Assembly: GCA_038046385.1 (NCBI GenBank)
Contig: JBBSWH010000011.1
Coordinates: 1-64,000, forward strand
Source of the DNA: Nanobdellota archaeon
Lineage (GTDB): Archaea > Nanobdellota > Nanobdellia > Woesearchaeales > GW2011-AR4
DNA length: 64,000 nucleotides
Direction: 5' to 3'
The position numbers and the translations under genes were made by a program. Every line of letters begins with the position of its first letter. The first letter of the stretch is position 1. The notes under the pieces were generated by a model. It ran no database searches. It was not told the DNA's origin and worked only from the letters and a program-made list of their open reading frames with translations. This document shows positions 1-64,000 of this stretch, in pieces.

Positions 1-1
1 A

Positions 2-1480
2 GAAGGCATGATTAAGCATGTTTTCAGGACAACTTTAAACAAAGATGTCAAAACACCTTTCAGAAGAATCCCTTATACAGAATCAGTTGAAAAATATTCA
101 ACAGACAAGCCGGATTTAAGGTTTGGGATGGAATGCTGCACAGTAACAGAAATTGCAAAGCACTCTGAATTCAAGGTTTTTCTTGACGTTGTAAAAAAAG
201 GAAATGTTGTAAAGCTGCTCAATGCAGAAGGATGCGCAGAAAAATTAAGCAGGAATCAGATTGACGAGCTTATAGAGTTTGCAAAGCAGAACGGCGCCCT
301 TGGATTGGCTTGGATGAAAGTTACAAAAGAAGGATTGGAAAGCAACATAGCAAAATTCTTCCCGCAGGAAATACAGAAAAAGCTTATTGAAAAGATAAAT
401 GCAAAGCCAGGGGATTTATTGTTGTTTGCAGCCGACAAGGAAAAAGTTGTCAATGATGTCTTGAACAAGATAAGGTTGAAGCTCGGAAACGACCTTGGAT
501 TAATAGACAAGAGCGATTTTGCATTCTGCTTCATTACAGATTTTCCATTGTTCGAGTACAGCGAAGAAGAGGGAAAATGGGACTTTGCCCACAATCCGTT
601 TACAATGCCGAAAGAAGATTACATACAATATCTTGAAAGCGACCCTGGAAAAGTTATGTCTTATCAATATGATTTTGTGATGAATGGAAGCGAATTGTTT
701 AGCGGTTCTGTGCGAAACACAATACCAGAACTGCAGGAACGAACGTTTAAAGTTACTGGAATGTCCCAGGAACAGATAAGCGAAAAATTTGGATTCCTGC
801 TTGAAGCCTATAAATACGGAGCTCCTATGCACGCAGGCTTTGGCCTTGGATTTGACAGATTGACATCTTTAATGCAGGGCATGAGCGATATAAGGGAAGT
901 AATCGCGTTTCCAAAAAACAAATCTGCTGAAAATCCGATGGACGGAAGTCCAAGCGAGCCAAGCGACAAGCAATTGAGCGAATTGCACATAAAATTGGAC
1001 TTTGTAAAAGAAACACCAAACGCCCTTTTCACAAAAATAAAAGATGTTCTTAACAAGGAAAAGATAGATTTTGAAGTTATGGAGCACAAGCCAGTTTATA
1101 CTAGCAGGGAATCTGCTGAAGTTCGAGGCACCGAACTAAAACAAGGGGTAAAAGCTCTTGTGTGCAAAACCGAAGAGGGTTTTATCCAGGCATGCGTTGC
1201 AGCAAACAAAGAGCTTGATGTTGAAAAGCTGCAGAAACTCACTTTGTTCAAAAAAATAGAATTATCCAATCCAAAAGACGTAAAACAGGTTTCAGGATGC
1301 AACATCGGCTCTGTCCCGCCATTTGGCAATCTATTTGATGTTAAAGTTTACTTTGACAAAACTGTTTTAGACAACGATATTGTCGCATTCAACGCAGGCT
1401 CTCATACTAAAAGCATCAAGATGAAAGCAAAAGATCTGCAGAAGATTGTTAACCCTATTGTTGGTGAGTTTTCTAAGTAG
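2..1480 (+). CDS. aspS: Aspartyl-tRNA synthetase (bacterial type, GAD insertion), 5'-truncated by the window, with a C-terminal YbaK/ProX-like domain
   Basis: YSTDKPDLRFG, GAD-like insert, HNPFTMP, YDFVMNGSEL, motif 3 GAPMHAGFGLGFDRL, IREVIAFPK; then ~150 aa with HKPVYTS..SAEVRG, VKALV, GCNIGSVPPFG, FNAG. Frame is open to the window edge. Confidence 0.93.
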   Translation, partial: EGMIKHVFRTTLNKDVKTPFRRIPYTESVEKYSTDKPDLRFGMECCTVTEIAKHSEFKVFLDVVKKGNVVKLLNAEGCAEKLSRNQIDELIEFAKQNGALGLAWMKVTKEGLESNIAKFFPQEIQKKLIEKINAKPGDLLLFAADKEKVVNDVLNKIRLKLGNDLGLIDKSDFAFCFITDFPLFEYSEEEGKWDFAHNPFTMPKEDYIQYLESDPGKVMSYQYDFVMNGSELFSGSVRNTIPELQERTFKVTGMSQEQISEKFGFLLEAYKYGAPMHAGFGLGFDRLTSLMQGMSDIREVIAFPKNKSAENPMDGSPSEPSDKQLSELHIKLDFVKETPNALFTKIKDVLNKEKIDFEVMEHKPVYTSRESAEVRGTELKQGVKALVCKTEEGFIQACVAANKELDVEKLQKLTLFKKIELSNPKDVKQVSGCNIGSVPPFGNLFDVKVYFDKTVLDNDIVAFNAGSHTKSIKMKAKDLQKIVNPIVGEFSK

Positions 1481-1489
1481 CGGGTTGTA

Positions 1490-2209
1490 ATGATAAAAGA
1501 CTTAAAAGATATTAAGAAAAATGAAATTAATCTATTTGGAGGGAAAGCTGTAAATTTAGGATTTCTTATACAGAATGGATTTAATGTTCCAGCTGGGTTT
1601 TGCATTTCAACAAAAATCAATGAATTGACTTCGACTGTTAAGAAAGAAACAATTAAAAGGTTTAGGGCACTAAACTCAAAAGTATCTGTAAGAAGTTCTG
1701 CTACAGCAGAAGATGCAAAAAATGCGAGCTTTGCAGGGCAATTTGACACTTTTCTCAATATTGATTCAGACGTTAGAGTATTGAATGCCATTAAAAATTG
1801 CTGGACTTCAGTTAAATCCGGCAGGGTAAACTCTTATATGGAAGGCAAGAAAATAAAAAACATTGAAATGGCAATTATCATTCAGAAAATGGTAAATGCA
1901 GATTTTGCCGGAGTGATCTTTACTGTAAACCCTATAAAAAAGAAAGGGCTTCTTATAGAGGTGACTGAAGGGTTGGGGGATAAATTAGTATCGGGAGAAG
2001 TAACTCCAAATACTTATTTTATTGATAAAAAATCATTAAAAATAATAAATAATATCTTAAAGTTTAGTTTTAAAAAATCACTCATTACGAAGCTGTCACA
2101 AACAGCGTTAGAAATAGAAAAATTGTATAAATTTCCGCAGGATATTGAATTTTGCATTAAGAATGAGAAAATATTTATCTTACAATCTAGGCCTATAACT
2201 ACACTATGA
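1490..2209 (+). CDS. PEP/pyruvate-binding (ATP-grasp, PPDK_N) domain protein, N-terminal half of a split dikinase
   Basis: GGKAVNL, VPAGF, VRSSATAED..ASFAGQFDTFL, IQKMV, GVIFT, GLGDKLVSG, PQDIEF, ILQSRPIT. Confidence 0.9.
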   Translation: MIKDLKDIKKNEINLFGGKAVNLGFLIQNGFNVPAGFCISTKINELTSTVKKETIKRFRALNSKVSVRSSATAEDAKNASFAGQFDTFLNIDSDVRVLNAIKNCWTSVKSGRVNSYMEGKKIKNIEMAIIIQKMVNADFAGVIFTVNPIKKKGLLIEVTEGLGDKLVSGEVTPNTYFIDKKSLKIINNILKFSFKKSLITKLSQTALEIEKLYKFPQDIEFCIKNEKIFILQSRPITTL

Positions 2210-3651
2210 GCTTTGAAATTTTTGAAAGGATATACAGTGGCCATTGGTTTTTATCTAGCTATAACGGCCCTGGATTTGTAAGAGATTTTCCTAAAATCGG
2301 AGGCGGGAAATTTATAACCAAAGCTATTTATGTTATGGAAAACCAGATGTGCCGCTATATTTTTGACAATAATGAATTTGAAAAAGCGGCTAACTTTACA
2401 GCAGACCGCTTGATAAATGATGATAAATGGCGTTTAAGCATTTACAAAAAAATTGATTTCTACACAAAAAAATATTTTCAAACCGGAGAAAACCTTAGAA
2501 AATTAAATTTAAGCTCGCTGAGCAGCAATAAACTTGCGCAAATAATCAATAAGATTATTTCATTACAACACCATCATCAGGTTTATAGCATTCTTGTTAA
2601 TGGGGTTGTATTAGACGGAAGAAATCATCTATCAAATAAAATACGCAATGAAGTAAAGTCTGCATTGGGAAATACTAAGAAATTTGAGGATTATTGGTCT
2701 TTGCTTACTTTAGTGACTAAAATGAGCCTTAGGCAGGAAAAGGATTATGAAATATCCTTAATAGCTAAAAAATCAAAAAATATGAGTAAGAAAGATACAA
2801 GCAAAAAATTAATGAAATTATACGAAAAATATTGCTGGATTGATTACAACAATCTTGGGCCCCCAGCCTCATTTAAAACATTTGAAAATGAGCTGGAAGA
2901 CGCTATAAAAAATAATATTCATTTAAGCTTGCCTATGCAATTAAAAAATATTAAGGCAAAACAGGAAAAGCTAATGAGAGAATTACGCTTCAATAAAAGG
3001 CTTAGATTTCTGGTCAATTTATCCCAATATGTCATTTGGCAGAAAGGTTTTCGTAAGGATATGCAATATCATGGATTTTACTGCTATGAAAATTTATTTA
3101 AGGAGTTAGCCAGAAGAAATGGAACAGGCGATTGGCAGGCATTTAGCTTTTTATTTCCGTGGGAAGTTGAAAAATTTTTAATTGAGAAAACCCCCAGTAT
3201 TTCAGAGCTTAATGAAAGAAGAAAATTCTCTTGCTTTATTGTGTCTAAAGACGAGCTTGGTTTAAAAATAGGCAAAGAAGCCCGCAAATTTTCAAAAAGC
3301 CTGAATCTACTTGAGGATTTTTTCCATCTTAAGGAAACAAAAGGGCAGTGTGCTTATATAGGAAAGGTAAAAGGATATGTCAAGGTTGTGCAAATACCTT
3401 CTGATATAAGCAAGATGAATAAAGGAGACATACTAATATCCCAAGCTACGAGTCCTGATCTTTTACCCGCTATGAAAATAGCTGGTGCTATCGTTACCAA
3501 TACTGGCGGATTAATTTGTCATGCTGCTATAACCTCAAGAGAACTCAAGCTTCCATGTATAGTAGGAACCGGAAACGCCACGCTTATTTTTAGAGATGGT
3601 GATTTAGTTGAGGTTAACGCAACTAAAGGCATTATCAGAAAATTAAAGTGA
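2206..3651 (+). CDS. PEP-utilizing enzyme mobile (phospho-His) domain protein with a large helical N-terminal region
   Basis: C-terminal GDILISQATSPD..AGAIVTNTGGLICHAAITSRELKLPCIVG; ATGA overlap with the upstream gene. Confidence 0.85.
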   Translation: MSFEIFERIYSGHWFLSSYNGPGFVRDFPKIGGGKFITKAIYVMENQMCRYIFDNNEFEKAANFTADRLINDDKWRLSIYKKIDFYTKKYFQTGENLRKLNLSSLSSNKLAQIINKIISLQHHHQVYSILVNGVVLDGRNHLSNKIRNEVKSALGNTKKFEDYWSLLTLVTKMSLRQEKDYEISLIAKKSKNMSKKDTSKKLMKLYEKYCWIDYNNLGPPASFKTFENELEDAIKNNIHLSLPMQLKNIKAKQEKLMRELRFNKRLRFLVNLSQYVIWQKGFRKDMQYHGFYCYENLFKELARRNGTGDWQAFSFLFPWEVEKFLIEKTPSISELNERRKFSCFIVSKDELGLKIGKEARKFSKSLNLLEDFFHLKETKGQCAYIGKVKGYVKVVQIPSDISKMNKGDILISQATSPDLLPAMKIAGAIVTNTGGLICHAAITSRELKLPCIVGTGNATLIFRDGDLVEVNATKGIIRKLK

Positions 3652-3701
3652 TTCGATAAGGTACCATAAATTAAACATCAATTATAAAAAAATAAAAAAA
3701 A

Positions 3702-4271
3702 TTAATTAAAATTTACAGTTGGCGCATTCTCGGCTCCTGACACAGATTCAAAGTAAGCCCGGTCAGTATATCCAAGATTGCCTGCAACCATGTTGCTTGG
3801 GAAAGTCTTGATTCTTGCGTTGAAATTACGGACAGCTTCATTATAGCGTCCTCTTTCAACAGCAATCTTGTTCTCTGTGTTTGACAGTTCATCCTGAAGC
3901 GACTGGAAATTCTTGGTTGCTGTAAGCTGCGGATAATTTTCAGCCATAACAAGAATCTTTGAAAGTGTTGATTCTATTTGGTTTGCAGTATCTACTTTTG
4001 CATTTACATTCGGCGCAGTCTGCCACTGGCTTCTTAATTGGGATAGCTGTGTAAGCGTGCTTTGCTCGAAATTTGCAGCGCCCTTGACAGTATTTACAAG
4101 ATTGGGTATCAAGTCAACCCTTCTCTGATACTGCGTCTCAACCTGGGCCCATTTGTTGTTCGTTTCTTCATTCAGTCTTATCAAAGAATTGTATGTTCCA
4201 ACATACCACATCACTAATAATAATATTATTGCAACCGGTATTCCGATTCCGAGCATTAGTTTCTTGTTCAT
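3702..4271 (-). CDS. lemA: LemA family protein
   Basis: N-terminal TM, YNSL, WAQVETQYQRRVDLIPNLV, ENYPQL, ENKIAVER.RYN, FPSN. Confidence 0.95.
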   Translation of the reverse strand: MNKKLMLGIGIPVAIILLLVMWYVGTYNSLIRLNEETNNKWAQVETQYQRRVDLIPNLVNTVKGAANFEQSTLTQLSQLRSQWQTAPNVNAKVDTANQIESTLSKILVMAENYPQLTATKNFQSLQDELSNTENKIAVERGRYNEAVRNFNARIKTFPSNMVAGNLGYTDRAYFESVSGAENAPTVNFN

Positions 4272-4474
4272 TTTCTTTTCACCTTTGTTTTTTGAGATTT
4301 TGATTTTTTCTGTGAAAATCCGTATAATGATTTAACTTCTGGTCCATCAAGCCACATTCCTCCGCATTTGTCACAGACATCAAGCACAGCGCCAGATGCA
4401 TGGTTTATCTTCCTCATGTATTTTTTTCCGATAATGCCGGAGCATCTCGGGCAACCCATCTTTTTGTCTTCCAT
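4268..4474 (-). CDS. TFIIB-type zinc-ribbon small protein
   Basis: CPRC...LDVCDKCGGMWLDGPE; translationally coupled to lemA. Confidence 0.8.
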   Translation of the reverse strand: MEDKKMGCPRCSGIIGKKYMRKINHASGAVLDVCDKCGGMWLDGPEVKSLYGFSQKKSKSQKTKVKRK

Positions 4475-4512
4475 TTTAGTGTGTTATCAGCATGTGTTTT
4501 TATTCTTTGCGA

Positions 4513-5301
4513 TTAAAATTTTCCTCCAAAGCCACCACCGCCAAATCCTCCGCCTCCGCCTGAAAATCCTCCAAAACCACCGCCACCGAACCCGCCGCCT
4601 CCAAAACCACCTCTGCCTCTTCCAAGGTTTCCAAGGAAAATTCCGCTGGCAGCTCCCTTGTAATAGCTGTCATTGCGCTTGTTTATGCTTGAATGGGCGT
4701 TAGCTTTTCTTTGCAGTATGCTCATTACTATAATCAATAAAAAAAGCCCGAAAAAAATCAGAAGAAAATAACTCCCTGTGCCGGATTTTTCTTCTTTTAG
4801 CCTCACTATATCTGCGTCATTTGAGCCAAGCAGTATCCTTTTTGCAACATCAAACGTGTCTAATATTCCCTTTTCATAATTATTTTCTTTAAGGCTTGGA
4901 ATTAAGTAATCTCTTGAAATTCTGCCGAGCAAAGATGCGCTTAATGTGCTTTCCACCCCATAGCCGACTTCCCATCTGAATACGCGGTCTTCTGTTGCAA
5001 CATAAAGCAAAATCCCGTTGTCATTGCCCTTTTTGCCTATTTTATTGTCTTCTGCAATTTTTAGCGTGTATTCTTCAAGGGAATAATCTTTTGAATATTC
5101 TTTCTCTATGTAGATTGCAAACTGCACACCCTTTGTTGATTTTTCCAAATCCACAATCTCATTCAGCAATTGTGCTTTCGCGCTTTCAGAAAGAACCCCT
5201 GCATTGTCAGTTACGTAAGAATCAATTTTAGGAATTTGAGCGCTTGCTACAAATGAAAAAATCAGAAAGCCCAAAACCAATAATAATAAACCCTTTTTCA
5301 T
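4513..5301 (-). CDS. TPM-domain membrane protein (YgcG-like)
   Basis: Signal peptide from MKKGLL, YVTDNAGVL, IGKKGNDNGILL, EVGYGVE, one TM, Gly-rich GGFGGG tail; usual lemA neighbour. Confidence 0.9.
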   Translation of the reverse strand: MKKGLLLLVLGFLIFSFVASAQIPKIDSYVTDNAGVLSESAKAQLLNEIVDLEKSTKGVQFAIYIEKEYSKDYSLEEYTLKIAEDNKIGKKGNDNGILLYVATEDRVFRWEVGYGVESTLSASLLGRISRDYLIPSLKENNYEKGILDTFDVAKRILLGSNDADIVRLKEEKSGTGSYFLLIFFGLFLLIIVMSILQRKANAHSSINKRNDSYYKGAASGIFLGNLGRGRGGFGGGGFGGGGFGGFSGGGGGFGGGGFGGKF

Positions 5302-5353
5302 AATAATAAAATTATCAATAAAGTTATTAAACTTATCCATTGCACTTTAGATT

Positions 5354-5911
5354 ATGGGAAAAATAATAATCAATTTCGTCACAAGCAACAAAGGAAAAGT
5401 TCGTGAATTTAAGCAGATTCTTGAGCCTTCAATCAAAGTAAACCATATTGAATTATCTTATCCCGAGATAAGAAGCGAAGATTCTGAAGAGATTGCAAGG
5501 CATTCTGCAAAGGCATTGGCTGAAAAATTTAAAAAACCAGTTGTAGTCGAAGATTCTGGCCTGTTTATTGAAGCGTTAAATGGTTTCCCGGGAACTTATT
5601 CTGCCACAGTCCACAAAAAGATTGGATTGGAAGGAATTTTAAGGCTGATGAAAAACATCAAGAACAGAAAATGTGTTTACAAAAGCGCCGTTGCATACTG
5701 TGAGCCAGGCAAAACTCCCGTAAGTTTTCTCGGAACAGAGAACGGGACAATTGCAAACAGCATAAAGGGAACTTTTGGCTTTGGCCACGATCCAATTTTC
5801 ATTCCGCAGGGCGGCAAAAAGACTTATGGCGAGATGGAAGACGCGTCTGAAAAAAAGAAATTCAGGAGAATGGCTGTCGAGAAATTGAAAAAGTATTTGT
5901 TAAAAAAATAA
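5354..5911 (+). CDS. rdgB: Non-canonical purine NTP pyrophosphatase (RdgB/HAM1)
   Basis: VTSNKGKVRE, VEDSGLFIEALNGFPG, GFGHDPIF. Confidence 0.93.
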   Translation: MGKIIINFVTSNKGKVREFKQILEPSIKVNHIELSYPEIRSEDSEEIARHSAKALAEKFKKPVVVEDSGLFIEALNGFPGTYSATVHKKIGLEGILRLMKNIKNRKCVYKSAVAYCEPGKTPVSFLGTENGTIANSIKGTFGFGHDPIFIPQGGKKTYGEMEDASEKKKFRRMAVEKLKKYLLKK

Positions 5912-5935
5912 AAAATTAAATTTGTCAGAAATTTT

Positions 5936-6580
5936 TTAAATGGGTTTTTTAAGTTCAAACCTTGTTTCATGAACTTCTGGTTCTAAGTCCCAAATGTTTC
6001 CATATTTTTCTTTAAGTTGGGAAACAAATTCACCCAAAACGCCATGGAGTTCCGAAACTAGGGAGTACAGGATAAGGTTATTCCCCAATCCTGCGCTTTT
6101 TATTGCATCCTGATATAGAAACCAATTACGCAAGGATAAGTCTGCTACTCCCCCAGGCCTCAAAATTCTGTGTATCTCTGGCAGTGACAAATTTACTCTC
6201 GTGTGATGCAATGTTCTGTAACTAATCAAATAGTCAAAAGTGTTGTCAGGTATTCCGGGCATGTTTTCTAAATTTGCAACAATCCTTCTCTCTCTTCTGA
6301 ATGGAGTTGCTTCACTATAGATTGGTTGAATGTCAATTCCAAATGCTTCAACATATTCTAATTCTTGTAGTTTGGCAAGAGCAACTCCAACATTGCAACC
6401 TACATCACCAATCAGTATTGGATATTGAAAACCAGTTCTAAAATCACTAATTCTTTCATGAACACTTATTCCCAAAAAATTTTCATATGCTGATAATGAA
6501 ATTGAATCGGGTCTTGTGATAGCTTCAAAATTTCCGTTATACGATTCTAATGCTACTCTTTCTAAATCTTGTATTCCCAT
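5936..6580 (-). CDS. Class I SAM-dependent methyltransferase
   Basis: DVGCNVG, GIDI, NTFDYLIS..TLHH, EIHRILRPGG. Confidence 0.8.
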   Translation of the reverse strand: MGIQDLERVALESYNGNFEAITRPDSISLSAYENFLGISVHERISDFRTGFQYPILIGDVGCNVGVALAKLQELEYVEAFGIDIQPIYSEATPFRRERRIVANLENMPGIPDNTFDYLISYRTLHHTRVNLSLPEIHRILRPGGVADLSLRNWFLYQDAIKSAGLGNNLILYSLVSELHGVLGEFVSQLKEKYGNIWDLEPEVHETRFELKKPI

Positions 6581-6949
6581 TTTATCCTCCGCATTTTTAC
6601 AGCCTATCGGCTATTGTTTTTCAGTTTTTTATAAAATAAAATCAGCCTTACAATAATCCCTTCATCGTCCGGACACCATCAAGAAATTGCATTTGACGCC
6701 TATAGAATCGTAAATTCCAAGCAGCCAAAACAAGAACCAGTTTTCAGATATCAGACAATGAATTGCTCACAATGAGCTTACTACGACGACAGATTTAAGA
6801 CTAGCATAATTACAATTATTTTTTCCTTGTGCAAATTTCATAGTATTGGGAATGCTGTTGAATTTATAAAACTTGCTGAAAAATCTAAAAATTACTTACT
6901 AAACAAGTAATTCCAAAACTTTAAATACTCAAATCAAAAATAGACCCCC

Positions 6950-8419
6950 ATGCAATCAAAACCCCTTTTAATTATTTCTGTTTTTTTCTTATTGTTTATC
7001 TCGGCATGCAGCAAAGACCCTGCTGAAAAATATAATTCTTATATGGAAAAAGCTAATGAACTTAAAGAATATAAAATAGTTTACAAAATGGAAATGAGTG
7101 CCTTTAAGGTTTTTGGGCTTGGAGAGATGAGGATAGGCCTCTTCAAGAAAAATGACAATGAAAAGTCAGTGGTGGAAGCAAGTGTGATGGGGCAGAGCAT
7201 AACGGCGTCTGTTTACAACGTTAATGGAAAAATGATTGTATGCTCAAAAGATCCATTTAACCCTGATGGTAAACCTGTATGTGCTAAAGATAAAACAAAT
7301 GAATTCTCCCAGATTTTGGATTATACCACTATCACTTCTAACATGGAGCCCGGAAATACAGAAGTATCTTCTATAGGCAATGGGGAGTACATTGGAAAAA
7401 AATGCGATAAATTTAGTATAGACATAAAAAATATTAGCATCTTGCTTAACATGTCTGACCAACAAAGTATGTTAAGTTCAAGCAGCGACTTAAATAGTAT
7501 TAAGACAAGAATAGAAGTATGTATAGACCGCAAAACAGGATTAGGGCTTTATATCAAGATGTATTCCTTTTCAAAATCAGAACTCGAGGACAATGATGTT
7601 GAAAACGAGATACTATCAATGACTGCAACGTCATTTGCAGATAAAGTTGATGACTCTATATTTATCTTGCCTGTTAAATATGGTATCCTTGGGTCGGCAT
7701 GCGATAATAAGGAGATTATAGCTGTCGTAGACCCTTATGCAGATATGGCTTCCGATTCAAAAATAAATGTTATGGGTGATTCTTTTTCAAAGAAAATTTC
7801 TAATGTAATGCCTCTTAACAATAAAAATTTCCAGAAAGGCAAAATTTCAATTGTTCAGGCAAGCCTTCCGGAAAATAATCCGCCTTATCCCTCTTACGAG
7901 ATTTGTTTAGGAGATGACTGCCAGAATTTGCCATGCGCCTTTGGTGTATCTGTAAACTGCATTAAAAAATCAAATGACAAGCAGACATGCGAATCTGACA
8001 AAGGGTGCATTTACTCCGACGGCTTATGCAAACAATTTTCATGTTATGATTTAAAAGATAAAGGCGCATGCAACTCCAAAAACTGTTACTGGGACGAAAG
8101 CTACGGAATCGGGCAATGTGCTGATACTTCATGTTATAACTTTAAAACACAAAACGAATGCGAGTCAAGCGATTTGACATGCGGATGGTACGAAAGTCAA
8201 GGATATACCTCTTGCAACCCTAAGTCTTGTTACGACTTTACTGTAAGGGAATTATGTGAATCAAGCAATTTGAAGTGCGAATGGAAAGAAGATCCAGGCT
8301 ACCCTGGCTACTGCAATCAAAAGAATTGCCTCGGATTGTCCACAAAAGAATCCTGCGAATCATCAGATTTAAACTGCAAGTGGCTTTCTGACCAGTACGG
8401 GTCGTACTGCACAATCTAA
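6950..8419 (+). CDS. Lipoprotein with C-terminal Cys-rich tandem repeats
   Basis: Lipobox-like LFISAC; about five repeats of C-x7-8-CESS-x-L-x-C-x-W-x5-7-G/Y-x-C. Confidence 0.8.
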   Translation: MQSKPLLIISVFFLLFISACSKDPAEKYNSYMEKANELKEYKIVYKMEMSAFKVFGLGEMRIGLFKKNDNEKSVVEASVMGQSITASVYNVNGKMIVCSKDPFNPDGKPVCAKDKTNEFSQILDYTTITSNMEPGNTEVSSIGNGEYIGKKCDKFSIDIKNISILLNMSDQQSMLSSSSDLNSIKTRIEVCIDRKTGLGLYIKMYSFSKSELEDNDVENEILSMTATSFADKVDDSIFILPVKYGILGSACDNKEIIAVVDPYADMASDSKINVMGDSFSKKISNVMPLNNKNFQKGKISIVQASLPENNPPYPSYEICLGDDCQNLPCAFGVSVNCIKKSNDKQTCESDKGCIYSDGLCKQFSCYDLKDKGACNSKNCYWDESYGIGQCADTSCYNFKTQNECESSDLTCGWYESQGYTSCNPKSCYDFTVRELCESSNLKCEWKEDPGYPGYCNQKNCLGLSTKESCESSDLNCKWLSDQYGSYCTI

Positions 8420-8466
8420 ACTGCAATTCACAAACTTTATATATAATCTAAAATCTATCTTTTTCT

Positions 8467-9042
8467 ATGATTCAGAAAATAAAGGATTTAATGAAGACAA
8501 AGGAAGATTTGGACGCAATAAACGGCAACATAGAAGAAAATAACAGAATAATTTCTGAATTAAAGGAAGAGTTAAAGTCACTAAAAGCCGGATTGAAGGA
8601 AACAAAAAAGTCGCAGGACGAATTCCTAAACACATTCAAAGAAAATTTATCTTCAATAAGCAATCTTAAGGAAGACTTTGGAAAGGAATTATATGATTTC
8701 AAGCTTTTGAAAGGCCAGCTCCAAAGAAAAATACTTGACAAGTTTGAGGAAGAGCTGCAGAAGGATTTGGAAGTAAATCGTGATTCATTGAAAAAAGACA
8801 TTCAGGATTACAATGAACTAAGGAAAAGCGTTGACGAGATATTGTCAAAAATCAACATGACAGGCAGCGAGTTAAGCAAATTCCTTGACATAAGCAGAAA
8901 CATCAAGAAAGAGGATTTTGAGCTTGTAAGGCACTCAAGAAATCTTGCCGAAATGGGCAGGGAAAAGCTTGAATTGATGAGAAAAATTGACAATCTCGAA
9001 AGAATGCTTTCCAAGATGCGAAGAAGAGAGATTATCAGGTAG
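8467..9042 (+). CDS. Coiled-coil hypothetical protein
   Basis: Heptad-rich K/E/L sequence; TATA-like TTTATATA about 25 nt upstream. Confidence 0.75.
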   Translation: MIQKIKDLMKTKEDLDAINGNIEENNRIISELKEELKSLKAGLKETKKSQDEFLNTFKENLSSISNLKEDFGKELYDFKLLKGQLQRKILDKFEEELQKDLEVNRDSLKKDIQDYNELRKSVDEILSKINMTGSELSKFLDISRNIKKEDFELVRHSRNLAEMGREKLELMRKIDNLERMLSKMRRREIIR

Positions 9043-9375
9043 ATTTTATTTTCTTAATTTACTATTGCAATGTATGGCGAGTGCCGAACGACTGGCAATC
9101 GAGTGAGGCACGAGCACTAAATATTGTGAGGCAAAGCCGAACAGATTAAATCTTCCTGAGAAAACTCAAACTTAGAAAAGGAGGTGTGCCCCAGATAAGA
9201 GGGTCGTAATACCTGGGGCGGAGATGGATTTCAATCGTTACTTGGGTTTTCACCTCTAGTTTTTTTAAATTGAATCCATAATCTAGGTTGGATAGCTTAT
9301 TTATATACTGTATGAAGCATTGTTCTGAAACGCAATTTCACAAGCTTTATAAAGGGAAAATCGAGAGTATCATAT

Positions 9376-10068
9376 ATGGCGTGGGAATGGTTCTTTGGGA
9401 AGGGTATATTTATAGACTCAATTTCGCTTGTTGTTATGCTGCTAATAGCGCTTTCTGCGACAAAATACTACTTTGTAAAAAAAAGCCGCAATTACCTTTT
9501 CTTGGCATTGTCTTTTTACTCTATGGCTCTCGCATTCCTTTCTAAAATACTCATAACCTTTACAATAAACTATAAAGTTCTGTATACAGAAGCCGTACGT
9601 TCAATGCAGTACACTACTACAATAGTGAAATCCTCTGAGGTGCTGTCCATCAGCGGGGATTTGTTTTACAGGATTTTTACCCTTGTAGGCCTTTTCCTGC
9701 TTTATTCAATATATGAGAAGCAGTCAAAGGCAAATATAATATTGATGGCTTACCTGCTTTCACTCTCAGCATTGTTTACCAAAGACCAGTATCCCTTATA
9801 CTATCTTTTTTACTTAACAACATTTCTTTTCTTTGGAATAATATCCCACAGGTACTACAGGAACTACAGGGAGAACAAGGAAAAAACAACAGGCATGCTT
9901 GCAGCCAGCTTTTCTATAATCACATTAAGCCAGCTCCTTTTCCTGCTTAAGATAGCTTCAAAATCATTTTATTTTGCAGGCGAAATAGTGCAGCTTGTAG
10001 GATATACCTTATTATTGGTTACATTCATAATGGTGCTCAAGCATGGACGGAAAAAGAACAAAAATTGA
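9376..10068 (+). CDS. Polytopic (about 7 TM) membrane protein, possible sensor
   Basis: Seven hydrophobic segments; overlaps the downstream wHTH gene. Confidence 0.7.
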   Translation: MAWEWFFGKGIFIDSISLVVMLLIALSATKYYFVKKSRNYLFLALSFYSMALAFLSKILITFTINYKVLYTEAVRSMQYTTTIVKSSEVLSISGDLFYRIFTLVGLFLLYSIYEKQSKANIILMAYLLSLSALFTKDQYPLYYLFYLTTFLFFGIISHRYYRNYRENKEKTTGMLAASFSIITLSQLLFLLKIASKSFYFAGEIVQLVGYTLLLVTFIMVLKHGRKKNKN

Positions 10069-10315
10069 CATCATTGAGGACATGCTGTCTTCCATCATAA
10101 ACAAAGGCGGACACATAAAGCCGACTCATTTGATGTACAAGTCCAATATGTCCCATGGCCAGATGAAGACTTACCTTGAAGACCTTGTAAGCAAAGACCT
10201 TGTCAAGAAGTCAAAAAAAAATGAGTACGATTACATCATAATAACGGATAAGGGATATGAATTTGTGCAGAAGCTGAAGCAGATGCGCGAGTTTGAGAAG
10301 GCTTTTGGGCTTTGA
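10043..10315 (+). CDS. Archaeal winged-helix DNA-binding protein (HTH_45-like)
   Basis: KRTKIDII.DML, KPTHLMYKSNMS, YL..LV..DLV, ITDKGYEF. Confidence 0.85.
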   Translation: MDGKRTKIDIIEDMLSSIINKGGHIKPTHLMYKSNMSHGQMKTYLEDLVSKDLVKKSKKNEYDYIIITDKGYEFVQKLKQMREFEKAFGL

Positions 10316-10360
10316 TTCTAAACAAAAATATATATAAACAATAGTAATCTTTCTTTTCTT

Positions 10361-10645
10361 ATGGAAATTGACAGAAAGCTTCTCCAGCACGTTGCAGAAG
10401 TTGCAAGGCTGAAATTAACAGAAGATGAAATAAAGAAATTTCTTCCTCAATTGGAGGAAGCATTGGAGTTCTTTTCAAAATTGCAGGAAGTTAATACAGA
10501 CGGCATCAAGCCTAACTTCCAGCCGATTGAACTAAAAAATGTAATGCGCGATGACATTGAGAAAAAATGCCTAACGCAGGACGAAGCCCTATCATTGACA
10601 GAGCACAAGAAAGACGGGTATTTCAAGGGGCCGAGAGCAGTATGA
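10361..10645 (+). CDS. gatC: Asp/Glu-tRNA amidotransferase subunit C
   Basis: [23 protein letters not shown]; upstream of gatA. Confidence 0.92.
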
Positions 10646-11214
10646 AACAAATAATTTTGACAATAATGGTTTTGATGCTTGCTTCATGCGCATCAAATGC
10701 AAATAATGATGCATACGGAAAAGATGTTCAAGTTGAAAAAGCAGCAATATCGGCAAACCAAGAATCTACAGGAGGAATTCAAATGAAATATGTTACAATT
10801 GAAACAGGCAAAGGCACAATAAAGGCAGAGCTTTACACAGAAAAAGCTCCGATAACTACAACAAACTTCATAGGTTTAGCTAACTCTGGATTTTACAACG
10901 GATTAACATTCCACAGAGTTGAGTCTGGATTTGTAGTCCAAGGCGGAGATCCAAAAGGAGATGGAACAGGAGGTTCCGGAAAATCAATCCCATTAGAAAT
11001 AAAACCGGAATTAAAGCACGTCAAAGGCGCTTTGGCAATGGCAAGGACACAGGACCCAAACAGTGCAACATCTCAATTTTACATAACCCTTAACGATGCA
11101 CACTTCCTTGATGGAAGTTATGCTGTATTCGGAAAAGTGGTATCCGGAATGGATGCTGTTGAGCAGATTAAAGTAGGCGACAAGATGAACAAAGTTTACA
11201 TAACAGACAAGTAA
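10642..11214 (+). CDS. Cyclophilin-type peptidyl-prolyl isomerase with lipoprotein signal
   Basis: Start re-called at MKQIIL (ATGA overlap with gatC); LASC lipobox; [41 protein letters not shown]. Confidence 0.92.
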
Positions 11215-11216
11215 AG

Positions 11217-12641
11217 ATGGATATAAAACATTTCATTGAAAGCGCAAGAAACGGAAGCATTGACTTAGTCGAGCATACACATAAGGTCATTGAAGAATCC
11301 AAAAAAATAAACAAAGACTACAATTATTTCAACACAATTTCTGAAGGATTGGCATTAGAACAGGCCAATCATCTTAAAAAATTAATCAAAAGCAGCGACA
11401 AGAGCATAAAAAACAAAAAATTGTTTGGAGTTGCAATCTCAATCAAGGATAGCATTTGCGTTAAAGGCGTTGAAAGCACAGCCGGCTCAAGAATTCTCAA
11501 AGGGTACAGGCCGCTTTTCAACGCAACTGTTGTTGAAAAAATAATAAACGAAGGGGGCATAATAATAGGAAAAACTTCACAAGACGAATTCGGCTTCGGA
11601 AGCTTTTCCGTGCATTCAGGCTTCAAAATACCGAAAAATCCGATTGACCCGGAAAGATCATGCGGCGGCTCTTCAGGAGGCGCAGCAGGAATCGCAAAAA
11701 AAGCAACCTTCCAGCATGTTTCTGTTGGCGAATCAACCGGCGGAAGCATTGCAGAGCCAGCCTCATTCTGCGATGTTTTTGGAATGTGCCCCACATACGG
11801 AAGAGTTTCAAGATACGGCCTGATAGATTTTGGAAATTCTCTTGACAAAATAGGCCCGATGGGAAAAACTTGCCATGAAACTGCTCTGTTGCAGGAAGTC
11901 TTGTCAGGATACGACGAAAATGACAGCACTTCTGTAAACGCTCCGGTTGATGATTATACTGATTTTACTCCAAGCAAAAAAATGAAAATCGGAGTCATAA
12001 AGGAAGCATTTGACAAAGGATTGGACAAAAACGTTGAGAAAAATGTATGGGCATCAATAAACAAGCTGGAAGGCAACGGAGTGCATTACGAAGAAATAAG
12101 TTTGGAAATGCCAATCAAGTACGGGTTGGCAACATATTATATGATAGGCACATCAGAAGCTTCAACTAATTTGTCAAAATACTGCGGCATGCGATACGGC
12201 GCTTCTGAAAAATTAGAAGGGTCTTTCAATGAATATTTCACAAAGGTAAGGAGCACAAATCTTGGAGAAGAGGCAAAAAGAAGAATCATCCTGGGAACAT
12301 TCGCGAGAATGTCCGGATTTCGTGATGCGTACTACATCAAGGCAATGAAAGTAAGAACAATGATAACAAAAGAATACAAAAAAGCATTCAAGAAATATGA
12401 TGCGCTTGTAAGCCCTGCTGTTCCAATCCTTCCGCCAAAATTTTCCGAGATTAAAAAACTGACTCCATTGGAGAATTATATGATGGACATCATGCTTACT
12501 GGCCCGAACATATGCGGGCTTCCCCATTTAAGCGTGCCCTCAGGCTACTCAAACAAGCTCCCAATTGGAACTTTGTTCATAGGAGACCATCTGCAGGAAA
12601 AGAAATTGTTTCAATTAGGGCATTTATTAGAGGGAAAATGA
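11217..12641 (+). CDS. gatA: Asp/Glu-tRNA amidotransferase subunit A
   Basis: Amidase signature IKDSI, GGSSGG, STGGSI, PTYGRVSRYGL, EASTNLSKY.G.RYG, KRRIILGT. Confidence 0.95.
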   Translation: MDIKHFIESARNGSIDLVEHTHKVIEESKKINKDYNYFNTISEGLALEQANHLKKLIKSSDKSIKNKKLFGVAISIKDSICVKGVESTAGSRILKGYRPLFNATVVEKIINEGGIIIGKTSQDEFGFGSFSVHSGFKIPKNPIDPERSCGGSSGGAAGIAKKATFQHVSVGESTGGSIAEPASFCDVFGMCPTYGRVSRYGLIDFGNSLDKIGPMGKTCHETALLQEVLSGYDENDSTSVNAPVDDYTDFTPSKKMKIGVIKEAFDKGLDKNVEKNVWASINKLEGNGVHYEEISLEMPIKYGLATYYMIGTSEASTNLSKYCGMRYGASEKLEGSFNEYFTKVRSTNLGEEAKRRIILGTFARMSGFRDAYYIKAMKVRTMITKEYKKAFKKYDALVSPAVPILPPKFSEIKKLTPLENYMMDIMLTGPNICGLPHLSVPSGYSNKLPIGTLFIGDHLQEKKLFQLGHLLEGK

Positions 12642-12775
12642 ACAAGAAATGTATGAAATGCAATGTGCCTCTTGAAGGGTTTTTGTACGGATTAATTGCA
12701 AAGCCGATATTTGGAGTAAAACCAAGCAAAAAAAACAGAGATTTGTGCAATAAATGCGAAAATAAGGAAAAATGA
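12638..12775 (+). CDS. 45-aa CxxC...CxxC zinc-finger microprotein
   Basis: MNKKCMKC...LCNKCENKEK; ATGA overlaps with both gatA and gatB. Confidence 0.7.
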   Translation: MNKKCMKCNVPLEGFLYGLIAKPIFGVKPSKKNRDLCNKCENKEK

Positions 12776-14187
12776 AAAAATTCACAACAGACATTGTAAT
12801 TGGACTTGAAATTCACGTAGAGCTAAACACAAAAACAAAATTATTCTGCGGCTGCCCGACTAAAGGAAACGAAGAGCCGAATACACGAACTTGTCCAACC
12901 TGTTTAGGAATGCCAGGCTCAAAGCCGGTTCTGAACAGAAAAGCAGTTGAGTTTGCGTTAAAGCTGTGCATGGCGCTGAACTGCGACATTTCAAATGAGC
13001 TTGTGTTTTCAAGAAAATCATACTTTTATCCGGACATGGCAAAGAATTATCAGATTTCCCAGTATGAAGTTCCATTGGGAAAAAAAGGAATCCTGAAATT
13101 AAAAGAAGGCAAGGAAATTGGAATAACCAGAGTGCATATGGAAGAAGACCCTGCTTCTCTTGTTCATCCTGCCGGCATGAAAGACAGCTCTTACGTTCTT
13201 GTGGATTATAACAGATCCGGAAATCCGCTTGTTGAGATTGTCACAGAGCCTGATTTCACAAGCGCAGAGGAAGCAAGGGATTTTATGAAGCAGTTAATCA
13301 CGGTTCTCGATTATCTTGAGATTTTTGACGTGAACAGCGGAATCATAAAAGCAGATGCCAACATCTCGATAAAAGAAAGCAGTTACACAAGAGTCGAGAT
13401 AAAGAACATCACAGGGTTTAAGGAAATTGAAAGGGCATTGCTTTACGAAATACAGAGGCAAAAAGAAGAAACAAGGCACAAAAGAAGCCTGTATCAGGAG
13501 ACAAGAGCATGGGATTCTGAAAAAGGAATAACATTCTCATTAAGAAAAAAAGAAACAGAAGAAGATTATGGCTACATAATTGATAGTGACTTAACCCTTG
13601 TTGATATAACAGCAGACTGGCTGATGAAAATAAAAAGCGAAATGCCTGAGCTTGCTCAAGATAAAGTTAAGAAGTTTATTGATAAATACGGCTTGAAAAA
13701 AGAAGATGCAGAGGTTATTGCAAGCGATAAGCCATTGGCAGAATTATTGGAAAAAGTTGCAAAACATGCCGATGCAACCCTTGCTGCAAAATGGGTAAGG
13801 CGAGAAGTAACAAGAGTGCTGAACTACAGCAAAAAAACACTTCATGAGTCAAAGATAACAGAAAAAAACCTTACTGATTTATTGAAGCTCATACAAAATA
13901 AAAAAATAACAGAGCAAGTCGGACAGAAAATAATCGAGATGCTTGCTGAAAATGATTTTGATGTAAATGAATACGTTAAAAAAGAAAAATTAGAAGCTGT
14001 TTCAGACTCATCCGAGCTAGAGAGGTTCTGCATTGCGGCAATAAATGAAAATACAAAAGCAGTCGAAGATTACAGGAAAGGCGAGATGAAGGCGTTGAAC
14101 TTCATTGTTGGCTCTGTAATGAAAAAGACAAAAGGAAAAGCAACGCCGAAAGAAGTCAATGAGATAATAATTAGAATTTTAAGGTAA
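12772..14187 (+). CDS. gatB: Asp/Glu-tRNA amidotransferase subunit B
   Basis: IGLEIHVEL.TKTKLFC, RKSYFYPD, HMEED, DYNRSG.PLVEIVTEPD, EIKNI, QETR, C-terminal Yqey-like domain. Confidence 0.96.
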   Translation: MKKFTTDIVIGLEIHVELNTKTKLFCGCPTKGNEEPNTRTCPTCLGMPGSKPVLNRKAVEFALKLCMALNCDISNELVFSRKSYFYPDMAKNYQISQYEVPLGKKGILKLKEGKEIGITRVHMEEDPASLVHPAGMKDSSYVLVDYNRSGNPLVEIVTEPDFTSAEEARDFMKQLITVLDYLEIFDVNSGIIKADANISIKESSYTRVEIKNITGFKEIERALLYEIQRQKEETRHKRSLYQETRAWDSEKGITFSLRKKETEEDYGYIIDSDLTLVDITADWLMKIKSEMPELAQDKVKKFIDKYGLKKEDAEVIASDKPLAELLEKVAKHADATLAAKWVRREVTRVLNYSKKTLHESKITEKNLTDLLKLIQNKKITEQVGQKIIEMLAENDFDVNEYVKKEKLEAVSDSSELERFCIAAINENTKAVEDYRKGEMKALNFIVGSVMKKTKGKATPKEVNEIIIRILR

Positions 14188-14802
14188 ATTTTGTATAGTT
14201 GTCTTATATCTTACAGTTTCATTCATTCCAACAACACAGTTAGGGCCTATGTTGCAGAATTCCCCTACATTTGCTCCGTACATTATTCTAGCACCTGGTT
14301 GTATTATTGTTCCTCTGCCTATTTTTGAGCCAGCACCTACAAAAACTTGAGGTGTTATAACAACCCCATCTCCAATTTCAGATGATTCTATTACGGAATA
14401 AGCATTGACAGCTACAAAGTCTCCCATTTTAACACTCGGGTTGACTTCTGCTTTGTTGTACACTATCACACCTCTGCCTAATGAAACTTCGAACTTGTCC
14501 TGTATCTCTTGATCAACCAGCGTTGGAAATTCAAAGCCATCGGCAAGCAGTTCCAAACCCATTTGAAGTCTTACATCCGTAGGATACATAAAACCGAGAA
14601 CAAGCTGATTAATCCCTTTACTATCTCTTAATTCTTTAAGGTCGCTTGGTTTACCTATTATTGGAACCGGGTAACCATGTTTTGCTTTTTTATCATCTAC
14701 AAATCCAGCTACTGTGTACAAACCGGAAAACTCTTGCCTTATATATTCTGCAATTCCAATCCCTGTAAGTCCTGCTCCGTATATTATGAGTTTCTGCGCC
14801 AT
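14179..14802 (-). CDS. PglD/NeuD-like hexapeptide-repeat sugar acetyltransferase
   Basis: IIYGAG, GFVDD, left-handed beta-helix repeats IGDGVVI/IGRGTII/IGPNCVV. Confidence 0.8.
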   Translation of the reverse strand: MAQKLIIYGAGLTGIGIAEYIRQEFSGLYTVAGFVDDKKAKHGYPVPIIGKPSDLKELRDSKGINQLVLGFMYPTDVRLQMGLELLADGFEFPTLVDQEIQDKFEVSLGRGVIVYNKAEVNPSVKMGDFVAVNAYSVIESSEIGDGVVITPQVFVGAGSKIGRGTIIQPGARIMYGANVGEFCNIGPNCVVGMNETVRYKTTIQNLP

Positions 14803-14807
14803 TTTAT

Positions 14808-16025
14808 TTAAAACTCCAGTTCCAAAACTCTGCCTGCGTCTTCTTTTACTCTTTTCTCAAAATCAGGCACAGTCTCCCCTTCCTGTTTCTCTGAACTTAA
14901 GAGTTTTATCAGAGATTTTACAAGAAGTTCTTCCTTCTCAACGCTTAAATCATCCAGTTTAATCTGCCCAAGATGCTCTTTTATCAAAAATGATTCTATA
15001 TCTTCTGTGTTCCTCGCATCGGTTTTTATCTCGTCAAACTCCTTCGACATTACAGCATGCGAGCTTTTCATTACAAAATAAGCTGATTTTTGGTACAAAA
15101 ACTCAAATATCTCCCTAAAGTTTATATCAGATGCTTTTCCGGATTCAAGAACTCCATGAAGCCGTATCAAAACAATTGTATTGTTGAGCGCTTTCTTCTT
15201 GAAATGCTCAAAAATTTCATCTTTTATTTTGTCAGGTGTCTTATGGTCGCATTTGATATTCAGCTTTTCAACATTATAGATTTGTATCGGCTCCCATCTT
15301 AAATTGCCATCTTCAACAATGTAAAATCCGCCTCTCTCAAGCTTTTCAAGCTCAGCAAAGCTGTTCGGGAACAATGGGCCGGGATATGCAATTTTTCCGT
15401 AGCCTTCAATCTGTTTGTCTTCTACAATATGAACGTGGCCTCCGGCATAATAGTCAAATCCTTTTGGAAGCAAGGAAAGCGGCTGCGAGATTATGTTTTC
15501 CATCTCTTTTGGCTTAAGCTCATCAATTCCGCTGTGAAAAATAAAAATTTTGTATCCGTCTTCTTTCTCCAGATTTTCTGTAACAAGTTTTTCATAATAC
15601 ATCTTTTCCAATGATCCTCTTTTGCCCAGCATTCCTGTTATCTTTGCGCCTGTTTTCTTGTCAACTGTAAACTTTAATTTCAGCTTTCCTTCTTCAACAG
15701 ACCCTTTGAAAACATTAAAAAATAATCCGGCTTCTTCCAGGACATCAAGAATTGTTTTGCCTGAAGCGCTGTAGTCATGCGATCCAGGCACAATATACAC
15801 GGGAATTCCCATATCCTTAACCTGCCTTAATTTTGAAACAACAGACTTAAGATTATCCAATCTTGGAAATGATGTGTTGAACATGTCCCCTGCTATAAGA
15901 ATAAAATCAACTTTCTCTTTTATTGACATATCAATCGCCTTAACAAAGGCATGCGTGCTAATGTCTTTTAATTTCGGGTCCCTCCAGGATCCAATATGGC
16001 AGTCAGCCATGTGCGTGAATTTCAT
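14808..16025 (-). CDS. mre11: Mre11/SbcD DNA repair nuclease
   Basis: HMADCHIG, AGDMF, PGSHD, FHS, YYAGGHVH, YPG. Confidence 0.88.
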   Translation of the reverse strand: MKFTHMADCHIGSWRDPKLKDISTHAFVKAIDMSIKEKVDFILIAGDMFNTSFPRLDNLKSVVSKLRQVKDMGIPVYIVPGSHDYSASGKTILDVLEEAGLFFNVFKGSVEEGKLKLKFTVDKKTGAKITGMLGKRGSLEKMYYEKLVTENLEKEDGYKIFIFHSGIDELKPKEMENIISQPLSLLPKGFDYYAGGHVHIVEDKQIEGYGKIAYPGPLFPNSFAELEKLERGGFYIVEDGNLRWEPIQIYNVEKLNIKCDHKTPDKIKDEIFEHFKKKALNNTIVLIRLHGVLESGKASDINFREIFEFLYQKSAYFVMKSSHAVMSKEFDEIKTDARNTEDIESFLIKEHLGQIKLDDLSVEKEELLVKSLIKLLSSEKQEGETVPDFEKRVKEDAGRVLELEF

Positions 16026-16187
16026 AATGGTGGTAATCGCCCCACATTTTTAAACTTATTGAGGAGAAATTGTAGCCTTATTGTATACTGATGTGCACTT
16101 CCTAACGGCAAAAAACAAAAACTATATAAGCAAAAACATTTTCACAGACGTTAAAATAAATCTAAATTAAAACCAAAAGGTGATTAA

Positions 16188-16430
16188 ATGGGAGAAGTTG
16201 TATGCAAGTGTGGAGTTAAGAGGCAATCAGGATACCTCTACTTCGTAAATAAAGACGGCCACTGCGCAAGAGTTGCGATGGCAAGAGCAGGAAAGAAGTC
16301 AAGCAAGAAGCAGGAAGTGCTTCACAAGTGCGGAATCAAGAGAAAGACCGGATACTTGTATTATGTTGACAAGAAAGGAAATGTTGTCGCAACCAAGATG
16401 AACAGGGGCGGCAGGAAAAAGAAGAAGTAA
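16188..16430 (+). CDS. Small basic protein with two internal repeats, putative nucleic-acid binding
   Basis: Repeats KCGVKRQSGYLYFVNKDG / KCGIKRKTGYLYYVDKKG; GGTGAT RBS upstream; T-rich terminator downstream. Confidence 0.8.
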   Translation: MGEVVCKCGVKRQSGYLYFVNKDGHCARVAMARAGKKSSKKQEVLHKCGIKRKTGYLYYVDKKGNVVATKMNRGGRKKKK

Positions 16431-16465
16431 TTCTTCTTTTATTTTTTTTCTTTTTTTATTTTTTT
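16431..16465 (+). terminator. Oligo-T archaeal-type terminator
   Basis: Several T-tracts directly after the stop codon. Confidence 0.55.
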
Positions 16466-16515
16466 AAGTTGATTTCTTGATAAAATTTATATACTAATTG
16501 TATTCAATGGGCAAT

Positions 16516-16794
16516 ATGTCAGAGAGAAAAGAAGCATGGATGAGGATAGTTGTTGGAATTGTTTCAGGAATAATCATCGGCTTATGGAAAGTAGTTGTGG
16601 AAGTTATTTCAGTATTCCACTGGTTCTATGTTTTGTTTTCAGGCAAAAGAAGCAAAAGAATTGCAGAATTCTGCAATCTCTGGATACCTAATGCTTACAG
16701 GTTCATGAGGTACATGACTTTCACGACAAACAGCAGGCCTTTCCCGTTTAATGACACGGAAAAGCCAATGCATCCTGTCGAAATGAAAAAATAA
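16516..16794 (+). CDS. DUF4389-like small membrane protein
   Basis: HWFYVLFSGKR, YRFMRYMTFTTNSRPFPF. Confidence 0.75.
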   Translation: MSERKEAWMRIVVGIVSGIIIGLWKVVVEVISVFHWFYVLFSGKRSKRIAEFCNLWIPNAYRFMRYMTFTTNSRPFPFNDTEKPMHPVEMKK

Positions 16795-17427
16795 TCAGAT
16801 TCTTCCCGATTTAAGATACTCGTCAAGATCATCCTTCTCAAGATGCTTTTTTGAAGTAAACTTCCTGTAGAATTTCTTTTTTTCTTTCTTTAGCATTAGC
16901 CCATACATCAATCCGAGCCCCATTCCTGCAAGGTGCGCGATGCTTCCGATTCCTGTCGGAAAAAACACACCGAAAACATCCATCAGCGCGAAAAATATTC
17001 CGCCTACCCATAACGGCGCAGGCACCACATAAAACAAAAGTATTGGCAAATCCGGCATAAGAATAACTATGACGCCTACAAGCCCCATTATTGCGCCGCT
17101 TGCTCCCAGTGCGTTCGTGTAAAAAAAGCTCGACAGAAAACCGGCAATTATTCCTGTTGCAAGATAAAACGAGATGAATCTTCTTGTCCCGATTCTCGCT
17201 TCAAGCAGCGGACCAAACATAAACAGCCCCCACATGTTAAACAGCAGATGATAAGGGCTTCCGTGCAGGAACATATGTGTTACAAGAATCCACGGCCTTG
17301 AATAAATATCACTGGATGCAAGCAAAAAAGAATCAGTAAACCAGTCTCCAAGCGCCATCTGCAGCAAGAAAATAAGAGTATCTGCAACAATCAAAGCCAT
17401 GACTGCATTTTTTATTTGAAATCCCAT
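16795..17427 (-). CDS. Rhomboid intramembrane serine protease
   Basis: RPW..VTHMFLHGS..HLLFNM, GASGA, AHLAG. Confidence 0.93.
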   Translation of the reverse strand: MGFQIKNAVMALIVADTLIFLLQMALGDWFTDSFLLASSDIYSRPWILVTHMFLHGSPYHLLFNMWGLFMFGPLLEARIGTRRFISFYLATGIIAGFLSSFFYTNALGASGAIMGLVGVIVILMPDLPILLFYVVPAPLWVGGIFFALMDVFGVFFPTGIGSIAHLAGMGLGLMYGLMLKKEKKKFYRKFTSKKHLEKDDLDEYLKSGRI

Positions 17428-17452
17428 AGAAACAATAATGTGGCGTTGCTTT

Positions 17453-17914
17453 TTAAATATTGTCAATCATCTCAAATCCCTTCAGCGCCATTACTCTTAC
17501 ATCATCAGGAACATGGTTTTTTCCTAATTCCTCTTTTGAAAGCCATTGGAAGCTGTTAAGCTCTTCATTTATCTGCAGCTTTTCAGGATTTAAAGCCCTG
17601 CACACATAAAAAAAGCAGCAATGATCATGATCATTTGCAGGATGCACATTCACATTGAAAGGCAATGCAAGATTCCTTTTGACTGGGTAATTGACAGGAA
17701 AGTTGCTCTGATTCAAAATCTCAATATCCATTCCGGTCTCTTCTTTCACTTCCCTGTGCAGCGCATCATCCGGAGTCTCATCCGGGTCAATATGCCCTCC
17801 GACAGGAAGCCATAAATTAAGCTTTTTGTGATGCACAAGCAAAACTTTGTTATTATAATAGATATATCCTGCAACCACTAAGTCTGTTTTCATCATTTTA
17901 GTTATATTGTCCAA
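17453..17914 (-). CDS. NUDIX hydrolase
   Basis: Nudix box GGHIDPDETPDDALHREVKEETG. Confidence 0.92.
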   Translation of the reverse strand: MDNITKMMKTDLVVAGYIYYNNKVLLVHHKKLNLWLPVGGHIDPDETPDDALHREVKEETGMDIEILNQSNFPVNYPVKRNLALPFNVNVHPANDHDHCCFFYVCRALNPEKLQINEELNSFQWLSKEELGKNHVPDDVRVMALKGFEMIDNI

Positions 17915-18065
17915 AATATAAATTTATCCTTAATTAATTTCCATACTGAAAACAAATTTAGATTATTCATTAAAACACAAACTATAAATAAAACGTGTTT
18001 CATTTCCAATTAATGCAACAAAGATTTTTTCAAATCAATTCTAAAGATTTTCGAGGTGAATCCTT

Positions 18066-19784
18066 CTGGTAAAATATATTGTAGTAGCCGGAGGAGTAAT
18101 GTCCGGTGTAGGAAAGGGGGTTACAACAGCGTCTATAGGAAAAATTCTTAAGGAGCATGGCTACAGTGTAACAGCAATCAAAATTGATCCTTACTTAAAT
18201 TATGATGCTGGAACTTTAAGGCCGACAGAGCACGGCGAGGTCTGGGTTACAGACGACGGAGGAGAGATTGACCAGGATCTTGGAACTTATGAGCGTTTTC
18301 TCGATATGGACATTCCCAGAAAAAACAACATGACAACCGGCCAGGTTTACAAGACTGTGATTGATAAGGAAAGGCAGGGAGAATACCTTGGCCAGACAGT
18401 TCAATTCATACCACATATTCCTGATGAAATCAAAAAGAGAATAAAAGATGCTTCCAATGGCTACGACTTTGTTTTGATAGAGGTTGGAGGCACAATAGGA
18501 GATTACGAAAACATCCCATTTTTGTTTGCAATGAAAAGCCTCGAAAGAGAAGTCGGAAAACACAGCCTGTCTTATATCCTTGTTACATACCTTCCAATAC
18601 CGAGCCATATTGAGGAGATGAAAACAAAGCCTACGCAGCAGGCAATAAGATTATTGAGCGAATCAGGAATTTTCCCTGACTTTATAATTTGCAGGGCAAA
18701 AAAGCCATTAGACATCCCAAGGAAAAATAAAATTGAAACATATGCTAACATAGTTTCAGATCATATTATCTCGGAGCCGGACATCGATACAGTATACCAG
18801 ATTCCTCTTGATTTGGAAAAAGAAAAGTTCGGAGAAAAAATACTGAAAGAATTTGGAATGAAGTCAAAAAAGCAGCCGAATTGGGCAGAATGGAAAAAGC
18901 TTGTTGACAACATACTGACCCCAAAAAAGAAAGTAAAGATTGCAATTGTCGGAAAATACATAGAAATAGGGGATTACGCGCTTGCAGACTCATACCTTTC
19001 AATAAATCAGTCGCTTCTTCATGCAGGCGCTTCATTGTCAGCTGCAGTCGAGATAGACTGGCTTGACTCAAAGAAATTTGAAGATGATAAAAAAGCAGTA
19101 AACACCCTAAAGGGCTATGACGGAATAATTGTCCCGGGCGGTTTTGGATCTTCAGGAGTTGAAGGCAAGATACTGGCTGCAAATTATGCAAGGGTCAACA
19201 AGATTCCGTATCTTGGGCTTTGCTATGGATTACAGCTTGCTGTAGTGGAATTCGCAAGGAATGTTTGCGGCTTGAAAGATGCGCACACAACAGAAGTTAA
19301 TCAAAAAACTTCAAATCCTGTAATCGACGTTCAGCCTGCGCAAAAAGAAATCATTGAGAAAAACATGTACGGCGGCACCATGAGGCTCGGAGCATATTCT
19401 GCTGTTATGAAAGAAAAAACCAAAATCCTGAAGTTATATGAAGAAACCGGAAGATTAAAAGATGATACAGAAAGAATCCACGAACTCTTAAAAGACAAGT
19501 CGCAGGCATTCAGAATCGGCGTTGTTGAAAAAGGAAAAAAAGTTGTTCTTGAAAGGCACCGCCACAGATACGAAGTCAATCCAAAATATGTTGAATTATT
19601 GGAGAAGAACGGAATGGTATTTTCCGGATACTATGAACGTTTTGACAAAACAAGATTAATGGAATACATCGAATTGCCAAACCACCCATTCTTTGTAGGA
19701 ACACAGGCGCATCCTGAATTCAAGAGCAGGCTGGGAAATCCCTCTCCATTGTTTTACGGGTTTGTGAAGGCGTGCTTGAAATAA
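18066..19784 (+). CDS. pyrG: CTP synthase, probable CTG start codon
   Basis: (M)VKYIVVAGGVMSGVGKG, KIDPYLN, HGEVWV, GLCYGLQ, RHRHRYEV, QAHPEF; in-frame TGA at 18057 limits the start position. Confidence 0.95.
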   Translation: MVKYIVVAGGVMSGVGKGVTTASIGKILKEHGYSVTAIKIDPYLNYDAGTLRPTEHGEVWVTDDGGEIDQDLGTYERFLDMDIPRKNNMTTGQVYKTVIDKERQGEYLGQTVQFIPHIPDEIKKRIKDASNGYDFVLIEVGGTIGDYENIPFLFAMKSLEREVGKHSLSYILVTYLPIPSHIEEMKTKPTQQAIRLLSESGIFPDFIICRAKKPLDIPRKNKIETYANIVSDHIISEPDIDTVYQIPLDLEKEKFGEKILKEFGMKSKKQPNWAEWKKLVDNILTPKKKVKIAIVGKYIEIGDYALADSYLSINQSLLHAGASLSAAVEIDWLDSKKFEDDKKAVNTLKGYDGIIVPGGFGSSGVEGKILAANYARVNKIPYLGLCYGLQLAVVEFARNVCGLKDAHTTEVNQKTSNPVIDVQPAQKEIIEKNMYGGTMRLGAYSAVMKEKTKILKLYEETGRLKDDTERIHELLKDKSQAFRIGVVEKGKKVVLERHRHRYEVNPKYVELLEKNGMVFSGYYERFDKTRLMEYIELPNHPFFVGTQAHPEFKSRLGNPSPLFYGFVKACLK

Positions 19785-19791
19785 CCAATAA

Positions 19792-20847
19792 TCAGATTTT
19801 CATTTTTGGATACTCTTTTTTTACGTAATTTTTTGCAAAAGGATACAATGCCCTATGAATAATGTTAAAATTTGATATAGAATAAAGATTATTTTTGACA
19901 AAATTAGCATTCTTAACAATAAATCTATAATTGTTTTTTCCCATTTTTTCCCAGACAAACCGGTTTACAAAGCTCGCTTTTATTTTTTTATTAAACTGTT
20001 TTTTAGCCATTTTTTCATAATCTTTGCCTTCTATAATGCTCTGTGCAGCGAGATACCCTGATTTTATAGCAGACCTTATCCCAAATCCCCACAGAAAATC
20101 CTGCAAGCCGGTAGCCTCTCCAACATAAAGGGATTTTCCGTCCTTAAAAGTCGGTTTTAGCCGTATGCTTCCTGTCCCTCCAACTTCTTTTATCGATTCC
20201 ATCTCAATGCCAAAATTTTTTATAAAATAATCTTCAGTTCTTTTGAAATATTCATTTATTTTAGTCATATCCTTGAAAACAAAGGTGCACATGCATCCAT
20301 GACCTTTGGATATAAGAAGATAGGAATAGCCTCTATATGCCAAAGCATCATTAAAAACAATAACTGCCATATCCTTGCTTTTAGTTTTGAACATGATTCC
20401 TTTGTCAACAGCAGGAGCTTCGCTGAATATTGGTCCGGTTGCTATTATATCTACTTCAGATTTTTGCAGAGTCCTTTCAAAATTTATTTTTACTCCTGAT
20501 TTTATTGCTTGCTCTTTTAATCCAAGGTCAAGGCTTCCTTCAAAACACCCTCTTTTTACAAGATAATATATAGGGCGATAATTCGCAACTTCTTTTAAGT
20601 CAACACAGTTGGTTATTGAAAACTTGTTGAAAGCATCACATTGGAAATTTATTTCTATCCCTATTTTTTTAAGCTCTTCAACCACATCTTTTTTCTCTGA
20701 CCAGTTTTCAAGCCCCTGCAAGTCTCCATGAAACCTCATGCCGCAGTCTTTGTTTTTTTCAAATACTTCAACTAAATGCCCCGATTTAGCCAGCACTATA
20801 GCGGCAGTAAGTCCAGCAATCCCAGCTCCGAGTATTTTGATTGTCAT
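19792..20847 (-). CDS. FAD-dependent oxidoreductase (geranylgeranyl-reductase-like)
   Basis: ILGAGIAGL, VFEK, YVGEATG.QD..WGFGIR.AI.SG. Confidence 0.8.
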   Translation of the reverse strand: MTIKILGAGIAGLTAAIVLAKSGHLVEVFEKNKDCGMRFHGDLQGLENWSEKKDVVEELKKIGIEINFQCDAFNKFSITNCVDLKEVANYRPIYYLVKRGCFEGSLDLGLKEQAIKSGVKINFERTLQKSEVDIIATGPIFSEAPAVDKGIMFKTKSKDMAVIVFNDALAYRGYSYLLISKGHGCMCTFVFKDMTKINEYFKRTEDYFIKNFGIEMESIKEVGGTGSIRLKPTFKDGKSLYVGEATGLQDFLWGFGIRSAIKSGYLAAQSIIEGKDYEKMAKKQFNKKIKASFVNRFVWEKMGKNNYRFIVKNANFVKNNLYSISNFNIIHRALYPFAKNYVKKEYPKMKI

Positions 20848-20940
20848 ACACTAAACAGAAATCAGCTGGTATTTATTAGTTATGCATCGCAACCTTTATT
20901 AACCGTCATTTTTTCTTAAACTCTTTAGTGGGGCGTATTA

Positions 20941-21882
20941 ATGAATAAGGAAAACAATCAGAAAAAAAGCATAAAACAGACTATTCTGGAAATATACGAC
21001 AAAAAGTACAAGACACTATTTATAATTCCAATTCTCATCCTGATATTCTCTGTTGCGCAGATAATCTATCAGGTGCAGACAACAGGAGATTTCATCATAA
21101 GGGATGTTTCTTTGAAAGGGGGCGTTACAGTAACTGTCCCTTACGAAAACAGCCTAGACACAGATGCAATAGAAAATTTAATCTTAAAAGATTTTCCGAA
21201 CAATGAAATTGTTGTAAGAAGCCTAAGAAGCTCAGGCAATTCAATCGGCATAATAGTTGAAGCGGACATAGACGGCACCAACAAGGAGCAGGTGCAAAAA
21301 TTCCTCGGCTCAATCGGCTCATCAATCAATCAGGACTTGAGCAAGATAGATTACGGAATTGAAATTATAGGGTCCTCATTGGGTGCAAGCTTCTTCAAAG
21401 AGTCATTGATTGCATTGGCAGTTGCATTCTTTTTCATGGGGCTTGTTGTAATGATATACTTCAGGACATTTGTTCCAAGCATGGCAATAATAATAGCCGC
21501 CTTTTCAGATATGGTTTTTGCCTTGGCAATGTCCAATCTTATGGGAATGAGGATAGGGACAGCCGGAATTGCTGCATTTTTGATGCTGATAGGATATTCC
21601 GTTGACACAGACATACTCCTGACAGTAAGAGTCCTGAAAAGAAAAGAAGGGACTATAATGGACAGGATTTACGGCGCAATAAAAACAGGAATGACAGAGA
21701 CAATGACTGCAGTAGTTGCTGTTGTTGTGGCACTTATAGTCACCCAGTCTGAAGTAATCAGCCAGATAATGATTATACTTCTTTTTGGATTGATAGCAGA
21801 CATCTTCAATACATGGATACAGAATGTCGGATTTTTAAGAATGCACGTTGAAAAACAGGCGAAAAAGGGTATAATAATATGA
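20941..21882 (+). CDS. secF: Protein translocase subunit SecF
   Basis: SLKGG, IGSSLG, AAFLMLIGYSVDTDILLT.RVLKR. Confidence 0.93.
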   Translation: MNKENNQKKSIKQTILEIYDKKYKTLFIIPILILIFSVAQIIYQVQTTGDFIIRDVSLKGGVTVTVPYENSLDTDAIENLILKDFPNNEIVVRSLRSSGNSIGIIVEADIDGTNKEQVQKFLGSIGSSINQDLSKIDYGIEIIGSSLGASFFKESLIALAVAFFFMGLVVMIYFRTFVPSMAIIIAAFSDMVFALAMSNLMGMRIGTAGIAAFLMLIGYSVDTDILLTVRVLKRKEGTIMDRIYGAIKTGMTETMTAVVAVVVALIVTQSEVISQIMIILLFGLIADIFNTWIQNVGFLRMHVEKQAKKGIII

Positions 21883-23468
21883 ACTATAAAGTAAAGAAAC
21901 TGCTCACAAGCTGGAGAGTAATCATACTTGCGCTATTCCTGATAATATCAGTTGTTGCAATCAACCCTACATTAAGCGAAGGAGTTGCCATAAGGAGCGT
22001 TGCAGTCAACAGCTCAGCAAATGAAGCAGGCATTCTTCAGCCAAAGCCAAACATACAGCCGGTGCAAAGAGAGCGAATCCTTTCTATAAACAACAGGCCA
22101 ATTGAAAATATTGATGATTATTACAGTGTATTATCCTCTTTTAGCCCAAACAGGACATTCCAGATAAAGACCACAAAAGGCGCTTATAAGATTACAACAA
22201 GGCAGGCTGCAGACGGAACTGCAGAGGATATTGGGCTAAGGGTTTACCCGTCTCCCACAACCAACATAAGAAAAGGATTGGACTTGCAGGGCGGAACAAG
22301 GGTTCTTCTGCAGCCGGAAACAAAGCTCAACCAGTATGATCTTTCAATTCTTATTGACAGCATGAAAGAGCGCCTTAATGTGTATGGCTTAAGCGATCTT
22401 GTAGTCCGTGATGCAAACGATCTTGTGGGCAACCAGTATATTGTGGTTGAGATTGCAGGCGCGACCGAGGATGAGATAAAAGACCTTCTTGCAAAGCAGG
22501 GAAAATTCGAGGCAAAAATAGGCAATGCTACTGTTTTCAGGGGGGGCCAGGATATTGTTTATGTTGCAAGAAGCGCCAACGAAGCGGGCATTGATCCTAA
22601 CGCAGGCTGCTCAAAATCAGGTTCAGAGTGGTTCTGCAGATTTAGATTTTCAATAACCTTAAGCCAGGATGCTGCGCAGAAACAAGCGTTAGCAACAGGC
22701 GAATTAAATATATTTTCAGATTCTGCAAGCGGAAGAAGCGATTATCTTGACAAGCCATTGGAGCTTTATCTTGACGATAAAAAAGTAGATGAGCTTAATA
22801 TAGCAGCCGATTTGAAAGGCCAGGCTGTTACTCAGATTGCAATTTCAGGATCCGGCACAGGGCCAAGCCAGCAGGAAGCAATATACAGCTCACTGAACAA
22901 CATGAAAAGGCTTCAGACAATTCTCATAACAGGCTCGCTTCCGGTCAAGCTGAACATAGTAAAAATAGACGCAATATCCCCTGTTCTTGGAGAAGGATTC
23001 GTAAATAACGCAATACTCATGTCATTGCTGGCAATGCTTTCAGTTGCAGTAGTCCTTGCAATAAGATATAGGAGCCTAATGATATCAGTGCCTATTTTGA
23101 TAACAATGCTTTCAGAAGTTTTGATACTTCTTGGTGTTGCTGCAATCATGAAGCAGAACATGGATATGGCCGCTATAGCCGGAATTCTCGTTGCAATCGG
23201 CACCGGTGTTGACGATCAGATTGTCATAACAGACGAGACCCTTAAAGGCGAAACATCAACAGCATACAACTGGAAAGAAAAAGTAAAAAGGGCATTTGCA
23301 ATAATAATGCTGGCATACCTTACAGTTGTTGTCGCAATGATTCCATTGATATTTGCAGGAGCCGGATTACTGAAGGGATTTGCAATAACAACAATAGTAG
23401 GGGTGACAATCGGAGTTTTCATAACAAGGCCGGCATACTCTTCATTTGTAGAGATAATGCTCAAATAA
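21879..23468 (+). CDS. secD: Protein translocase subunit SecD
   Basis: KGLDLQGG, RLNVYGL, QGKFEA, GSLPV, AIAGIL.AIGTGVDDQIVI, KGFA, TRPAY. Confidence 0.94.
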   Translation: MNYKVKKLLTSWRVIILALFLIISVVAINPTLSEGVAIRSVAVNSSANEAGILQPKPNIQPVQRERILSINNRPIENIDDYYSVLSSFSPNRTFQIKTTKGAYKITTRQAADGTAEDIGLRVYPSPTTNIRKGLDLQGGTRVLLQPETKLNQYDLSILIDSMKERLNVYGLSDLVVRDANDLVGNQYIVVEIAGATEDEIKDLLAKQGKFEAKIGNATVFRGGQDIVYVARSANEAGIDPNAGCSKSGSEWFCRFRFSITLSQDAAQKQALATGELNIFSDSASGRSDYLDKPLELYLDDKKVDELNIAADLKGQAVTQIAISGSGTGPSQQEAIYSSLNNMKRLQTILITGSLPVKLNIVKIDAISPVLGEGFVNNAILMSLLAMLSVAVVLAIRYRSLMISVPILITMLSEVLILLGVAAIMKQNMDMAAIAGILVAIGTGVDDQIVITDETLKGETSTAYNWKEKVKRAFAIIMLAYLTVVVAMIPLIFAGAGLLKGFAITTIVGVTIGVFITRPAYSSFVEIMLK

Positions 23469-23480
23469 TCAAAACAAAAA

Positions 23481-23855
23481 ATGGCAACTAAACTATGGGC
23501 AGCGCTTCTTGTTCTGTTCACAACTCTGCTGACTTCATCTGCCCAACTCCTTTACAAGCTTGGCTCCAACAGCCTCGAGCCTTCTATTATCGGGATACTC
23601 ACTAATTATTACCTCATTGGCGGAGTTTTGCTTTATGTTGTCGGAGGGACTTTGCTGATAATCTCCTTAAGGGGCGGAGAAGTTTCTGTTTTATACCCTC
23701 TGATTGCAGCAAGCTACATCTGGGTCAGTTTAATGTCTATTCATTTTCTTAATGAAACTATGAATCCGTGGAAATGGGCAGGCATATTTGTAATCATTGC
23801 AGGAATATCCTGCATAGGCTACGGAACAAAAGAAAAAAAAGCGGTGCTGTCATGA
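23481..23855 (+). CDS. EamA/SMR-like 4-TM transporter subunit
   Basis: AQLLYKLG, GEVSVLYP, LNE.M...KW.GI. Confidence 0.85.
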   Translation: MATKLWAALLVLFTTLLTSSAQLLYKLGSNSLEPSIIGILTNYYLIGGVLLYVVGGTLLIISLRGGEVSVLYPLIAASYIWVSLMSIHFLNETMNPWKWAGIFVIIAGISCIGYGTKEKKAVLS

Positions 23856-24205
23856 CAACGCAGCTCTGGGCAATCGGACTTGTAATTCTTGCAACTTTGA
23901 TAGGCGCATTCGGCCCAATCCTGCTAAAAAAAGCATCCGCCAAAAAACTTTCAAGCCTAACTTCCTTAATGTCAAATTACCATCTTTTTGGCGGAGTTGC
24001 GCTGTATGCAATCGGAACTTTGCTTTTCATACCTGCGCTTAAAGGCGGAGAGCTTTCAGTTCTTTATCCGTTTGTTGCTCTTAATTATATCTGGGTAAGC
24101 TTCCTGAGCACAAAATTCCTCGGAGAAAAAATGAATAAGTTCAAGTGGCTTGGCATATTCCTGATAATAGTCGGCGTGTCTTTCATAGGGCTTGGAAGCA
24201 ATTAG
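23852..24205 (+). CDS. EamA/SMR-like 4-TM transporter subunit (paralogue, likely heterodimer partner)
   Basis: Start re-called at MTTQLW (ATGA overlap); GELSVLYP, LGEKMNKFKWLGI. Confidence 0.85.
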   Translation: MTTQLWAIGLVILATLIGAFGPILLKKASAKKLSSLTSLMSNYHLFGGVALYAIGTLLFIPALKGGELSVLYPFVALNYIWVSFLSTKFLGEKMNKFKWLGIFLIIVGVSFIGLGSN

Positions 24206-24240
24206 AAAATTTTTTATACCAGGCAAACACAGGTATCCAA

Positions 24241-24918
24241 ATGCAAAAAACATTTATTATATCCTTGGGGGGATCATTGATTGTTCCTGATAAAATAGAC
24301 GCTGATTTTCTTAACATGTTTAAAATTCTCATAGAAAAATATTCAAAAAAGGGATTCAGGTTTGTAATCATCTGCGGCGGCGGAAAGCTTGCAAGAAACC
24401 TGCAGACAGCTGCGTCAAAAGTCACAAAGCTAAGCAATAAAGAACTGGACTTGCTGGGAATTCATGCAACAAAATTAAATGCATCCTTATTAAGGCACAT
24501 TTTTGGAAAAAATGCGCACGATACAGTAATATTTAACCCAAATGACAGAATAAAAACAAAAAAAAGCATAATAATCGCATCCGGCTGGCTTCCCGGATGG
24601 AGCACCGACTTTGATGCAGTCCTTCTTGCTAAGAATTTCAAAATAAGCAGTGTTGTCAACATGAGCAACGTCGATTATGTTTACGATAAAGACCCGAGAA
24701 AATTCAAGAATGCAAAAAAAATAGAGCACATGACGTGGGACAGTATGTCTGGGCTTATAGGCACAAAGTGGAAAGCAGGCATGAATGCTCCGTTTGACCC
24801 GATTGCAGCCAAAAAAGCAAAAAAATTAAAGATAAGAGTTAACATTATAGGAAAGGATTTAAAGAACCTTGAACAGCTTCTGAATGGCAGAAAATTCAAG
24901 GGGACAATCATCGAATAA
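24241..24918 (+). CDS. pyrH: UMP kinase (archaeal type)
   Basis: IISLGGS, GGGKLAR, D.LGI.AT.LNA, PGWSTDFDAV, NVDYVYDKDP, PFDP. Confidence 0.94.
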   Translation: MQKTFIISLGGSLIVPDKIDADFLNMFKILIEKYSKKGFRFVIICGGGKLARNLQTAASKVTKLSNKELDLLGIHATKLNASLLRHIFGKNAHDTVIFNPNDRIKTKKSIIIASGWLPGWSTDFDAVLLAKNFKISSVVNMSNVDYVYDKDPRKFKNAKKIEHMTWDSMSGLIGTKWKAGMNAPFDPIAAKKAKKLKIRVNIIGKDLKNLEQLLNGRKFKGTIIE

Positions 24919-24919
24919 A

Positions 24920-25168
24920 ATGGAAGAAGAATACAATTGGGAGTTGATAATGAAAGTATCCTTGCCAGTTTCAATCCTTGTAGGCTATGTTTTTTACACC
25001 AACGTAGGAAATTTCTGGAAGTGGCTTGCGCTTGTCTCAGGAGCTGCAATAGCTGCTGGAATTGTGTATTCAAAAAACAAAAGAAAAGGGAATGTGTTTA
25101 CTGCAGCTGCTATTGTGTTTCTTGTCGCGCTTGTTGTAAGATTTTCTAAAGCGTGGGGATTTATCTGA
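24920..25168 (+). CDS. Small 3-TM membrane protein
   Basis: ATG 1 nt after the pyrH stop; hydrophobic segments. Confidence 0.7.
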   Translation: MEEEYNWELIMKVSLPVSILVGYVFYTNVGNFWKWLALVSGAAIAAGIVYSKNKRKGNVFTAAAIVFLVALVVRFSKAWGFI

Positions 25169-25233
25169 AATTTATTTCTTAATAAAGACGGTAAACTTTA
25201 AAAAGTATCAAACGTTAGTTAAGGTGATTTAAT

Positions 25234-25638
25234 ATGAATAAACCGCCATTATACGATATTGTTGACAAATTGTATCATGGAGTCATGGACAAAATGCCCC
25301 AAGCACTGCAAGATAGGGGGGAAGCTATGGCTTTTTTGCTTGGTGCAGGGGGAATTTATGGCGTTGTTAAGGGATTGCAGTGGACTTCCAGAAACGCAAT
25401 GAACAAGCTAATCCCAAATTTTGATGAAAAATGGCTGCCGGCATTGGAAAAGATATGTATTGCTGGAATGGCTTCTGCTCCAATTATATATGCTATGGCA
25501 GACCCAGACGGCGCAAGAGATATTATGACGCAGCATCCGACTTATACTTCCGGCATGGCTGGAGTTTATGTTGGAAGCATTGTCGGCGCAGTTCAGGATT
25601 TAGTGAAGCGTTCAAAACAGAAATTATACAAAAAATAA
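25234..25638 (+). CDS. Hypothetical protein with hydrophobic segments
   Basis: ORF with GGTGAT RBS. Confidence 0.65.
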   Translation: MNKPPLYDIVDKLYHGVMDKMPQALQDRGEAMAFLLGAGGIYGVVKGLQWTSRNAMNKLIPNFDEKWLPALEKICIAGMASAPIIYAMADPDGARDIMTQHPTYTSGMAGVYVGSIVGAVQDLVKRSKQKLYKK

Positions 25639-25643
25639 TTTTT

Positions 25644-26171
25644 CTAAATATAATCCTTTATCTCGTGCTTCCATTGCTCGTGAATTAACCATAAAACAAG
25701 TATAATCGCGTCAAACCCCGCAAGAACATCCTGCGGGAAAGGATGCGGGCAGAATCCCAGCGGGAAAGAAGGTATGAAATTCAGATATCCGTCCCCTGAA
25801 AGCGAGCAGTCAAGGAGTATGTGCATGAACCATCCAAAAGACATTGCAAGGAAAAACATAACAATAGCAACTTTTGGCACTTTCCACCTGATAATTTTGT
25901 AGCTTTCTTTCCTTAAAGATAAAAACAGTATAGCAGCTGAAAAAAATATTATTGAATATGATAAAGAATGCGTGAAAAGCCTGTGGAAATTGTAGCTTGT
26001 CCCGAGAACAGCGTTCACAATCCATCCGGCAGGAATGTCCATGTCAGGAAGAAGTCCGGCAATCCCTGCAATAAGAACATAAATCATCGGGAATTTCTTT
26101 TTTGCAAAGTAGTCCCTGTAAATGTCTGCTATGACAATTGTCAATATTACGTGTGTTACTGCGTATGGCAT
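25644..26171 (-). CDS. Membrane metal-dependent hydrolase (YdjM-like)
   Basis: VTH, LLPDMD, HRLFTHS, HILLD. Confidence 0.88.
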   Translation of the reverse strand: MPYAVTHVILTIVIADIYRDYFAKKKFPMIYVLIAGIAGLLPDMDIPAGWIVNAVLGTSYNFHRLFTHSLSYSIIFFSAAILFLSLRKESYKIIRWKVPKVAIVMFFLAMSFGWFMHILLDCSLSGDGYLNFIPSFPLGFCPHPFPQDVLAGFDAIILVLWLIHEQWKHEIKDYI

Positions 26172-26295
26172 TTTGTTTTATTTATTTTTTCTTAAATTAT
26201 AATTTTTTATATATTTTTTGTGCCATCGGAGATGGTACATTTTTGATGAAACTTTTTGCGAAAAAGTTTCCCGCTGTCAACTCGCGGAAGGGTTG

Positions 26296-27978
26296 TTACC
26301 AGTGTTTCATTCTTTCCCTGACTATTGAAATAAATAAAATAAAAACAAAAAAAGAAGCGAAAACAAAGCTGACAAACGAAAGAATAGGTATCCCCATTAC
26401 AGTCGGACCTTTTTCTACATTCATCAGTATTGCCGAAGTGATGAGGAGCGCTGCTATTAATAAGCCGTAAGCAACCCTGTTGCTGCTCCTGTCCAGTTCA
26501 AGCGCAAGCTTTTTTATGTCGGTGTCGTTTATGTCTACTTTTATAGTCCCTCTTTGTATCTTGTCAAGCGCCTTTTCCGCCTTTTCCGGAAATTCTTCTG
26601 CAAATTTCTTGTAGCGGTGCATGCTGTGCGCAAAGCTTTTCATCACATACATCGGATTTGAGCGTTTTGCAATCAGCTTCTCCATGAATGGCTTTGAGTT
26701 TTCAAGAAGCTTGAAATCAGGATCATACTCAAGCGCAATTCCCTCAAGAGTTATTATTGTTTTGCCGAAGAGCACAAAAGGCGCGGGAACTTTTATCTGG
26801 TGCCTTAATCCGATATCAAGAACTTCCTCAATAACTCTGCTTATCTTTATGTCTTTCATCTGGGAGTCTTTCAGAGGCTGCATCACAAACCCTATGTCTG
26901 ATTTAAGCTGCTCATAATCTGTATCGCTCTCCATCCCCATGCTGATCATTGTTTCAAGTATGGTTTCCTCATCCTGCATCACAGTGCCATAAAACAGATC
27001 AATACACTTGCTTTTGAGCTTCTCATCAAAATATCCTACAATTCCGAAGTCAACAAAAGCAATTTTATTGTCTTTTAGCGCAAGAATGTTTCCGGGATGT
27101 GGATCTGCATGGAATATTCCGTCAATGAAAACCTGCTTTAAAATAGCATCAAACCCGTTTTTCATCAAAATACCAAAGTCAAGATTTTTTTTCTTGATTC
27201 CTTCTATGTCATGCAGTTCAATTCCGTCAATGTACTCCATCGTAAGCACTTTATCATTTGAAAATTCGTCGTATATCTTTGGTATCTTAACAGTATTGCT
27301 TTCTTTGAAATTCTGCAAAAACCTTTTTGCATTCCTTGCTTCAAGCTTGAAATCAATTTCCCTTTCTGTCCAGTCCTTGAATTCAGCTACAATCTTGCTT
27401 GGCTTGAACCTGCGCAGGCTTTCAACTTCCTTCTCCAGAAGCCCTGCAAAATACGACATTATTTCTATGTCTGTTTCCATCATCTTCCTTATTCCCGGAC
27501 GCTGAACCTTGACTGCAACAATCTCTCCTGTTTTCAACGTTCCTTTATGCACCTGGCTTATTGACGCTGATGCAATTGGCTTTTTTTCAAGCTGAGAAAA
27601 AACTTCATCAAGCTTCTTTCCAAGATTTTCTTCTATTATCTGCCTGACTTCATTGAAAGAAAACTGCTCAACATGGTCCTGCAGCTTCTCAAGCTCTTTT
27701 GCATATTCTTTTGGCACTAAATCAGGCCTTACACTAAGAAGCTGGCCGAACTTAACAAATGTCGGGCCGAGCCTTTCAAGTGTTTTTCTAAGCATAACCT
27801 CTGGTTTAATATTCTCTTTGGCATTGCGGGGCTTCAGCTTGCTGGTAAACGGTATCTTGTTGCTTAATCCGAGCTTCCCTATAAGAAAATCAAAACCCTC
27901 TTCAAATAGAACTACAAGTATCTCGTTAAACCGCTTTATATCTCGCACCTCTTTTATTATCTGAAACATCCTATCCAA
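26296..27978 (-). CDS. AarF/UbiB/ABC1 family atypical kinase
   Basis: LGPTFVKFGQLLSVRPD, ASASISQVH, VAVKVQRP, FHADPHPGN, DFGIVG, C-terminal TMs. Confidence 0.93.
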   Translation of the reverse strand: MDRMFQIIKEVRDIKRFNEILVVLFEEGFDFLIGKLGLSNKIPFTSKLKPRNAKENIKPEVMLRKTLERLGPTFVKFGQLLSVRPDLVPKEYAKELEKLQDHVEQFSFNEVRQIIEENLGKKLDEVFSQLEKKPIASASISQVHKGTLKTGEIVAVKVQRPGIRKMMETDIEIMSYFAGLLEKEVESLRRFKPSKIVAEFKDWTEREIDFKLEARNAKRFLQNFKESNTVKIPKIYDEFSNDKVLTMEYIDGIELHDIEGIKKKNLDFGILMKNGFDAILKQVFIDGIFHADPHPGNILALKDNKIAFVDFGIVGYFDEKLKSKCIDLFYGTVMQDEETILETMISMGMESDTDYEQLKSDIGFVMQPLKDSQMKDIKISRVIEEVLDIGLRHQIKVPAPFVLFGKTIITLEGIALEYDPDFKLLENSKPFMEKLIAKRSNPMYVMKSFAHSMHRYKKFAEEFPEKAEKALDKIQRGTIKVDINDTDIKKLALELDRSSNRVAYGLLIAALLITSAILMNVEKGPTVMGIPILSFVSFVFASFFVFILFISIVRERMKHW

Positions 27979-28273
27979 TCTCTTTTTTTATCCAGTTAAG
28001 ATACTCTTTGTTTGCGCCAGCATTAATCTTAAGTATGCACGGTATTTCATACGAATGCATCCTTTTTATCTCATTTTCAGCCTTCTTTAAATTCTTATTG
28101 ATTGTCTTTGCAATCAAAACAGTTTCTTTGCTTTTTGTGATTTTTCCTTTCCAAAGATACACACTTTCCACAGGGAATATGTTTGCGCAGGCTATTAATT
28201 TTTTCTTCAGAAGATAAAATGATATTTTCTCAGCTTCTTTGCTGTTTTTGCATGTAACATAAACCAGTATCAT
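27971..28273 (-). CDS. cutA: Divalent-cation tolerance protein CutA
   Basis: VYVTC, LIACANIFP.ESVYLWKG, HSYEIPCI. Confidence 0.92.
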   Translation of the reverse strand: MILVYVTCKNSKEAEKISFYLLKKKLIACANIFPVESVYLWKGKITKSKETVLIAKTINKNLKKAENEIKRMHSYEIPCILKINAGANKEYLNWIKKEIG

Positions 28274-28359
28274 GAATATAAACCCTGCTTTTAGGTTTAT
28301 TAACTTTTGCAATTCAATTCATACTAACATTTAAAAAAGCACATAGGATTCTATAGGTT

Positions 28360-29298
28360 ATGTACATATTTTCCAGCGTAATCGGTGTTTTTGTGTTTGA
28401 TAACCAGTTTAGGATAGATGAAGAAATACAGTTCAACACAGCCAGCGATTACAAAAATAAAGAAGAAGCGGTAAAACAGCTGAAATCAAGGCATGAAAAT
28501 GCCAAAGACCCTGATGAAGCGGCTTTGAACACCATTCTCACACATTTCATGAACAAAAAGTACTATGAAAGATTCTACAGCCAAAACCTGAAGGTTACTA
28601 AACTTGACGTGAAAAATTCAGTCAAGGATGACACCCTGATAATGCAGGCAATAAATTCCATTGATGAGCTTGACCGTTCAATAAACTCGCTTTCAAAAAA
28701 ATTAAGGGAATGGTACGGATTGTACAACCCGGAATTCTCAAAATCCGAGCAGGACCACGAAAAATTTGTAGCAGAAATAATAAAAATCGGAAAAAAGGAG
28801 CTTTTGGACAGAATAAGCGTAAACCCTGGCGATTCAATGGGCGCAGATTTAAGCCAAAGCAACATCGATGCGATAAATAATCTTGCAGAAAAAATAAATT
28901 CTCTGTTCCAGATGAGAAAAGACATGTTTGATTATATCTCCTCTTTGATGGACGGTTTATGCCCGAACATAAAGACAGTCTGCGGCCCATTGGTTGCTGC
29001 AAGGCTTCTTGAGCATGCAGGCTCTTTAAAAAGACTAAGCGAGCTTCCTTCATCAACAATCCAGATACTCGGAGCAGAAACTGCATTGTTCAGGCACATG
29101 AAAACCGGAGCAAGGCCGCCAAGGCACGGAGTAATAGTCCATCACCCTTTGATTGCAAAAGCTGCTGAGAAAATGCACGGAAAGGTAGCAAGATCATTGG
29201 CAGACAAGATAAGCATAGCTGCCAAGATTGATTACTTCAAGGGAGCATTCATAGGAGACAAACTGCTCAAGGAATTAGAAGCAAAATTCGAAAAATAA
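28360..29298 (+). CDS. nop5: C/D box sRNP protein Nop5 (Nop56/58)
   Basis: LREWYGLYNPE, PSSTIQILGAETALF, PPRHG, GKVARSLA.KI.IAAKID. Confidence 0.92.
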   Translation: MYIFSSVIGVFVFDNQFRIDEEIQFNTASDYKNKEEAVKQLKSRHENAKDPDEAALNTILTHFMNKKYYERFYSQNLKVTKLDVKNSVKDDTLIMQAINSIDELDRSINSLSKKLREWYGLYNPEFSKSEQDHEKFVAEIIKIGKKELLDRISVNPGDSMGADLSQSNIDAINNLAEKINSLFQMRKDMFDYISSLMDGLCPNIKTVCGPLVAARLLEHAGSLKRLSELPSSTIQILGAETALFRHMKTGARPPRHGVIVHHPLIAKAAEKMHGKVARSLADKISIAAKIDYFKGAFIGDKLLKELEAKFEK

Positions 29299-29313
29299 AC
29301 AATTTAAACGAAC

Positions 29314-29985
29314 ATGATAACCAAATCAAGAATATTTGAAGTTTATGAATCAACAGATGCAAGAAGAAGATACCTCTATACACAAAGTCTTGTCCCGGGA
29401 AAAAAAGTTTACGGAGAAAAACTATTTACTGAAAACAATATTGAATACAGGCAGTGGGATGTTTCAAGGAGCAAGCTTGCAGCCACAATCCTGAAAGGGA
29501 GCTCCAATGTAGGCATAAGGCAAGGCGATTCTATTCTTTATCTTGGATCTTCAACCGGAACAACAGTAAGCCACGTATCCGATATGGTGGGAAACGATGG
29601 AATCATTTTTGCAGTTGACATTGCGCCAAGAGTGATGCGCGAGCTTGTTTTTTTAAGCCATGCAAGGAAAAACATAGTCCCAGTGCTTGCTGATTCATCT
29701 AAAACCGATATTTTGAAGGAAAGAGTGTCTGCTGTCGATGTTCTTTATCAGGACGTTGCCCAAAAAAATCAAGTTGAAATTTTCCTGAAAAACGCTTCAA
29801 TGTTCCTCAAAGAAGGGGGATATGCTCTGCTTGCGCTAAAGTCAAGAAGCATTGACGTCACAAAGCAGCCAAAGAGAGTATACAAAGAAGTTTTGGAGCA
29901 GCTTGAAAAGCATCTTAAAGTCATAGATTACCGCGAGCTCGACCCATTCCAGAAAGACCATGCGATGTTCATCTGCAAGAAATAA
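29314..29985 (+). CDS. flpA: Fibrillarin-like rRNA/tRNA 2'-O-methyltransferase
   Basis: VYGE, RSKLAA, LYLGSSTGTTVSHVSD, QDVAQ, KSRSIDVT, LDPFQKDH. Confidence 0.96.
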   Translation: MITKSRIFEVYESTDARRRYLYTQSLVPGKKVYGEKLFTENNIEYRQWDVSRSKLAATILKGSSNVGIRQGDSILYLGSSTGTTVSHVSDMVGNDGIIFAVDIAPRVMRELVFLSHARKNIVPVLADSSKTDILKERVSAVDVLYQDVAQKNQVEIFLKNASMFLKEGGYALLALKSRSIDVTKQPKRVYKEVLEQLEKHLKVIDYRELDPFQKDHAMFICKK

Positions 29986-30045
29986 AATATTAATTCTTGT
30001 TTGCAAATAGCAACCTTTATATAATAAAATCCTCTTGAATCCAAT

Positions 30046-30789
30046 ATGAAAAAGAGGTACTTGTTTTTTATATGTTTATTGCTATCATTTTTATTAGCTG
30101 CAATTTCTTATGCCCATGGTGATGAAACAGAATACAATCTGGATTATAATGGAGTATACCCTATAAGTCAATGGTCAATTGTAGGATATGGAATTGCGGC
30201 ATTGGGAATTCTTGTTGCAGTAATGGTGATGTTTCACAAGAAAATGAGTGAAATCACAAAAAAAATAGTTTATTGGCTTGTAGCCGGAGTTGCTATATTG
30301 GTGACAGTATACATGATAATTGTCACGCTCCATCTTAATGTGATATCTTTGTCTAAAGGGCCAGTGCACTGGCATGCTGATTATGAAGTATGGGCATGCG
30401 ATACAGAGATAAAACTGCCATCTCCTACAGGACTGTCAAATAAGCAGGGAGTTGCCTTGCTGCATTCTCATGACGACAATAGGATTCACGTTGAAGGCGT
30501 TATAATGGACAACATACAGGCAAGCCTTGGCGCATATTTCTACGCAGTAGGCGGCTCATTATCCGGAGATGGTTTTGCGTTTCCTACAGAAGAAGGCGCA
30601 GTAATAATGCATGAAGGCGACTTATGCAACGGCCAGCTTGGGCATCTTTACACTTTTGTCAATGGCAATTTAATATCAAATCCAGACGACTATGTAATTG
30701 CTCCGCAAGAAAAAGTGCCGCCAGGGGACAAGATAAAGATAATATTCACAGAAAAGCCAGTAGATCAGATAAATCCAAATATAAAATAG
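30046..30789 (+). CDS. Membrane protein with extracytoplasmic His-cluster domain
   Basis: Signal peptide (AHG), two TMs, HWHADYEV...HSHDDNRIHVEG. Confidence 0.75.
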   Translation: MKKRYLFFICLLLSFLLAAISYAHGDETEYNLDYNGVYPISQWSIVGYGIAALGILVAVMVMFHKKMSEITKKIVYWLVAGVAILVTVYMIIVTLHLNVISLSKGPVHWHADYEVWACDTEIKLPSPTGLSNKQGVALLHSHDDNRIHVEGVIMDNIQASLGAYFYAVGGSLSGDGFAFPTEEGAVIMHEGDLCNGQLGHLYTFVNGNLISNPDDYVIAPQEKVPPGDKIKIIFTEKPVDQINPNIK

Positions 30790-30800
30790 AATAAGATAAA

Positions 30801-31508
30801 ATGGCAGTAGAAGCATACATTCCGGCATTGACAACTGTAATAACCACAGCGCTGATAGACTCAATCAATCCGTGCGCCATCGGGGTTTTGATACTTCTCG
30901 TTTCAGTCCTTATGGTTTACAAGTCAAAAAAAGATATGCTGTTTTACGGCATGGTCTACATTTTCTGCGTATTCCTTACTTATCTTCTTGCAGGCCTCGG
31001 GATTTTGTATTTCTTAAGCAAGGTCCCCCTGTTCATCAGCGAGTACATTTCAATAATAGTTGGCTCTGTTGTTGTCATTGCAGGGCTTATCGAGATAAAG
31101 GATTTTTTCTGGTACGGCCAGGGAATAACCTTGTCAATTCCGCCTGAAAAGGCAAAAAAAATCAACGAGATGACAAAAAAATTCACATTGCCTGCCATGA
31201 TTGTGCTTGGAGTTTTTGTAGCAGGCGTCGAATTGCCGTGCACCGGCGGCCCCTATCTTGCAATCCTTGTGTTCTTTTCGCAGAACTTTGACTTTACTTC
31301 ATTCATGCTTCTTGTGCTTTACAATATAATATTTGTCATGCCTCTCATTGTCATACTGCTGATGGTGTTCTTCGGCTACAAGATACAGAACCTTAAGAGA
31401 TGGAAGCAGTCAAACAGAACATACATGAGGCTTGCCGCAGGAATTGTGCTTATTTTACTTGGCTGGCTTCTTATTTTGATTGCAAACGGAACAATAAACT
31501 TAAGCTAA
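30801..31508 (+). CDS. CcdA/DsbD-like transmembrane electron transporter
   Basis: DSINPCA and ELPCTGGPY Cys pair, 6 TMs, YNIIFVMPL. Confidence 0.85.
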   Translation: MAVEAYIPALTTVITTALIDSINPCAIGVLILLVSVLMVYKSKKDMLFYGMVYIFCVFLTYLLAGLGILYFLSKVPLFISEYISIIVGSVVVIAGLIEIKDFFWYGQGITLSIPPEKAKKINEMTKKFTLPAMIVLGVFVAGVELPCTGGPYLAILVFFSQNFDFTSFMLLVLYNIIFVMPLIVILLMVFFGYKIQNLKRWKQSNRTYMRLAAGIVLILLGWLLILIANGTINLS

Positions 31509-31509
31509 A

Positions 31510-31815
31510 ATGAAATCAAAAAAAACATCAAAGCCCCAAAAAAAGATTATCCATCTTGTCAAGCGAAGGGGTCTTGTAGAACATTATGACGAGCGCAAAG
31601 TCTACGGCTCCTGCTACTTTGCCTGCAGAAACGCGCACCTTTCAGAGCAGGAAGCAGAGCAGATGGCAGAAAAAGTAAGCACTGCAGTAACAAAATGGGT
31701 TAACAGGAAAAAAGTCATATCATCAAACGAAATTTTTCATTCAATAATAGAAGAGCTGAAAAAATATAATGAAGACGCTGCTTTCCTATACGAGACTCAT
31801 AGGGATATTTCTTAG
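31510..31815 (+). CDS. Stand-alone ATP-cone domain protein
   Basis: VKRRGLVEHYDERKV..S...A, ISSNEI...I.EEL. Confidence 0.8.
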   Translation: MKSKKTSKPQKKIIHLVKRRGLVEHYDERKVYGSCYFACRNAHLSEQEAEQMAEKVSTAVTKWVNRKKVISSNEIFHSIIEELKKYNEDAAFLYETHRDIS

Positions 31816-31881
31816 CAAAACAATAAATATAACCTATCCAACATGCTTCTATATTTGATATCTAAACAATGAGGTGGCACC

Positions 31882-31971
31882 ATGGCAAAGAAAAAGACAG
31901 CAAAAAAGACAGCAAAGAAATCAGTTAAGAAGACGGCAGCAAAGAAGCCAAAAGTCTGCGAATTCTGCTGA
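31882..31971 (+). CDS. 29-aa Lys/Ala-rich peptide ending in CEFC (not in the ORF track)
   Basis: MAKKKTAKKTAKKSVKKTAAKKPKVCEFC*; GAGGTGG RBS upstream; stop 4 nt before the VIT1 start. Confidence 0.7.
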   Translation: MAKKKTAKKTAKKSVKKTAAKKPKVCEFC

Positions 31972-31975
31972 AGAT

Positions 31976-32791
31976 ATGGCAAAAAGGCTCCAGAAAGCCA
32001 GAAGGGCATTTGACATTAAAGATATTGATATGGCTAAAAAAGCGCATTCTCCGGAGCTTATAAAAAAACAGATGCAGGAAAACGAGCAGCATGTCTCGAC
32101 AGGCCAGTATCTTGGAGAATTTGTCTATGGCGCAATAGACGGCACTATAACAACTTTTGCAGTTGTTGCTGGCGCAGAAGGCGCATCTTTGAATCCGGGC
32201 ATTGTTGTAGTTCTGGGATTTGCAAACCTGCTTGCAGACGGCTTTTCAATGGCATCGGGAAATTTTCTTAGCGAAAGGACACAAAGGGATTTCATAGAAA
32301 AAGAAAGAAAAAGGGAAGAATGGGAAATAGAGCATGTTCCAGAAGGGGAAACACAGGAAATAAAGGAAATATTTCTAAGGAAAGGATTTAAGGGAAAAGA
32401 TCTTGAAAATGCAGTTAAAATCATCACTTCAAACAAAAAAGTGTGGGTCGACACAATGATGGCGGACGAACTTGGTCTCCTTGAAAGTAAGAAAAGTCCA
32501 TGGAGGACATCTTTAGCAACATATTTCGGATTTTTATTAATTGGAGTAATACCCTTGCTTGCATATGTTCTTGCTTATTTTTTTGATTTTTTCAGTCAAA
32601 ACACATTCCCCATTGCAGTTGTTATGACATTCATGGCTTTGTTTGTGATAGGCGTCATAAAAAGGTACGTCACCAAAAGCAGCCTGTGGAAATCAGCAAT
32701 AGAAACGGTCCTTATCGGAGGATTGGCTGCAGCAATAGCTTACTATGTCGGATTCTTTTTGGCATGGGTCGCAGGCCTTGGCGGAATATAG
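31976..32791 (+). CDS. VIT1/CCC1 family Fe/Mn transporter
   Basis: VYGAIDGTITTFAVVAG, GFANLLADGFSMASG, E..E...PEGE..E, MMADELG. Confidence 0.92.
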   Translation: MAKRLQKARRAFDIKDIDMAKKAHSPELIKKQMQENEQHVSTGQYLGEFVYGAIDGTITTFAVVAGAEGASLNPGIVVVLGFANLLADGFSMASGNFLSERTQRDFIEKERKREEWEIEHVPEGETQEIKEIFLRKGFKGKDLENAVKIITSNKKVWVDTMMADELGLLESKKSPWRTSLATYFGFLLIGVIPLLAYVLAYFFDFFSQNTFPIAVVMTFMALFVIGVIKRYVTKSSLWKSAIETVLIGGLAAAIAYYVGFFLAWVAGLGGI

Positions 32792-32794
32792 TCA

Positions 32795-32830
32795 AATAAG
32801 CCTTGGTGAACAAAAAAGAACATTTTTTAG
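32795..32830 (+). promoter_or_regulatory. Conserved intergenic motif, copy 1 (GTGAAC-N6-GAACA)
   Basis: 27/36 identical to 35131-35166 by manual alignment. Confidence 0.5.
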
Positions 32831-32886
32831 GTCCCTTTTTAAAAATAAGATTTATTAATCAGATTGTTTTCACGGTAGATTATATA

Positions 32887-33008
32887 TTAAAAACCACATA
32901 TCTATAGGTTTAGCATGAAGCGAAGCTTATATTAGAGCCAAATAAAAGTGGTTTTTAAGATGCTCGAAAATATATTATGTATATTCGCATAAAATAGTAT
33001 ATTTTCGA
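32887..33008. repeat. Two adjacent 11-bp inverted-repeat pairs upstream of the cupredoxin gene
   Basis: TTAAAAACCAC(32887)/GTGGTTTTTAA(32948); TCGAAAATATA(32964)/TATATTTTCGA(32998). Confidence 0.6.
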
Positions 33009-33038
33009 CATATAAAATCTAATGATTGAGGTGGTAAA

Positions 33039-33509
33039 ATGAGAAAATTAATTTTATTTTTGGTTTTTATTTTATTAATTGTAAGCGCGTGCTCAAAACA
33101 AAATCCTGAAAGCCTTGTTGGACAGGGATCAAATGTAGAGCAGGATAATCAAAACCAAGTTCAAAATGAAATGCCTGTTCCGGGAACCGATGTGCAGGAA
33201 ACAGAAGTTACAGTGCAGCCCTCAGGTGAAGCAGAAGTAAAAGAGTTCAGGATTGCAGCAAAACAGTTTGCATTTGATCCTGCAACAATTGAAGTCAACA
33301 AAGGCGACAAGGTAAGGCTTATTGTTGAAAGTGTTGACGTCCCTCATGGAATTGCACTTCCGGATTATGGAATCAAAGAAAGGCTTGACCCAGGCCAGCC
33401 AAAGACAATAGAATTTGTTGCTGACAAGGAAGGCATATTTACATTTTATTGCTCTGTCGCATGCGGCGCAGGCCACCGCGAAATGAAAGGCACACTCACA
33501 GTGAATTAA
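33039..33509 (+). CDS. Cupredoxin-domain lipoprotein with CuA-type ligands
   Basis: IVSAC lipobox; QFAFDP, DVPHG, FYCSVACGAGHREMKG. Confidence 0.88.
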   Translation: MRKLILFLVFILLIVSACSKQNPESLVGQGSNVEQDNQNQVQNEMPVPGTDVQETEVTVQPSGEAEVKEFRIAAKQFAFDPATIEVNKGDKVRLIVESVDVPHGIALPDYGIKERLDPGQPKTIEFVADKEGIFTFYCSVACGAGHREMKGTLTVN

Positions 33510-33551
33510 TAATAGTTGGATTAACAAATAAATCTTCAAAAGAGAAAACAA

Positions 33552-34151
33552 ATGAAAAAATATGCTATTTTTGCTGCAATATTTTTAATTTTGGCTATTC
33601 TATTCTCAATATTTCTATTGAAAAAACCAAGCGCTGTAGGAAACCAATTAATAATAAGTGAAATAACCAATATTGAGGAGCTAAGTGTACCGGATGAAGA
33701 TGGAAACAGCAAAATCACTTTAAGCGATTTGGACAATCTGGAAATCCTCGTAAAAGGAGACAAAATAGCCGAGGAGTATTTTGAAGAACTCAGATGGATT
33801 GTAGATCACAATGGAAGCCAGCATATTCTTCACAGCACATCTTTTATGAGAGAATATATTAATACTGGCAAAGAAACATCATGTCTTCCGCATGAACTAT
33901 GGCATCTTTCTTTGTTTATCAGGCACGGAGACATAGCCTATGCAGAAGAGCATTTCCACCAATTAGATGATGAATATGAAGAATGGGCTGAAAGCGTCGA
34001 AGCAAAAAGAGAGGCATACCCTCAATATTACAAAAGCTTTGACGAGCTCAAGAAAATGAGCAAAGATTCAATAGAAAATCTTAAGAAAAAGGACTACAGC
34101 AACAAAACTCTGGATCAGCTTGAGCTTATAGGCACAATTGGACTATGTTGA
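33552..34151 (+). CDS. Membrane-anchored His-rich hypothetical protein ending in Cys
   Basis: N-terminal TM; HILHS, CLPHELWH; C-terminus IGLC. Confidence 0.7.
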   Translation: MKKYAIFAAIFLILAILFSIFLLKKPSAVGNQLIISEITNIEELSVPDEDGNSKITLSDLDNLEILVKGDKIAEEYFEELRWIVDHNGSQHILHSTSFMREYINTGKETSCLPHELWHLSLFIRHGDIAYAEEHFHQLDDEYEEWAESVEAKREAYPQYYKSFDELKKMSKDSIENLKKKDYSNKTLDQLELIGTIGLC

Positions 34152-34166
34152 TTAATTTTAATTAAA

Positions 34167-35135
34167 ATGAAAAAACTGAATATTGTATTGATTGCAACGG
34201 CATTGTTTTTGATTCCAATCGTATTTTCCCAGTCTGGCCTTGAAAAAATACAGCAGTACAACCAGCAGCAGGCTGTCTTTTATCTGCAAAACCTCACATT
34301 TTTTGTTGCATTTCTCGGCGGGATGATAAGCGTCCTGCTTCCGTGCACTCTTGCCATTCTGCCTGCATTCTTCGCCTATACTTTCAAAGAAAAAAAAGAA
34401 ATCACAAAAATGACTCTTGTATTTTTTGCAGGCTTCTCGCTTATTTTTGTCATTCTTGGAATTGCTGCTTCTGTTCTCGGCCAGTCGCTTGCAACACTTC
34501 AGGTTGCGGACACAAAAGCGCTTGTATTTATCGGAGGAATTTTTCTTATCATATTTGGCATAATGACCGGACTCGGGCTTGGATTTAATTTCATAAAAAT
34601 AAACAAAAACACAAGCCACGATATTTTCGGAACATTTACTTTTGGGATATTCTTCGGGCTCGGATGGAGCGCCTGCCTTGGGCCGGTGCTTGCAGGGATA
34701 CTTCTTATCGCAGCGACATTCCAGAATTATGTTTATGCAGGACTTCTTCTGTTTGCATATTCATTGGGATTGTTTGTTCCGCTGTTTATAATTTCTATAC
34801 TGTTTGACAAATATAACCTAACGCAGAAGCCGTTCATCAGGGGAAAAGAATTTGAAATTAAAATATTAGGGAAAACATTTTTCATCCACACAACAAAAAT
34901 AATAGCAGGATTATTGCTTATCGGAACAGGAATAGTATTTATAATATACAACGGCACAAATGTAATAAACTCAGCAGATCCTTTAAGGACATCAGTTTAC
35001 GCTTATGCAATTGAAGGCAAAATATTTAACTTGCCTTTTATTGATTTTATAGGGCTGCTTGCCTTGTTTTTGTTTGTTGCTTTAGTGTGGTATTTTTTAC
35101 ATAAACAAAAGGTCCAAAAAGAAAAGGAAGAATAA
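34167..35135 (+). CDS. ccdA: CcdA/DsbD transmembrane-domain protein
   Basis: FLGGMISVLLPCTLAILP, GLGWSACLGPVLAGIL, YSLGLFVP. Confidence 0.88.
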   Translation: MKKLNIVLIATALFLIPIVFSQSGLEKIQQYNQQQAVFYLQNLTFFVAFLGGMISVLLPCTLAILPAFFAYTFKEKKEITKMTLVFFAGFSLIFVILGIAASVLGQSLATLQVADTKALVFIGGIFLIIFGIMTGLGLGFNFIKINKNTSHDIFGTFTFGIFFGLGWSACLGPVLAGILLIAATFQNYVYAGLLLFAYSLGLFVPLFIISILFDKYNLTQKPFIRGKEFEIKILGKTFFIHTTKIIAGLLLIGTGIVFIIYNGTNVINSADPLRTSVYAYAIEGKIFNLPFIDFIGLLALFLFVALVWYFLHKQKVQKEKEE

Positions 35136-35166
35136 GCCCCTGTGAACGCAAATGAACACATTTAAG
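35131..35166 (+). promoter_or_regulatory. Conserved intergenic motif, copy 2
   Basis: AATAAGCCCCTGTGAACGCAAATGAACACATTTAAG, similar to 32795-32830. Confidence 0.5.
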
Positions 35167-35247
35167 CTGTAATTTGCCGAAAAAATGCCAACTAACCAAA
35201 AGTTTTTTAGGTAAACTATATATTAATGCTCAATAATCAGCAATAAA

Positions 35248-36228
35248 ATGGAAAAAAACAACGAAATTTTGGAAAAGGCAACAATGGCTTTAATGGTGCT
35301 TGTAAGCGCAATACTCACTTACACAACCTATCAGCATGCAAAAATCTCCGGCTTCAGCTACTTAACAGTAATCTCGCTTGTTTTCATACTTGCACTTATT
35401 GGGCTCGTTATATGGCTCCTTATTGACAAAACAGATTTTGATTCAAAATTACCACAAGAAAAAGTACACGAAAAGCCAAAACCACTGACTCAAATAGAAA
35501 AAATTACTTATGGGTTCGTAGTTTTTGTCGCGCTGTTGATCGTTTTCAACCAGATGCAATTATCACAGGCATCAGCCCTTCTTGGAGTCAAAAGCCCGCT
35601 TGCGTTCAAAACATCATCTTCTAAAGTCAAGCTTCAGCTGACAGGTGATCCTGTGAAGGATGCAATAGCAGTTATGATACCTACAGGAACTCCTTTTTAC
35701 GGAGACCAATTAGGAGTTTCGTTTGACGATCCTATAAAAAGCCTCACCATAATCGCAAACCTTGATCCTTCATATGGGAGAAACAAGCTTCAGTTAACTT
35801 CAACAGAAAAGGACAGGTACATCAAAATACTCACAACACCGACAATGGGATGCGAATACTGCTGCAGCGTTAATACAGCTGTTACAAAAGACGGAAGGCC
35901 AACCTGCGGATGCCAGCATTCGTGGGCAATGAGGGGATTGACAGCATATCTTATAAAAAATTATCCCGATATGACGGATCAGCAAATAATGCGGGAAGTC
36001 GCTAAATGGAAGGCATTGTTCTTCCCGAAGCAGATGGTGCAGAAATACATAGCAGAAACGCAATCAGGCCAATTTACTGCAGACATCGCATCCATTTTGC
36101 TTGATGTTGACGAAAGCAAGCTCAAGGAAATGAAAACTACAGTTGCTTCATCAGGAGATCAAAATTCAGCAGGCAATGGTGCACCTTCAAGCCTTGATAA
36201 CTTACCGGGAATGGTGGGTGGCTGCTGA
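35248..36228 (+). CDS. Membrane protein with CEYCC and CGCQH motifs and C-terminal MVGGC tail
   Basis: 3 TMs; GCEYCC..CGCQHS; ends PSSLDNLPGMVGGC. Confidence 0.78.
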   Translation: MEKNNEILEKATMALMVLVSAILTYTTYQHAKISGFSYLTVISLVFILALIGLVIWLLIDKTDFDSKLPQEKVHEKPKPLTQIEKITYGFVVFVALLIVFNQMQLSQASALLGVKSPLAFKTSSSKVKLQLTGDPVKDAIAVMIPTGTPFYGDQLGVSFDDPIKSLTIIANLDPSYGRNKLQLTSTEKDRYIKILTTPTMGCEYCCSVNTAVTKDGRPTCGCQHSWAMRGLTAYLIKNYPDMTDQQIMREVAKWKALFFPKQMVQKYIAETQSGQFTADIASILLDVDESKLKEMKTTVASSGDQNSAGNGAPSSLDNLPGMVGGC

Positions 36229-36279
36229 TATTATCAAAATATTTATATAAACTAAAAATTAAATAAAGGAGGACTTAAA

Positions 36280-36483
36280 ATGAACAGAAACATGGTTATT
36301 ATTATTGTACTAGCTGTTTTAGTGCTGTTGACAGCAGTGCAGGCCGTTCAACTAAACAGCCTTAAATCAAGCATAAGCAGCGGAAAAATAAGCGTGGCAA
36401 ACGCACCGTCAGCTTCATCAGGCTCAGGGGCAGAAGTGCCTTCAAGCCTTGACAACTTACCGGGAATGGTAGGCGGCTGTTGA
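36280..36483 (+). CDS. Small membrane-anchored protein with MVGGC tail
   Basis: Strong AGGAGGA RBS; TM + Ser/Gly linker + PSSLDNLPGMVGGC. Confidence 0.78.
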   Translation: MNRNMVIIIVLAVLVLLTAVQAVQLNSLKSSISSGKISVANAPSASSGSGAEVPSSLDNLPGMVGGC

Positions 36484-36504
36484 TTATCATAAAGGGGGAA
36501 GAAA

Positions 36505-36705
36505 ATGAATAAAACAATATTGTTTTTAGTTTTAATTGTAGGCGTATTGTTGGTTGGATGCAGCCAGCAGCAGGATTACTCGGCTTACAACCAGCCGCAG
36601 GGACAGCAGCAGCAATATGTCGGCGGCGGGTGCGGGGTAGCTCCACAGGCTGATTATGAGGCAACTCCGGTTGGAGCTTTTGACTCATTAAACCCACAAT
36701 TGTAA
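36505..36705 (+). CDS. Small lipoprotein with VGGGCGV motif
   Basis: LLVGC lipobox, Gln-rich linker, YVGGGCGV. Confidence 0.7.
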   Translation: MNKTILFLVLIVGVLLVGCSQQQDYSAYNQPQGQQQQYVGGGCGVAPQADYEATPVGAFDSLNPQL

Positions 36706-36706
36706 A

Positions 36707-37144
36707 ATGAATTTAAGCAAAAGGGAAAAGCGGAAGCTTAGGCAGCAGAATATAAACCCTGCAGAAGCAGTTCAGGAAGCCAAGCCGTCTTTTCACGCTG
36801 AGCCGAAGAAAAGCAGGCTGAAAATTTATTTGTCTGTGCTTGCTGGCCTTATCGTGCTTGCAATAGCTTATTCAGTTTATTCAATGGCCCAGCCGGGCCC
36901 TTATGACAATTTTGCGAAATGCCTTACAGAAAAAGGAGCTGTCGTTTACGGCGCAATGGACTGGTGCAAATACACTCAGGGGCAAAAAGCAATGTTTGGA
37001 AAATCATTCAAGTACCTGAAATATGAAGAGTTTCAGGCACTGCCGGGCATAAAACAAACCCCGACATGGGTAATAAAAGGAGTCTGGTATGAAAATGTAC
37101 AGTCTTTCGACAGATTATCATCAATAACCGGATGCAGGGTGTGA
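36707..37144 (+). CDS. Membrane-anchored thioredoxin/glutaredoxin-like protein (CxxT variant)
   Basis: FAKCL..KGA..YGA.DWCKYT..QK..FG, TPTW, L...TGC. Confidence 0.75.
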   Translation: MNLSKREKRKLRQQNINPAEAVQEAKPSFHAEPKKSRLKIYLSVLAGLIVLAIAYSVYSMAQPGPYDNFAKCLTEKGAVVYGAMDWCKYTQGQKAMFGKSFKYLKYEEFQALPGIKQTPTWVIKGVWYENVQSFDRLSSITGCRV

Positions 37145-37151
37145 AACTAAA

Positions 37152-38309
37152 ATGGAACAAAAAAAAGAACATAGCCATCAAAAAACAAACACAAAAAGCC
37201 AGAATCTATACCTGATATTTGTGGGTCTTTCAGTTTTGCTTGCAGTAATCCTTCTTGTCAATGTTGTAATGACATACAATCTAAACAGCAGCATCAAAAA
37301 AAATCAGCAGGATGCGATTGAAAAATTAAGACCAGCCAAAATCGAAACAATAGAGCTTTCAGATTCAAGATGCACAGACTGCTTTGACATATCGCTTGTT
37401 ACAGGCGCTTTAAAGGAAACAAATGTCAATATTACCTCAGAAAAAAAGATTTTGTCAAGCTCAAAGGAAGGCAAGGAGCTTATTGCAAAATACAGCATAG
37501 AAAAGCTGCCTGCATTGGTGGTGCAGGGCGAGATAAGCAAAGTCACTGTTGAAATTTTTGACCTAAAAGACGATGCTCTTGTTTTTGCGCAGCCTGCCGC
37601 ACCTTATGTTAATGTTTCAAGCAATAACATTGTCGGAAGAGTCACTTTATACCACCTTAAAGACGCTTCCTGCGAAAAATGCGGCGATCTTTCATTCATG
37701 ATAAACGAGATAAAAGGAACCGGCGTTAAGATAACATCGGAGAAAAATATTGACATCTCTAGCGCAGAAGGAAAATCCTTAATCAGCAAGTACAGGATTG
37801 CATTTGCGCCTTCAATAGTGCTTTCAAAAGATGCTGATGCATACACAATAATGAAGCAGGCATGGCCTCAGATCGGAACAAAAGAAGCTGATGGCGCTTA
37901 TGTAATGAGAACACCTTATCCGCCGATAAAAAATCTTACAACCGGAAAAGTAATGGGAGTTGTAAAACTAATTTATCTTGCAGACAAAAGCTGCACAGAA
38001 TGCTACGACGTCAACACTCACAAGGTTATACTTACAAGCCCGCAGAGCTTTGCATTAAAAATTGATTCAGAAGAGACTTATGACATAAGCGATGCAAAAG
38101 GAAAAGCCCTGCTTTCAAAGTATAATATCACCCAAGTGCCGACAGTAATCTTGTCAAGCGATGTAAATGTTTATCCATCAAGCGCAGCGCTTAAGCAGTT
38201 TTTCTCCTCTGAAAAAGACGGCTCATTTGTTTTCAGAAAACTAAGCGCAGTAGGCGCTTACAAGGATTTGGCGAGCGGACAGATAGTGGCTCAGCAGCAA
38301 GCCCAATAA
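37152..38309 (+). CDS. Membrane-anchored protein with three CxxC thioredoxin-like repeats
   Basis: CTDC, CEKC, CTEC, each followed by GK.L..KY.I...P. Confidence 0.75.
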   Translation: MEQKKEHSHQKTNTKSQNLYLIFVGLSVLLAVILLVNVVMTYNLNSSIKKNQQDAIEKLRPAKIETIELSDSRCTDCFDISLVTGALKETNVNITSEKKILSSSKEGKELIAKYSIEKLPALVVQGEISKVTVEIFDLKDDALVFAQPAAPYVNVSSNNIVGRVTLYHLKDASCEKCGDLSFMINEIKGTGVKITSEKNIDISSAEGKSLISKYRIAFAPSIVLSKDADAYTIMKQAWPQIGTKEADGAYVMRTPYPPIKNLTTGKVMGVVKLIYLADKSCTECYDVNTHKVILTSPQSFALKIDSEETYDISDAKGKALLSKYNITQVPTVILSSDVNVYPSSAALKQFFSSEKDGSFVFRKLSAVGAYKDLASGQIVAQQQAQ

Positions 38310-38363
38310 TAATATTTTTTTATTTTTAACATTATTTTTTTAATGCAGTATACTAAATAAAAA

Positions 38364-38939
38364 ATGGGAAAAAAAGACATTGCCTTGTATTCTGTGATTT
38401 TTGTTTTGGCCATAATTGTGATGTGGCAGTGGGTTTCAAGCAGTTCAGTTATCAGCAAAATGAATTCGCAGATAACAGAAATGAACAAGGATATAGTTGA
38501 TTTCCGCCTCATGAGCGGCATTGGAGCATTGCGATCAACGCACGAGCATGCTGACATAAAAGTATACATAAACGGGCAGGCAATTGATTTTTCACAGCCA
38601 GAATACCAGCTTGCTGCAAGATATGTTCATTTTGAAGAAGGAGTAGGGGATGTTATCCATATACACGCAACAGGCATTACTCTTGGCCAGCTTTTTAATT
38701 CTCTCGGAATGGATTTTAATCAAAATTGCTTTGTTTATGAGTCTGTTTCATACTGCACAGGCAAGGACAAGACGCTGAAGTTTTACGTCAACGGAAAGCC
38801 AAGCGCAGAATTTAACAATAAACTGATAAAAGATTTTGACAAATACCTCATTTCTTACGGCAACGAAAACGATGCAGAAATCCAGAAGCAGCTTGCGTCA
38901 ATAACAAACCTTGCGCCGGAATTGAGCGCTAAAGGCTGA
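38364..38939 (+). CDS. Membrane-anchored His-cluster protein, paralogue of 30046-30789
   Basis: HEHADIKV...HFEEGVGDVIHIH...LG..F..LG..FYVNG. Confidence 0.75.
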   Translation: MGKKDIALYSVIFVLAIIVMWQWVSSSSVISKMNSQITEMNKDIVDFRLMSGIGALRSTHEHADIKVYINGQAIDFSQPEYQLAARYVHFEEGVGDVIHIHATGITLGQLFNSLGMDFNQNCFVYESVSYCTGKDKTLKFYVNGKPSAEFNNKLIKDFDKYLISYGNENDAEIQKQLASITNLAPELSAKG

Positions 38940-39010
38940 TTATTCTTCGTAAAAACTCCTGATTATTTTGCCATCAAAATGTAAGGCTCTTGTTCTTTTC
39001 ATTGAGATAG

Positions 39011-39451
39011 TTAAGACTTTTTTGATGTATTTTTAGTCAAAGTAACTGTGATAGTTTTATGGGTCACCCAATAGATAAAATAGATAATTCCCCCTATCAT
39101 TGCAGTAAACATAAACCAAAAAAGAAACGCCGGTATGTGGAACTTTCTACTCTTACTTAAAACTAAGTATCCCTTAGAATCAGAAACAACGTTATAACCT
39201 GCACTTAGGTAATCTTTTGGATTTTTAAGAGATTGATTTTGTTGATCTTCTTTTTTTTCTTTTTTGTAAATCAGATATCTAAGAAACACGCCAAAAATAA
39301 ACAACAAACCAAAAAAAATATCTAAACCTTCGTTTTCAGCTTTTGAGCCTAAAATTAAACTTAACCCCACCATACCAGGGATAAAGGAAATCCCAATAAA
39401 TTTCCATTCTAATTTTGTAAGCTTCAAATTATTTACATTAGCTATTGTCAC
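39011..39451 (-). CDS. Hypothetical membrane protein
   Basis: Several TM segments; AT-rich. Confidence 0.55.
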   Translation of the reverse strand: MTIANVNNLKLTKLEWKFIGISFIPGMVGLSLILGSKAENEGLDIFFGLLFIFGVFLRYLIYKKEKKEDQQNQSLKNPKDYLSAGYNVVSDSKGYLVLSKSRKFHIPAFLFWFMFTAMIGGIIYFIYWVTHKTITVTLTKNTSKKS

Positions 39452-39604
39452 AGTATATCTCTATTTTAACCCAATTTAAATAATTTTCTCTCAATTTATT
39501 AACTGATAGAATTAGTATTCAAAAAAACATAACCTTTAAATACTTCTTGAGTAATGTAAAATATATTCTCAAGGATATATGTGGTATAACTAGGGGGTTA
39601 AATA

Positions 39605-39874
39605 ATGCCGAACAAGGAAATATTCAATGTACTTTTTCGCGAGAAGCCAGCAATGATGCTCGTCGAGATAAAGAACGCAAAAGGCGAGATATATGCTTCC
39701 TCAGTAGCCAAATTGGTTGACTGCACTTATTCGCACGTTGTTAAGATTCTTCAGGAAATGCAGAAAGCAGGGCTTGTTAATTTTGAGAAACAGGGAAGGT
39801 TAAAACTTCTTACATTGACAAAAACTGGCCAGGAAGTCTCAGAAAAGATTGACGGAATAAGAGTTGCGCTGTAA
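39605..39874 (+). CDS. Winged-helix (MarR-like) transcription regulator
   Basis: YASSVAK.VDCTYSHVVKIL..M...GLV...KQGR...LT..G. Confidence 0.85.
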   Translation: MPNKEIFNVLFREKPAMMLVEIKNAKGEIYASSVAKLVDCTYSHVVKILQEMQKAGLVNFEKQGRLKLLTLTKTGQEVSEKIDGIRVAL

Positions 39875-39879
39875 ACAAA

Positions 39880-40293
39880 ATGAAAGATATTTTTGGAAAT
39901 ACAATAAAAACTGATATTTTTGGTAATAAACCCCCTAGACCTACTGCTTCTTGCCCTAAAACTATTCGTGACCAATTAAGAGTCAAATGGTGGAAAGGAA
40001 ACTATGGGGGAACTTGTTTTTGTTGCGGAAGAAAACTAAGTTGGGAACATCACGAAGCTGGTCGTATAAAAGCCGGTGGAAGATATACTGTCCCCAATAC
40101 TCGTCTAATTTGTAAAACTTGCAATAGGGGTATGGGTAAACAAAATTTAAAAATTTATATGAAGAGAAATTTTTTAGATAGATACAACAAATATTTTCCA
40201 AAAACAGAAAAATCAAAAAAGTCCATAAGGAAAAAAATAAAAAAGAACGAGAACCAATGGGGAATAAAACCAATAAACTTACCAAAATTCTAA
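39880..40293 (+). CDS. HNH-like endonuclease
   Basis: CFCCG...HHEAGR..AGG....N....CKTCN. Confidence 0.7.
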   Translation: MKDIFGNTIKTDIFGNKPPRPTASCPKTIRDQLRVKWWKGNYGGTCFCCGRKLSWEHHEAGRIKAGGRYTVPNTRLICKTCNRGMGKQNLKIYMKRNFLDRYNKYFPKTEKSKKSIRKKIKKNENQWGIKPINLPKF

Positions 40294-40304
40294 TTTAGAT
40301 ATCC

Positions 40305-41723
40305 TTATTTTATCTTCTCTTCTATAACAAACTTCCCAAGAACTTCCTTTGCGTTTGCTATAAAAAACTCTTCATGCTTTGTAGGGATAATTGCGCCAGC
40401 AGCATTCTGATGCCCTCCGGCTTCTGATTCATTGATATCTTTTATGATTTCCCCTATTATCAGCTTTAAATCAAGAGTTCCTTCAACATTATTTGTTGTT
40501 CTTAATGAAATCTTAGTATTATCCCCCTCTGCTTGCGCCATTGAAAGAATGAATGTGCTGCCAGTCATACCATTTGATTTGGAAAGGATTGAAGCAAGCG
40601 TGCCTATCATTGTTGACATTATTTGATTCTTTGCATTTATTATTACAAAATTGTTTCCCCAATGGACATCATCGCCGTGCTTGTTATCATTGTACCATCT
40701 TAATGCATTTACAATCTCTTTTTTATAATCACCAAGGCTTCTTATTGCCTGCTGCTTTATTTTCTTGTCACCCAAACAGGCGCCAATTCCGAATGAAGCT
40801 CTTCCAAGCCTCCCGCATGCATTAAGCAAGGTTGCAAACTCTTTTGCGTCCCTTGTTGGGCTTTCTTCATCTTCGTGCGGCAAGATATACACATTGCCAA
40901 GCACATCGTCCGGTTTTGTCTCACCCAATCTTTTCATGATAACTCCTGTAATCAGTTTTTTCATGTCAGAATCGTCTAAATGAACTATTTTTTTCCACCC
41001 TGACCCGTTTTTAGGGTCTATCCCGATTTCAGACAAAAATTGTATTGCTCCGCTTTCTGACCCAGAAACACCGGGAATGTAAGGATCTGTGCAGTATTCC
41101 AAAACTTTATGCAGCGGTTTTGTCTGTGCTCCAAAAATTCTCAAGCCCCGTGTAACTTGTATTTTTTTTCTTTCAACAGCTATTTTTAGAATTTCATTAT
41201 TTAACCTTAAAAATCCGTTTTTTTCCTGCATGTCTCCGTGGGCTCCAATTATTGCAATGTGGGCAAAATCTTCCATGCTCTTGTCAACAGCGCACGCAAA
41301 CCTGAACACAACACCTGCTCCGCTTATCTCTTTTCCGCCATCAATCCCGAAAAGATGGGGGTTTACAAAAACAATGTTGCCAAAATCATTTGTTTCGATG
41401 CTGTGATGATCAAGAACAAACACTTTCTTGTTTGAGAGAATCTTATTAATCTCTTTTATTACGCCTGAGCCAAGATCAGTAAATATTATGTAATTATATT
41501 GCTCTTTTGCCAATTGTTCAAGAAGAACATCATTAACTTGCTGCACTGTTGAAACAGAATACTTCCTGTTTTCTATGTTTAGAAGCCTCAGCATTATAGA
41601 ACATGCGCTTATACCATCTGCATCAAGATGGCTGATAACTCTTATAATCTCATTTTTATCAATAGCCTTGAAGGCTTCAGCAGCCTTTCTTAAACTTTCA
41701 TCAAATTGTTCATAAGGATCCAA
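40305..41723 (-). CDS. DHH/RecJ family phosphoesterase (GAN-like)
   Basis: SHLDADGI, TDLGSG, LDHH, GAHGD, LLNACGR, GGHQNAAGA; start placed at TTG 41723 after an AGAAGGT RBS-like motif. Confidence 0.9.
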   Translation of the reverse strand: MDPYEQFDESLRKAAEAFKAIDKNEIIRVISHLDADGISACSIMLRLLNIENRKYSVSTVQQVNDVLLEQLAKEQYNYIIFTDLGSGVIKEINKILSNKKVFVLDHHSIETNDFGNIVFVNPHLFGIDGGKEISGAGVVFRFACAVDKSMEDFAHIAIIGAHGDMQEKNGFLRLNNEILKIAVERKKIQVTRGLRIFGAQTKPLHKVLEYCTDPYIPGVSGSESGAIQFLSEIGIDPKNGSGWKKIVHLDDSDMKKLITGVIMKRLGETKPDDVLGNVYILPHEDEESPTRDAKEFATLLNACGRLGRASFGIGACLGDKKIKQQAIRSLGDYKKEIVNALRWYNDNKHGDDVHWGNNFVIINAKNQIMSTMIGTLASILSKSNGMTGSTFILSMAQAEGDNTKISLRTTNNVEGTLDLKLIIGEIIKDINESEAGGHQNAAGAIIPTKHEEFFIANAKEVLGKFVIEEKIK

Positions 41724-41822
41724 TAAAAACACCTTCTCTGTCAATAATAGCAGAATTGATTTTTGCAATCAATCTTCCTTTTTAATTCTTTGTTTTATAA
41801 ATATGAAATGGTTTAGCAATTG

Positions 41823-42506
41823 TTATTTTCCAAACCTTCTTTCCCTTTCATTATACCCTTTTAGGATATTAACTAAATCTTGCTTAGTAAACTCCGGCCA
41901 CAGCTTCTTTACAAAGAACCATTCTGAATAAGCGCTCTGCCACATGAGGAAGTTGCTAGTTCTTACTTCCCCTCCCGGCCTTATTACTATCTCCGGTTCA
42001 CTAGTTAAGTAAAGGTTCTTCGTTATTGCGCTTTCGTCAATCTTTGATTTTTTGCTCTTTAATGCTCTGTTGACAGCGTCCATTATCTCCTGCCTGCCCC
42101 CATATGCCAATGCAAAGTTAACAATCAGTTTTTTGTTGTTTTTTGTCTTTTTCATCGCGTCCTTCATTGCATTCTGCATCTTATTTGGGAACATCTGCAT
42201 TCTTCCGATAACATTTACTTTAACTTTATCCTTAAACATGCCTTTGCCTTCCTGAACTTCTTTGAACTTTTTCCAGAAAAGATTGAATAAATATTCAACT
42301 TCCTTTTTGTTTCTGCTGAAATTTTCTGTGGAGAAACAGTATAATGTAAGTTCCTGAATTCCAAGATTCATGCACCAATTGAAAAGTTGTTCCAGCTTTC
42401 CTAATCCGACTTCATGGCCTTTCCATGGCTGCATTCCAAGTCTTCTTGCATAACGGCGATTTCCATCAAGTATGATTGCAACGTGCTTTGGAGCTTTAGA
42501 AACCAT
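41823..42506 (-). CDS. uppS: cis-prenyl (polyprenyl diphosphate) synthase
   Basis: HVAIILDGNRR, FSTENF.R, YGGRQEI, RTSNFL.WQ..YSE, RRFG. Confidence 0.96.
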   Translation of the reverse strand: MVSKAPKHVAIILDGNRRYARRLGMQPWKGHEVGLGKLEQLFNWCMNLGIQELTLYCFSTENFSRNKKEVEYLFNLFWKKFKEVQEGKGMFKDKVKVNVIGRMQMFPNKMQNAMKDAMKKTKNNKKLIVNFALAYGGRQEIMDAVNRALKSKKSKIDESAITKNLYLTSEPEIVIRPGGEVRTSNFLMWQSAYSEWFFVKKLWPEFTKQDLVNILKGYNERERRFGK

Positions 42507-42601
42507 AAAAGAAGTAACTTTTAGAGCTTTATATAGGTTTTGAAAGCCTCAGCTTTCAAATACCTCAGAAAATATTTGATTTTCGCTAGGTTTTGACTAT
42601 A

Positions 42602-42829
42602 TCAATTCCGGTCCAGCCTTACCCTGAAAAAGAACATCAGACCGGCTGTTATAGATACTATAAACAGTACAAAAGAAGATGCCTGAATGTAATCTAATGT
42701 TCCCATGATTGTGTCTGGCTGCTTAACAACATTAGCCGTTATATCACTTGGGGGGCTAACTAGCCATATTCCGCCTATTAAAAATAATACGCTCATTGCA
42801 ACCAAAATCATTCCAATTTGTTTTGTCAT
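42602..42829 (-). CDS. Small 2-TM membrane protein
   Basis: Two hydrophobic segments with ITANVV linker. Confidence 0.6.
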   Translation of the reverse strand: MTKQIGMILVAMSVLFLIGGIWLVSPPSDITANVVKQPDTIMGTLDYIQASSFVLFIVSITAGLMFFFRVRLDRN

Positions 42830-42830
42830 T

Positions 42831-43319
42831 TTATGCCTTAGTAATCTTGTCAAACAATCCTACGAAAATTTCCTGCGGCACTTTGATGCCGGCTTCAACA
42901 AACGCCCTTGCAAGCCTGTAGCCATCGGTCTCTTCATTTTCAGGCTTAAAATCAAGCAAATTGCGCAATGTAAGCGTGCACATGTACCCCTCATTTACCA
43001 ATATGGCAGCATCCTTATTATTTTTTTGTATTTTAGACGTTTCATTTTTGACAAGAAACTCTTTGTCTATTCCAAACCTAAAAAATTCCCATTCAATAAG
43101 ATCGTGCATTATTTTGCTTTGTTCATTGCTGTCAACATATGAAGAAGAATCATTAATCTTAAAATGTTCCAAAAAATTAACATCATTTTTCATGGAAAAC
43201 CTATGGGCTCTTCCGATATACCCTTTGACTTTTTGTCTGCTGCTTTTCTTCTTCCATTCATTCTCAACTAGGTATACATACTCGTTTCCCTTAATCTTCT
43301 TAATTCTGAAAAATGCCAT
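42831..43319 (-). CDS. Hypothetical protein with basic N-terminal beta-hairpin
   Basis: MAFFRIKKIKGNEYVYLVEN...RQKVKGYIG. Confidence 0.7.
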   Translation of the reverse strand: MAFFRIKKIKGNEYVYLVENEWKKKSSRQKVKGYIGRAHRFSMKNDVNFLEHFKINDSSSYVDSNEQSKIMHDLIEWEFFRFGIDKEFLVKNETSKIQKNNKDAAILVNEGYMCTLTLRNLLDFKPENEETDGYRLARAFVEAGIKVPQEIFVGLFDKITKA

Positions 43320-43380
43320 ATACTTAGTTAGGCACTATGAATTTATAAGGTTTTTGGTATAGAAAATAAATTATTTTCAT

Positions 43381-43443
43381 ATGTCAGAAATATATTTTCA
43401 TATATATTTCTGAGCATGCTCAAAAATCTTTGATTTTTGACAT
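43381..43443. repeat. Compound intergenic palindrome
   Basis: TGAGCATGCTCA, TCAAAAATC-TTT-GATTTTTGA and outer ATGTCA/TGACAT arms; a related GAAAATATTTGATTTTC lies near 42568. Confidence 0.55.
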
Positions 43444-43479
43444 ATAAACTATGTAATTAAACGAACTTTAAATCTAGAA

Positions 43480-43758
43480 CTACTTAATTTCTTTTGCAAA
43501 CTCTTTCTTGAACTTCTCGTTTACCTTATGGAGCCTCTGAACAGCGTTAATCAAAGCGTTCTTTGGTGTCACATCCCCGTCTGTTTCAACTATCATCTGA
43601 GGAAAGCTTATCTGAGGATGCCTTATGCTGTAAGTTGCAATCTTTACATGCTTATCATTTAGTAATTCTGATTTAAGCGCATTGCACAATGTGTGGCCAG
43701 ATCCATTTATCTCAATTATGAGCTTGTTCTTTTTGTCGTCGAGAATTTTTATTTCCAT
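43480..43758 (-). CDS. rpoL: DNA-directed RNA polymerase subunit L (Rpo11)
   Basis: MEIKIL, GHTLCNAL..EL, V..ATY.I.HP, P.NAL..A. Confidence 0.92.
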   Translation of the reverse strand: MEIKILDDKKNKLIIEINGSGHTLCNALKSELLNDKHVKIATYSIRHPQISFPQMIVETDGDVTPKNALINAVQRLHKVNEKFKKEFAKEIK

Positions 43759-43847
43759 TTTGTTGATAATAAGGAAAAGAACATCATTTAAAAACCTTTT
43801 GCTGGCATAATGGAAATACAAAATCCATACTTTTTCGTCGACAAAAT

Positions 43848-44480
43848 TCACCTGTTTTTCTCAAACCTAAAGCAGCTTACATCAATTCTGTGGATTTGTC
43901 GACGGTGAAACTTCATTGTAGCCTTCAAAGGGAGCTTAAAATCCCAAATATGGGTTATTTTGGCGTTTTTCTTGGCCGAAAACCCTTCCAGAAAGGCTTT
44001 GCTCTCACTTTTGTGCAAGGAGTATACAATAGGCGCTATTTCCAGCGCTTTTTCAAGGAAAACAGCATCGTTATGCTTTATCTTTGTCCCAAAAGGCGGG
44101 TTCTGTATAACCACCTCTGCCTTTAGATTTACCTCGGTTATATCCTGGCAGATGAATTTCCCCATCTTCTCTACCGAACTCTCACTTCTCACCTTTGAAA
44201 AGCTCATTTTTGCAGTTTCCAGAGCCTTTTTGTCCATATCTACAAAGTATACCTTACCTGCGCCCAATAGTGTGGCTCCAATGCCCAAGATACCCGTCCC
44301 ACATCCAAGATCAGCTATCACTTTTCCTTCTATATCTCCTAACATATAGGCGTTCCACAGCATATGACCGGCTACTTCGCTGTCTGTAGCATACTGCTCA
44401 TGCCTCACATCTGGCTCAGCAAACCCCTTAAGGCGTGATAAAGCCACTGCAAGCTGCGATTTTGATCCTATCTGTCTCAT
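43848..44480 (-). CDS. METTL5-family RNA methyltransferase
   Basis: EQYATDS, DLGCGTGILG, QNPPFG, D..FL..A, VYSLHK, FH. Confidence 0.9.
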   Translation of the reverse strand: MRQIGSKSQLAVALSRLKGFAEPDVRHEQYATDSEVAGHMLWNAYMLGDIEGKVIADLGCGTGILGIGATLLGAGKVYFVDMDKKALETAKMSFSKVRSESSVEKMGKFICQDITEVNLKAEVVIQNPPFGTKIKHNDAVFLEKALEIAPIVYSLHKSESKAFLEGFSAKKNAKITHIWDFKLPLKATMKFHRRQIHRIDVSCFRFEKNR

Positions 44481-44810
44481 TTTAACTCTCACTTATTACG
44501 AGTAAACTACTATTATATCATTATCTTCTATAGTGAAAATAAATATATTCATACTCACTATATACTTCCTTATTGATTGTTTATCCCTCTTTTTGCCCCC
44601 ACTTCTTATGAGCAAAACTCAGTTATTTAGGTCTGCTTATTATACTTGCTTTTTGGAAGGCAAAAATCACAAATAAACTGCCAATTTTAGACCCTTAAAT
44701 CTCTTATATTTCAGCCAAAATTTTTGCATATTTCTTTGATTTTTACACAAAAAAATTAAACTAATTTTCCTGATTTTTTATTAAAATCACTTCAACTATA
44801 AATATTTTTC

Positions 44811-44962
44811 CCAGTCCCAGCGTAGTCTTATCATATTCCCAAGACTATCCCAATATAGTCCTAAAATATATATCTTGACGACGAAAAACATTCCCATATT
44901 AGTCCTATTATAATCCCAATAAAATCCCACGGAATCAAAAAATTTAAATAGATTGGGACTAA
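44811..44962 (+). repeat. Phased array of degenerate 11-bp direct repeats (consensus about ATAGTCCCAAT): 5 + 4 copies plus one inverted copy
   Basis: Units start at 44811, 44822, 44833, 44844, 44855, then (after 22 bp, same register) 44888, 44899, 44910, 44921; inverted ATTGGGACTAA at 44952. Confidence 0.8.
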
Positions 44963-44973
44963 ATTGGTAAAAT

Positions 44974-45630
44974 ATGTTCTGGAAAAAAGACAATTCAACA
45001 GAAAGAAAGCTTGCGCAGATGAATGAAGTTTTGAAAAAATCTTTTTCAAATGTTAAAAATGACACCCAGAATATATTCCAGTGGCTTAACTATTTTCACA
45101 GAAAAAGCATGGAGCAGGAGCAGCTCATAAAGCAGCTAAAAACAGAGCTTTCCTACATGCCAAAGACAAGGGAAGACATAAGGCGCATTGTAGACGATTA
45201 TTACTCTTTTGAGAGCATAATGGCCAAGATACGTGATTTAAGCTACAAAGTAGATCAGCTTGCTATGGTCAGAAGTGAGCAAAGGCCAATAGTTCAGCAG
45301 CATTCAGATGAATGGAAAAGTTACGTTAATGAACTCCAAAAAAGGCTTGAAAATCTTGAACATAGGAAATCGTCAATAAGGGAAAAAATAGTCAAAAAAA
45401 TCACTCGCAATTCAAAAGAGTATGTTAAAAGCATGATGCTTTCTTACATAAGAAAATATGAAAGAATTTCCGCATTGCAGCTTAAGGATATAGTGGTTGA
45501 CGAGCAGAATTTCTGCTCCAAAAGCTCGTTTTACAGGCTCCTCGAAGAGCTCGAAGAGCTGGAAGAAATAGGGGTTATCAAGGAAGGCAAGGAGAAGCAT
45601 TACGTATCAAAAGCCATTAAAAGAGTATAA
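44974..45630 (+). CDS. Coiled-coil protein with C-terminal winged helix
   Basis: Heptad-rich N-terminal part; C-terminal ISALQLKDIVV..CSKSSFYRLLEELE..IGVIKEGKEKHY. Confidence 0.75.
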   Translation: MFWKKDNSTERKLAQMNEVLKKSFSNVKNDTQNIFQWLNYFHRKSMEQEQLIKQLKTELSYMPKTREDIRRIVDDYYSFESIMAKIRDLSYKVDQLAMVRSEQRPIVQQHSDEWKSYVNELQKRLENLEHRKSSIREKIVKKITRNSKEYVKSMMLSYIRKYERISALQLKDIVVDEQNFCSKSSFYRLLEELEELEEIGVIKEGKEKHYVSKAIKRV

Positions 45631-45672
45631 AAAGAAACCTTTTTAAACCCACTAAGTTTTGCAAAGCTTGGG

Positions 45673-46215
45673 GTGAGTAAGATTATTGGAAAAATCTTTC
45701 TTAGAAACATCAGTGCAAAACTTAGTAGGACAACAAGCAACCTGAAGTCGGAATTTTCCGATATAAGGGGCGAATTTGATGAGCATTTGCAGGCTATAAA
45801 CGAGAACACCAACGAAATATCTGCAAACTATGAGCATATATGTGAAATTGAGGAAAAGCTTGACAGATTAAGCGCAAGAGTCGAACAGATTCAGATGTAT
45901 TTTGAATCAGGAGACGCTCCAAGAAACTCTAATTTTGAGGTAAAACAGCTTAATCGAAGAGAGCAGGAAGTGTTTCTTGTGATGTACACTCTAGAAGAAG
46001 AGCACGGCAATGTTACCTATGAAAACATAGCAAGCAGGCTTGGTATTTCAATAGAACTTGCGGGCTCTTATGTGACTGCTTTGATAGAGAAAGGCGTTCC
46101 AATAATAAAGCGCTACATCAACTCAAAGCCGTATTTGAAGCTTGATCCGGATTTCAAAACACTGCAGACAAAAGAAAATATTTTGCAGGTAAGTTTGGAA
46201 GAATTTGGATTCTAA
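45673..46215 (+). CDS. Coiled-coil protein with C-terminal winged helix
   Basis: EHLQAINENTNEI coiled coil; LNRREQEVFL...VTYENIASRLGIS....SYVTALIEKGVPI. Confidence 0.75.
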   Translation: MSKIIGKIFLRNISAKLSRTTSNLKSEFSDIRGEFDEHLQAINENTNEISANYEHICEIEEKLDRLSARVEQIQMYFESGDAPRNSNFEVKQLNRREQEVFLVMYTLEEEHGNVTYENIASRLGISIELAGSYVTALIEKGVPIIKRYINSKPYLKLDPDFKTLQTKENILQVSLEEFGF

Positions 46216-46276
46216 CTTTTATTTTTTTATTTGGTTTTTGAATTAAATATTTTTAGATTTGATTAAAAGTTTTTAG

Positions 46277-47092
46277 CTACAACCTATCTAAAGGACTTTT
46301 TACCTTCTTTAGCTGTTCTGTTGAAACCTTTGTGTAAATCTGCGTTGTTGAAAGATCAGCATGGCCAAGAAGCTCCTGGATGATTCTAATATCTGTTCCA
46401 TTTTCAAGAAGATGGGTTGCAAAGCTGCTCCTCAGCGCATGGCAGAAAACGCGCTTCTTTATGCCTGCTTTTTTTGCAGTTTCCTTCACGATTTTCTGCG
46501 CTTGCCTTGCGGTTATTGGTCTGTTGTTGACGGAAAAAATATAGCTGCTTTGATCCTTTTTCATTGGCATGTACACCTTTAAATGCCCTATCAAGCTGTC
46601 AGAAAGGATGATATGGCGTTCTTTATTGCCCTTGCCGTGCCTGACGCGGCCCATCTTCTCATCGAGGTCTAAATCGTCAATTTTGAGGCTTACACACTCG
46701 CTTACACGCAATCCTGAAGAATAAAGGAACTCTATGAGCAGCCTGTGCTTTGGATTTGTAGCAGCATCAATCAGCTTTCTCATCTCGTCTCTTGTGAGTA
46801 CTGTTGGCAGTTTTTTCTCTGCTTTTGGGCTTTTAACTGCGTTAAATGCCTTATTTTGAAAGATCTCGTTAAGATAGAACTTTACTGAACTTAAGGCGAG
46901 ATTTGCGCTCCTGGGGCTGTATTTTCGGTCAGAAAGCAGGTAAGCGAGGTATTTTTTGGCATCAAATTCGTTCACAGAAGAAGGTTCTTTACCTATGAAA
47001 TTAATGAAATTTTTGTTGTGATAAAGGTAAGAGCTAACTGTTTTGTTGCTGAATCCCCTTATTTTGAGCTCTGTTTCAAGCCTGTCAAGCAT
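46277..47092 (-). CDS. xerA: XerA-like tyrosine recombinase
   Basis: N-terminal SAM-like domain; KKLPTVLT, SGLRVSE (R), GKGNKER (K), HALR, LLGH, TTQIY. Confidence 0.9.
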   Translation of the reverse strand: MLDRLETELKIRGFSNKTVSSYLYHNKNFINFIGKEPSSVNEFDAKKYLAYLLSDRKYSPRSANLALSSVKFYLNEIFQNKAFNAVKSPKAEKKLPTVLTRDEMRKLIDAATNPKHRLLIEFLYSSGLRVSECVSLKIDDLDLDEKMGRVRHGKGNKERHIILSDSLIGHLKVYMPMKKDQSSYIFSVNNRPITARQAQKIVKETAKKAGIKKRVFCHALRSSFATHLLENGTDIRIIQELLGHADLSTTQIYTKVSTEQLKKVKSPLDRL

Positions 47093-47133
47093 TTTATCAC
47101 CAGTTTTTTGGAATTAAAATGTATACTAGTATA

Positions 47134-47169
47134 TAAAACTTCGCTTAATGTGTATTATACGAAGTTTTA
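47134..47169. other. dif/lox-like tyrosine-recombinase target site
   Basis: 11-6-11 core ACTTCGCTTAA-TGTGTA-TTATACGAAGT (47138-47165); arms extend to TAAAACTTCG/CGAAGTTTTA; about 40 bp upstream of xerA. Confidence 0.8.
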
Positions 47170-47329
47170 CATTTCAAAAACATCAAAAAATAATTCAAAT
47201 TCAATTTTGTCGTCTATAAAACAAAAACTTTGCCATGTTTTAATCATTTAGGCCGGGCTATTTGGAACAAATTTAACGGGATTTTAGAAACAAATTTTTA
47301 ATATTTTAGAAAAAACAAAAAATCAAGAT

Positions 47330-47482
47330 TTATCTGTGGTATTTTTCATTGATGCTGATTGCACGCATGTCTTCAGCGCCGCACTCGTTGCATCTGTAAA
47401 GATCATACTTGGAATTTCCGCTCTGTATCATGCCCTTCTTGAGCATTTTTTCATCGCATTTTTTGCATACTGGTTCTGCCAT
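47330..47482 (-). CDS. 50-aa zinc-ribbon microprotein (not in the ORF track)
   Basis: MAEPVCKKCDEKMLKKGMIQSGNSKYDLYRCNECGAEDMRAISINEKYHR*. Confidence 0.7.
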   Translation of the reverse strand: MAEPVCKKCDEKMLKKGMIQSGNSKYDLYRCNECGAEDMRAISINEKYHR

Positions 47483-47495
47483 TGTTCTTTTTCGC

Positions 47496-47954
47496 TCATG
47501 GCTTATTTATATATTTATTGTTTGGGACTAGTTTGTCGCCGACATCAATTCTGTTTTTGAATGCGAAGCCAGCGTTTGCCTCTATAACAAATTTTACCGG
47601 TTTTGAAGATTCATATACTTGGCATGGGTCTTTTTCACACGGAACTGCTGTTTTTACACTGACAATTTCCAAATTTTTATTTATGAAAATCATGTCCAAT
47701 GGGATTAGCGTATTTTTCATCCAGAATGAAACTTGTTTTTCATCATCAAAAATGAAAAGCATGCCTTCATTTTCTTCAAGCTTTTCCCTGAACATCAGCC
47801 CATTATCTCTTTCATTTTCATCGTCTGCAATATCAACATTTAGTCCAATCCATTCTTTTCCGTTGTCAATGAAAATATTTTCAGAATTTTCATCATAAAT
47901 TTTACTGCATCCAACTAAAAAAATCAGCAGAAAAAATAAAATTATTTTGCGCAT
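47496..47954 (-). CDS. DUF192 family lipoprotein
   Basis: LVGC lipobox; GLMFRE, GMLFIF, FWMKNTLIPLDMIF, VIEANAG. Confidence 0.92.
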   Translation of the reverse strand: MRKIILFFLLIFLVGCSKIYDENSENIFIDNGKEWIGLNVDIADDENERDNGLMFREKLEENEGMLFIFDDEKQVSFWMKNTLIPLDMIFINKNLEIVSVKTAVPCEKDPCQVYESSKPVKFVIEANAGFAFKNRIDVGDKLVPNNKYINKP

Positions 47955-48947
47955 TTTTGATTAAAAATTTCGCAAGAATTTAATCTTTTTGATTAGGTTT
48001 TGCAATTATCAATAACTATATTATTTAATCTATTATTATATCAATTAAGCGTATTAATCTAATATATTAAATAGATTATTAAATATGTTTTGTTATATCT
48101 CTATTATGATATAGCTAAATTAAAGATTGTTTTAAATAATATATTTGACTCATAAACATAATTTCGATATAGAAAATAAATGTTTAGGAGTGATGTTGAC
48201 TCATAGAAAGTGAGACATAGAAGTGCAACAATGAGTGTAGTCCAAGGCAGTTTTTACACAGGTTTTCACAAAAAAGAATGATTTACGAGTGTTTACTAGA
48301 TAGGTAAAGCTAGGAATAAAATGGATTGGATCTAATCATGGTTGGTTAAGGTACATTGGAGAGCATATTGGAAGGTGGACTAATAAGTTTTTGGGCTTGG
48401 TGAGGCAGGTGGGTGGTCGGCCCTTAGGATGGATTTCCAGGTAAGGGGTGTCAAACTAAGGAGGTAGCCAAATCGGTCAGCCATTAAAATTTAGACATTC
48501 TTAACTTGCGCTCGAAGGCACCCTATAGCAGCAAAATAGGCATACTGGCAAAAATTGACTAACAAACTGCAGTTTGTATGGTGTTTAACAGCTGTAAAGT
48601 GAGTGTTAAAGATTAAGTTAGGCACTAGGTTAATGGCATGTTTTTAGGTGCTATACAGCGTATAACACTAGTTTAGGGGGATTATAGCCACTATAGGCCT
48701 ATTTTGACAGTGTCGTGGTTTTAGACCAACCGCACAATAGCCTAAAAACTACTCGTAAAACCTATTTCGAATGAATGGATTGTCATTTACCTATGCGTAC
48801 TCTATATATTGACAAGCCAATCCTAATAAGTGAGAGTTAGAAGTGTTTTTGGTGAGTGATGGGCAAATTATTGACAAATCGCATAAATCTGCGTATACTC
48901 TATTTAAAAAGGAAAAAATAAAAAAGAAGTATTTTCTCGTCGACAAA

Positions 48948-49658
48948 CTATCCGAAGTAGTTTAACTTCTTGTTATCTACAGTTTCTTGCGCTTCCTTGC
49001 TCTTCTGCAGTATTGTCTTCAGCTTCTCTTCAAACTTCTTTGCCTGCTCAAGAAGAGGCTGATAATCAAGATCTATCCCTATATACTTATCCAGCGTTTC
49101 AATAAGCTTTGCAGCAGCCTTGCTGTCCGGTATATTCAGATGGGTTTCTGCAAACAAGCAGCTTAATGGTATTTTTTCAACTCTTAAAAGCACAGCTCCC
49201 GTAACTCCCATTATTATTCCTTCTTTTAGCGCTTCCACTCCTGCTTTCTCAAACAGCTTCGAGTTCTTCTCGTTATTTGAATAGTAAAACACCCTTGATG
49301 TTTCCGTCGGCTCATTCGTTCCAACGCCTTCTAAAGAGATTATTTCTTTTGCGTTGATATCGGAAGCTAACTTCTTGATTGCTTCTGCCATCTGCCATTC
49401 ATAGTGCGTTGCAGCAGTTATTGCATGTACAATCACAATGTTGTATTTTTCATTGTAATATATTGCCAATGGCTCAACAAGCTTTTTTTCGTGTATAGCG
49501 ACGACAGCCGGCATCTCGTCAAATGACATTTTACCGATTTGCTCTGTTTTTAAATGCTCAATAAGAAATTCCGATGCAATCGTTCCAACCAATCCATACC
49601 CAGGGAATCCCTGTATAATAGTGCAGTTCTTTGGCTTTTTCCATAATTTGTATTCCAT
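48948..49658 (-). CDS. Proteasome assembly chaperone (PAC2 family)
   Basis: GFPGYGLVGTIA, G.IMGVTGA.L, PDSKAAAKL, D..PL..QA. Confidence 0.9.
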   Translation of the reverse strand: MEYKLWKKPKNCTIIQGFPGYGLVGTIASEFLIEHLKTEQIGKMSFDEMPAVVAIHEKKLVEPLAIYYNEKYNIVIVHAITAATHYEWQMAEAIKKLASDINAKEIISLEGVGTNEPTETSRVFYYSNNEKNSKLFEKAGVEALKEGIIMGVTGAVLLRVEKIPLSCLFAETHLNIPDSKAAAKLIETLDKYIGIDLDYQPLLEQAKKFEEKLKTILQKSKEAQETVDNKKLNYFG

Positions 49659-49762
49659 TTTATCAACCTCTTTTTTTAACCGTAGATAACTTTGAATGAT
49701 TTATTGAGTTTATATATTTGATTCAAAGTTCTCTTAGAGAATTTTGACAAATTGATGATTTT

Positions 49763-50545
49763 TCAAAATTCTCCGTAAATTATCGTCCCTATCGCTTCAT
49801 TATTTAGCACATTGATTAGTACATTGTTTGCTCTTCCGTTTGCTATAACTACAATTACGCCCTCTCTTGTCGCTTTCTTCGCGGCCTCTATCTTCGCCTT
49901 CATTCCCCCAATTCCAAGGCTTGCTGATTTTCCGGCCATGCTCTCTATTCTTTTGTCTATATTTTTAACTTCTTTTATCAGCAAAGCGTTCTTATCGGCT
50001 GGATTTTTGTTGTAAAGTCCGTCTACATTTGTCAGGGCAATAAGCAAATCGGCTTTTATCTTTGTGGCTATCAAAGCAGAAAGATTGTCATTGTCTCCAA
50101 AAGAAGGGCCTATCTCGTTAATTGAAATAGGGTCATTTTCATTTATTATCGGAATTACTCCGAGTTCAAGCAGCTTTTCCATGCTGTTTCTAAGATTTTT
50201 GTATGTTTCTTTGTCTGCAATGTCGTCATACTTCAAAAGTATCTGGGCTATTTTGATATTATGTTTATCAAACAGTGACTTGTAAGTGGACATGAGTATG
50301 TTTTGTCCGACTGCAGCGCAAACCTGCTTCATTATGACATCTTTTGGCCTTTCTTTTAGCTTAAGTTCCTGCATTCCTGCGCCTATTGCGCCGCTTGTGA
50401 CAATTATAATTTCTCTTTTTTGTTTTATTTTTGCAATCTGCGAAACGAGATTCCCAATTAGCTTTAAATCTAGCATTCCTTTGTCGTCTGTCAAAGTGTT
50501 TGTTCCAATCTTGATTACAATCCTTTTTGCTTTTAAGTTTCTCAT
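49763..50545 (-). CDS. proB: Glutamate 5-kinase (no PUA domain)
   Basis: VIKIGT, VTSGAIGAG, Q..AAVGQ, AQILL, PIINEND, FGDNDNLSA, GGMKAK. Confidence 0.94.
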   Translation of the reverse strand: MRNLKAKRIVIKIGTNTLTDDKGMLDLKLIGNLVSQIAKIKQKREIIIVTSGAIGAGMQELKLKERPKDVIMKQVCAAVGQNILMSTYKSLFDKHNIKIAQILLKYDDIADKETYKNLRNSMEKLLELGVIPIINENDPISINEIGPSFGDNDNLSALIATKIKADLLIALTNVDGLYNKNPADKNALLIKEVKNIDKRIESMAGKSASLGIGGMKAKIEAAKKATREGVIVVIANGRANNVLINVLNNEAIGTIIYGEF

Positions 50546-50588
50546 TGTTGTTTTATTATTTTAATTTGTTTTTATTTTATTAAGTTTA

Positions 50589-50668
50589 GTTAATGAGTTA
50601 TTTTTAATGTTTTTTAGTTATTGTTTTTCGTTAATGAGTTTTTTATTGTTTTTATTCGTTATTGAGTT
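50589..50668. repeat. Three copies of GTTA(A/T)TGAGTT in a T-rich spacer between proA and proB
   Basis: Copies at 50589, 50630 and 50658. Confidence 0.45.
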
Positions 50669-50755
50669 CGTTTTATTGAACCATTTTTCCGTCCTTCGGA
50701 CAAAATCTTGTGCTCGCTGGCACCATAACCAGCTCGCCTATTTATTGTAACCTTA

Positions 50756-52039
50756 CTAAAACAATTTCTTAATTACTTTATGCGTGAACTTCTTCTTTCC
50801 GCTTGAGTAATCAGCCACAATTTGGCCTTTTCCAACTAGTTTGTACTTGTAAATAACCAACCCTTCCAGCCCAACAGGGCCTCTCGCGTGTATTTTGGCT
50901 GTGCTTACTCCGACTTCTGCGCCTTTTCCATAACGGAAACCGTCGGAAAACCTTGTTGATGCGTTCCACATCACAGAAGCAGAATCTACAAGGCTCATGA
51001 ACGTTTCTGCGTTCTTTTTATCTTCTGTTACAATAGCGTCAGTATGCTTTGAGCCGTACTTGTTTATGTGCTCAACAGCTTTATTTACATTATTGACTAT
51101 CTTGATTGACAAAATCAAATCATTGTATTCAGTTTCCCAGTCTTTTTCTGTTGCTGCTTCTGAAGATATTATCTTTCTTGTTTTGTCATCCCCTCTAAGC
51201 TCAACTCCTTTTAGTTTTCCAGCTGCTAATGGCAAAAACTTTTTTGCAATGTCCTTGTGCACAAGCAGAGTTTCCATTGCATTGCACACAGCAGGGTACT
51301 GGCATTTTGCGTCAAATGAAATGTCAACCGCTTTCTTCAAATCTGCGCTTTTGTCAACATAAACATGGCATATGCCGTCAGAATGCCCAAGCACAGCTAT
51401 CTTTGTGTTTTCCTGTACGTATTTTACGAACGCATTACTTCCTCTAGGGATTATTAGGCTGATATACTTGTCCATCTTGAGCATTTCTGCTACTTGTTCC
51501 CTTGTTTCTATCAGCTGTATAGCTCCTTTTGGAACACCGTTCTTTTCAGCAGCATCTGAAATTATCTTTACAAGAATCCTGTTAGAGTTTAATGCTTCAG
51601 ACCCTCCTTTGAGTATCACAGCATTTCCTGATTTTAAGCACAAAGAGCTTATTTGCGGCACAACATCAGGCCTTGACTCAAATATTGCTCCAATAACTCC
51701 GATTGGGCATGTAACCTGATAAAGCATTAAGTTGTTATCCAATTCCATCTGCGAGATTGTTTTCCCGGAAGGATCATCCAGCTTCGCAACGCCTTTTACT
51801 TCAGCTATTATTTCATCTATCTTGTGATTGTCAACAAGCAATCTTTTTACCAGAACGCCGCTTAATCCTGCTTTCTTTGCAGCTTCTATGTCCTTTTTGT
51901 TTGCTTCAATTATTGCCTTAGAATTCTTCTTTATTGCATTTGCTATTGCTAATAATGCTTTATTTTTTACGTTTGTTGGAAGCACAGCTAGCTTTATTGA
52001 TGCATCTCTTGCCAGTTTTGCCTGTGCTTCTATGCTCAT
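50756..52039 (-). CDS. proA: Glutamate-5-semialdehyde dehydrogenase
   Basis: PIGVIGAIFESRP, KSGNAVILKGGSEA, IPRG, GICHVYVD, CNAMETLL, HTDAI, NASTRFSDG, HARGPVGL. Confidence 0.97.
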   Translation of the reverse strand: MSIEAQAKLARDASIKLAVLPTNVKNKALLAIANAIKKNSKAIIEANKKDIEAAKKAGLSGVLVKRLLVDNHKIDEIIAEVKGVAKLDDPSGKTISQMELDNNLMLYQVTCPIGVIGAIFESRPDVVPQISSLCLKSGNAVILKGGSEALNSNRILVKIISDAAEKNGVPKGAIQLIETREQVAEMLKMDKYISLIIPRGSNAFVKYVQENTKIAVLGHSDGICHVYVDKSADLKKAVDISFDAKCQYPAVCNAMETLLVHKDIAKKFLPLAAGKLKGVELRGDDKTRKIISSEAATEKDWETEYNDLILSIKIVNNVNKAVEHINKYGSKHTDAIVTEDKKNAETFMSLVDSASVMWNASTRFSDGFRYGKGAEVGVSTAKIHARGPVGLEGLVIYKYKLVGKGQIVADYSSGKKKFTHKVIKKLF

Positions 52040-52845
52040 TTTCCCATTTCCCTGCTTCTTTTTGCTGCAGCATTTACTGTTTTAGCCAAAATATCCTTTG
52101 CTTTTAGTTTATCCAGCATCTCAAGCCCTGCAACAGTTGTTCCTCCCTTTGAAGCAACCATTGCAATAAGCTCTTCCGGAAGGATGTTGTTTTGCATTAA
52201 TAATTTTCCTGTTCCCAATGCTGTTTGAGCAGCTAATTTGTAGGATACTTCTTTTGACAGCCCTTCTTTTATCCCCTGCTTTGCGATAGCGTCTATGAAA
52301 TAGGCGAAAAAAGCAGGACCTGATCCACTTACTCCGATTAAAGCATCAATTTGACTTTCTTTTAATTGGAAAGTAATGCCTGCAGCGCTTAATAATCTTG
52401 AAACTTCTTTTACATCTTCCTTTGTTGCCAATTTTCCTTTCACAAATCCAGAAGCCATTTCTCCAACCAAACAGTTTACATTCGGCATTACCCTGATTAT
52501 TCTCTTATTCTTTAGAATATTTTCATAATGTTTTAGCTTTATTCCTGCTGCAATTGAAACTATTAACTGATTTGTTATTGTATACTTTATTTCATTTAAT
52601 AAAACGTCCATGTCCTGTGGTTTTACGCAGAGGAAAACAATGTCTGCTTTTTTTATTGCTTCTATATTACTGTTCGTCGTCTTTACATTCCTGAATTTAG
52701 CTTTTATATTTTTTAGATTCTGCTCATATTTGTCAGCAGCGATTATTTCTTTTGCAAGATTGTTGCTGTAGATGGAGCTAATCAGCGCGCTTGCCATCTT
52801 CCCTGTTCCGATAAAAGAGATTGTTTTTATTTTAGTTTCTTCCAT
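52036..52845 (-). CDS. proC: Pyrroline-5-carboxylate reductase
   Basis: FIGTGKMA, VKPQ, SIAAGI, RVMPN, SGSGPA, VASKGGTT. Confidence 0.96.
   Translation of the reverse strand: MEETKIKTISFIGTGKMASALISSIYSNNLAKEIIAADKYEQNLKNIKAKFRNVKTTNSNIEAIKKADIVFLCVKPQDMDVLLNEIKYTITNQLIVSIAAGIKLKHYENILKNKRIIRVMPNVNCLVGEMASGFVKGKLATKEDVKEVSRLLSAAGITFQLKESQIDALIGVSGSGPAFFAYFIDAIAKQGIKEGLSKEVSYKLAAQTALGTGKLLMQNNILPEELIAMVASKGGTTVAGLEMLDKLKAKDILAKTVNAAAKRSREMGK
52752..52800 (+). repeat. Direct repeat, copy A (inside the proC 5' end)
   Basis: TTGCAAGATTGTTGCTGTAGATGGAGCTAATCAGCGCGCTTGCCATCTT. Confidence 0.85.
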
Positions 52846-53413
52846 AGTAATTCCACATTGTATCTATGTAAAATGAATGATTATTCAAGATTATATGGTT
52901 CTCTTGTATTTCTTTTATTAAAGTTTGCTGTTTTTGCAATGATTCTATAAATTCATCCTCTGATAACGAAATACTGTGGATTTTGTATGGCAGCAGGTGA
53001 GAAGGATAACTAACTTTTTTGCCGGATATTAAAAACAAATCAAGATCAGAGTCTTTATCCGCCTTAAATTTGGCAAAACTCCCAAAAACAATGACTGGCT
53101 CGTTGATTTTGAGCTCTTTGAGAAAAATATTAAAATTAGGGTATTTATTAATGAAACACGATGTTCTGTACACCTCTGCCTTAAGCAAGTGCAGCTTTGT
53201 TTGGATATTGCCAAGATTCAGATTGAAATACTTGTTCTTGCCGCTTACTGAACCCTTGAGTATACTCTCTTTTTCAAGATGGTTTACCAGATTTTGCGTA
53301 GTTTTTAGCGGCAGCTTGGCAAGCCTGCTTATTTCCCTCAGATAAAACTGCCTTTTGTAATCCCCTAAGAATAATGCCAGAATCGCCAGATAACTGTTTC
53401 TTTTTAGATACAT
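52832..53413 (-). CDS. wHTH-fused minimal nucleotidyltransferase (MNT)
   Basis: YLREISRLAKL HTH; VFGSFAK....DSDLDLF. Confidence 0.88.
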   Translation of the reverse strand: MYLKRNSYLAILALFLGDYKRQFYLREISRLAKLPLKTTQNLVNHLEKESILKGSVSGKNKYFNLNLGNIQTKLHLLKAEVYRTSCFINKYPNFNIFLKELKINEPVIVFGSFAKFKADKDSDLDLFLISGKKVSYPSHLLPYKIHSISLSEDEFIESLQKQQTLIKEIQENHIILNNHSFYIDTMWNYYGRN

Positions 53414-53421
53414 ATGTATCT
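53406..53421. promoter_or_regulatory. Palindromic operator candidate over the MNT start codon
   Basis: AGATACATATGTATCT is a perfect 16-bp palindrome; a second TTTTTAGATACA half-site follows 20 bp on. Confidence 0.55.
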
Positions 53422-53494
53422 TTTTAGATACAATTGGTATAAATACTTTTCTATAGTAAAAATATAAACTAAAGTTAACACCTATTAACTGAAG

Positions 53495-53532
53495 TTTGCA
53501 AGATTGTTGCTGTAGATGGAGCTAATCAACGC
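53495..53532 (+). repeat. Direct repeat, copy B
   Basis: TTTGCAAGATTGTTGCTGTAGATGGAGCTAATCAACGC, intergenic, one mismatch to copy A. Confidence 0.85.
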
Positions 53533-53610
53533 AGATGTGATATCTATGGTTTTTTACAGCACTTGTGTTTTTACAGAAGCTTTAAATAAGGATACCACTT
53601 ACTAGGGACT

Positions 53611-54330
53611 ATGAATAGGGAACTCGAAAGAAGAATTGAGGAAGCATGGCAATCTCTTTCCCCGCAGCTTAGGGCTGACGTTCAAAGAGAAGTTGGATTT
53701 AATAGGGAAGATGTTTCTGCAGAGCAATTGAGAGAGATAGTTCTTGGCTATGTCGGGCCTAAATTAATGATGGTAAAATCTGAAAGGCTTGTAAGGGAAG
53801 AAGCTGACAGAATAAGGCGTGAAGTACAGGATGAAGTAAGATCAACATTGGGAGATATGCAAAGCCAATATTCTGCTTTTTTAACTCATGTATCTTCCAT
53901 TATGGAAAACCTTGTAGCATTAAAACAAATGGAAGCAACGCGTCCAACTCAAATAGCAGCCAATCCAGTTCCTGAGCAAAAATATTTCCCGCCTTCACTT
54001 TCTTATACAAACTGCATAAGGCACCATGATCCGACTTCAGAACATCCTAAGGGTGAACCAGGTCCGGAAAGATGTGTTTTAACAATTCCACAGGAAGATG
54101 GAATACACATGAGGTGCTTAGTGGCGTATGCTTCACAGAATCCCGGTGATCAGGGATTTGCCAGATTACCTTACCAAGTATTTCACGCAGAGTTATTAAG
54201 GCAAGGGGGATGTCCAAGACCCTTGAGCAGAAGCATCAGCAGAAGGCTTCCTGTAATCAGCTACCTTTTTACTAAACCGGACATTTGTCCATTAGCTGGC
54301 GGAGAAGAGATGATTGTAGGACACAAATAA
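53611..54330 (+). CDS. Hypothetical protein (helical N-terminus, Cys/His-containing C-terminus)
   Basis: 239-aa ORF after a TTTAAATA box. Confidence 0.7.
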   Translation: MNRELERRIEEAWQSLSPQLRADVQREVGFNREDVSAEQLREIVLGYVGPKLMMVKSERLVREEADRIRREVQDEVRSTLGDMQSQYSAFLTHVSSIMENLVALKQMEATRPTQIAANPVPEQKYFPPSLSYTNCIRHHDPTSEHPKGEPGPERCVLTIPQEDGIHMRCLVAYASQNPGDQGFARLPYQVFHAELLRQGGCPRPLSRSISRRLPVISYLFTKPDICPLAGGEEMIVGHK

Positions 54331-54331
54331 A

Positions 54332-55267
54332 ATGCCACAAGATGATTTAGAAGCAGAATTGGAAAGAGCATTTGAAGGATTTCAGGCAACTAGACTAGTT
54401 GATATTATGGGTGGAACTCATAGAAGTAATCCTACTGTAGGAAGAACACCTTTAGTTGTCCTGATAGAAGATCATTCCAATCCAAATCTTGAAAATATGA
54501 TTGCTTATTTGGAAAGAAACAAAGGCAAAATGCCTTATAGTGAGTTAGTGGATAAGCATATAGAAATAGTCAGGTATTTTACACGCATAGCTCATTTACA
54601 AATTCCCGGGGTTCAAGAATTGCGTGAACAGGAGCTTGAAGCTCTTTCATCTTTATACAAGAGACAAGAACAACAGAGAAAATTAGAAGAAGTATTAGCT
54701 ATAGACAGAGCACAATTAATACACTTAAAAGAATCTGGAATCAGAATGGACGCACTTTCTCAAATACTTTACAACCATCTCTTTGCAAATGCCGGAGAAC
54801 TGGTAAGGCCGGAAGAAAGAGATAGGCTACTTAACGATTCTTCTGTTAGACTTGCAGCATTAAGATTTTATTCAAGAGAAACAGGCGAGGGCAAAGTGGA
54901 ATCTGCAAGCGGTGATGCAGGCACTCAGCTCGTAAGGCTAAATTCAAGCGCGACAGGCCTTCAAATAAGAGGTTCTAATTTGAGAGAAAAAGTTGCCGCT
55001 TATTTAACAGTAGGATACTTCTTGGGATATTTTGAAAGGCAAATAAGCGGAATACAAGCAAAAATAGAAGACACTAAGGCAAAATATGCTCCGGTAAAAT
55101 TATCTCCTGACGAAGAGCTTAAATTGAGAGAATTCGAAAGCGGCGGGCATAAAAAATACAGCCCTTCAAGCTATTTTGCAATGTATACAAATTCTGTATG
55201 GGCGCAAGTTTTACATTTTATCAGGGAATCAAAAAAAGCTGGAGCTAACGTAAACATCAATCTTTAA
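54332..55267 (+). CDS. Hypothetical helical protein
   Basis: 311-aa ORF, 1-nt gap to the upstream gene. Confidence 0.7.
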   Translation: MPQDDLEAELERAFEGFQATRLVDIMGGTHRSNPTVGRTPLVVLIEDHSNPNLENMIAYLERNKGKMPYSELVDKHIEIVRYFTRIAHLQIPGVQELREQELEALSSLYKRQEQQRKLEEVLAIDRAQLIHLKESGIRMDALSQILYNHLFANAGELVRPEERDRLLNDSSVRLAALRFYSRETGEGKVESASGDAGTQLVRLNSSATGLQIRGSNLREKVAAYLTVGYFLGYFERQISGIQAKIEDTKAKYAPVKLSPDEELKLREFESGGHKKYSPSSYFAMYTNSVWAQVLHFIRESKKAGANVNINL

Positions 55268-55270
55268 AAA

Positions 55271-56665
55271 ATGGCACAGGATGACCTACTAGCAAGGCTT
55301 AACAAAGCATTTGAAGAGCAGCATCAAAGAGCTAGAGCAAGGGCTGCCAAAGAAGGAAAAAGAGAATTTACGCAGGCTGATTATGATACAAACCCAGTCG
55401 TAAAATTAGCTAAAGTTTATGATTGGTGGGGAGATATTTCCCTTTCATTGGATGAAAGAGTAAGTGATCTTGAAAAAAATTTAGGCTCACTTAATTTTTC
55501 TGCAGATAACATGCGGGCTTTCCATGCTGAATTTCCAAGGCTTCAAAATGCAGAAGACGTCAAAGATAGCCCTTACGGATTCTCAAATGACAGCATTAAT
55601 TATATACTATTTATGTGTACGTTGGGAAAAATAGCTAAGTCCAAAGGCGAATATTCTTCAGATCCAGAAATTAAGCCTTTCTTTGATTCAGGAAAGTTAA
55701 TGCCGCAATTGACTTATCTTGCAACACATACCAGCAAGCCCAGAATTAAGTTTGATGGTTTGGACACCGTAGTTCTTACAGGAATTAAATGGGGAATTTT
55801 TAATGAATTTAATCATGGAAAACTGACTATTGACTGCGCTTTGCCTAACCTTTACGGAGGAGTAGGCAACAAAATGAAAGGTGGCACTATTAGAATGACT
55901 GATAAAGTTAAACCCGACTCTTTGGGCTGGAATATGGAAGGGGGTACTTTAATTTATGATGGCGATTTTACGGGTGATGGGGGTATAGGAGAAGAAATGA
56001 AAGGCGGAACAATCCAAATTAATGGCGATGTTTATAGTGATTCTAACATTGGACATTTAATGCAACGTGGTAGCATTATAATAAATGGGAGTTATATTTA
56101 CGGCAAAAACACCGCTACTTATGGAGCAGGACACGAAATGAAAGGAGGAACTATCACAATAAAAAAAGATGCAAGAGACTGCTATCAACTTGGCTGGCAT
56201 ATGAAAGGGGGTCAACTAATAGTTGAAGGCAGCGCCTATGGTAAAATAGATGTAGGAACTTGGAGTGGGCAAGGAGCTACTATCGAAATAAAAGAAGACT
56301 GCTTAGTTAAAGAAATTGGAACCCTATTAGCAGGAGGAGAAATTAAAATAGGCGGAAATGCAGAAGTGAATATAGCATCAAGCATGGAAAGTGGCTTGAT
56401 ACGCATCAGAGGCAATGCCACCAATCAATCTGATGGGGGGTATGGATACTCTCTTGGCTGCGGCATGAAAGGGGGAGTAGTAGAAATTGGAGGAGATTTA
56501 ACAGAAATATCTAGCAGCATGGAAGGAGGAACAGTCAAAATAGGCGGAAATTTTATTTATAAGGATTCTCTTATGGGTGGCGGACAGGTTTATGAAAGAG
56601 GGGTTTTAGTACCACATTTAACTTTTTTGCGCGTAGTGGGTAAGATATTAAAGTTAATAGAATAA
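55271..56665 (+). CDS. GXGXG/FwdC-like beta-helix repeat protein with unrelated N-terminal region
   Basis: About ten G-x2-M-x-GG-x-I-x-I-x-G repeats. Confidence 0.8.
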   Translation: MAQDDLLARLNKAFEEQHQRARARAAKEGKREFTQADYDTNPVVKLAKVYDWWGDISLSLDERVSDLEKNLGSLNFSADNMRAFHAEFPRLQNAEDVKDSPYGFSNDSINYILFMCTLGKIAKSKGEYSSDPEIKPFFDSGKLMPQLTYLATHTSKPRIKFDGLDTVVLTGIKWGIFNEFNHGKLTIDCALPNLYGGVGNKMKGGTIRMTDKVKPDSLGWNMEGGTLIYDGDFTGDGGIGEEMKGGTIQINGDVYSDSNIGHLMQRGSIIINGSYIYGKNTATYGAGHEMKGGTITIKKDARDCYQLGWHMKGGQLIVEGSAYGKIDVGTWSGQGATIEIKEDCLVKEIGTLLAGGEIKIGGNAEVNIASSMESGLIRIRGNATNQSDGGYGYSLGCGMKGGVVEIGGDLTEISSSMEGGTVKIGGNFIYKDSLMGGGQVYERGVLVPHLTFLRVVGKILKLIE

Positions 56666-56767
56666 ATAGTTTACTGCTTCTTTACAACTTCAACTTTGGC
56701 TCTTACGCCTACAAGATAATTCATAGAATCAACGACTGCAGCGTACATCCCGTTGCAGTATCTGTGG

Positions 56768-56816
56768 TTGCAAGATTGTTTTTGTAGATGGAGCTAATCA
56801 ACGCGCTTGCCATCTT
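56768..56816 (+). repeat. Direct repeat, copy C
   Basis: TTGCAAGATTGTTTTTGTAGATGGAGCTAATCAACGCGCTTGCCATCTT, 46/49 identical to copy A. Confidence 0.85.
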
Positions 56817-56849
56817 TCTAGTTATGGTAGGGGAATTGTTTTGGTTTCA

Positions 56850-58958
56850 TTATCCGTGGCCTCCTTTTTTAGACCCTCCTTTTTTAGCTATTTGGTATTT
56901 GGCATGCTCTAAAACTCCGCCCGGGCCAAGAGGATCAGTAATAAATGGCCCCCCATAATGTCTTATTCCATAATCCCAACCAGGCTCTCTTTTAAGGGCA
57001 TTTCTGGCTTTTTCAAAGCTGAAATTATTTCTCATAGTAAAATCTATCAAAAATTTTGCAAGCCCTCTTGTAGATATATGTGGGAACGGATTTTCAGACC
57101 ATTTATTTATTCCATCGGTAGTTTCATAGTAAAGCATCCTCCCCCAGTGTATATAATCGTGATTTACCGCAGCCCTGTCAAAAGCTGGATTAAGGTGTGT
57201 TGGGGTCCTAATTTCGTCTCTTAAAGTTTTCTCTTCTGTTTCCATGTCATATTTTCTAGAAATTTTTTGCTCGTCTTCCGGGGTTATTTTGGAAGGATTT
57301 CCACACCCAACTATTTTTCCATCATAAACTGTTCCAATTTTCTTTTTTGCATTTTCATCTTCCCAATTATCGAAATCCGCTTCTGTGTAGTAAATTGGCC
57401 TGAACATTATTCTGGTTTTAAGGTCTTTTGTATCAATTTTATCAAATGCATCCATAGATTGAGTTGAGTTTATTCTAAACAAGCCTGCAATGATATAATC
57501 CATGCTGGATTTTGAGTGCGGATGAAAGCGCCCGTCCCTAAAATCATCCCTGTAAGCGTCTGTCTCGTTCGATATGAAACTTATCTTATCGAGAGGCTCG
57601 ACATCCCCTATACCACCATCATGCACCCATTCATCAGGAACTTTTCTTATGTATTTTTTTAAGTATTTCTCCCCATATTTTCCTTTAACATTAATTCCTT
57701 TAGTGACCTTGTTATTCCAAACTTCTTCTCCCCCATCCTTTTCTTTTACTATTCTTATCATTCTTTCTTGCCATTTGTTCCTGCTTATCTCTGCCCACCA
57801 CCTATCTGTCAATACATACCACCCGCCATTATACTCAAAAACTTCCAGCGGCCAGTTGTTTTCATCTTTTCCGGCCTCAATTTCATCATCTCTTTTGAAG
57901 TCAGAATATTCATCCTTGAAATAAACTGCTTTCTGAATTTTTTTGCCATCTGGCCCATCAACTTTTTTTATTATATGGGGTTTTATTATTTTATAAGTAT
58001 GCGCAAACCTGATAAACATTTCTTTTGGCTTAAACTCATCGGCTAATCCTTTGCCAGCTTCTCCCTTTAATATTTCTATAATCGTGGATATAGTATCCAA
58101 TTTTTCTCCGTGGTTTAATTCTATTTCTTTAATTTCCTTAAAACTTTCCCTAAGAGTGGTCAATAATTGGGTTACAGGAGTTCTAATATTTGCCCCCATT
58201 CCAGAAGAAGAAGCGAAGTGGTCTGCTCTCGCCAATATAATTTCAAATTGAGTGGATACCTTCTCCATTTTAGAAGCACCAATTGCAACAATACTTTGCG
58301 GCCTGCCGTCTGTGAATGGAACAACTACGGGATTTGTATCAATATGCGGCAAAAATCCCAATGATCCTACTAGACTTTCCTTTTCTTCCAGAATTTTTTG
58401 GGCAATTTCTAAGTTAGCTATGTCCGGATCATCTTTTTTCAAAGACCCTTCTCTTGCAATTTTTCCTTCTATTCTGTTCTTTGTTTGTTCTGCTTCTCTT
58501 ATAATCTCTAAAATCTCCTCTTCAGTCATTGCAGATTTTTTGGTAATCTCAATAGTTCCGGTTTCTTTAAAAATGCTGGCCTCTAGTTTTGCAGCTTTAC
58601 CCTCTTTGAAGTATTCTATTAACCTATATCTGTCAGTGAAAACATGATCGCCTGGTTTCTCTTTATATTCAAATCCTTCAGCTCCAAATAGCTTTTCTTC
58701 TATTTCAGTCCAATTGGCTTCAATTTCCTGCAAAACTTCTATTTTTTTGTCATTTTTTGTAAATAAATACTTATAGTTCTCCAAAAGGGGATTAATTTGA
58801 TCTGTACTTTCTTTTGTGATATCTACCATTACCCCTTCTCTTTTTCCAAATGTACTAGCCCAAATATCGTTAAGCCTGTTATGGAACCATTGATTTATTC
58901 TCTTGCCAATGGCTTGGGTTAATGTTCCTGCTTTGGTTTCTTTTGGTGGGTCTGTCAT
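56850..58958 (-). CDS. Large soluble hypothetical protein (NPAFDR domain)
   Basis: 702-aa ORF; C-terminal motifs shared with 60825-63446. Confidence 0.8.
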   Translation of the reverse strand: MTDPPKETKAGTLTQAIGKRINQWFHNRLNDIWASTFGKREGVMVDITKESTDQINPLLENYKYLFTKNDKKIEVLQEIEANWTEIEEKLFGAEGFEYKEKPGDHVFTDRYRLIEYFKEGKAAKLEASIFKETGTIEITKKSAMTEEEILEIIREAEQTKNRIEGKIAREGSLKKDDPDIANLEIAQKILEEKESLVGSLGFLPHIDTNPVVVPFTDGRPQSIVAIGASKMEKVSTQFEIILARADHFASSSGMGANIRTPVTQLLTTLRESFKEIKEIELNHGEKLDTISTIIEILKGEAGKGLADEFKPKEMFIRFAHTYKIIKPHIIKKVDGPDGKKIQKAVYFKDEYSDFKRDDEIEAGKDENNWPLEVFEYNGGWYVLTDRWWAEISRNKWQERMIRIVKEKDGGEEVWNNKVTKGINVKGKYGEKYLKKYIRKVPDEWVHDGGIGDVEPLDKISFISNETDAYRDDFRDGRFHPHSKSSMDYIIAGLFRINSTQSMDAFDKIDTKDLKTRIMFRPIYYTEADFDNWEDENAKKKIGTVYDGKIVGCGNPSKITPEDEQKISRKYDMETEEKTLRDEIRTPTHLNPAFDRAAVNHDYIHWGRMLYYETTDGINKWSENPFPHISTRGLAKFLIDFTMRNNFSFEKARNALKREPGWDYGIRHYGGPFITDPLGPGGVLEHAKYQIAKKGGSKKGGHG

Positions 58959-58966
58959 ATTCTTAC

Positions 58967-60841
58967 CTATGCTGCTCTGTCAATTAAATTATTATTCATC
59001 CCTAATCTTTTCGGCTGTAGACTTATAATCTGGGATGAAGTTTTCCCATCATCTTTGTTTGGTTGGCCATTGCCAAGAGAAGCAAATTGGTTGGGTTTCT
59101 GCGTTAAAAATACGCCAATTTGGTCAATATAATCCTTTTTCTTTGATTCAATCTGTGCAAGACACCTTGTCGTTTCCGGCATAATAACCTCGCATATGTA
59201 GGAAAGCTCATGGAGTATTCTAAGCCCGGCAATATACTTTGCTTCTATTCTCTTTTTTACTTTTACTCCTCTCTCAGCCAGTTCGAGCGATACATAGCTT
59301 CCAAAACCGCTCCTTGTTATCGCCGCCGTGCTTGAATTATCCAGTATGCTGCCATCTGTTTTGGCAGCTCCAGAAGTTTTTGCTATGAACCCTTGCCAAT
59401 CTCCCAGCCTTTTGGCAATTTCAGCCCCGGCTCTACGTTCCTTTAAGTCTTGCGTAACCTCGTCCAATAGATTTAATTTTGCCACAAGATCCGGGATTGT
59501 CAAAACCACATTTTCGGTTAAATTTTGAAATTCCATTCTTTCATTTTCTAATTTTTTAATGAGCTGTTTTTTCTTTCTGTTCAATATTCTTAAAAATAAT
59601 TCTTTGGCTTTTGTAGAAGAATCACCCTCTAGCATTAATTTTTTCAAATCAGCAAGTGCAGTAATCTTTTGCTGCTCAAGTTGCTTTATCCGCTGTTCAA
59701 AAATTTTTATAATAGTCTGCGCAGCAGGTTGCACTACTATTTCATAAGCGCGTCTTGTCAATTGCTGGTCAAGGTTCTCCAATTCATTTTCCCAGTCAAC
59801 AGGAGCCTCGTGCTTTTTTTGTTCAAAGGCCTCCAAAACTCTTGCAAATTGCTCATTTCCAAACCTTTCCCTGACCATCCTTATGTAATTCTTGCCTTTC
59901 TTCAGGTTGTTGTAAAATTCATAGAATCCTTCCCAATTCCCTTGCGTTTCCACAGAGCGCTTGATGGCGTCTCTTGCCATTGTGAAAAATTGTATTTCTT
60001 GCATGTAAGTCAAGAGCCTTTTTATTTCCGGAGTTTTTTTCATTTCACTGACGAGATTTTCATCTTTAAAATACATGCTGAATCCTAAAAAAGAGTTTCT
60101 ATCATACCTTGATCTGCCACCATTTATGAACAAAAACCCCCTTTCTATGAAAAGTTGGATACCATAAGACATTATGTATGGCCAGCTTCTTATATCGTTG
60201 GTGCACCTGTTTAATTCTTCAACTTCTCTGTCGCTCAAGGAAACTATGGCCATTCTTAATATGTCTGCAGTTGCCTTATCGTGGATTCTGTCAACTTGCT
60301 TCATCAGTTCATCATAATGGGTTTTTACATAAGCAATAACTAGTCGAGGATTTTCCAATAATTTTGCCATTGGCTGCAAAACAGTTCCTAAATCAGTTTT
60401 CCCTCTTTGTGAAAACCCTAACGACCTCATCTCTTCTGCCAACTGACTGTCTAACTGGCTTATTTGATTTATTCTTGGATTTATTTCTGAAGCAAATTTA
60501 TCATTGTCTTTCACCAAAAGATTATATGCGCTTAATCCAAGCCTTAATGCTATCCATTTTTTATTATATCTCTCTGTCAGTCCTATTCTTTTTCCGCTTG
60601 CCGCTATACTTAATGCGTTTTCTCCAGTTTCTTTATTGGCAAGAACCGATTCCCATCTTAATATTATGTCCCATCTATTGCTTATTTGCCAAAATTTGGC
60701 AAGAAACTGACTGTAACTTGCATCAAACTCTGCGAAAATGTCTCTTTCGACTTCACTCTTGGTACTTTTTCCTGCAAATATCATAGGAATCCATCCAAAA
60801 ACCCTTCTTTTGTTTTCTGTCATTTTATTTGCTATGCTCAT
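58967..60841 (-). CDS. Large helical/coiled-coil hypothetical protein
   Basis: 624-aa ORF overlapping the upstream gene. Confidence 0.8.
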   Translation of the reverse strand: MSIANKMTENKRRVFGWIPMIFAGKSTKSEVERDIFAEFDASYSQFLAKFWQISNRWDIILRWESVLANKETGENALSIAASGKRIGLTERYNKKWIALRLGLSAYNLLVKDNDKFASEINPRINQISQLDSQLAEEMRSLGFSQRGKTDLGTVLQPMAKLLENPRLVIAYVKTHYDELMKQVDRIHDKATADILRMAIVSLSDREVEELNRCTNDIRSWPYIMSYGIQLFIERGFLFINGGRSRYDRNSFLGFSMYFKDENLVSEMKKTPEIKRLLTYMQEIQFFTMARDAIKRSVETQGNWEGFYEFYNNLKKGKNYIRMVRERFGNEQFARVLEAFEQKKHEAPVDWENELENLDQQLTRRAYEIVVQPAAQTIIKIFEQRIKQLEQQKITALADLKKLMLEGDSSTKAKELFLRILNRKKKQLIKKLENERMEFQNLTENVVLTIPDLVAKLNLLDEVTQDLKERRAGAEIAKRLGDWQGFIAKTSGAAKTDGSILDNSSTAAITRSGFGSYVSLELAERGVKVKKRIEAKYIAGLRILHELSYICEVIMPETTRCLAQIESKKKDYIDQIGVFLTQKPNQFASLGNGQPNKDDGKTSSQIISLQPKRLGMNNNLIDRAA

Positions 60842-63446
60842 CTTTTCCTTGCTGAAGTTTTATGCCTTCATTTAGTGTACCCATTATTTCAGCTGTATCT
60901 CCCTGGGTGCCCCTATCGTATAACCCTATTTCCAGATATTTTATTACATCCTGCATATCTTCAAAATTTCTGATGGACAGTGCTGGGATATACATGCTCA
61001 TGCCTGCTGTAGAAACAGCTGGAAGCGTATCCCATTTTTTCTTATTATTCCCTACAGCTTCCCACTTGTCGTCATAATTTTTTCTTCCGGCATATTTTAA
61101 TATTCCAGTGTTAACCAATGCTCTCCTGTCAAATGCCGGGTTCTCTGTTGATTTTAAACCTGGAGTGAATTTTATTAATTTTTCATGTTCTTTATCAAGA
61201 ACAAATTTGCCTTCATAGCTGAATTTTGGCATAAATTCTTCCCTTCCCAAAAGGTTTGGATTGTCTTTTTTAGTTTCAAGCGCTTTTATATAATCACTTG
61301 CAAATTTACTGCTGTTCCTAAACCAGCCAAACCTCATGTTTCTGATAAACCCTATCCAATCATGATTTATGTACTCCATCATGCTGTGAGGAGACTCCAG
61401 CAAATGCACTTTACCGGCAATAATCTCATCAGGATGCACTCTTCTTGGCCTTTTTCCTTCATATATATCCTCTAAAACCTCAAAATATTGATTAACTTCT
61501 AGCTTGTGCCCTTTCACTATACTTCCATCTGATAATCTGGTTCCAGGATCTACGAACTTATATTCATGCGCTGTAGCTCCATAAGGATTGCATTGATCTA
61601 ATATTAGATATCTCCATGCCTTCAATACCATATGGTTGCCATAGGCTTTAGCCCTATCGTTAAGAAGTGTATTGGAATTCTTAAGAATCTCTTTTGCCTT
61701 AGCTAATTTACTATTCTGGCGCTGTATCTCCTGTATAAAATTTTCATATTCTTTAGTTCCTGGCCTTATGGACCCTTTGATAATACCAACCATATATTTT
61801 TGAATTAATATTGCAGAGTTATTCAGCTCATCACAAAATTTTTCAGTTGCCCTGAACAAACCAACCTCTTCATTTTTCCCACTTTCACTATTGTATATTA
61901 TTCCGCCATTTCTGCAAGAATAAATCTCATCTTCCAGTTTGTCAACATCCATATATATTGAACCAATCATTGGCTCCAAAGTTTCGCATACGTGCAAAGC
62001 CTGTTCGACTTGACCTTTCTTTACATTCCAGATGTAAAATCTTTTTAAGTAATTACTTAAGGAGAAAAAAATAATTAAATTTTCTCTAAATAAATCAGGC
62101 AGTCTATCTAAAGCTACTCTTTCTTTTGGCCATGCTTTTTTATTTATACCCGTTCTTGATTGTACCTCTCCTAATTTTTTTCTGAACATTTCCCATAAAA
62201 GTACTGAATATCTATCCTTTAGGTCCTTAAATTTCCATTTCCTCTCAGCCCTGTTAACAGCCCAAACCCCTCCTCCCAGCAATAATAAAAGTATCATCAG
62301 GCTTAGTATCAGGAACCATTTCCATCCTATGTCAAAGAATATTGATAGGATGATCCCTATCCCAAGAACAATAAGTCCCCAGTTGCCTATTTTATCTCCT
62401 GTTTCCCCGCCGAATTTTTTTGCAGCAAGCAGTCCTGCTATAGCGATAAGTATGAGCCACCAGTAGCTGAACATTGTTTTTGTAATTCCTTTGCTTTCCG
62501 GCCCGGTTATGCCTATTTTGCTGGCTCCTCCTCCTGCAGGGGCACAATCAATAGGGGTTATTGTGCAAAACACAGATCCAAGAGCTCCTCTGTATTCTGG
62601 AGCATCTGCCGTGACTGCTGCAGCGGCCCATCCTACAAGTATTATTGCAATAATCCATGCAGTCCATTTGCTTGCATCACCCACTGTGCTTTTTAACGCA
62701 TCTGCAAACAACATAACAAAGAAAACTTCAGCAACCTGAATAACTGCGCCAAGCGATGCACCTTCCCTTGCCATGCTTACAGCAAATACAAATGCCAAAG
62801 CATAGCTTACTTTGTCCATACCTCCGGTAGCACCTTTTAGGAGGTATCCTCTAAAGAAGAATGAGAATAAAACAAAGCTCGATATGAATACCCATATCCT
62901 GCCGTCTTTTGTGGTCAATATCCCATTCGATCCAAACAAGAAAGCAATAAAATCCTGAACCATTCCTTGGCTCCACACCCATTGATTTCCTATTTTTACG
63001 GCAATTATCAGAGCGATTATAGCCAACAATATTCCATACCCGGTTTTTCCCTGAGGCGAGCCCAGTTTATCATTTACCTTCAGCAACCCCAATACAAAAT
63101 ACAGCACAACTCCAATCACAAACGCATTAACTAAAACAACATACCAGACATAAGTTGCAAAGAACGTTCCAATTGCTCCAGTTTTCCAAATCAAGCCTTC
63201 TCTTCCGTTGAACCACGCAACCAGCAATGCAACTAAAACTATTATCATCCAGATTGATCCTTTTTCTTTGTCATTCTTGTCTGGAACAAGTATAGCCTGC
63301 AGGATAAACATTACAGCTCCGATAACTAAAGCGTTTATTATCAAATAGTACCAGGATGACATGCCAGTTGCAGCTGTCTGCGCAAATGCTAAAGGCACCA
63401 TTAGCAAAGCCATTACAAGAATCCAAAATAGTTTATTCTTGCTCAT
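60825..63446 (-). CDS. Large polytopic membrane protein with C-terminal soluble NPAFDR domain
   Basis: Signal peptide, about 11-12 TM segments in the first ~400 aa, then a soluble domain. Confidence 0.8.
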   Translation of the reverse strand: MSKNKLFWILVMALLMVPLAFAQTAATGMSSWYYLIINALVIGAVMFILQAILVPDKNDKEKGSIWMIIVLVALLVAWFNGREGLIWKTGAIGTFFATYVWYVVLVNAFVIGVVLYFVLGLLKVNDKLGSPQGKTGYGILLAIIALIIAVKIGNQWVWSQGMVQDFIAFLFGSNGILTTKDGRIWVFISSFVLFSFFFRGYLLKGATGGMDKVSYALAFVFAVSMAREGASLGAVIQVAEVFFVMLFADALKSTVGDASKWTAWIIAIILVGWAAAAVTADAPEYRGALGSVFCTITPIDCAPAGGGASKIGITGPESKGITKTMFSYWWLILIAIAGLLAAKKFGGETGDKIGNWGLIVLGIGIILSIFFDIGWKWFLILSLMILLLLLGGGVWAVNRAERKWKFKDLKDRYSVLLWEMFRKKLGEVQSRTGINKKAWPKERVALDRLPDLFRENLIIFFSLSNYLKRFYIWNVKKGQVEQALHVCETLEPMIGSIYMDVDKLEDEIYSCRNGGIIYNSESGKNEEVGLFRATEKFCDELNNSAILIQKYMVGIIKGSIRPGTKEYENFIQEIQRQNSKLAKAKEILKNSNTLLNDRAKAYGNHMVLKAWRYLILDQCNPYGATAHEYKFVDPGTRLSDGSIVKGHKLEVNQYFEVLEDIYEGKRPRRVHPDEIIAGKVHLLESPHSMMEYINHDWIGFIRNMRFGWFRNSSKFASDYIKALETKKDNPNLLGREEFMPKFSYEGKFVLDKEHEKLIKFTPGLKSTENPAFDRRALVNTGILKYAGRKNYDDKWEAVGNNKKKWDTLPAVSTAGMSMYIPALSIRNFEDMQDVIKYLEIGLYDRGTQGDTAEIMGTLNEGIKLQQGKDEHSK

Positions 63447-64000
63447 AGTAATTTAGCGACCTCATCAAGCATTTTATCATCAATCTCATCAAACTCATAT
63501 CCAAGAGAAGTCAGTTTAATCCACAAGCGAAGCACATTATCAGTAAAGCAGAATTTGTTTCCGTTCTTGTAAATAATATCAGTCTGTATCAGCCTTTCAA
63601 TAACGCTTTTTGTAACAGGCGCGCTTCTGTAGATCTTCTTTGCAATGTCAGTTAATCTTAATTCATCGTTTGCAACAACCTTTAGGATTGTTTTAAGAAG
63701 CGTTTGACCACGAGCCCTGTTATAATAATAGTTAAGCGAGTCATTGCAGTAATTGTAAAGTGGATTGTTCTTCTGCAGAAGTTCTATCAAAAATGCCTTT
63801 CTAGAATTCTTTATTTCTCTAAACCTTTGAGAAACAGCAATCATCGCATAATAATTACCATTGCATAAATTGAATATTTCTTCGCTTGATCCGGCATCTA
63901 TCTTGCCGGCATTCTCTTCGATAAGCAAAATAGATTCCTCTTTTTCAAGATTTTTCATCTCGTAGCATTCGAACTGCTTAAGTGAATGAAGAGACTCTTT
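63443..64000 (-). CDS. C-terminal part of a probable archaeal ATPase-domain protein with wHTH (5'-truncated)
   Basis: LCNGNYY, LRLTDIAKKIYRS...IERLIQTDII, FTDNVLRLWI; frame open to the window edge. Confidence 0.6.
   Translation of the reverse strand, partial: KESLHSLKQFECYEMKNLEKEESILLIEENAGKIDAGSSEEIFNLCNGNYYAMIAVSQRFREIKNSRKAFLIELLQKNNPLYNYCNDSLNYYYNRARGQTLLKTILKVVANDELRLTDIAKKIYRSAPVTKSVIERLIQTDIIYKNGNKFCFTDNVLRLWIKLTSLGYEFDEIDDKMLDEVAKLL

Follow-up and report, generated by a model that had tools for sequence, protein, structure and literature searches.

An array of phased 11-bp repeats and the two-gene operon that it precedes, encoding proteins that we call P1 and P2, are supported by our data as one conserved unit in Woesearchaeales. 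The locus was studied in the window (the whole 64,000-nucleotide stretch of DNA that was analyzed; Table 1) and in related genomes, and we see about an even chance that the following reading is correct as a whole: the array is a dedicated platform of P1 and P2 that is linked to PCNA, controls its own expression and is present once per chromosome. The tail of P2 has a clamp-gripping look, so the site probably ties one chromosomal spot to DNA replication. This PIP-like tail, the dyad motif at the center of the array and a dif-like site are features beyond those in the first-pass annotation of this DNA.

Table 1. Features of the locus, in positions of the window
Feature	Position	Strand	Description
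Methyltransferase gene	43848-44492	-	Divergent; methyltransferase domains matched
Conserved block by methyltransferase gene start	44493-44545	-	MAFFT alignment columns at least 80% identical
AT-rich filler	44546-44810		Few conserved alignment columns
Repeat array	44811-44931		121 bp, nine 11-bp units, 5 + 4 around a 22-bp spacer; read from sequence
Repeat block 1	44811-44865	+	Five units starting at 44811, 44822, 44833, 44844, 44855; cores at 44815, 44826 (TCTTA), 44837, 44848, 44859
Spacer	44866-44887		22 bp, register-keeping; central CG motif CGACG from 44879
Repeat block 2	44888-44931	+	Four units starting at 44888, 44899, 44910, 44921; cores at 44892, 44903, 44914, 44925
TATA-like box TTTAAATA	44943-44950	+	A-rich BRE-like stretch before it; 31 bp before ATG
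Inverted core TGGGA	44954-44958	-	Between TATA-like box and ATG at 44974
P1	44974-45630	+	218 aa; conserved helical N-terminal half, variable linker, coiled coil, winged helix
P1 winged helix	45415-45609	+	Residues 148-212
P2	45673-46215	+	180 aa, GTG start; long helix, winged-helix-type HTH, C-terminal PIP-like tail
P2 PIP-like tail	46177-46212	+	Residues 169-180
xerA-type tyrosine recombinase	46277-47092	-	Convergent with P2; Phage_integrase E 2.7e-45, Phage_int_SAM_4 E 2.8e-14
dif-like site (candidate) ACTTCGCTTAATGTGTATTATACGAAGT	47138-47165		46 bp upstream of xerA start, 2.2 kb from array

A single array of phased repeats in the genome

The first-pass annotation had described nine degenerate 11-mers in one 11-bp register, as well as an inverted consensus copy between a TATA-like box and the start codon, and both descriptions agree with our reading of the sequence and with the core positions. 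Eight of the cores are exact TCCYA and one is TCTTA, and all nine units, including those on either side of the spacer, keep a single register. TCCYA occurs 3249 times in the 2.57 million strand positions of the genome; when both strands were scanned at periods of 8-14 for at least four cores per 11 phased slots, the array, with its eight cores, was the only site recovered in 1.28 Mb, and the scan for further copies of the consensus that the annotation had proposed therefore yielded no second phased run. A motif-free scan (any 5-mer, periods 8-14, threshold of at least 5 of 11 slots) returned five clusters genome-wide, the array being the sole period-11 cluster among them. Outside the array, pairs of TCCYA 11 bp apart numbered 3 against 4.1 expected, so that no wider regulon is seen in the genome. 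A chance origin of the phased array is excluded in three ways. Tandem Repeats Finder reported no repeat in the array because its units have the 5-nt core alone in common, and a stricter initial repeat pattern was too narrow (5 matches vs 6.8 expected).

The intergenic region and the promoter of P1

Alignment of the intergenic region of the window with those of its nearest relatives that have a methyltransferase match (loci L001-L031) delimited a conserved block that is probably the promoter of the divergent methyltransferase gene. The filler between this block and the array has a GC content of 0.279 over 44550-44800, which ranks it within the bottom 2.4% of 250-bp windows genome-wide, and across 70 loci the intergenic region has a median length of 493 bp (range 307-1066). 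An RNA gene in this long region is unsupported, because neither Rfam (the whole window at gathering cut-offs, and 44350-45050 at E up to 1) nor ARAGORN gave a match and the filler folds no better than its shuffles (z-scores -0.93 and -1.47). The stretch is present in 16 sequencing runs from 6 studies, mostly groundwater metagenomes; one of four runs that were mapped was an RNA run, and its cover consisted of 175 nt inside the neighboring methyltransferase gene.

A TATA-like octamer precedes P1 in 76 of 80 loci, and in 55 of these 76 its distance to the start codon is 29-31 bp; on the basis of archaeal promoter geometry we take TTTAAATA to be part of the promoter in the window. Its distance of 31 bp from the ATG implies a leaderless or nearly leaderless mRNA. 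Since about a dozen bases separate the end of the array from the BRE/TATA, control by the array of its own promoter is plausible. To this extent the autoregulation put forward in the first-pass annotation stands; however, only 20 of the 80 loci have, within 45 bp of the start, the inverted copy past the TATA-like box, which would be the most obvious place for a repressor to bind.

Conservation of the array and operon in Woesearchaeales

The annotation had anticipated that homologs of the operon would be preceded by repeats of 11-bp periodicity, and this was borne out: at least six TCCYA cores lie within 300 bp upstream of P1 in 73 of 80 related loci of the order, and at least five cores share one 11-bp register in 58 of them. 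Adjacent cores are spaced by exactly 11 bp in 391 of 652 instances and by multiples of 11 in 474, and the density of cores per kb is 33.2 upstream of P1 vs 3.0 elsewhere in the loci. The 568 units collected from 81 upstream regions give the profile (A/T)(T/C)A(T/G)TCCCA(a)(a/t). The spacer in relatives is a near-palindrome of the type TTATCG-N-CGATAA; a match to CGNC[GTA] was found in 59 of the 81 upstream regions, and 29 of the 81 have it 92-95 bp ahead of the start codon. P2 follows P1 in 79 of the 80 loci.

A survey of 301 genomes of the order, with presence of the array defined by a strict three-core pattern, identified the array together with P1 in 65 genomes, P1 only in 20, the array only in 6 and neither in 210, and the reversed control pattern gave single matches only, in about eight genomes. 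The array adjoins the P1 gene wherever the coordinates of both searches could be cross-checked. The essentially complete 1.0-Mb genome G103 has one TCCYA cluster, immediately upstream of its P1. With P1 detected in just 85 of the 301 sampled genomes, the system is not indispensable in the order, and one complete genome (G021) has a distant P1 homolog with no array upstream of it. In a phylum-level genome sample, in which other orders may be few, the matches were all to the same order, and no relatives of P1 or P2 were found among the viral contigs of IMG/VR.

P1 and P2 are winged-helix proteins of no named family

The AlphaFold model of P1 (pLDDT 76.8) has a long helix at residues 7-60, more helices up to residue 145 and then the winged helix; its top Foldseek matches were winged-helix domains, none of which reaches E <= 0.001. 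P2 consists of a helix at residues 3-78 and a three-helix HTH at 95-139 (the winged-helix-type region being about 91-165), with winged-helix look-alikes spanning residues 86-174. The look-alikes of both proteins are winged-helix regulators of the Fur, ArsR, MarR, LexA and DtxR kind. Both proteins have the coiled coil and C-terminal winged helix assigned to them in the first-pass annotation, are without a Walker A motif and are encoded convergently to xerA. Homologs of P1 numbered 801, and its most conserved stretch is the recognition helix CSKSSFYRLLE, at least 95% conserved across 81 sequences that are as little as 36% identical overall; the corresponding helix of P2 is more variable. Identity to aligned relatives was 63-72% for P1 and 64-94% for P2, comparable to that of PCNA (61-76%), which was measured on a different genome set.

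Neither protein had a match passing the cut-off to a named family in Pfam, NCBIfam, PHROGs or PADLOC, with weak coiled-coil or HTH matches only in the latter two. Profiles of P1 and P2 returned coiled-coil noise only from PDB sequences, and Atlas searches returned only unnamed Nanobdellota/Woesearchaeota clusters and winged-helix look-alikes. Searches directed at particular families likewise gave no match for P1 or P2 to TrmB (Pfam, E up to 1) or to Rep families (Pfam, NCBIfam, PHROGs). Identity with ScpA/ScpB was rejected, there being no family match and ScpA being encoded elsewhere in the genome, as was a CdvA-like identity (E 0.058, failing the cut-off). No longer, fused forms of P1 were found, which is weak evidence, and paralogy between P1 and P2 is undetectable (BLASTP E 0.29; hhalign probability 2.85%).

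The C-terminal tail of P2 is predicted to bind PCNA

PIP boxes have the consensus Q-x-x-[LIVM]-x-x-aromatic at an accessible terminus, and P2 ends NILQVSLEEFGF. The strict form of this tail, Q..[LIVMF]..[FWY] within the last 14 residues, was found in 48 of 79 P2 homologs vs 22 of 1519 background ORFs, and a relaxed pattern in 58 of 79 vs 69 of 1519, so 21 (relaxed) to 31 (strict) of the 79 homologs lack the pattern or have it cut short. The residues of the tail vary by clade while the pattern is retained. In the genome, the strict C-terminal motif occurs in only 11 of 1524 ORFs, P2 included, and four of the other ten encode a Hel308-type helicase, Fen1, PolD DP2 and NreA; C-terminal PIP motifs are known for DP2 and NreA, as described in PMC7776575. 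Fen1, DP2, NreA and Hel308 have in common with P2 an extreme C-terminal Q-x-x-L-x-x-aromatic; unlike these PCNA clients, P2 is a non-enzyme and a putative sequence-specific DNA binder for a single chromosomal site, and a literature search found no example of an archaeal PIP-box protein of that kind.

A complex of the genome's own PCNA with residues 138-180 of P2 was predicted alongside three controls. The model scored 0.78 (runs 0.76, 0.78 and 0.78) vs 0.00 for the best control, on a scale with a pass mark that 58 of 80 solved complexes attain, as do 2 of 110 mismatched pairs, and the runs share at least 80% of their contacts. In the modeled interface P2 residues 169-180 face PCNA residues 39, 42-46, 123-126, 223-224 and 240-247, with the tightest contacts through Q172, L175 and F178, placing the tail in the canonical PCNA pocket (interdomain connector loop and C-terminal tail). 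This pass may reflect the model's memory of solved PIP-PCNA complexes, of which there are many, and indicates resemblance rather than binding, and the fold of the partner is uncertain, its pLDDT of 46-48 being below 50.

xerA and a candidate dif site

The operon has as its neighbors the methyltransferase gene, an RpoL-like gene and xerA, which is the best of the three tyrosine recombinases of the genome; SMC and ScpA are also encoded. Synteny with xerA, a further expectation of the first-pass annotation, is partial: a recombinase match lies beside P2 in 51 of 80 loci but not in the other 29, some of which are cut by contig ends. No xerA ortholog lies beside the operon in family f43 or in G103, and in three f43 genomes and others none was detected with the query from the window. 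In G103 a short, catalytic-domain-only recombinase follows P2 on the same strand, and five loci (L039, L040, L045, L055 and L060) have recombinase matches of about 30% identity after P2, also on the same strand.

Upstream of xerA, ACTTCGCTTAATGTGTATTATACGAAGT has 11-bp inverted arms (9 of 11 positions complementary), a 6-bp spacer and a TAA-N6-TTA core, and has no second copy in the genome when up to 7 mismatches are allowed. With at most 9 mismatches it was identified in 32 of 80 loci vs 0 of 60 background chunks of 6.6 kb, and 18 of the 38 loci having sequence upstream of xerA contain a strict TAA-N6-TTA in which 8 or more of the 11 arm positions pair. We regard it as a candidate dif, as it is kept in relatives and has the features given for archaeal dif sites in PMC2958812 and PMC11840125 (imperfect 11-bp inverted repeats, a 6-bp spacer and a TAA-N6-TTA core).

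Position of the array on the chromosome

Five genomes have the array and orc1 on one contig, and in these the two are 65, 65, 67, 91 and 129 degrees apart. The third-codon strand skew has its largest step at orc1, -0.34 in G103 and -0.145 in G000 (contig C6), whereas at the array the steps are +0.078 and +0.068, of opposite sign and no larger than at control positions, although a minor origin could escape skew. Raw cumulative GC skew (contigs C11 and C6) tracks gene orientation and was set aside. No obvious repeats were present in the 540 bp upstream of orc1 (L081).

The first-pass annotation had suggested that the array might be a centromere or other segregation device, an organizer of the terminus or a matS-like site, and had advised mapping skew relative to the locus. 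No NTPase is encoded by the operon or its neighbors, the angles to orc1 and the lack of a skew step above controls do not point to a terminus, and a single cluster of direct repeats is not the pattern of many scattered palindromic sites. A centromere, main-origin or terminus role for the array is not supported. The iteron-type origin that the annotation gave as its alternative retains a parallel in the clamp-binding-like tail of P2 but is without support from skew.

A proposed P1/P2 complex and its alternatives

We propose that the TCCCA core would be read by the invariant recognition helix of the P1 winged helix, and that P1 would load head to tail with a protomer on every 11 bp, roughly a turn of the helix; its five plus four neighbors would lie on one face of the DNA, joined through the coiled coil. 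The near-palindromic CG motif in the 22-bp gap would most likely be taken by a P2 dimer. What suggests the assignment of P1 to TCCCA and of P2 to the dyad is co-conservation: there are two DNA motifs for two proteins, and the conservation of the P1 helix parallels the invariant core. The complex would stop about a dozen bases short of the BRE/TATA of the leaderless operon and could therefore set its own expression. The extreme C-terminus of P2 would be a PIP box holding PCNA, by which the complex may be coupled to the replisome as it passes or to PCNA that stays on the DNA behind it; in the clade of the window, xerA with its dif-like site would be 2.2 kb away from the complex. The proposal builds on observed features of the array (anatomy, uniqueness, conservation and co-occurrence with P1), on the protein folds and motif counts, and on the docking model; from these we infer the pairing of proteins with motifs, the cooperative coating of the array, the control of its own promoter, binding to PCNA in vivo and all downstream roles. 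A precedent is provided by winged-helix iteron initiators such as TrfA, described in PMC4980987 as binding phased repeats cooperatively and bearing a clamp-binding motif.

Among the alternatives, the least improbable, though doubtful, is that the array is an accessory or organizing site of Xer/dif recombination, at which a stiff P1/P2 filament would be a roadblock or pairing device, comparable to the TrmBL2-bound DNA beside dif that stalls SMC in Thermococcus, or would time XerA via PCNA. The conservation of the dif-like site beside xerA is consistent with this, as are the recombinase-type gene after P2 even where the xerA ortholog is elsewhere (G103), the matches of about 30% identity after P2 in the five loci and the presence of SMC and ScpA; in addition, SMC boundaries at the DNA surrounding dif are described as requiring filament-forming TrmBL2, and not XerA or dif (PMC11840125), and an unknown partner coupling XerA to the cell cycle has been raised as a possibility (PMC2958812). 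It is harder to reconcile with the 29 loci without a recombinase match beside the operon (some of them cut at contig ends), the genomes in which no xerA ortholog was detected, the lack of a fixed, terminus-like position relative to orc1, a distance of 2.2 kb that is far for classical accessory sequences, and the absence of a TrmB match. Next in likelihood, and unlikely, we place an iteron-type replicator, in which Rep-like P1 and P2 would bind the repeats, melt the AT-rich flank and recruit PCNA via the P2 tail, forming an Orc-independent secondary origin of plasmid-like ancestry beside a recombinase. Phased direct repeats next to an AT-rich flank and an initiator-type gene, the inverted half-site in the promoter of some loci and the tyrosine recombinase beside the operon in 51 of 80 loci all argue for it, and iteron initiators are, according to PMC4980987, winged-helix proteins that are cooperative only on helically phased sites, replisome assembly by TrfA requiring its clamp-binding motif. 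Against it, the sharp skew step is at orc1, each protein has one winged helix vs two in Rep, the AT-rich flank is unconserved in sequence and very variable in length, and no Rep family or viral relatives were found. Iterons are also usually spaced roughly 22 bp apart, vs 11 bp here.

Lower again, and improbable, we rank an ordinary autoregulated pair of transcription factors, for which the repeats would provide tight cooperative self-control, the real targets would be single weak sites and the P2 tail would be incidental. The array does abut the promoter, both proteins resemble winged-helix regulators, and many regulators bind upstream of their own genes; however, no additional phased sites were found in two genomes, and a regulator with no strong site besides its own promoter lacks an output. 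The conservation of P1 and P2, comparable to that of PCNA (on a different genome set), and a tail whose pattern is kept while its letters change, and which in the genome is almost confined to replication and repair proteins, also speak against a transcription-factor pair. Very unlikely, and last, is a segregation centromere of the parC/ParR or tubC/TubR type, or a polar fork barrier of the Tus/Ter or RTP/Ter type, beside its own site. Phased direct repeats of 11 bp in two blocks, ahead of the operon that encodes their binder, recall R1 parC, a winged helix on iterons recalls TubR, direct repeats confer polarity on a complex, the tus and rtp genes each adjoin a terminator site that autoregulates them, and P2 contacts a part of the replisome in the docking model. 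No actin-, tubulin- or ParA-type NTPase was found in or beside the operon in 80 loci, however, and P1 has a winged helix rather than the ribbon-helix-helix of ParR, the angle to orc1 varies with no skew switch at the array, and PCNA binding has no known role in partition.

Comparison with known systems

The closest likeness of the platform that we favor is to iteron plasmids such as RK2, as both have a winged-helix binder and phased direct repeats with the gene beside the sites. TrfA carries a clamp-binding motif (PMC4980987), and the P2 tail was modeled in the equivalent pocket of PCNA; the tail would be an archaeal analog of the bacterial clamp motif and not the same motif. Unlike iteron Reps, P1 and P2 each have one winged helix and a long coiled coil, and unlike iteron plasmids the array is chromosomal, unique and vertically conserved, with 11-bp spacing and no sign of an origin in the skew.

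In R1 parC/ParR and pBtoxis tubC/TubR, blocks of direct repeats of about one turn lie upstream of the operon of their binder, as the two blocks of the array lie upstream of P1, and coating and autoregulation would be expected here as well. In contrast to these systems, the operon of the window encodes no ParM or TubZ motor, its promoter follows the array instead of lying between the blocks, and P2 has a predicted PCNA-binding tail; of the features of type II partition, phased repeats are present while the ribbon-helix-helix adaptor and actin-like NTPase are absent. No gene for a tubulin-like GTPase (type III partition) was found in 80 loci with 3-kb flanks, as judged by the gene set of the window and by Pfam on P1 and P2. 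The winged helices of PhoB/OmpR bind 11-bp direct repeats head to tail, and in phage T4 late transcription the clamp-binding C-terminal tails of gp33 and gp55 couple promoters to the DNA-loaded sliding clamp; P1 and P2 have no homology to these, no receiver domain and no sigma-like factor, and coupling of clamp and transcription is a feature of T4. MatP acts at many palindromic matS sites over the terminus macrodomain, whereas the window has one cluster of direct repeats. TrmBL2 of Thermococcus kodakarensis is described as an HTH filament by dif that shapes the chromosome (PMC11840125), and the array is 2.2 kb from the dif-like site; TrmBL2, however, is an abundant nucleoid protein with many sites, while P1 and P2 have one array, no TrmB match and a dif adjacency that is not universal. 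The order of domains in P1 and P2 is the reverse of that in TrmB proteins. A literature search found no published description of the system.

Implications for archaeal chromosome biology

How places on an archaeal chromosome are marked in connection with replication is largely unknown. In the parts of the literature on which we draw, random collision of forks is the mode of termination given for Sulfolobus (PMC3020120), no partner of XerA is known (PMC2958812) and the only dif-linked organizer described is a general nucleoid protein (PMC11840125). It is possible, though we consider it unlikely, that the array and its two proteins form the first sequence-specific archaeal chromosomal site to contact the replisome directly via PCNA, as an Orc-independent iteron-type origin or as a polar fork-pausing or replication-sensing station. 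If so, such a station would retain PCNA at a single landmark on each chromosome and thereby let the passing fork set the timing of a downstream event, and that event would be Xer/dif dimer resolution (in the clade of the window) or a burst of its own expression. The locus comprises a defined site of 121 bp, two small soluble proteins of unnamed families and a predicted 12-residue PCNA handle, and as these are conserved in many uncultivated Woesearchaeales the hypothesis is testable with recombinant parts alone. The outcome also includes a candidate dif for these genomes and a simple DNA pattern by which the system can be detected in new assemblies.

Anatomy and uniqueness of the repeat array

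The window covers bases 1-64000 of contig C11 in an assembly of 1.28 Mb and 19 contigs (38% GC), and the nearest protein relatives are labelled Candidatus Woesearchaeota or Nanoarchaeota. The array lies within the final 165 bp of the 481-bp intergenic region separating a methyltransferase gene from P1, the first of two genes (P1 and P2) that converge on xerA. Its nine units share one 11-bp register, and the core TCCYA is exact in eight of them and reads TCTTA in the other. This core is scarce genome-wide (3249 sites in 2.57 million strand positions), and when every period from 8 to 14 was tried, no other part of the genome placed four or more cores among eleven phased slots. A motif-free scan of the whole genome returned five phased 5-mer clusters, among which the array alone had a period of 11, and TCCYA pairs at 11-bp spacing outside the array numbered 3 against 4.1 expected. 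By all three measures (core scan, motif-free scan and pair count) the phased array described in the first-pass annotation is real and beyond chance.

Coordinates of the array and associated features (window positions unless a genome is named; C, contig; L, related locus)
Feature	Position	Description
Methyltransferase gene	43848-44492	minus strand
Repeat block 1	44811-44865	five 11-bp units
Spacer between blocks	44866-44887	22 bp
Repeat block 2	44888-44931	four 11-bp units
A-rich stretch		after the array, ahead of TTTAAATA
TATA-like TTTAAATA	44943-44950
Inverted core TGGGA	44954-44958	between TTTAAATA and the P1 ATG
P1	44974-45630	plus strand, 218 aa
P1-P2 gap	45631-45672	42 bp
P2 start codon	45673	GTG, 180-aa product
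dif-like site ACTTCGCTTAATGTGTATTATACGAAGT	47138-47165	46 bp upstream of xerA
Short recombinase of genome G103	L153 16270-16923 (G103 C1, ~856.3-856.9 kb)	P2's strand; 217 aa, catalytic domain alone
Loci with cores on the 3' side of the P1-like match	G081 C41:125383-125898; G178 C7:628426-628950	opposite strand
ORFs with the C-terminal motif, window's genome (G000)	C6:138671-142033, C6:75469-76503, C4:52146-53705, C7:2505-3743, C14:23264-25207, C17:22172-23578, C1:138020-138622

Conservation of the array and its co-occurrence with P1

The array design recurs throughout the DNA upstream of P1 in 80 related loci drawn from named Woesearchaeota and Nanoarchaeota assemblies, in which the P1 homologues are 36-71% identical to that of the window. 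At least six forward cores lie within 300 bp in 73 of the 80 loci and at least five share one register in 58. Of the 652 spacings between neighbouring cores, 391 measure exactly 11 bp and 474 a multiple of that length. Upstream of P1 the cores number 33.2 per kb, compared with 3.0 per kb in the remainder of the loci. Between the two blocks sits a central CG-containing near-palindrome of the type TTATCG-N-CGATAA, detected by a loose pattern in 59 of 81 upstream regions and placed 92-95 bp ahead of the start codon in 29. Sequence conservation in the intergenic region is limited to the array and promoter and to the methyltransferase-proximal 50 bp, the ~250 bp between these conserved ends being AT-rich filler of variable length.

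The more distant clades carry extra modules of cores and CG motifs, in some cases with inverted cores. Loci L032-L048 and L059-L079 have a second CG motif ~180 bp upstream of P1 that is flanked by extra TCCCA blocks, and some of them have cores at 6-bp spacing together with inverted cores. The element evolves through module addition.

A set of 301 genomes sampled evenly from the order was scored for P1 (E <= 1e-20) and for a run of three phased cores. P1 was found in 85 genomes and the run in 71, with 65 genomes having both, 20 P1 only, six the pattern only and 210 neither; because kin are not independent, the Fisher value overstates this association, and eight genomes in the tallies are flagged unpublished. 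A reversed control pattern gave only single matches, in ~8 genomes. In G103, a genome of another family represented by a 1,000,545-bp contig, one million bases contain a single TCCYA cluster, immediately upstream of P1. A distant homologue of P1 in the complete genome G021 has a divergent neighbour and lacks an array. In one family (G081 and G178) the phased cores are on the opposite strand, past the 3' end of the P1-like match, an arrangement unlike that of all 80 loci. We conclude firmly that the array is a real, unique and conserved cis element that is genetically tied to P1 and P2.

In a public metagenome run two assembled contigs end or begin within the array (at 44817 and 44847), which suggests that the repeats disrupt short-read assembly. 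Arrays may consequently be under-represented in draft genomes, and this could account for some of the P1-positive genomes that lack the pattern.

P1 and P2 are DNA-binding proteins of no named family

A near-length search returned 801 homologues of P1, and identity to most of the aligned relatives is 63-72%. Its predicted structure (pLDDT 76.8) has helices at residues 7-60, 66-76, 79-102 and 111-145 followed by a winged helix at 148-212, and Foldseek matched it to generic winged helices only (Hop2, Fur, ArsR, BlaI), none at E <= 0.001. P2, whose conservation is similar to that of P1, is modelled (pLDDT 65.7) as a single helix spanning residues 3-78 and a three-helix HTH at 95-139; residues 86-174 of the Atlas's own model align with winged-helix proteins, and the top Foldseek matches are the DNA-binding domains of LexA, MarR and DtxR (E ~0.01). 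Neither protein had a match past the cut-off in Pfam, NCBIfam, PHROGs or PADLOC or a sequence match to solved structures. We firmly regard both as coiled-coil and winged-helix DNA binders belonging to no named family. The two were also considered as paralogues of each other, and no relationship was detectable.

P2 follows P1 in 79 of the 80 loci, the single exception being cut by a contig end. In the public protein collection the P2 of the window's genome is a 142-aa product (P0123, 79% coverage); this deposited gene call is probably too short, as the GTG start restores full length and relatives have ~183 aa. The gap between the genes contains a TTTTTAAA stretch ~26-33 bp ahead of the P2 GTG, so P2 may be transcribed from a leaderless promoter of its own instead of together with P1.

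Among 81 P1 sequences the recognition helix (CSKSSFYRLLE) is at least 95% conserved, more than any other part of P1, and this invariance parallels that of TCCCA. The P2 recognition helix and the central motif both vary more. Because helix conservation tracks motif conservation in both cases, we infer that P1 likely coats the cores and that P2 likely occupies the dyad. With one helical turn between direct repeats, the protomers would line up head to tail along a single face of the DNA, the arrangement adopted by winged helices of the PhoB/OmpR type. Of the 76 loci with a TATA-like octamer, 55 have it 29-31 bp ahead of the start, and the complex assembled on the array would likely control this adjacent leaderless promoter.

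A PIP-like tail on P2

The C-termini of P2 differ by clade, ending ...QLSLxEFGF in that of the window and ...AQKELVNF, ...QTTIRNLF or ...NTLLSYWL in others, and have in common the pattern [QN]-x-x-hydrophobic-x-x-aromatic at the extreme C-terminus, which resembles the PCNA-binding (PIP) motif. The strict PIP pattern is present in 48 of 79 P2 homologues vs. 22 of 1519 background ORFs, and a relaxed pattern in 58 vs. 69, respectively; most of the 21 homologues without the relaxed pattern are cut short after Q-x-x-L. In the window's genome only 11 of 1524 ORFs of at least 100 aa end in the strict motif, and the ten others include a Hel308-type helicase, Fen1, the PolD large subunit (DP2) and NreA. 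C-terminal PIP motifs have been described for PolD DP2 and NreA (PMC7776575). The DP2 gene encoding the motif adjoins orc1 on contig C6. Three more motif ORFs without a Pfam family (646, 467 and 199 aa as scanned) could be unknown PCNA partners.

Complex prediction pairing the genome's own PCNA (24-row alignment) with P2 residues 138-180 scored 0.78 (runs of 0.76, 0.78 and 0.78) compared with 0.00 for the best control. This passes a mark that 58 of 80 solved complexes and two of 110 mismatched pairs attain. At least 80% of contacts agreed between runs, with a partner pLDDT of 46-48. The modelled interface joins P2 residues 169-180 to PCNA residues 39, 42-46, 123-126, 223-224 and 240-247, with Q172, L175 and F178 of P2 making the nearest contacts. 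Such a pass reflects likeness to the many solved PIP-PCNA complexes and is not proof that this copy binds. P2 likely binds PCNA.

The neighborhood and a dif-like site

Synteny to the left of the array is strong, with 74 of 80 loci having an RpoL-like gene and 70 the methyltransferase; to the right, 51 have a tyrosine recombinase next to P2. The dif-like site ACTTCGCTTAATGTGTATTATACGAAGT has 11-bp inverted arms (9/11 complementary) and a 6-bp spacer, and its core is TAA-N6-TTA, which PMC11840125 describes as the best-conserved feature of dif in archaea. No second copy occurs in the genome at up to seven mismatches; within nine mismatches the site occurs in 32 of 80 loci vs. 0 of 60 background chunks, usually 11-89 bp upstream of the xerA start in relatives. 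The sites of three loci (L064, L065 and L072) have a 16-nt centre in common with the T. kodakarensis dif given in the Methods of PMC11840125, and putative dif sites near or upstream of xerA are reported for Sulfolobales (PMC2958812) and for Haloferax and Halobacterium (PMC11840125). The sequence at 47138-47165 appears to be the site where these archaea resolve chromosome dimers.

G103 has its xerA orthologue far off, at 103 kb, and a short recombinase follows P2 (see table). Loci L039, L040, L045, L055 and L060, which have no adjacent xerA orthologue, likewise have a short tyrosine recombinase after P2 on the same strand. The presence of a recombinase after P2 where the xerA orthologue is not adjacent implies that the link between P1/P2 and a recombinase survives rearrangement.

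Origin, terminus and centromere readings of the array

Each genome examined has one strong orc1/cdc6, which never adjoins the array. Where both are on one contig, the array lies 184 kb from orc1 in G352 (genome ~1.0 Mb, about 66 degrees), 199 kb in G376 (~1.1 Mb, about 65 degrees), 224 kb in the unpublished G001 (~1.2 Mb, about 67 degrees), 354 kb in G178 (~1.4 Mb, about 91 degrees) and 359 kb in G103 (~1.0 Mb, about 129 degrees), genome sizes being rounded and G352 and G376 being one family rather than independent points. The largest step in orientation-corrected third-codon GC skew is at or near orc1 (-0.34 in G103, 95% CI -0.40 to -0.29; -0.145 on contig C6 of the window's genome, CI -0.21 to -0.06). 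The steps at the array were +0.078 in G103, inside its control range of -0.07 to +0.17, and +0.068 in the window's genome, where it is equalled at other places. These distances and steps argue that the array is neither the main origin nor a fixed terminus. Skew could miss a minor origin or pause site there. On the G103 contig (C1, loci L111-L160) cumulative GC skew drops monotonically over the whole 1.0 Mb, with gene strands at 48:52, and third-codon skew forms a sawtooth, with a sharp step at orc1 (~495 kb) and a gradual return round the circle; bidirectional replication that ends at a fixed terminus would instead be expected to give a square wave.

The first-pass annotation had offered a centromere-, iteron- or matS-like complex. 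The centromere reading fails on the missing motor and the fold of the proteins, and a matS-like role is contradicted by the single cluster and its variable position. Our literature search found no description of the array or of either protein family and no archaeal sequence-specific DNA binder with a PIP box; the accessible text of a 2026 Nanobdellota complete-genome preprint likewise contained nothing on the array, the P1 and P2 families or a PIP-box DNA binder. For the window's clade only, the nearest positional model is the dif-flanking boundary of filament-forming TrmBL2 in Thermococcus (PMC11840125). Among published systems, initiators of iteron plasmids provide the nearest model for the mechanism: they are winged-helix proteins whose binding is cooperative and relies on helical phasing, and the clamp-binding motif of one, TrfA, is needed for replisome assembly at the origin (PMC4980987). 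What stands of the original proposal is its core, a self-encoded nucleoprotein complex on phased repeats.
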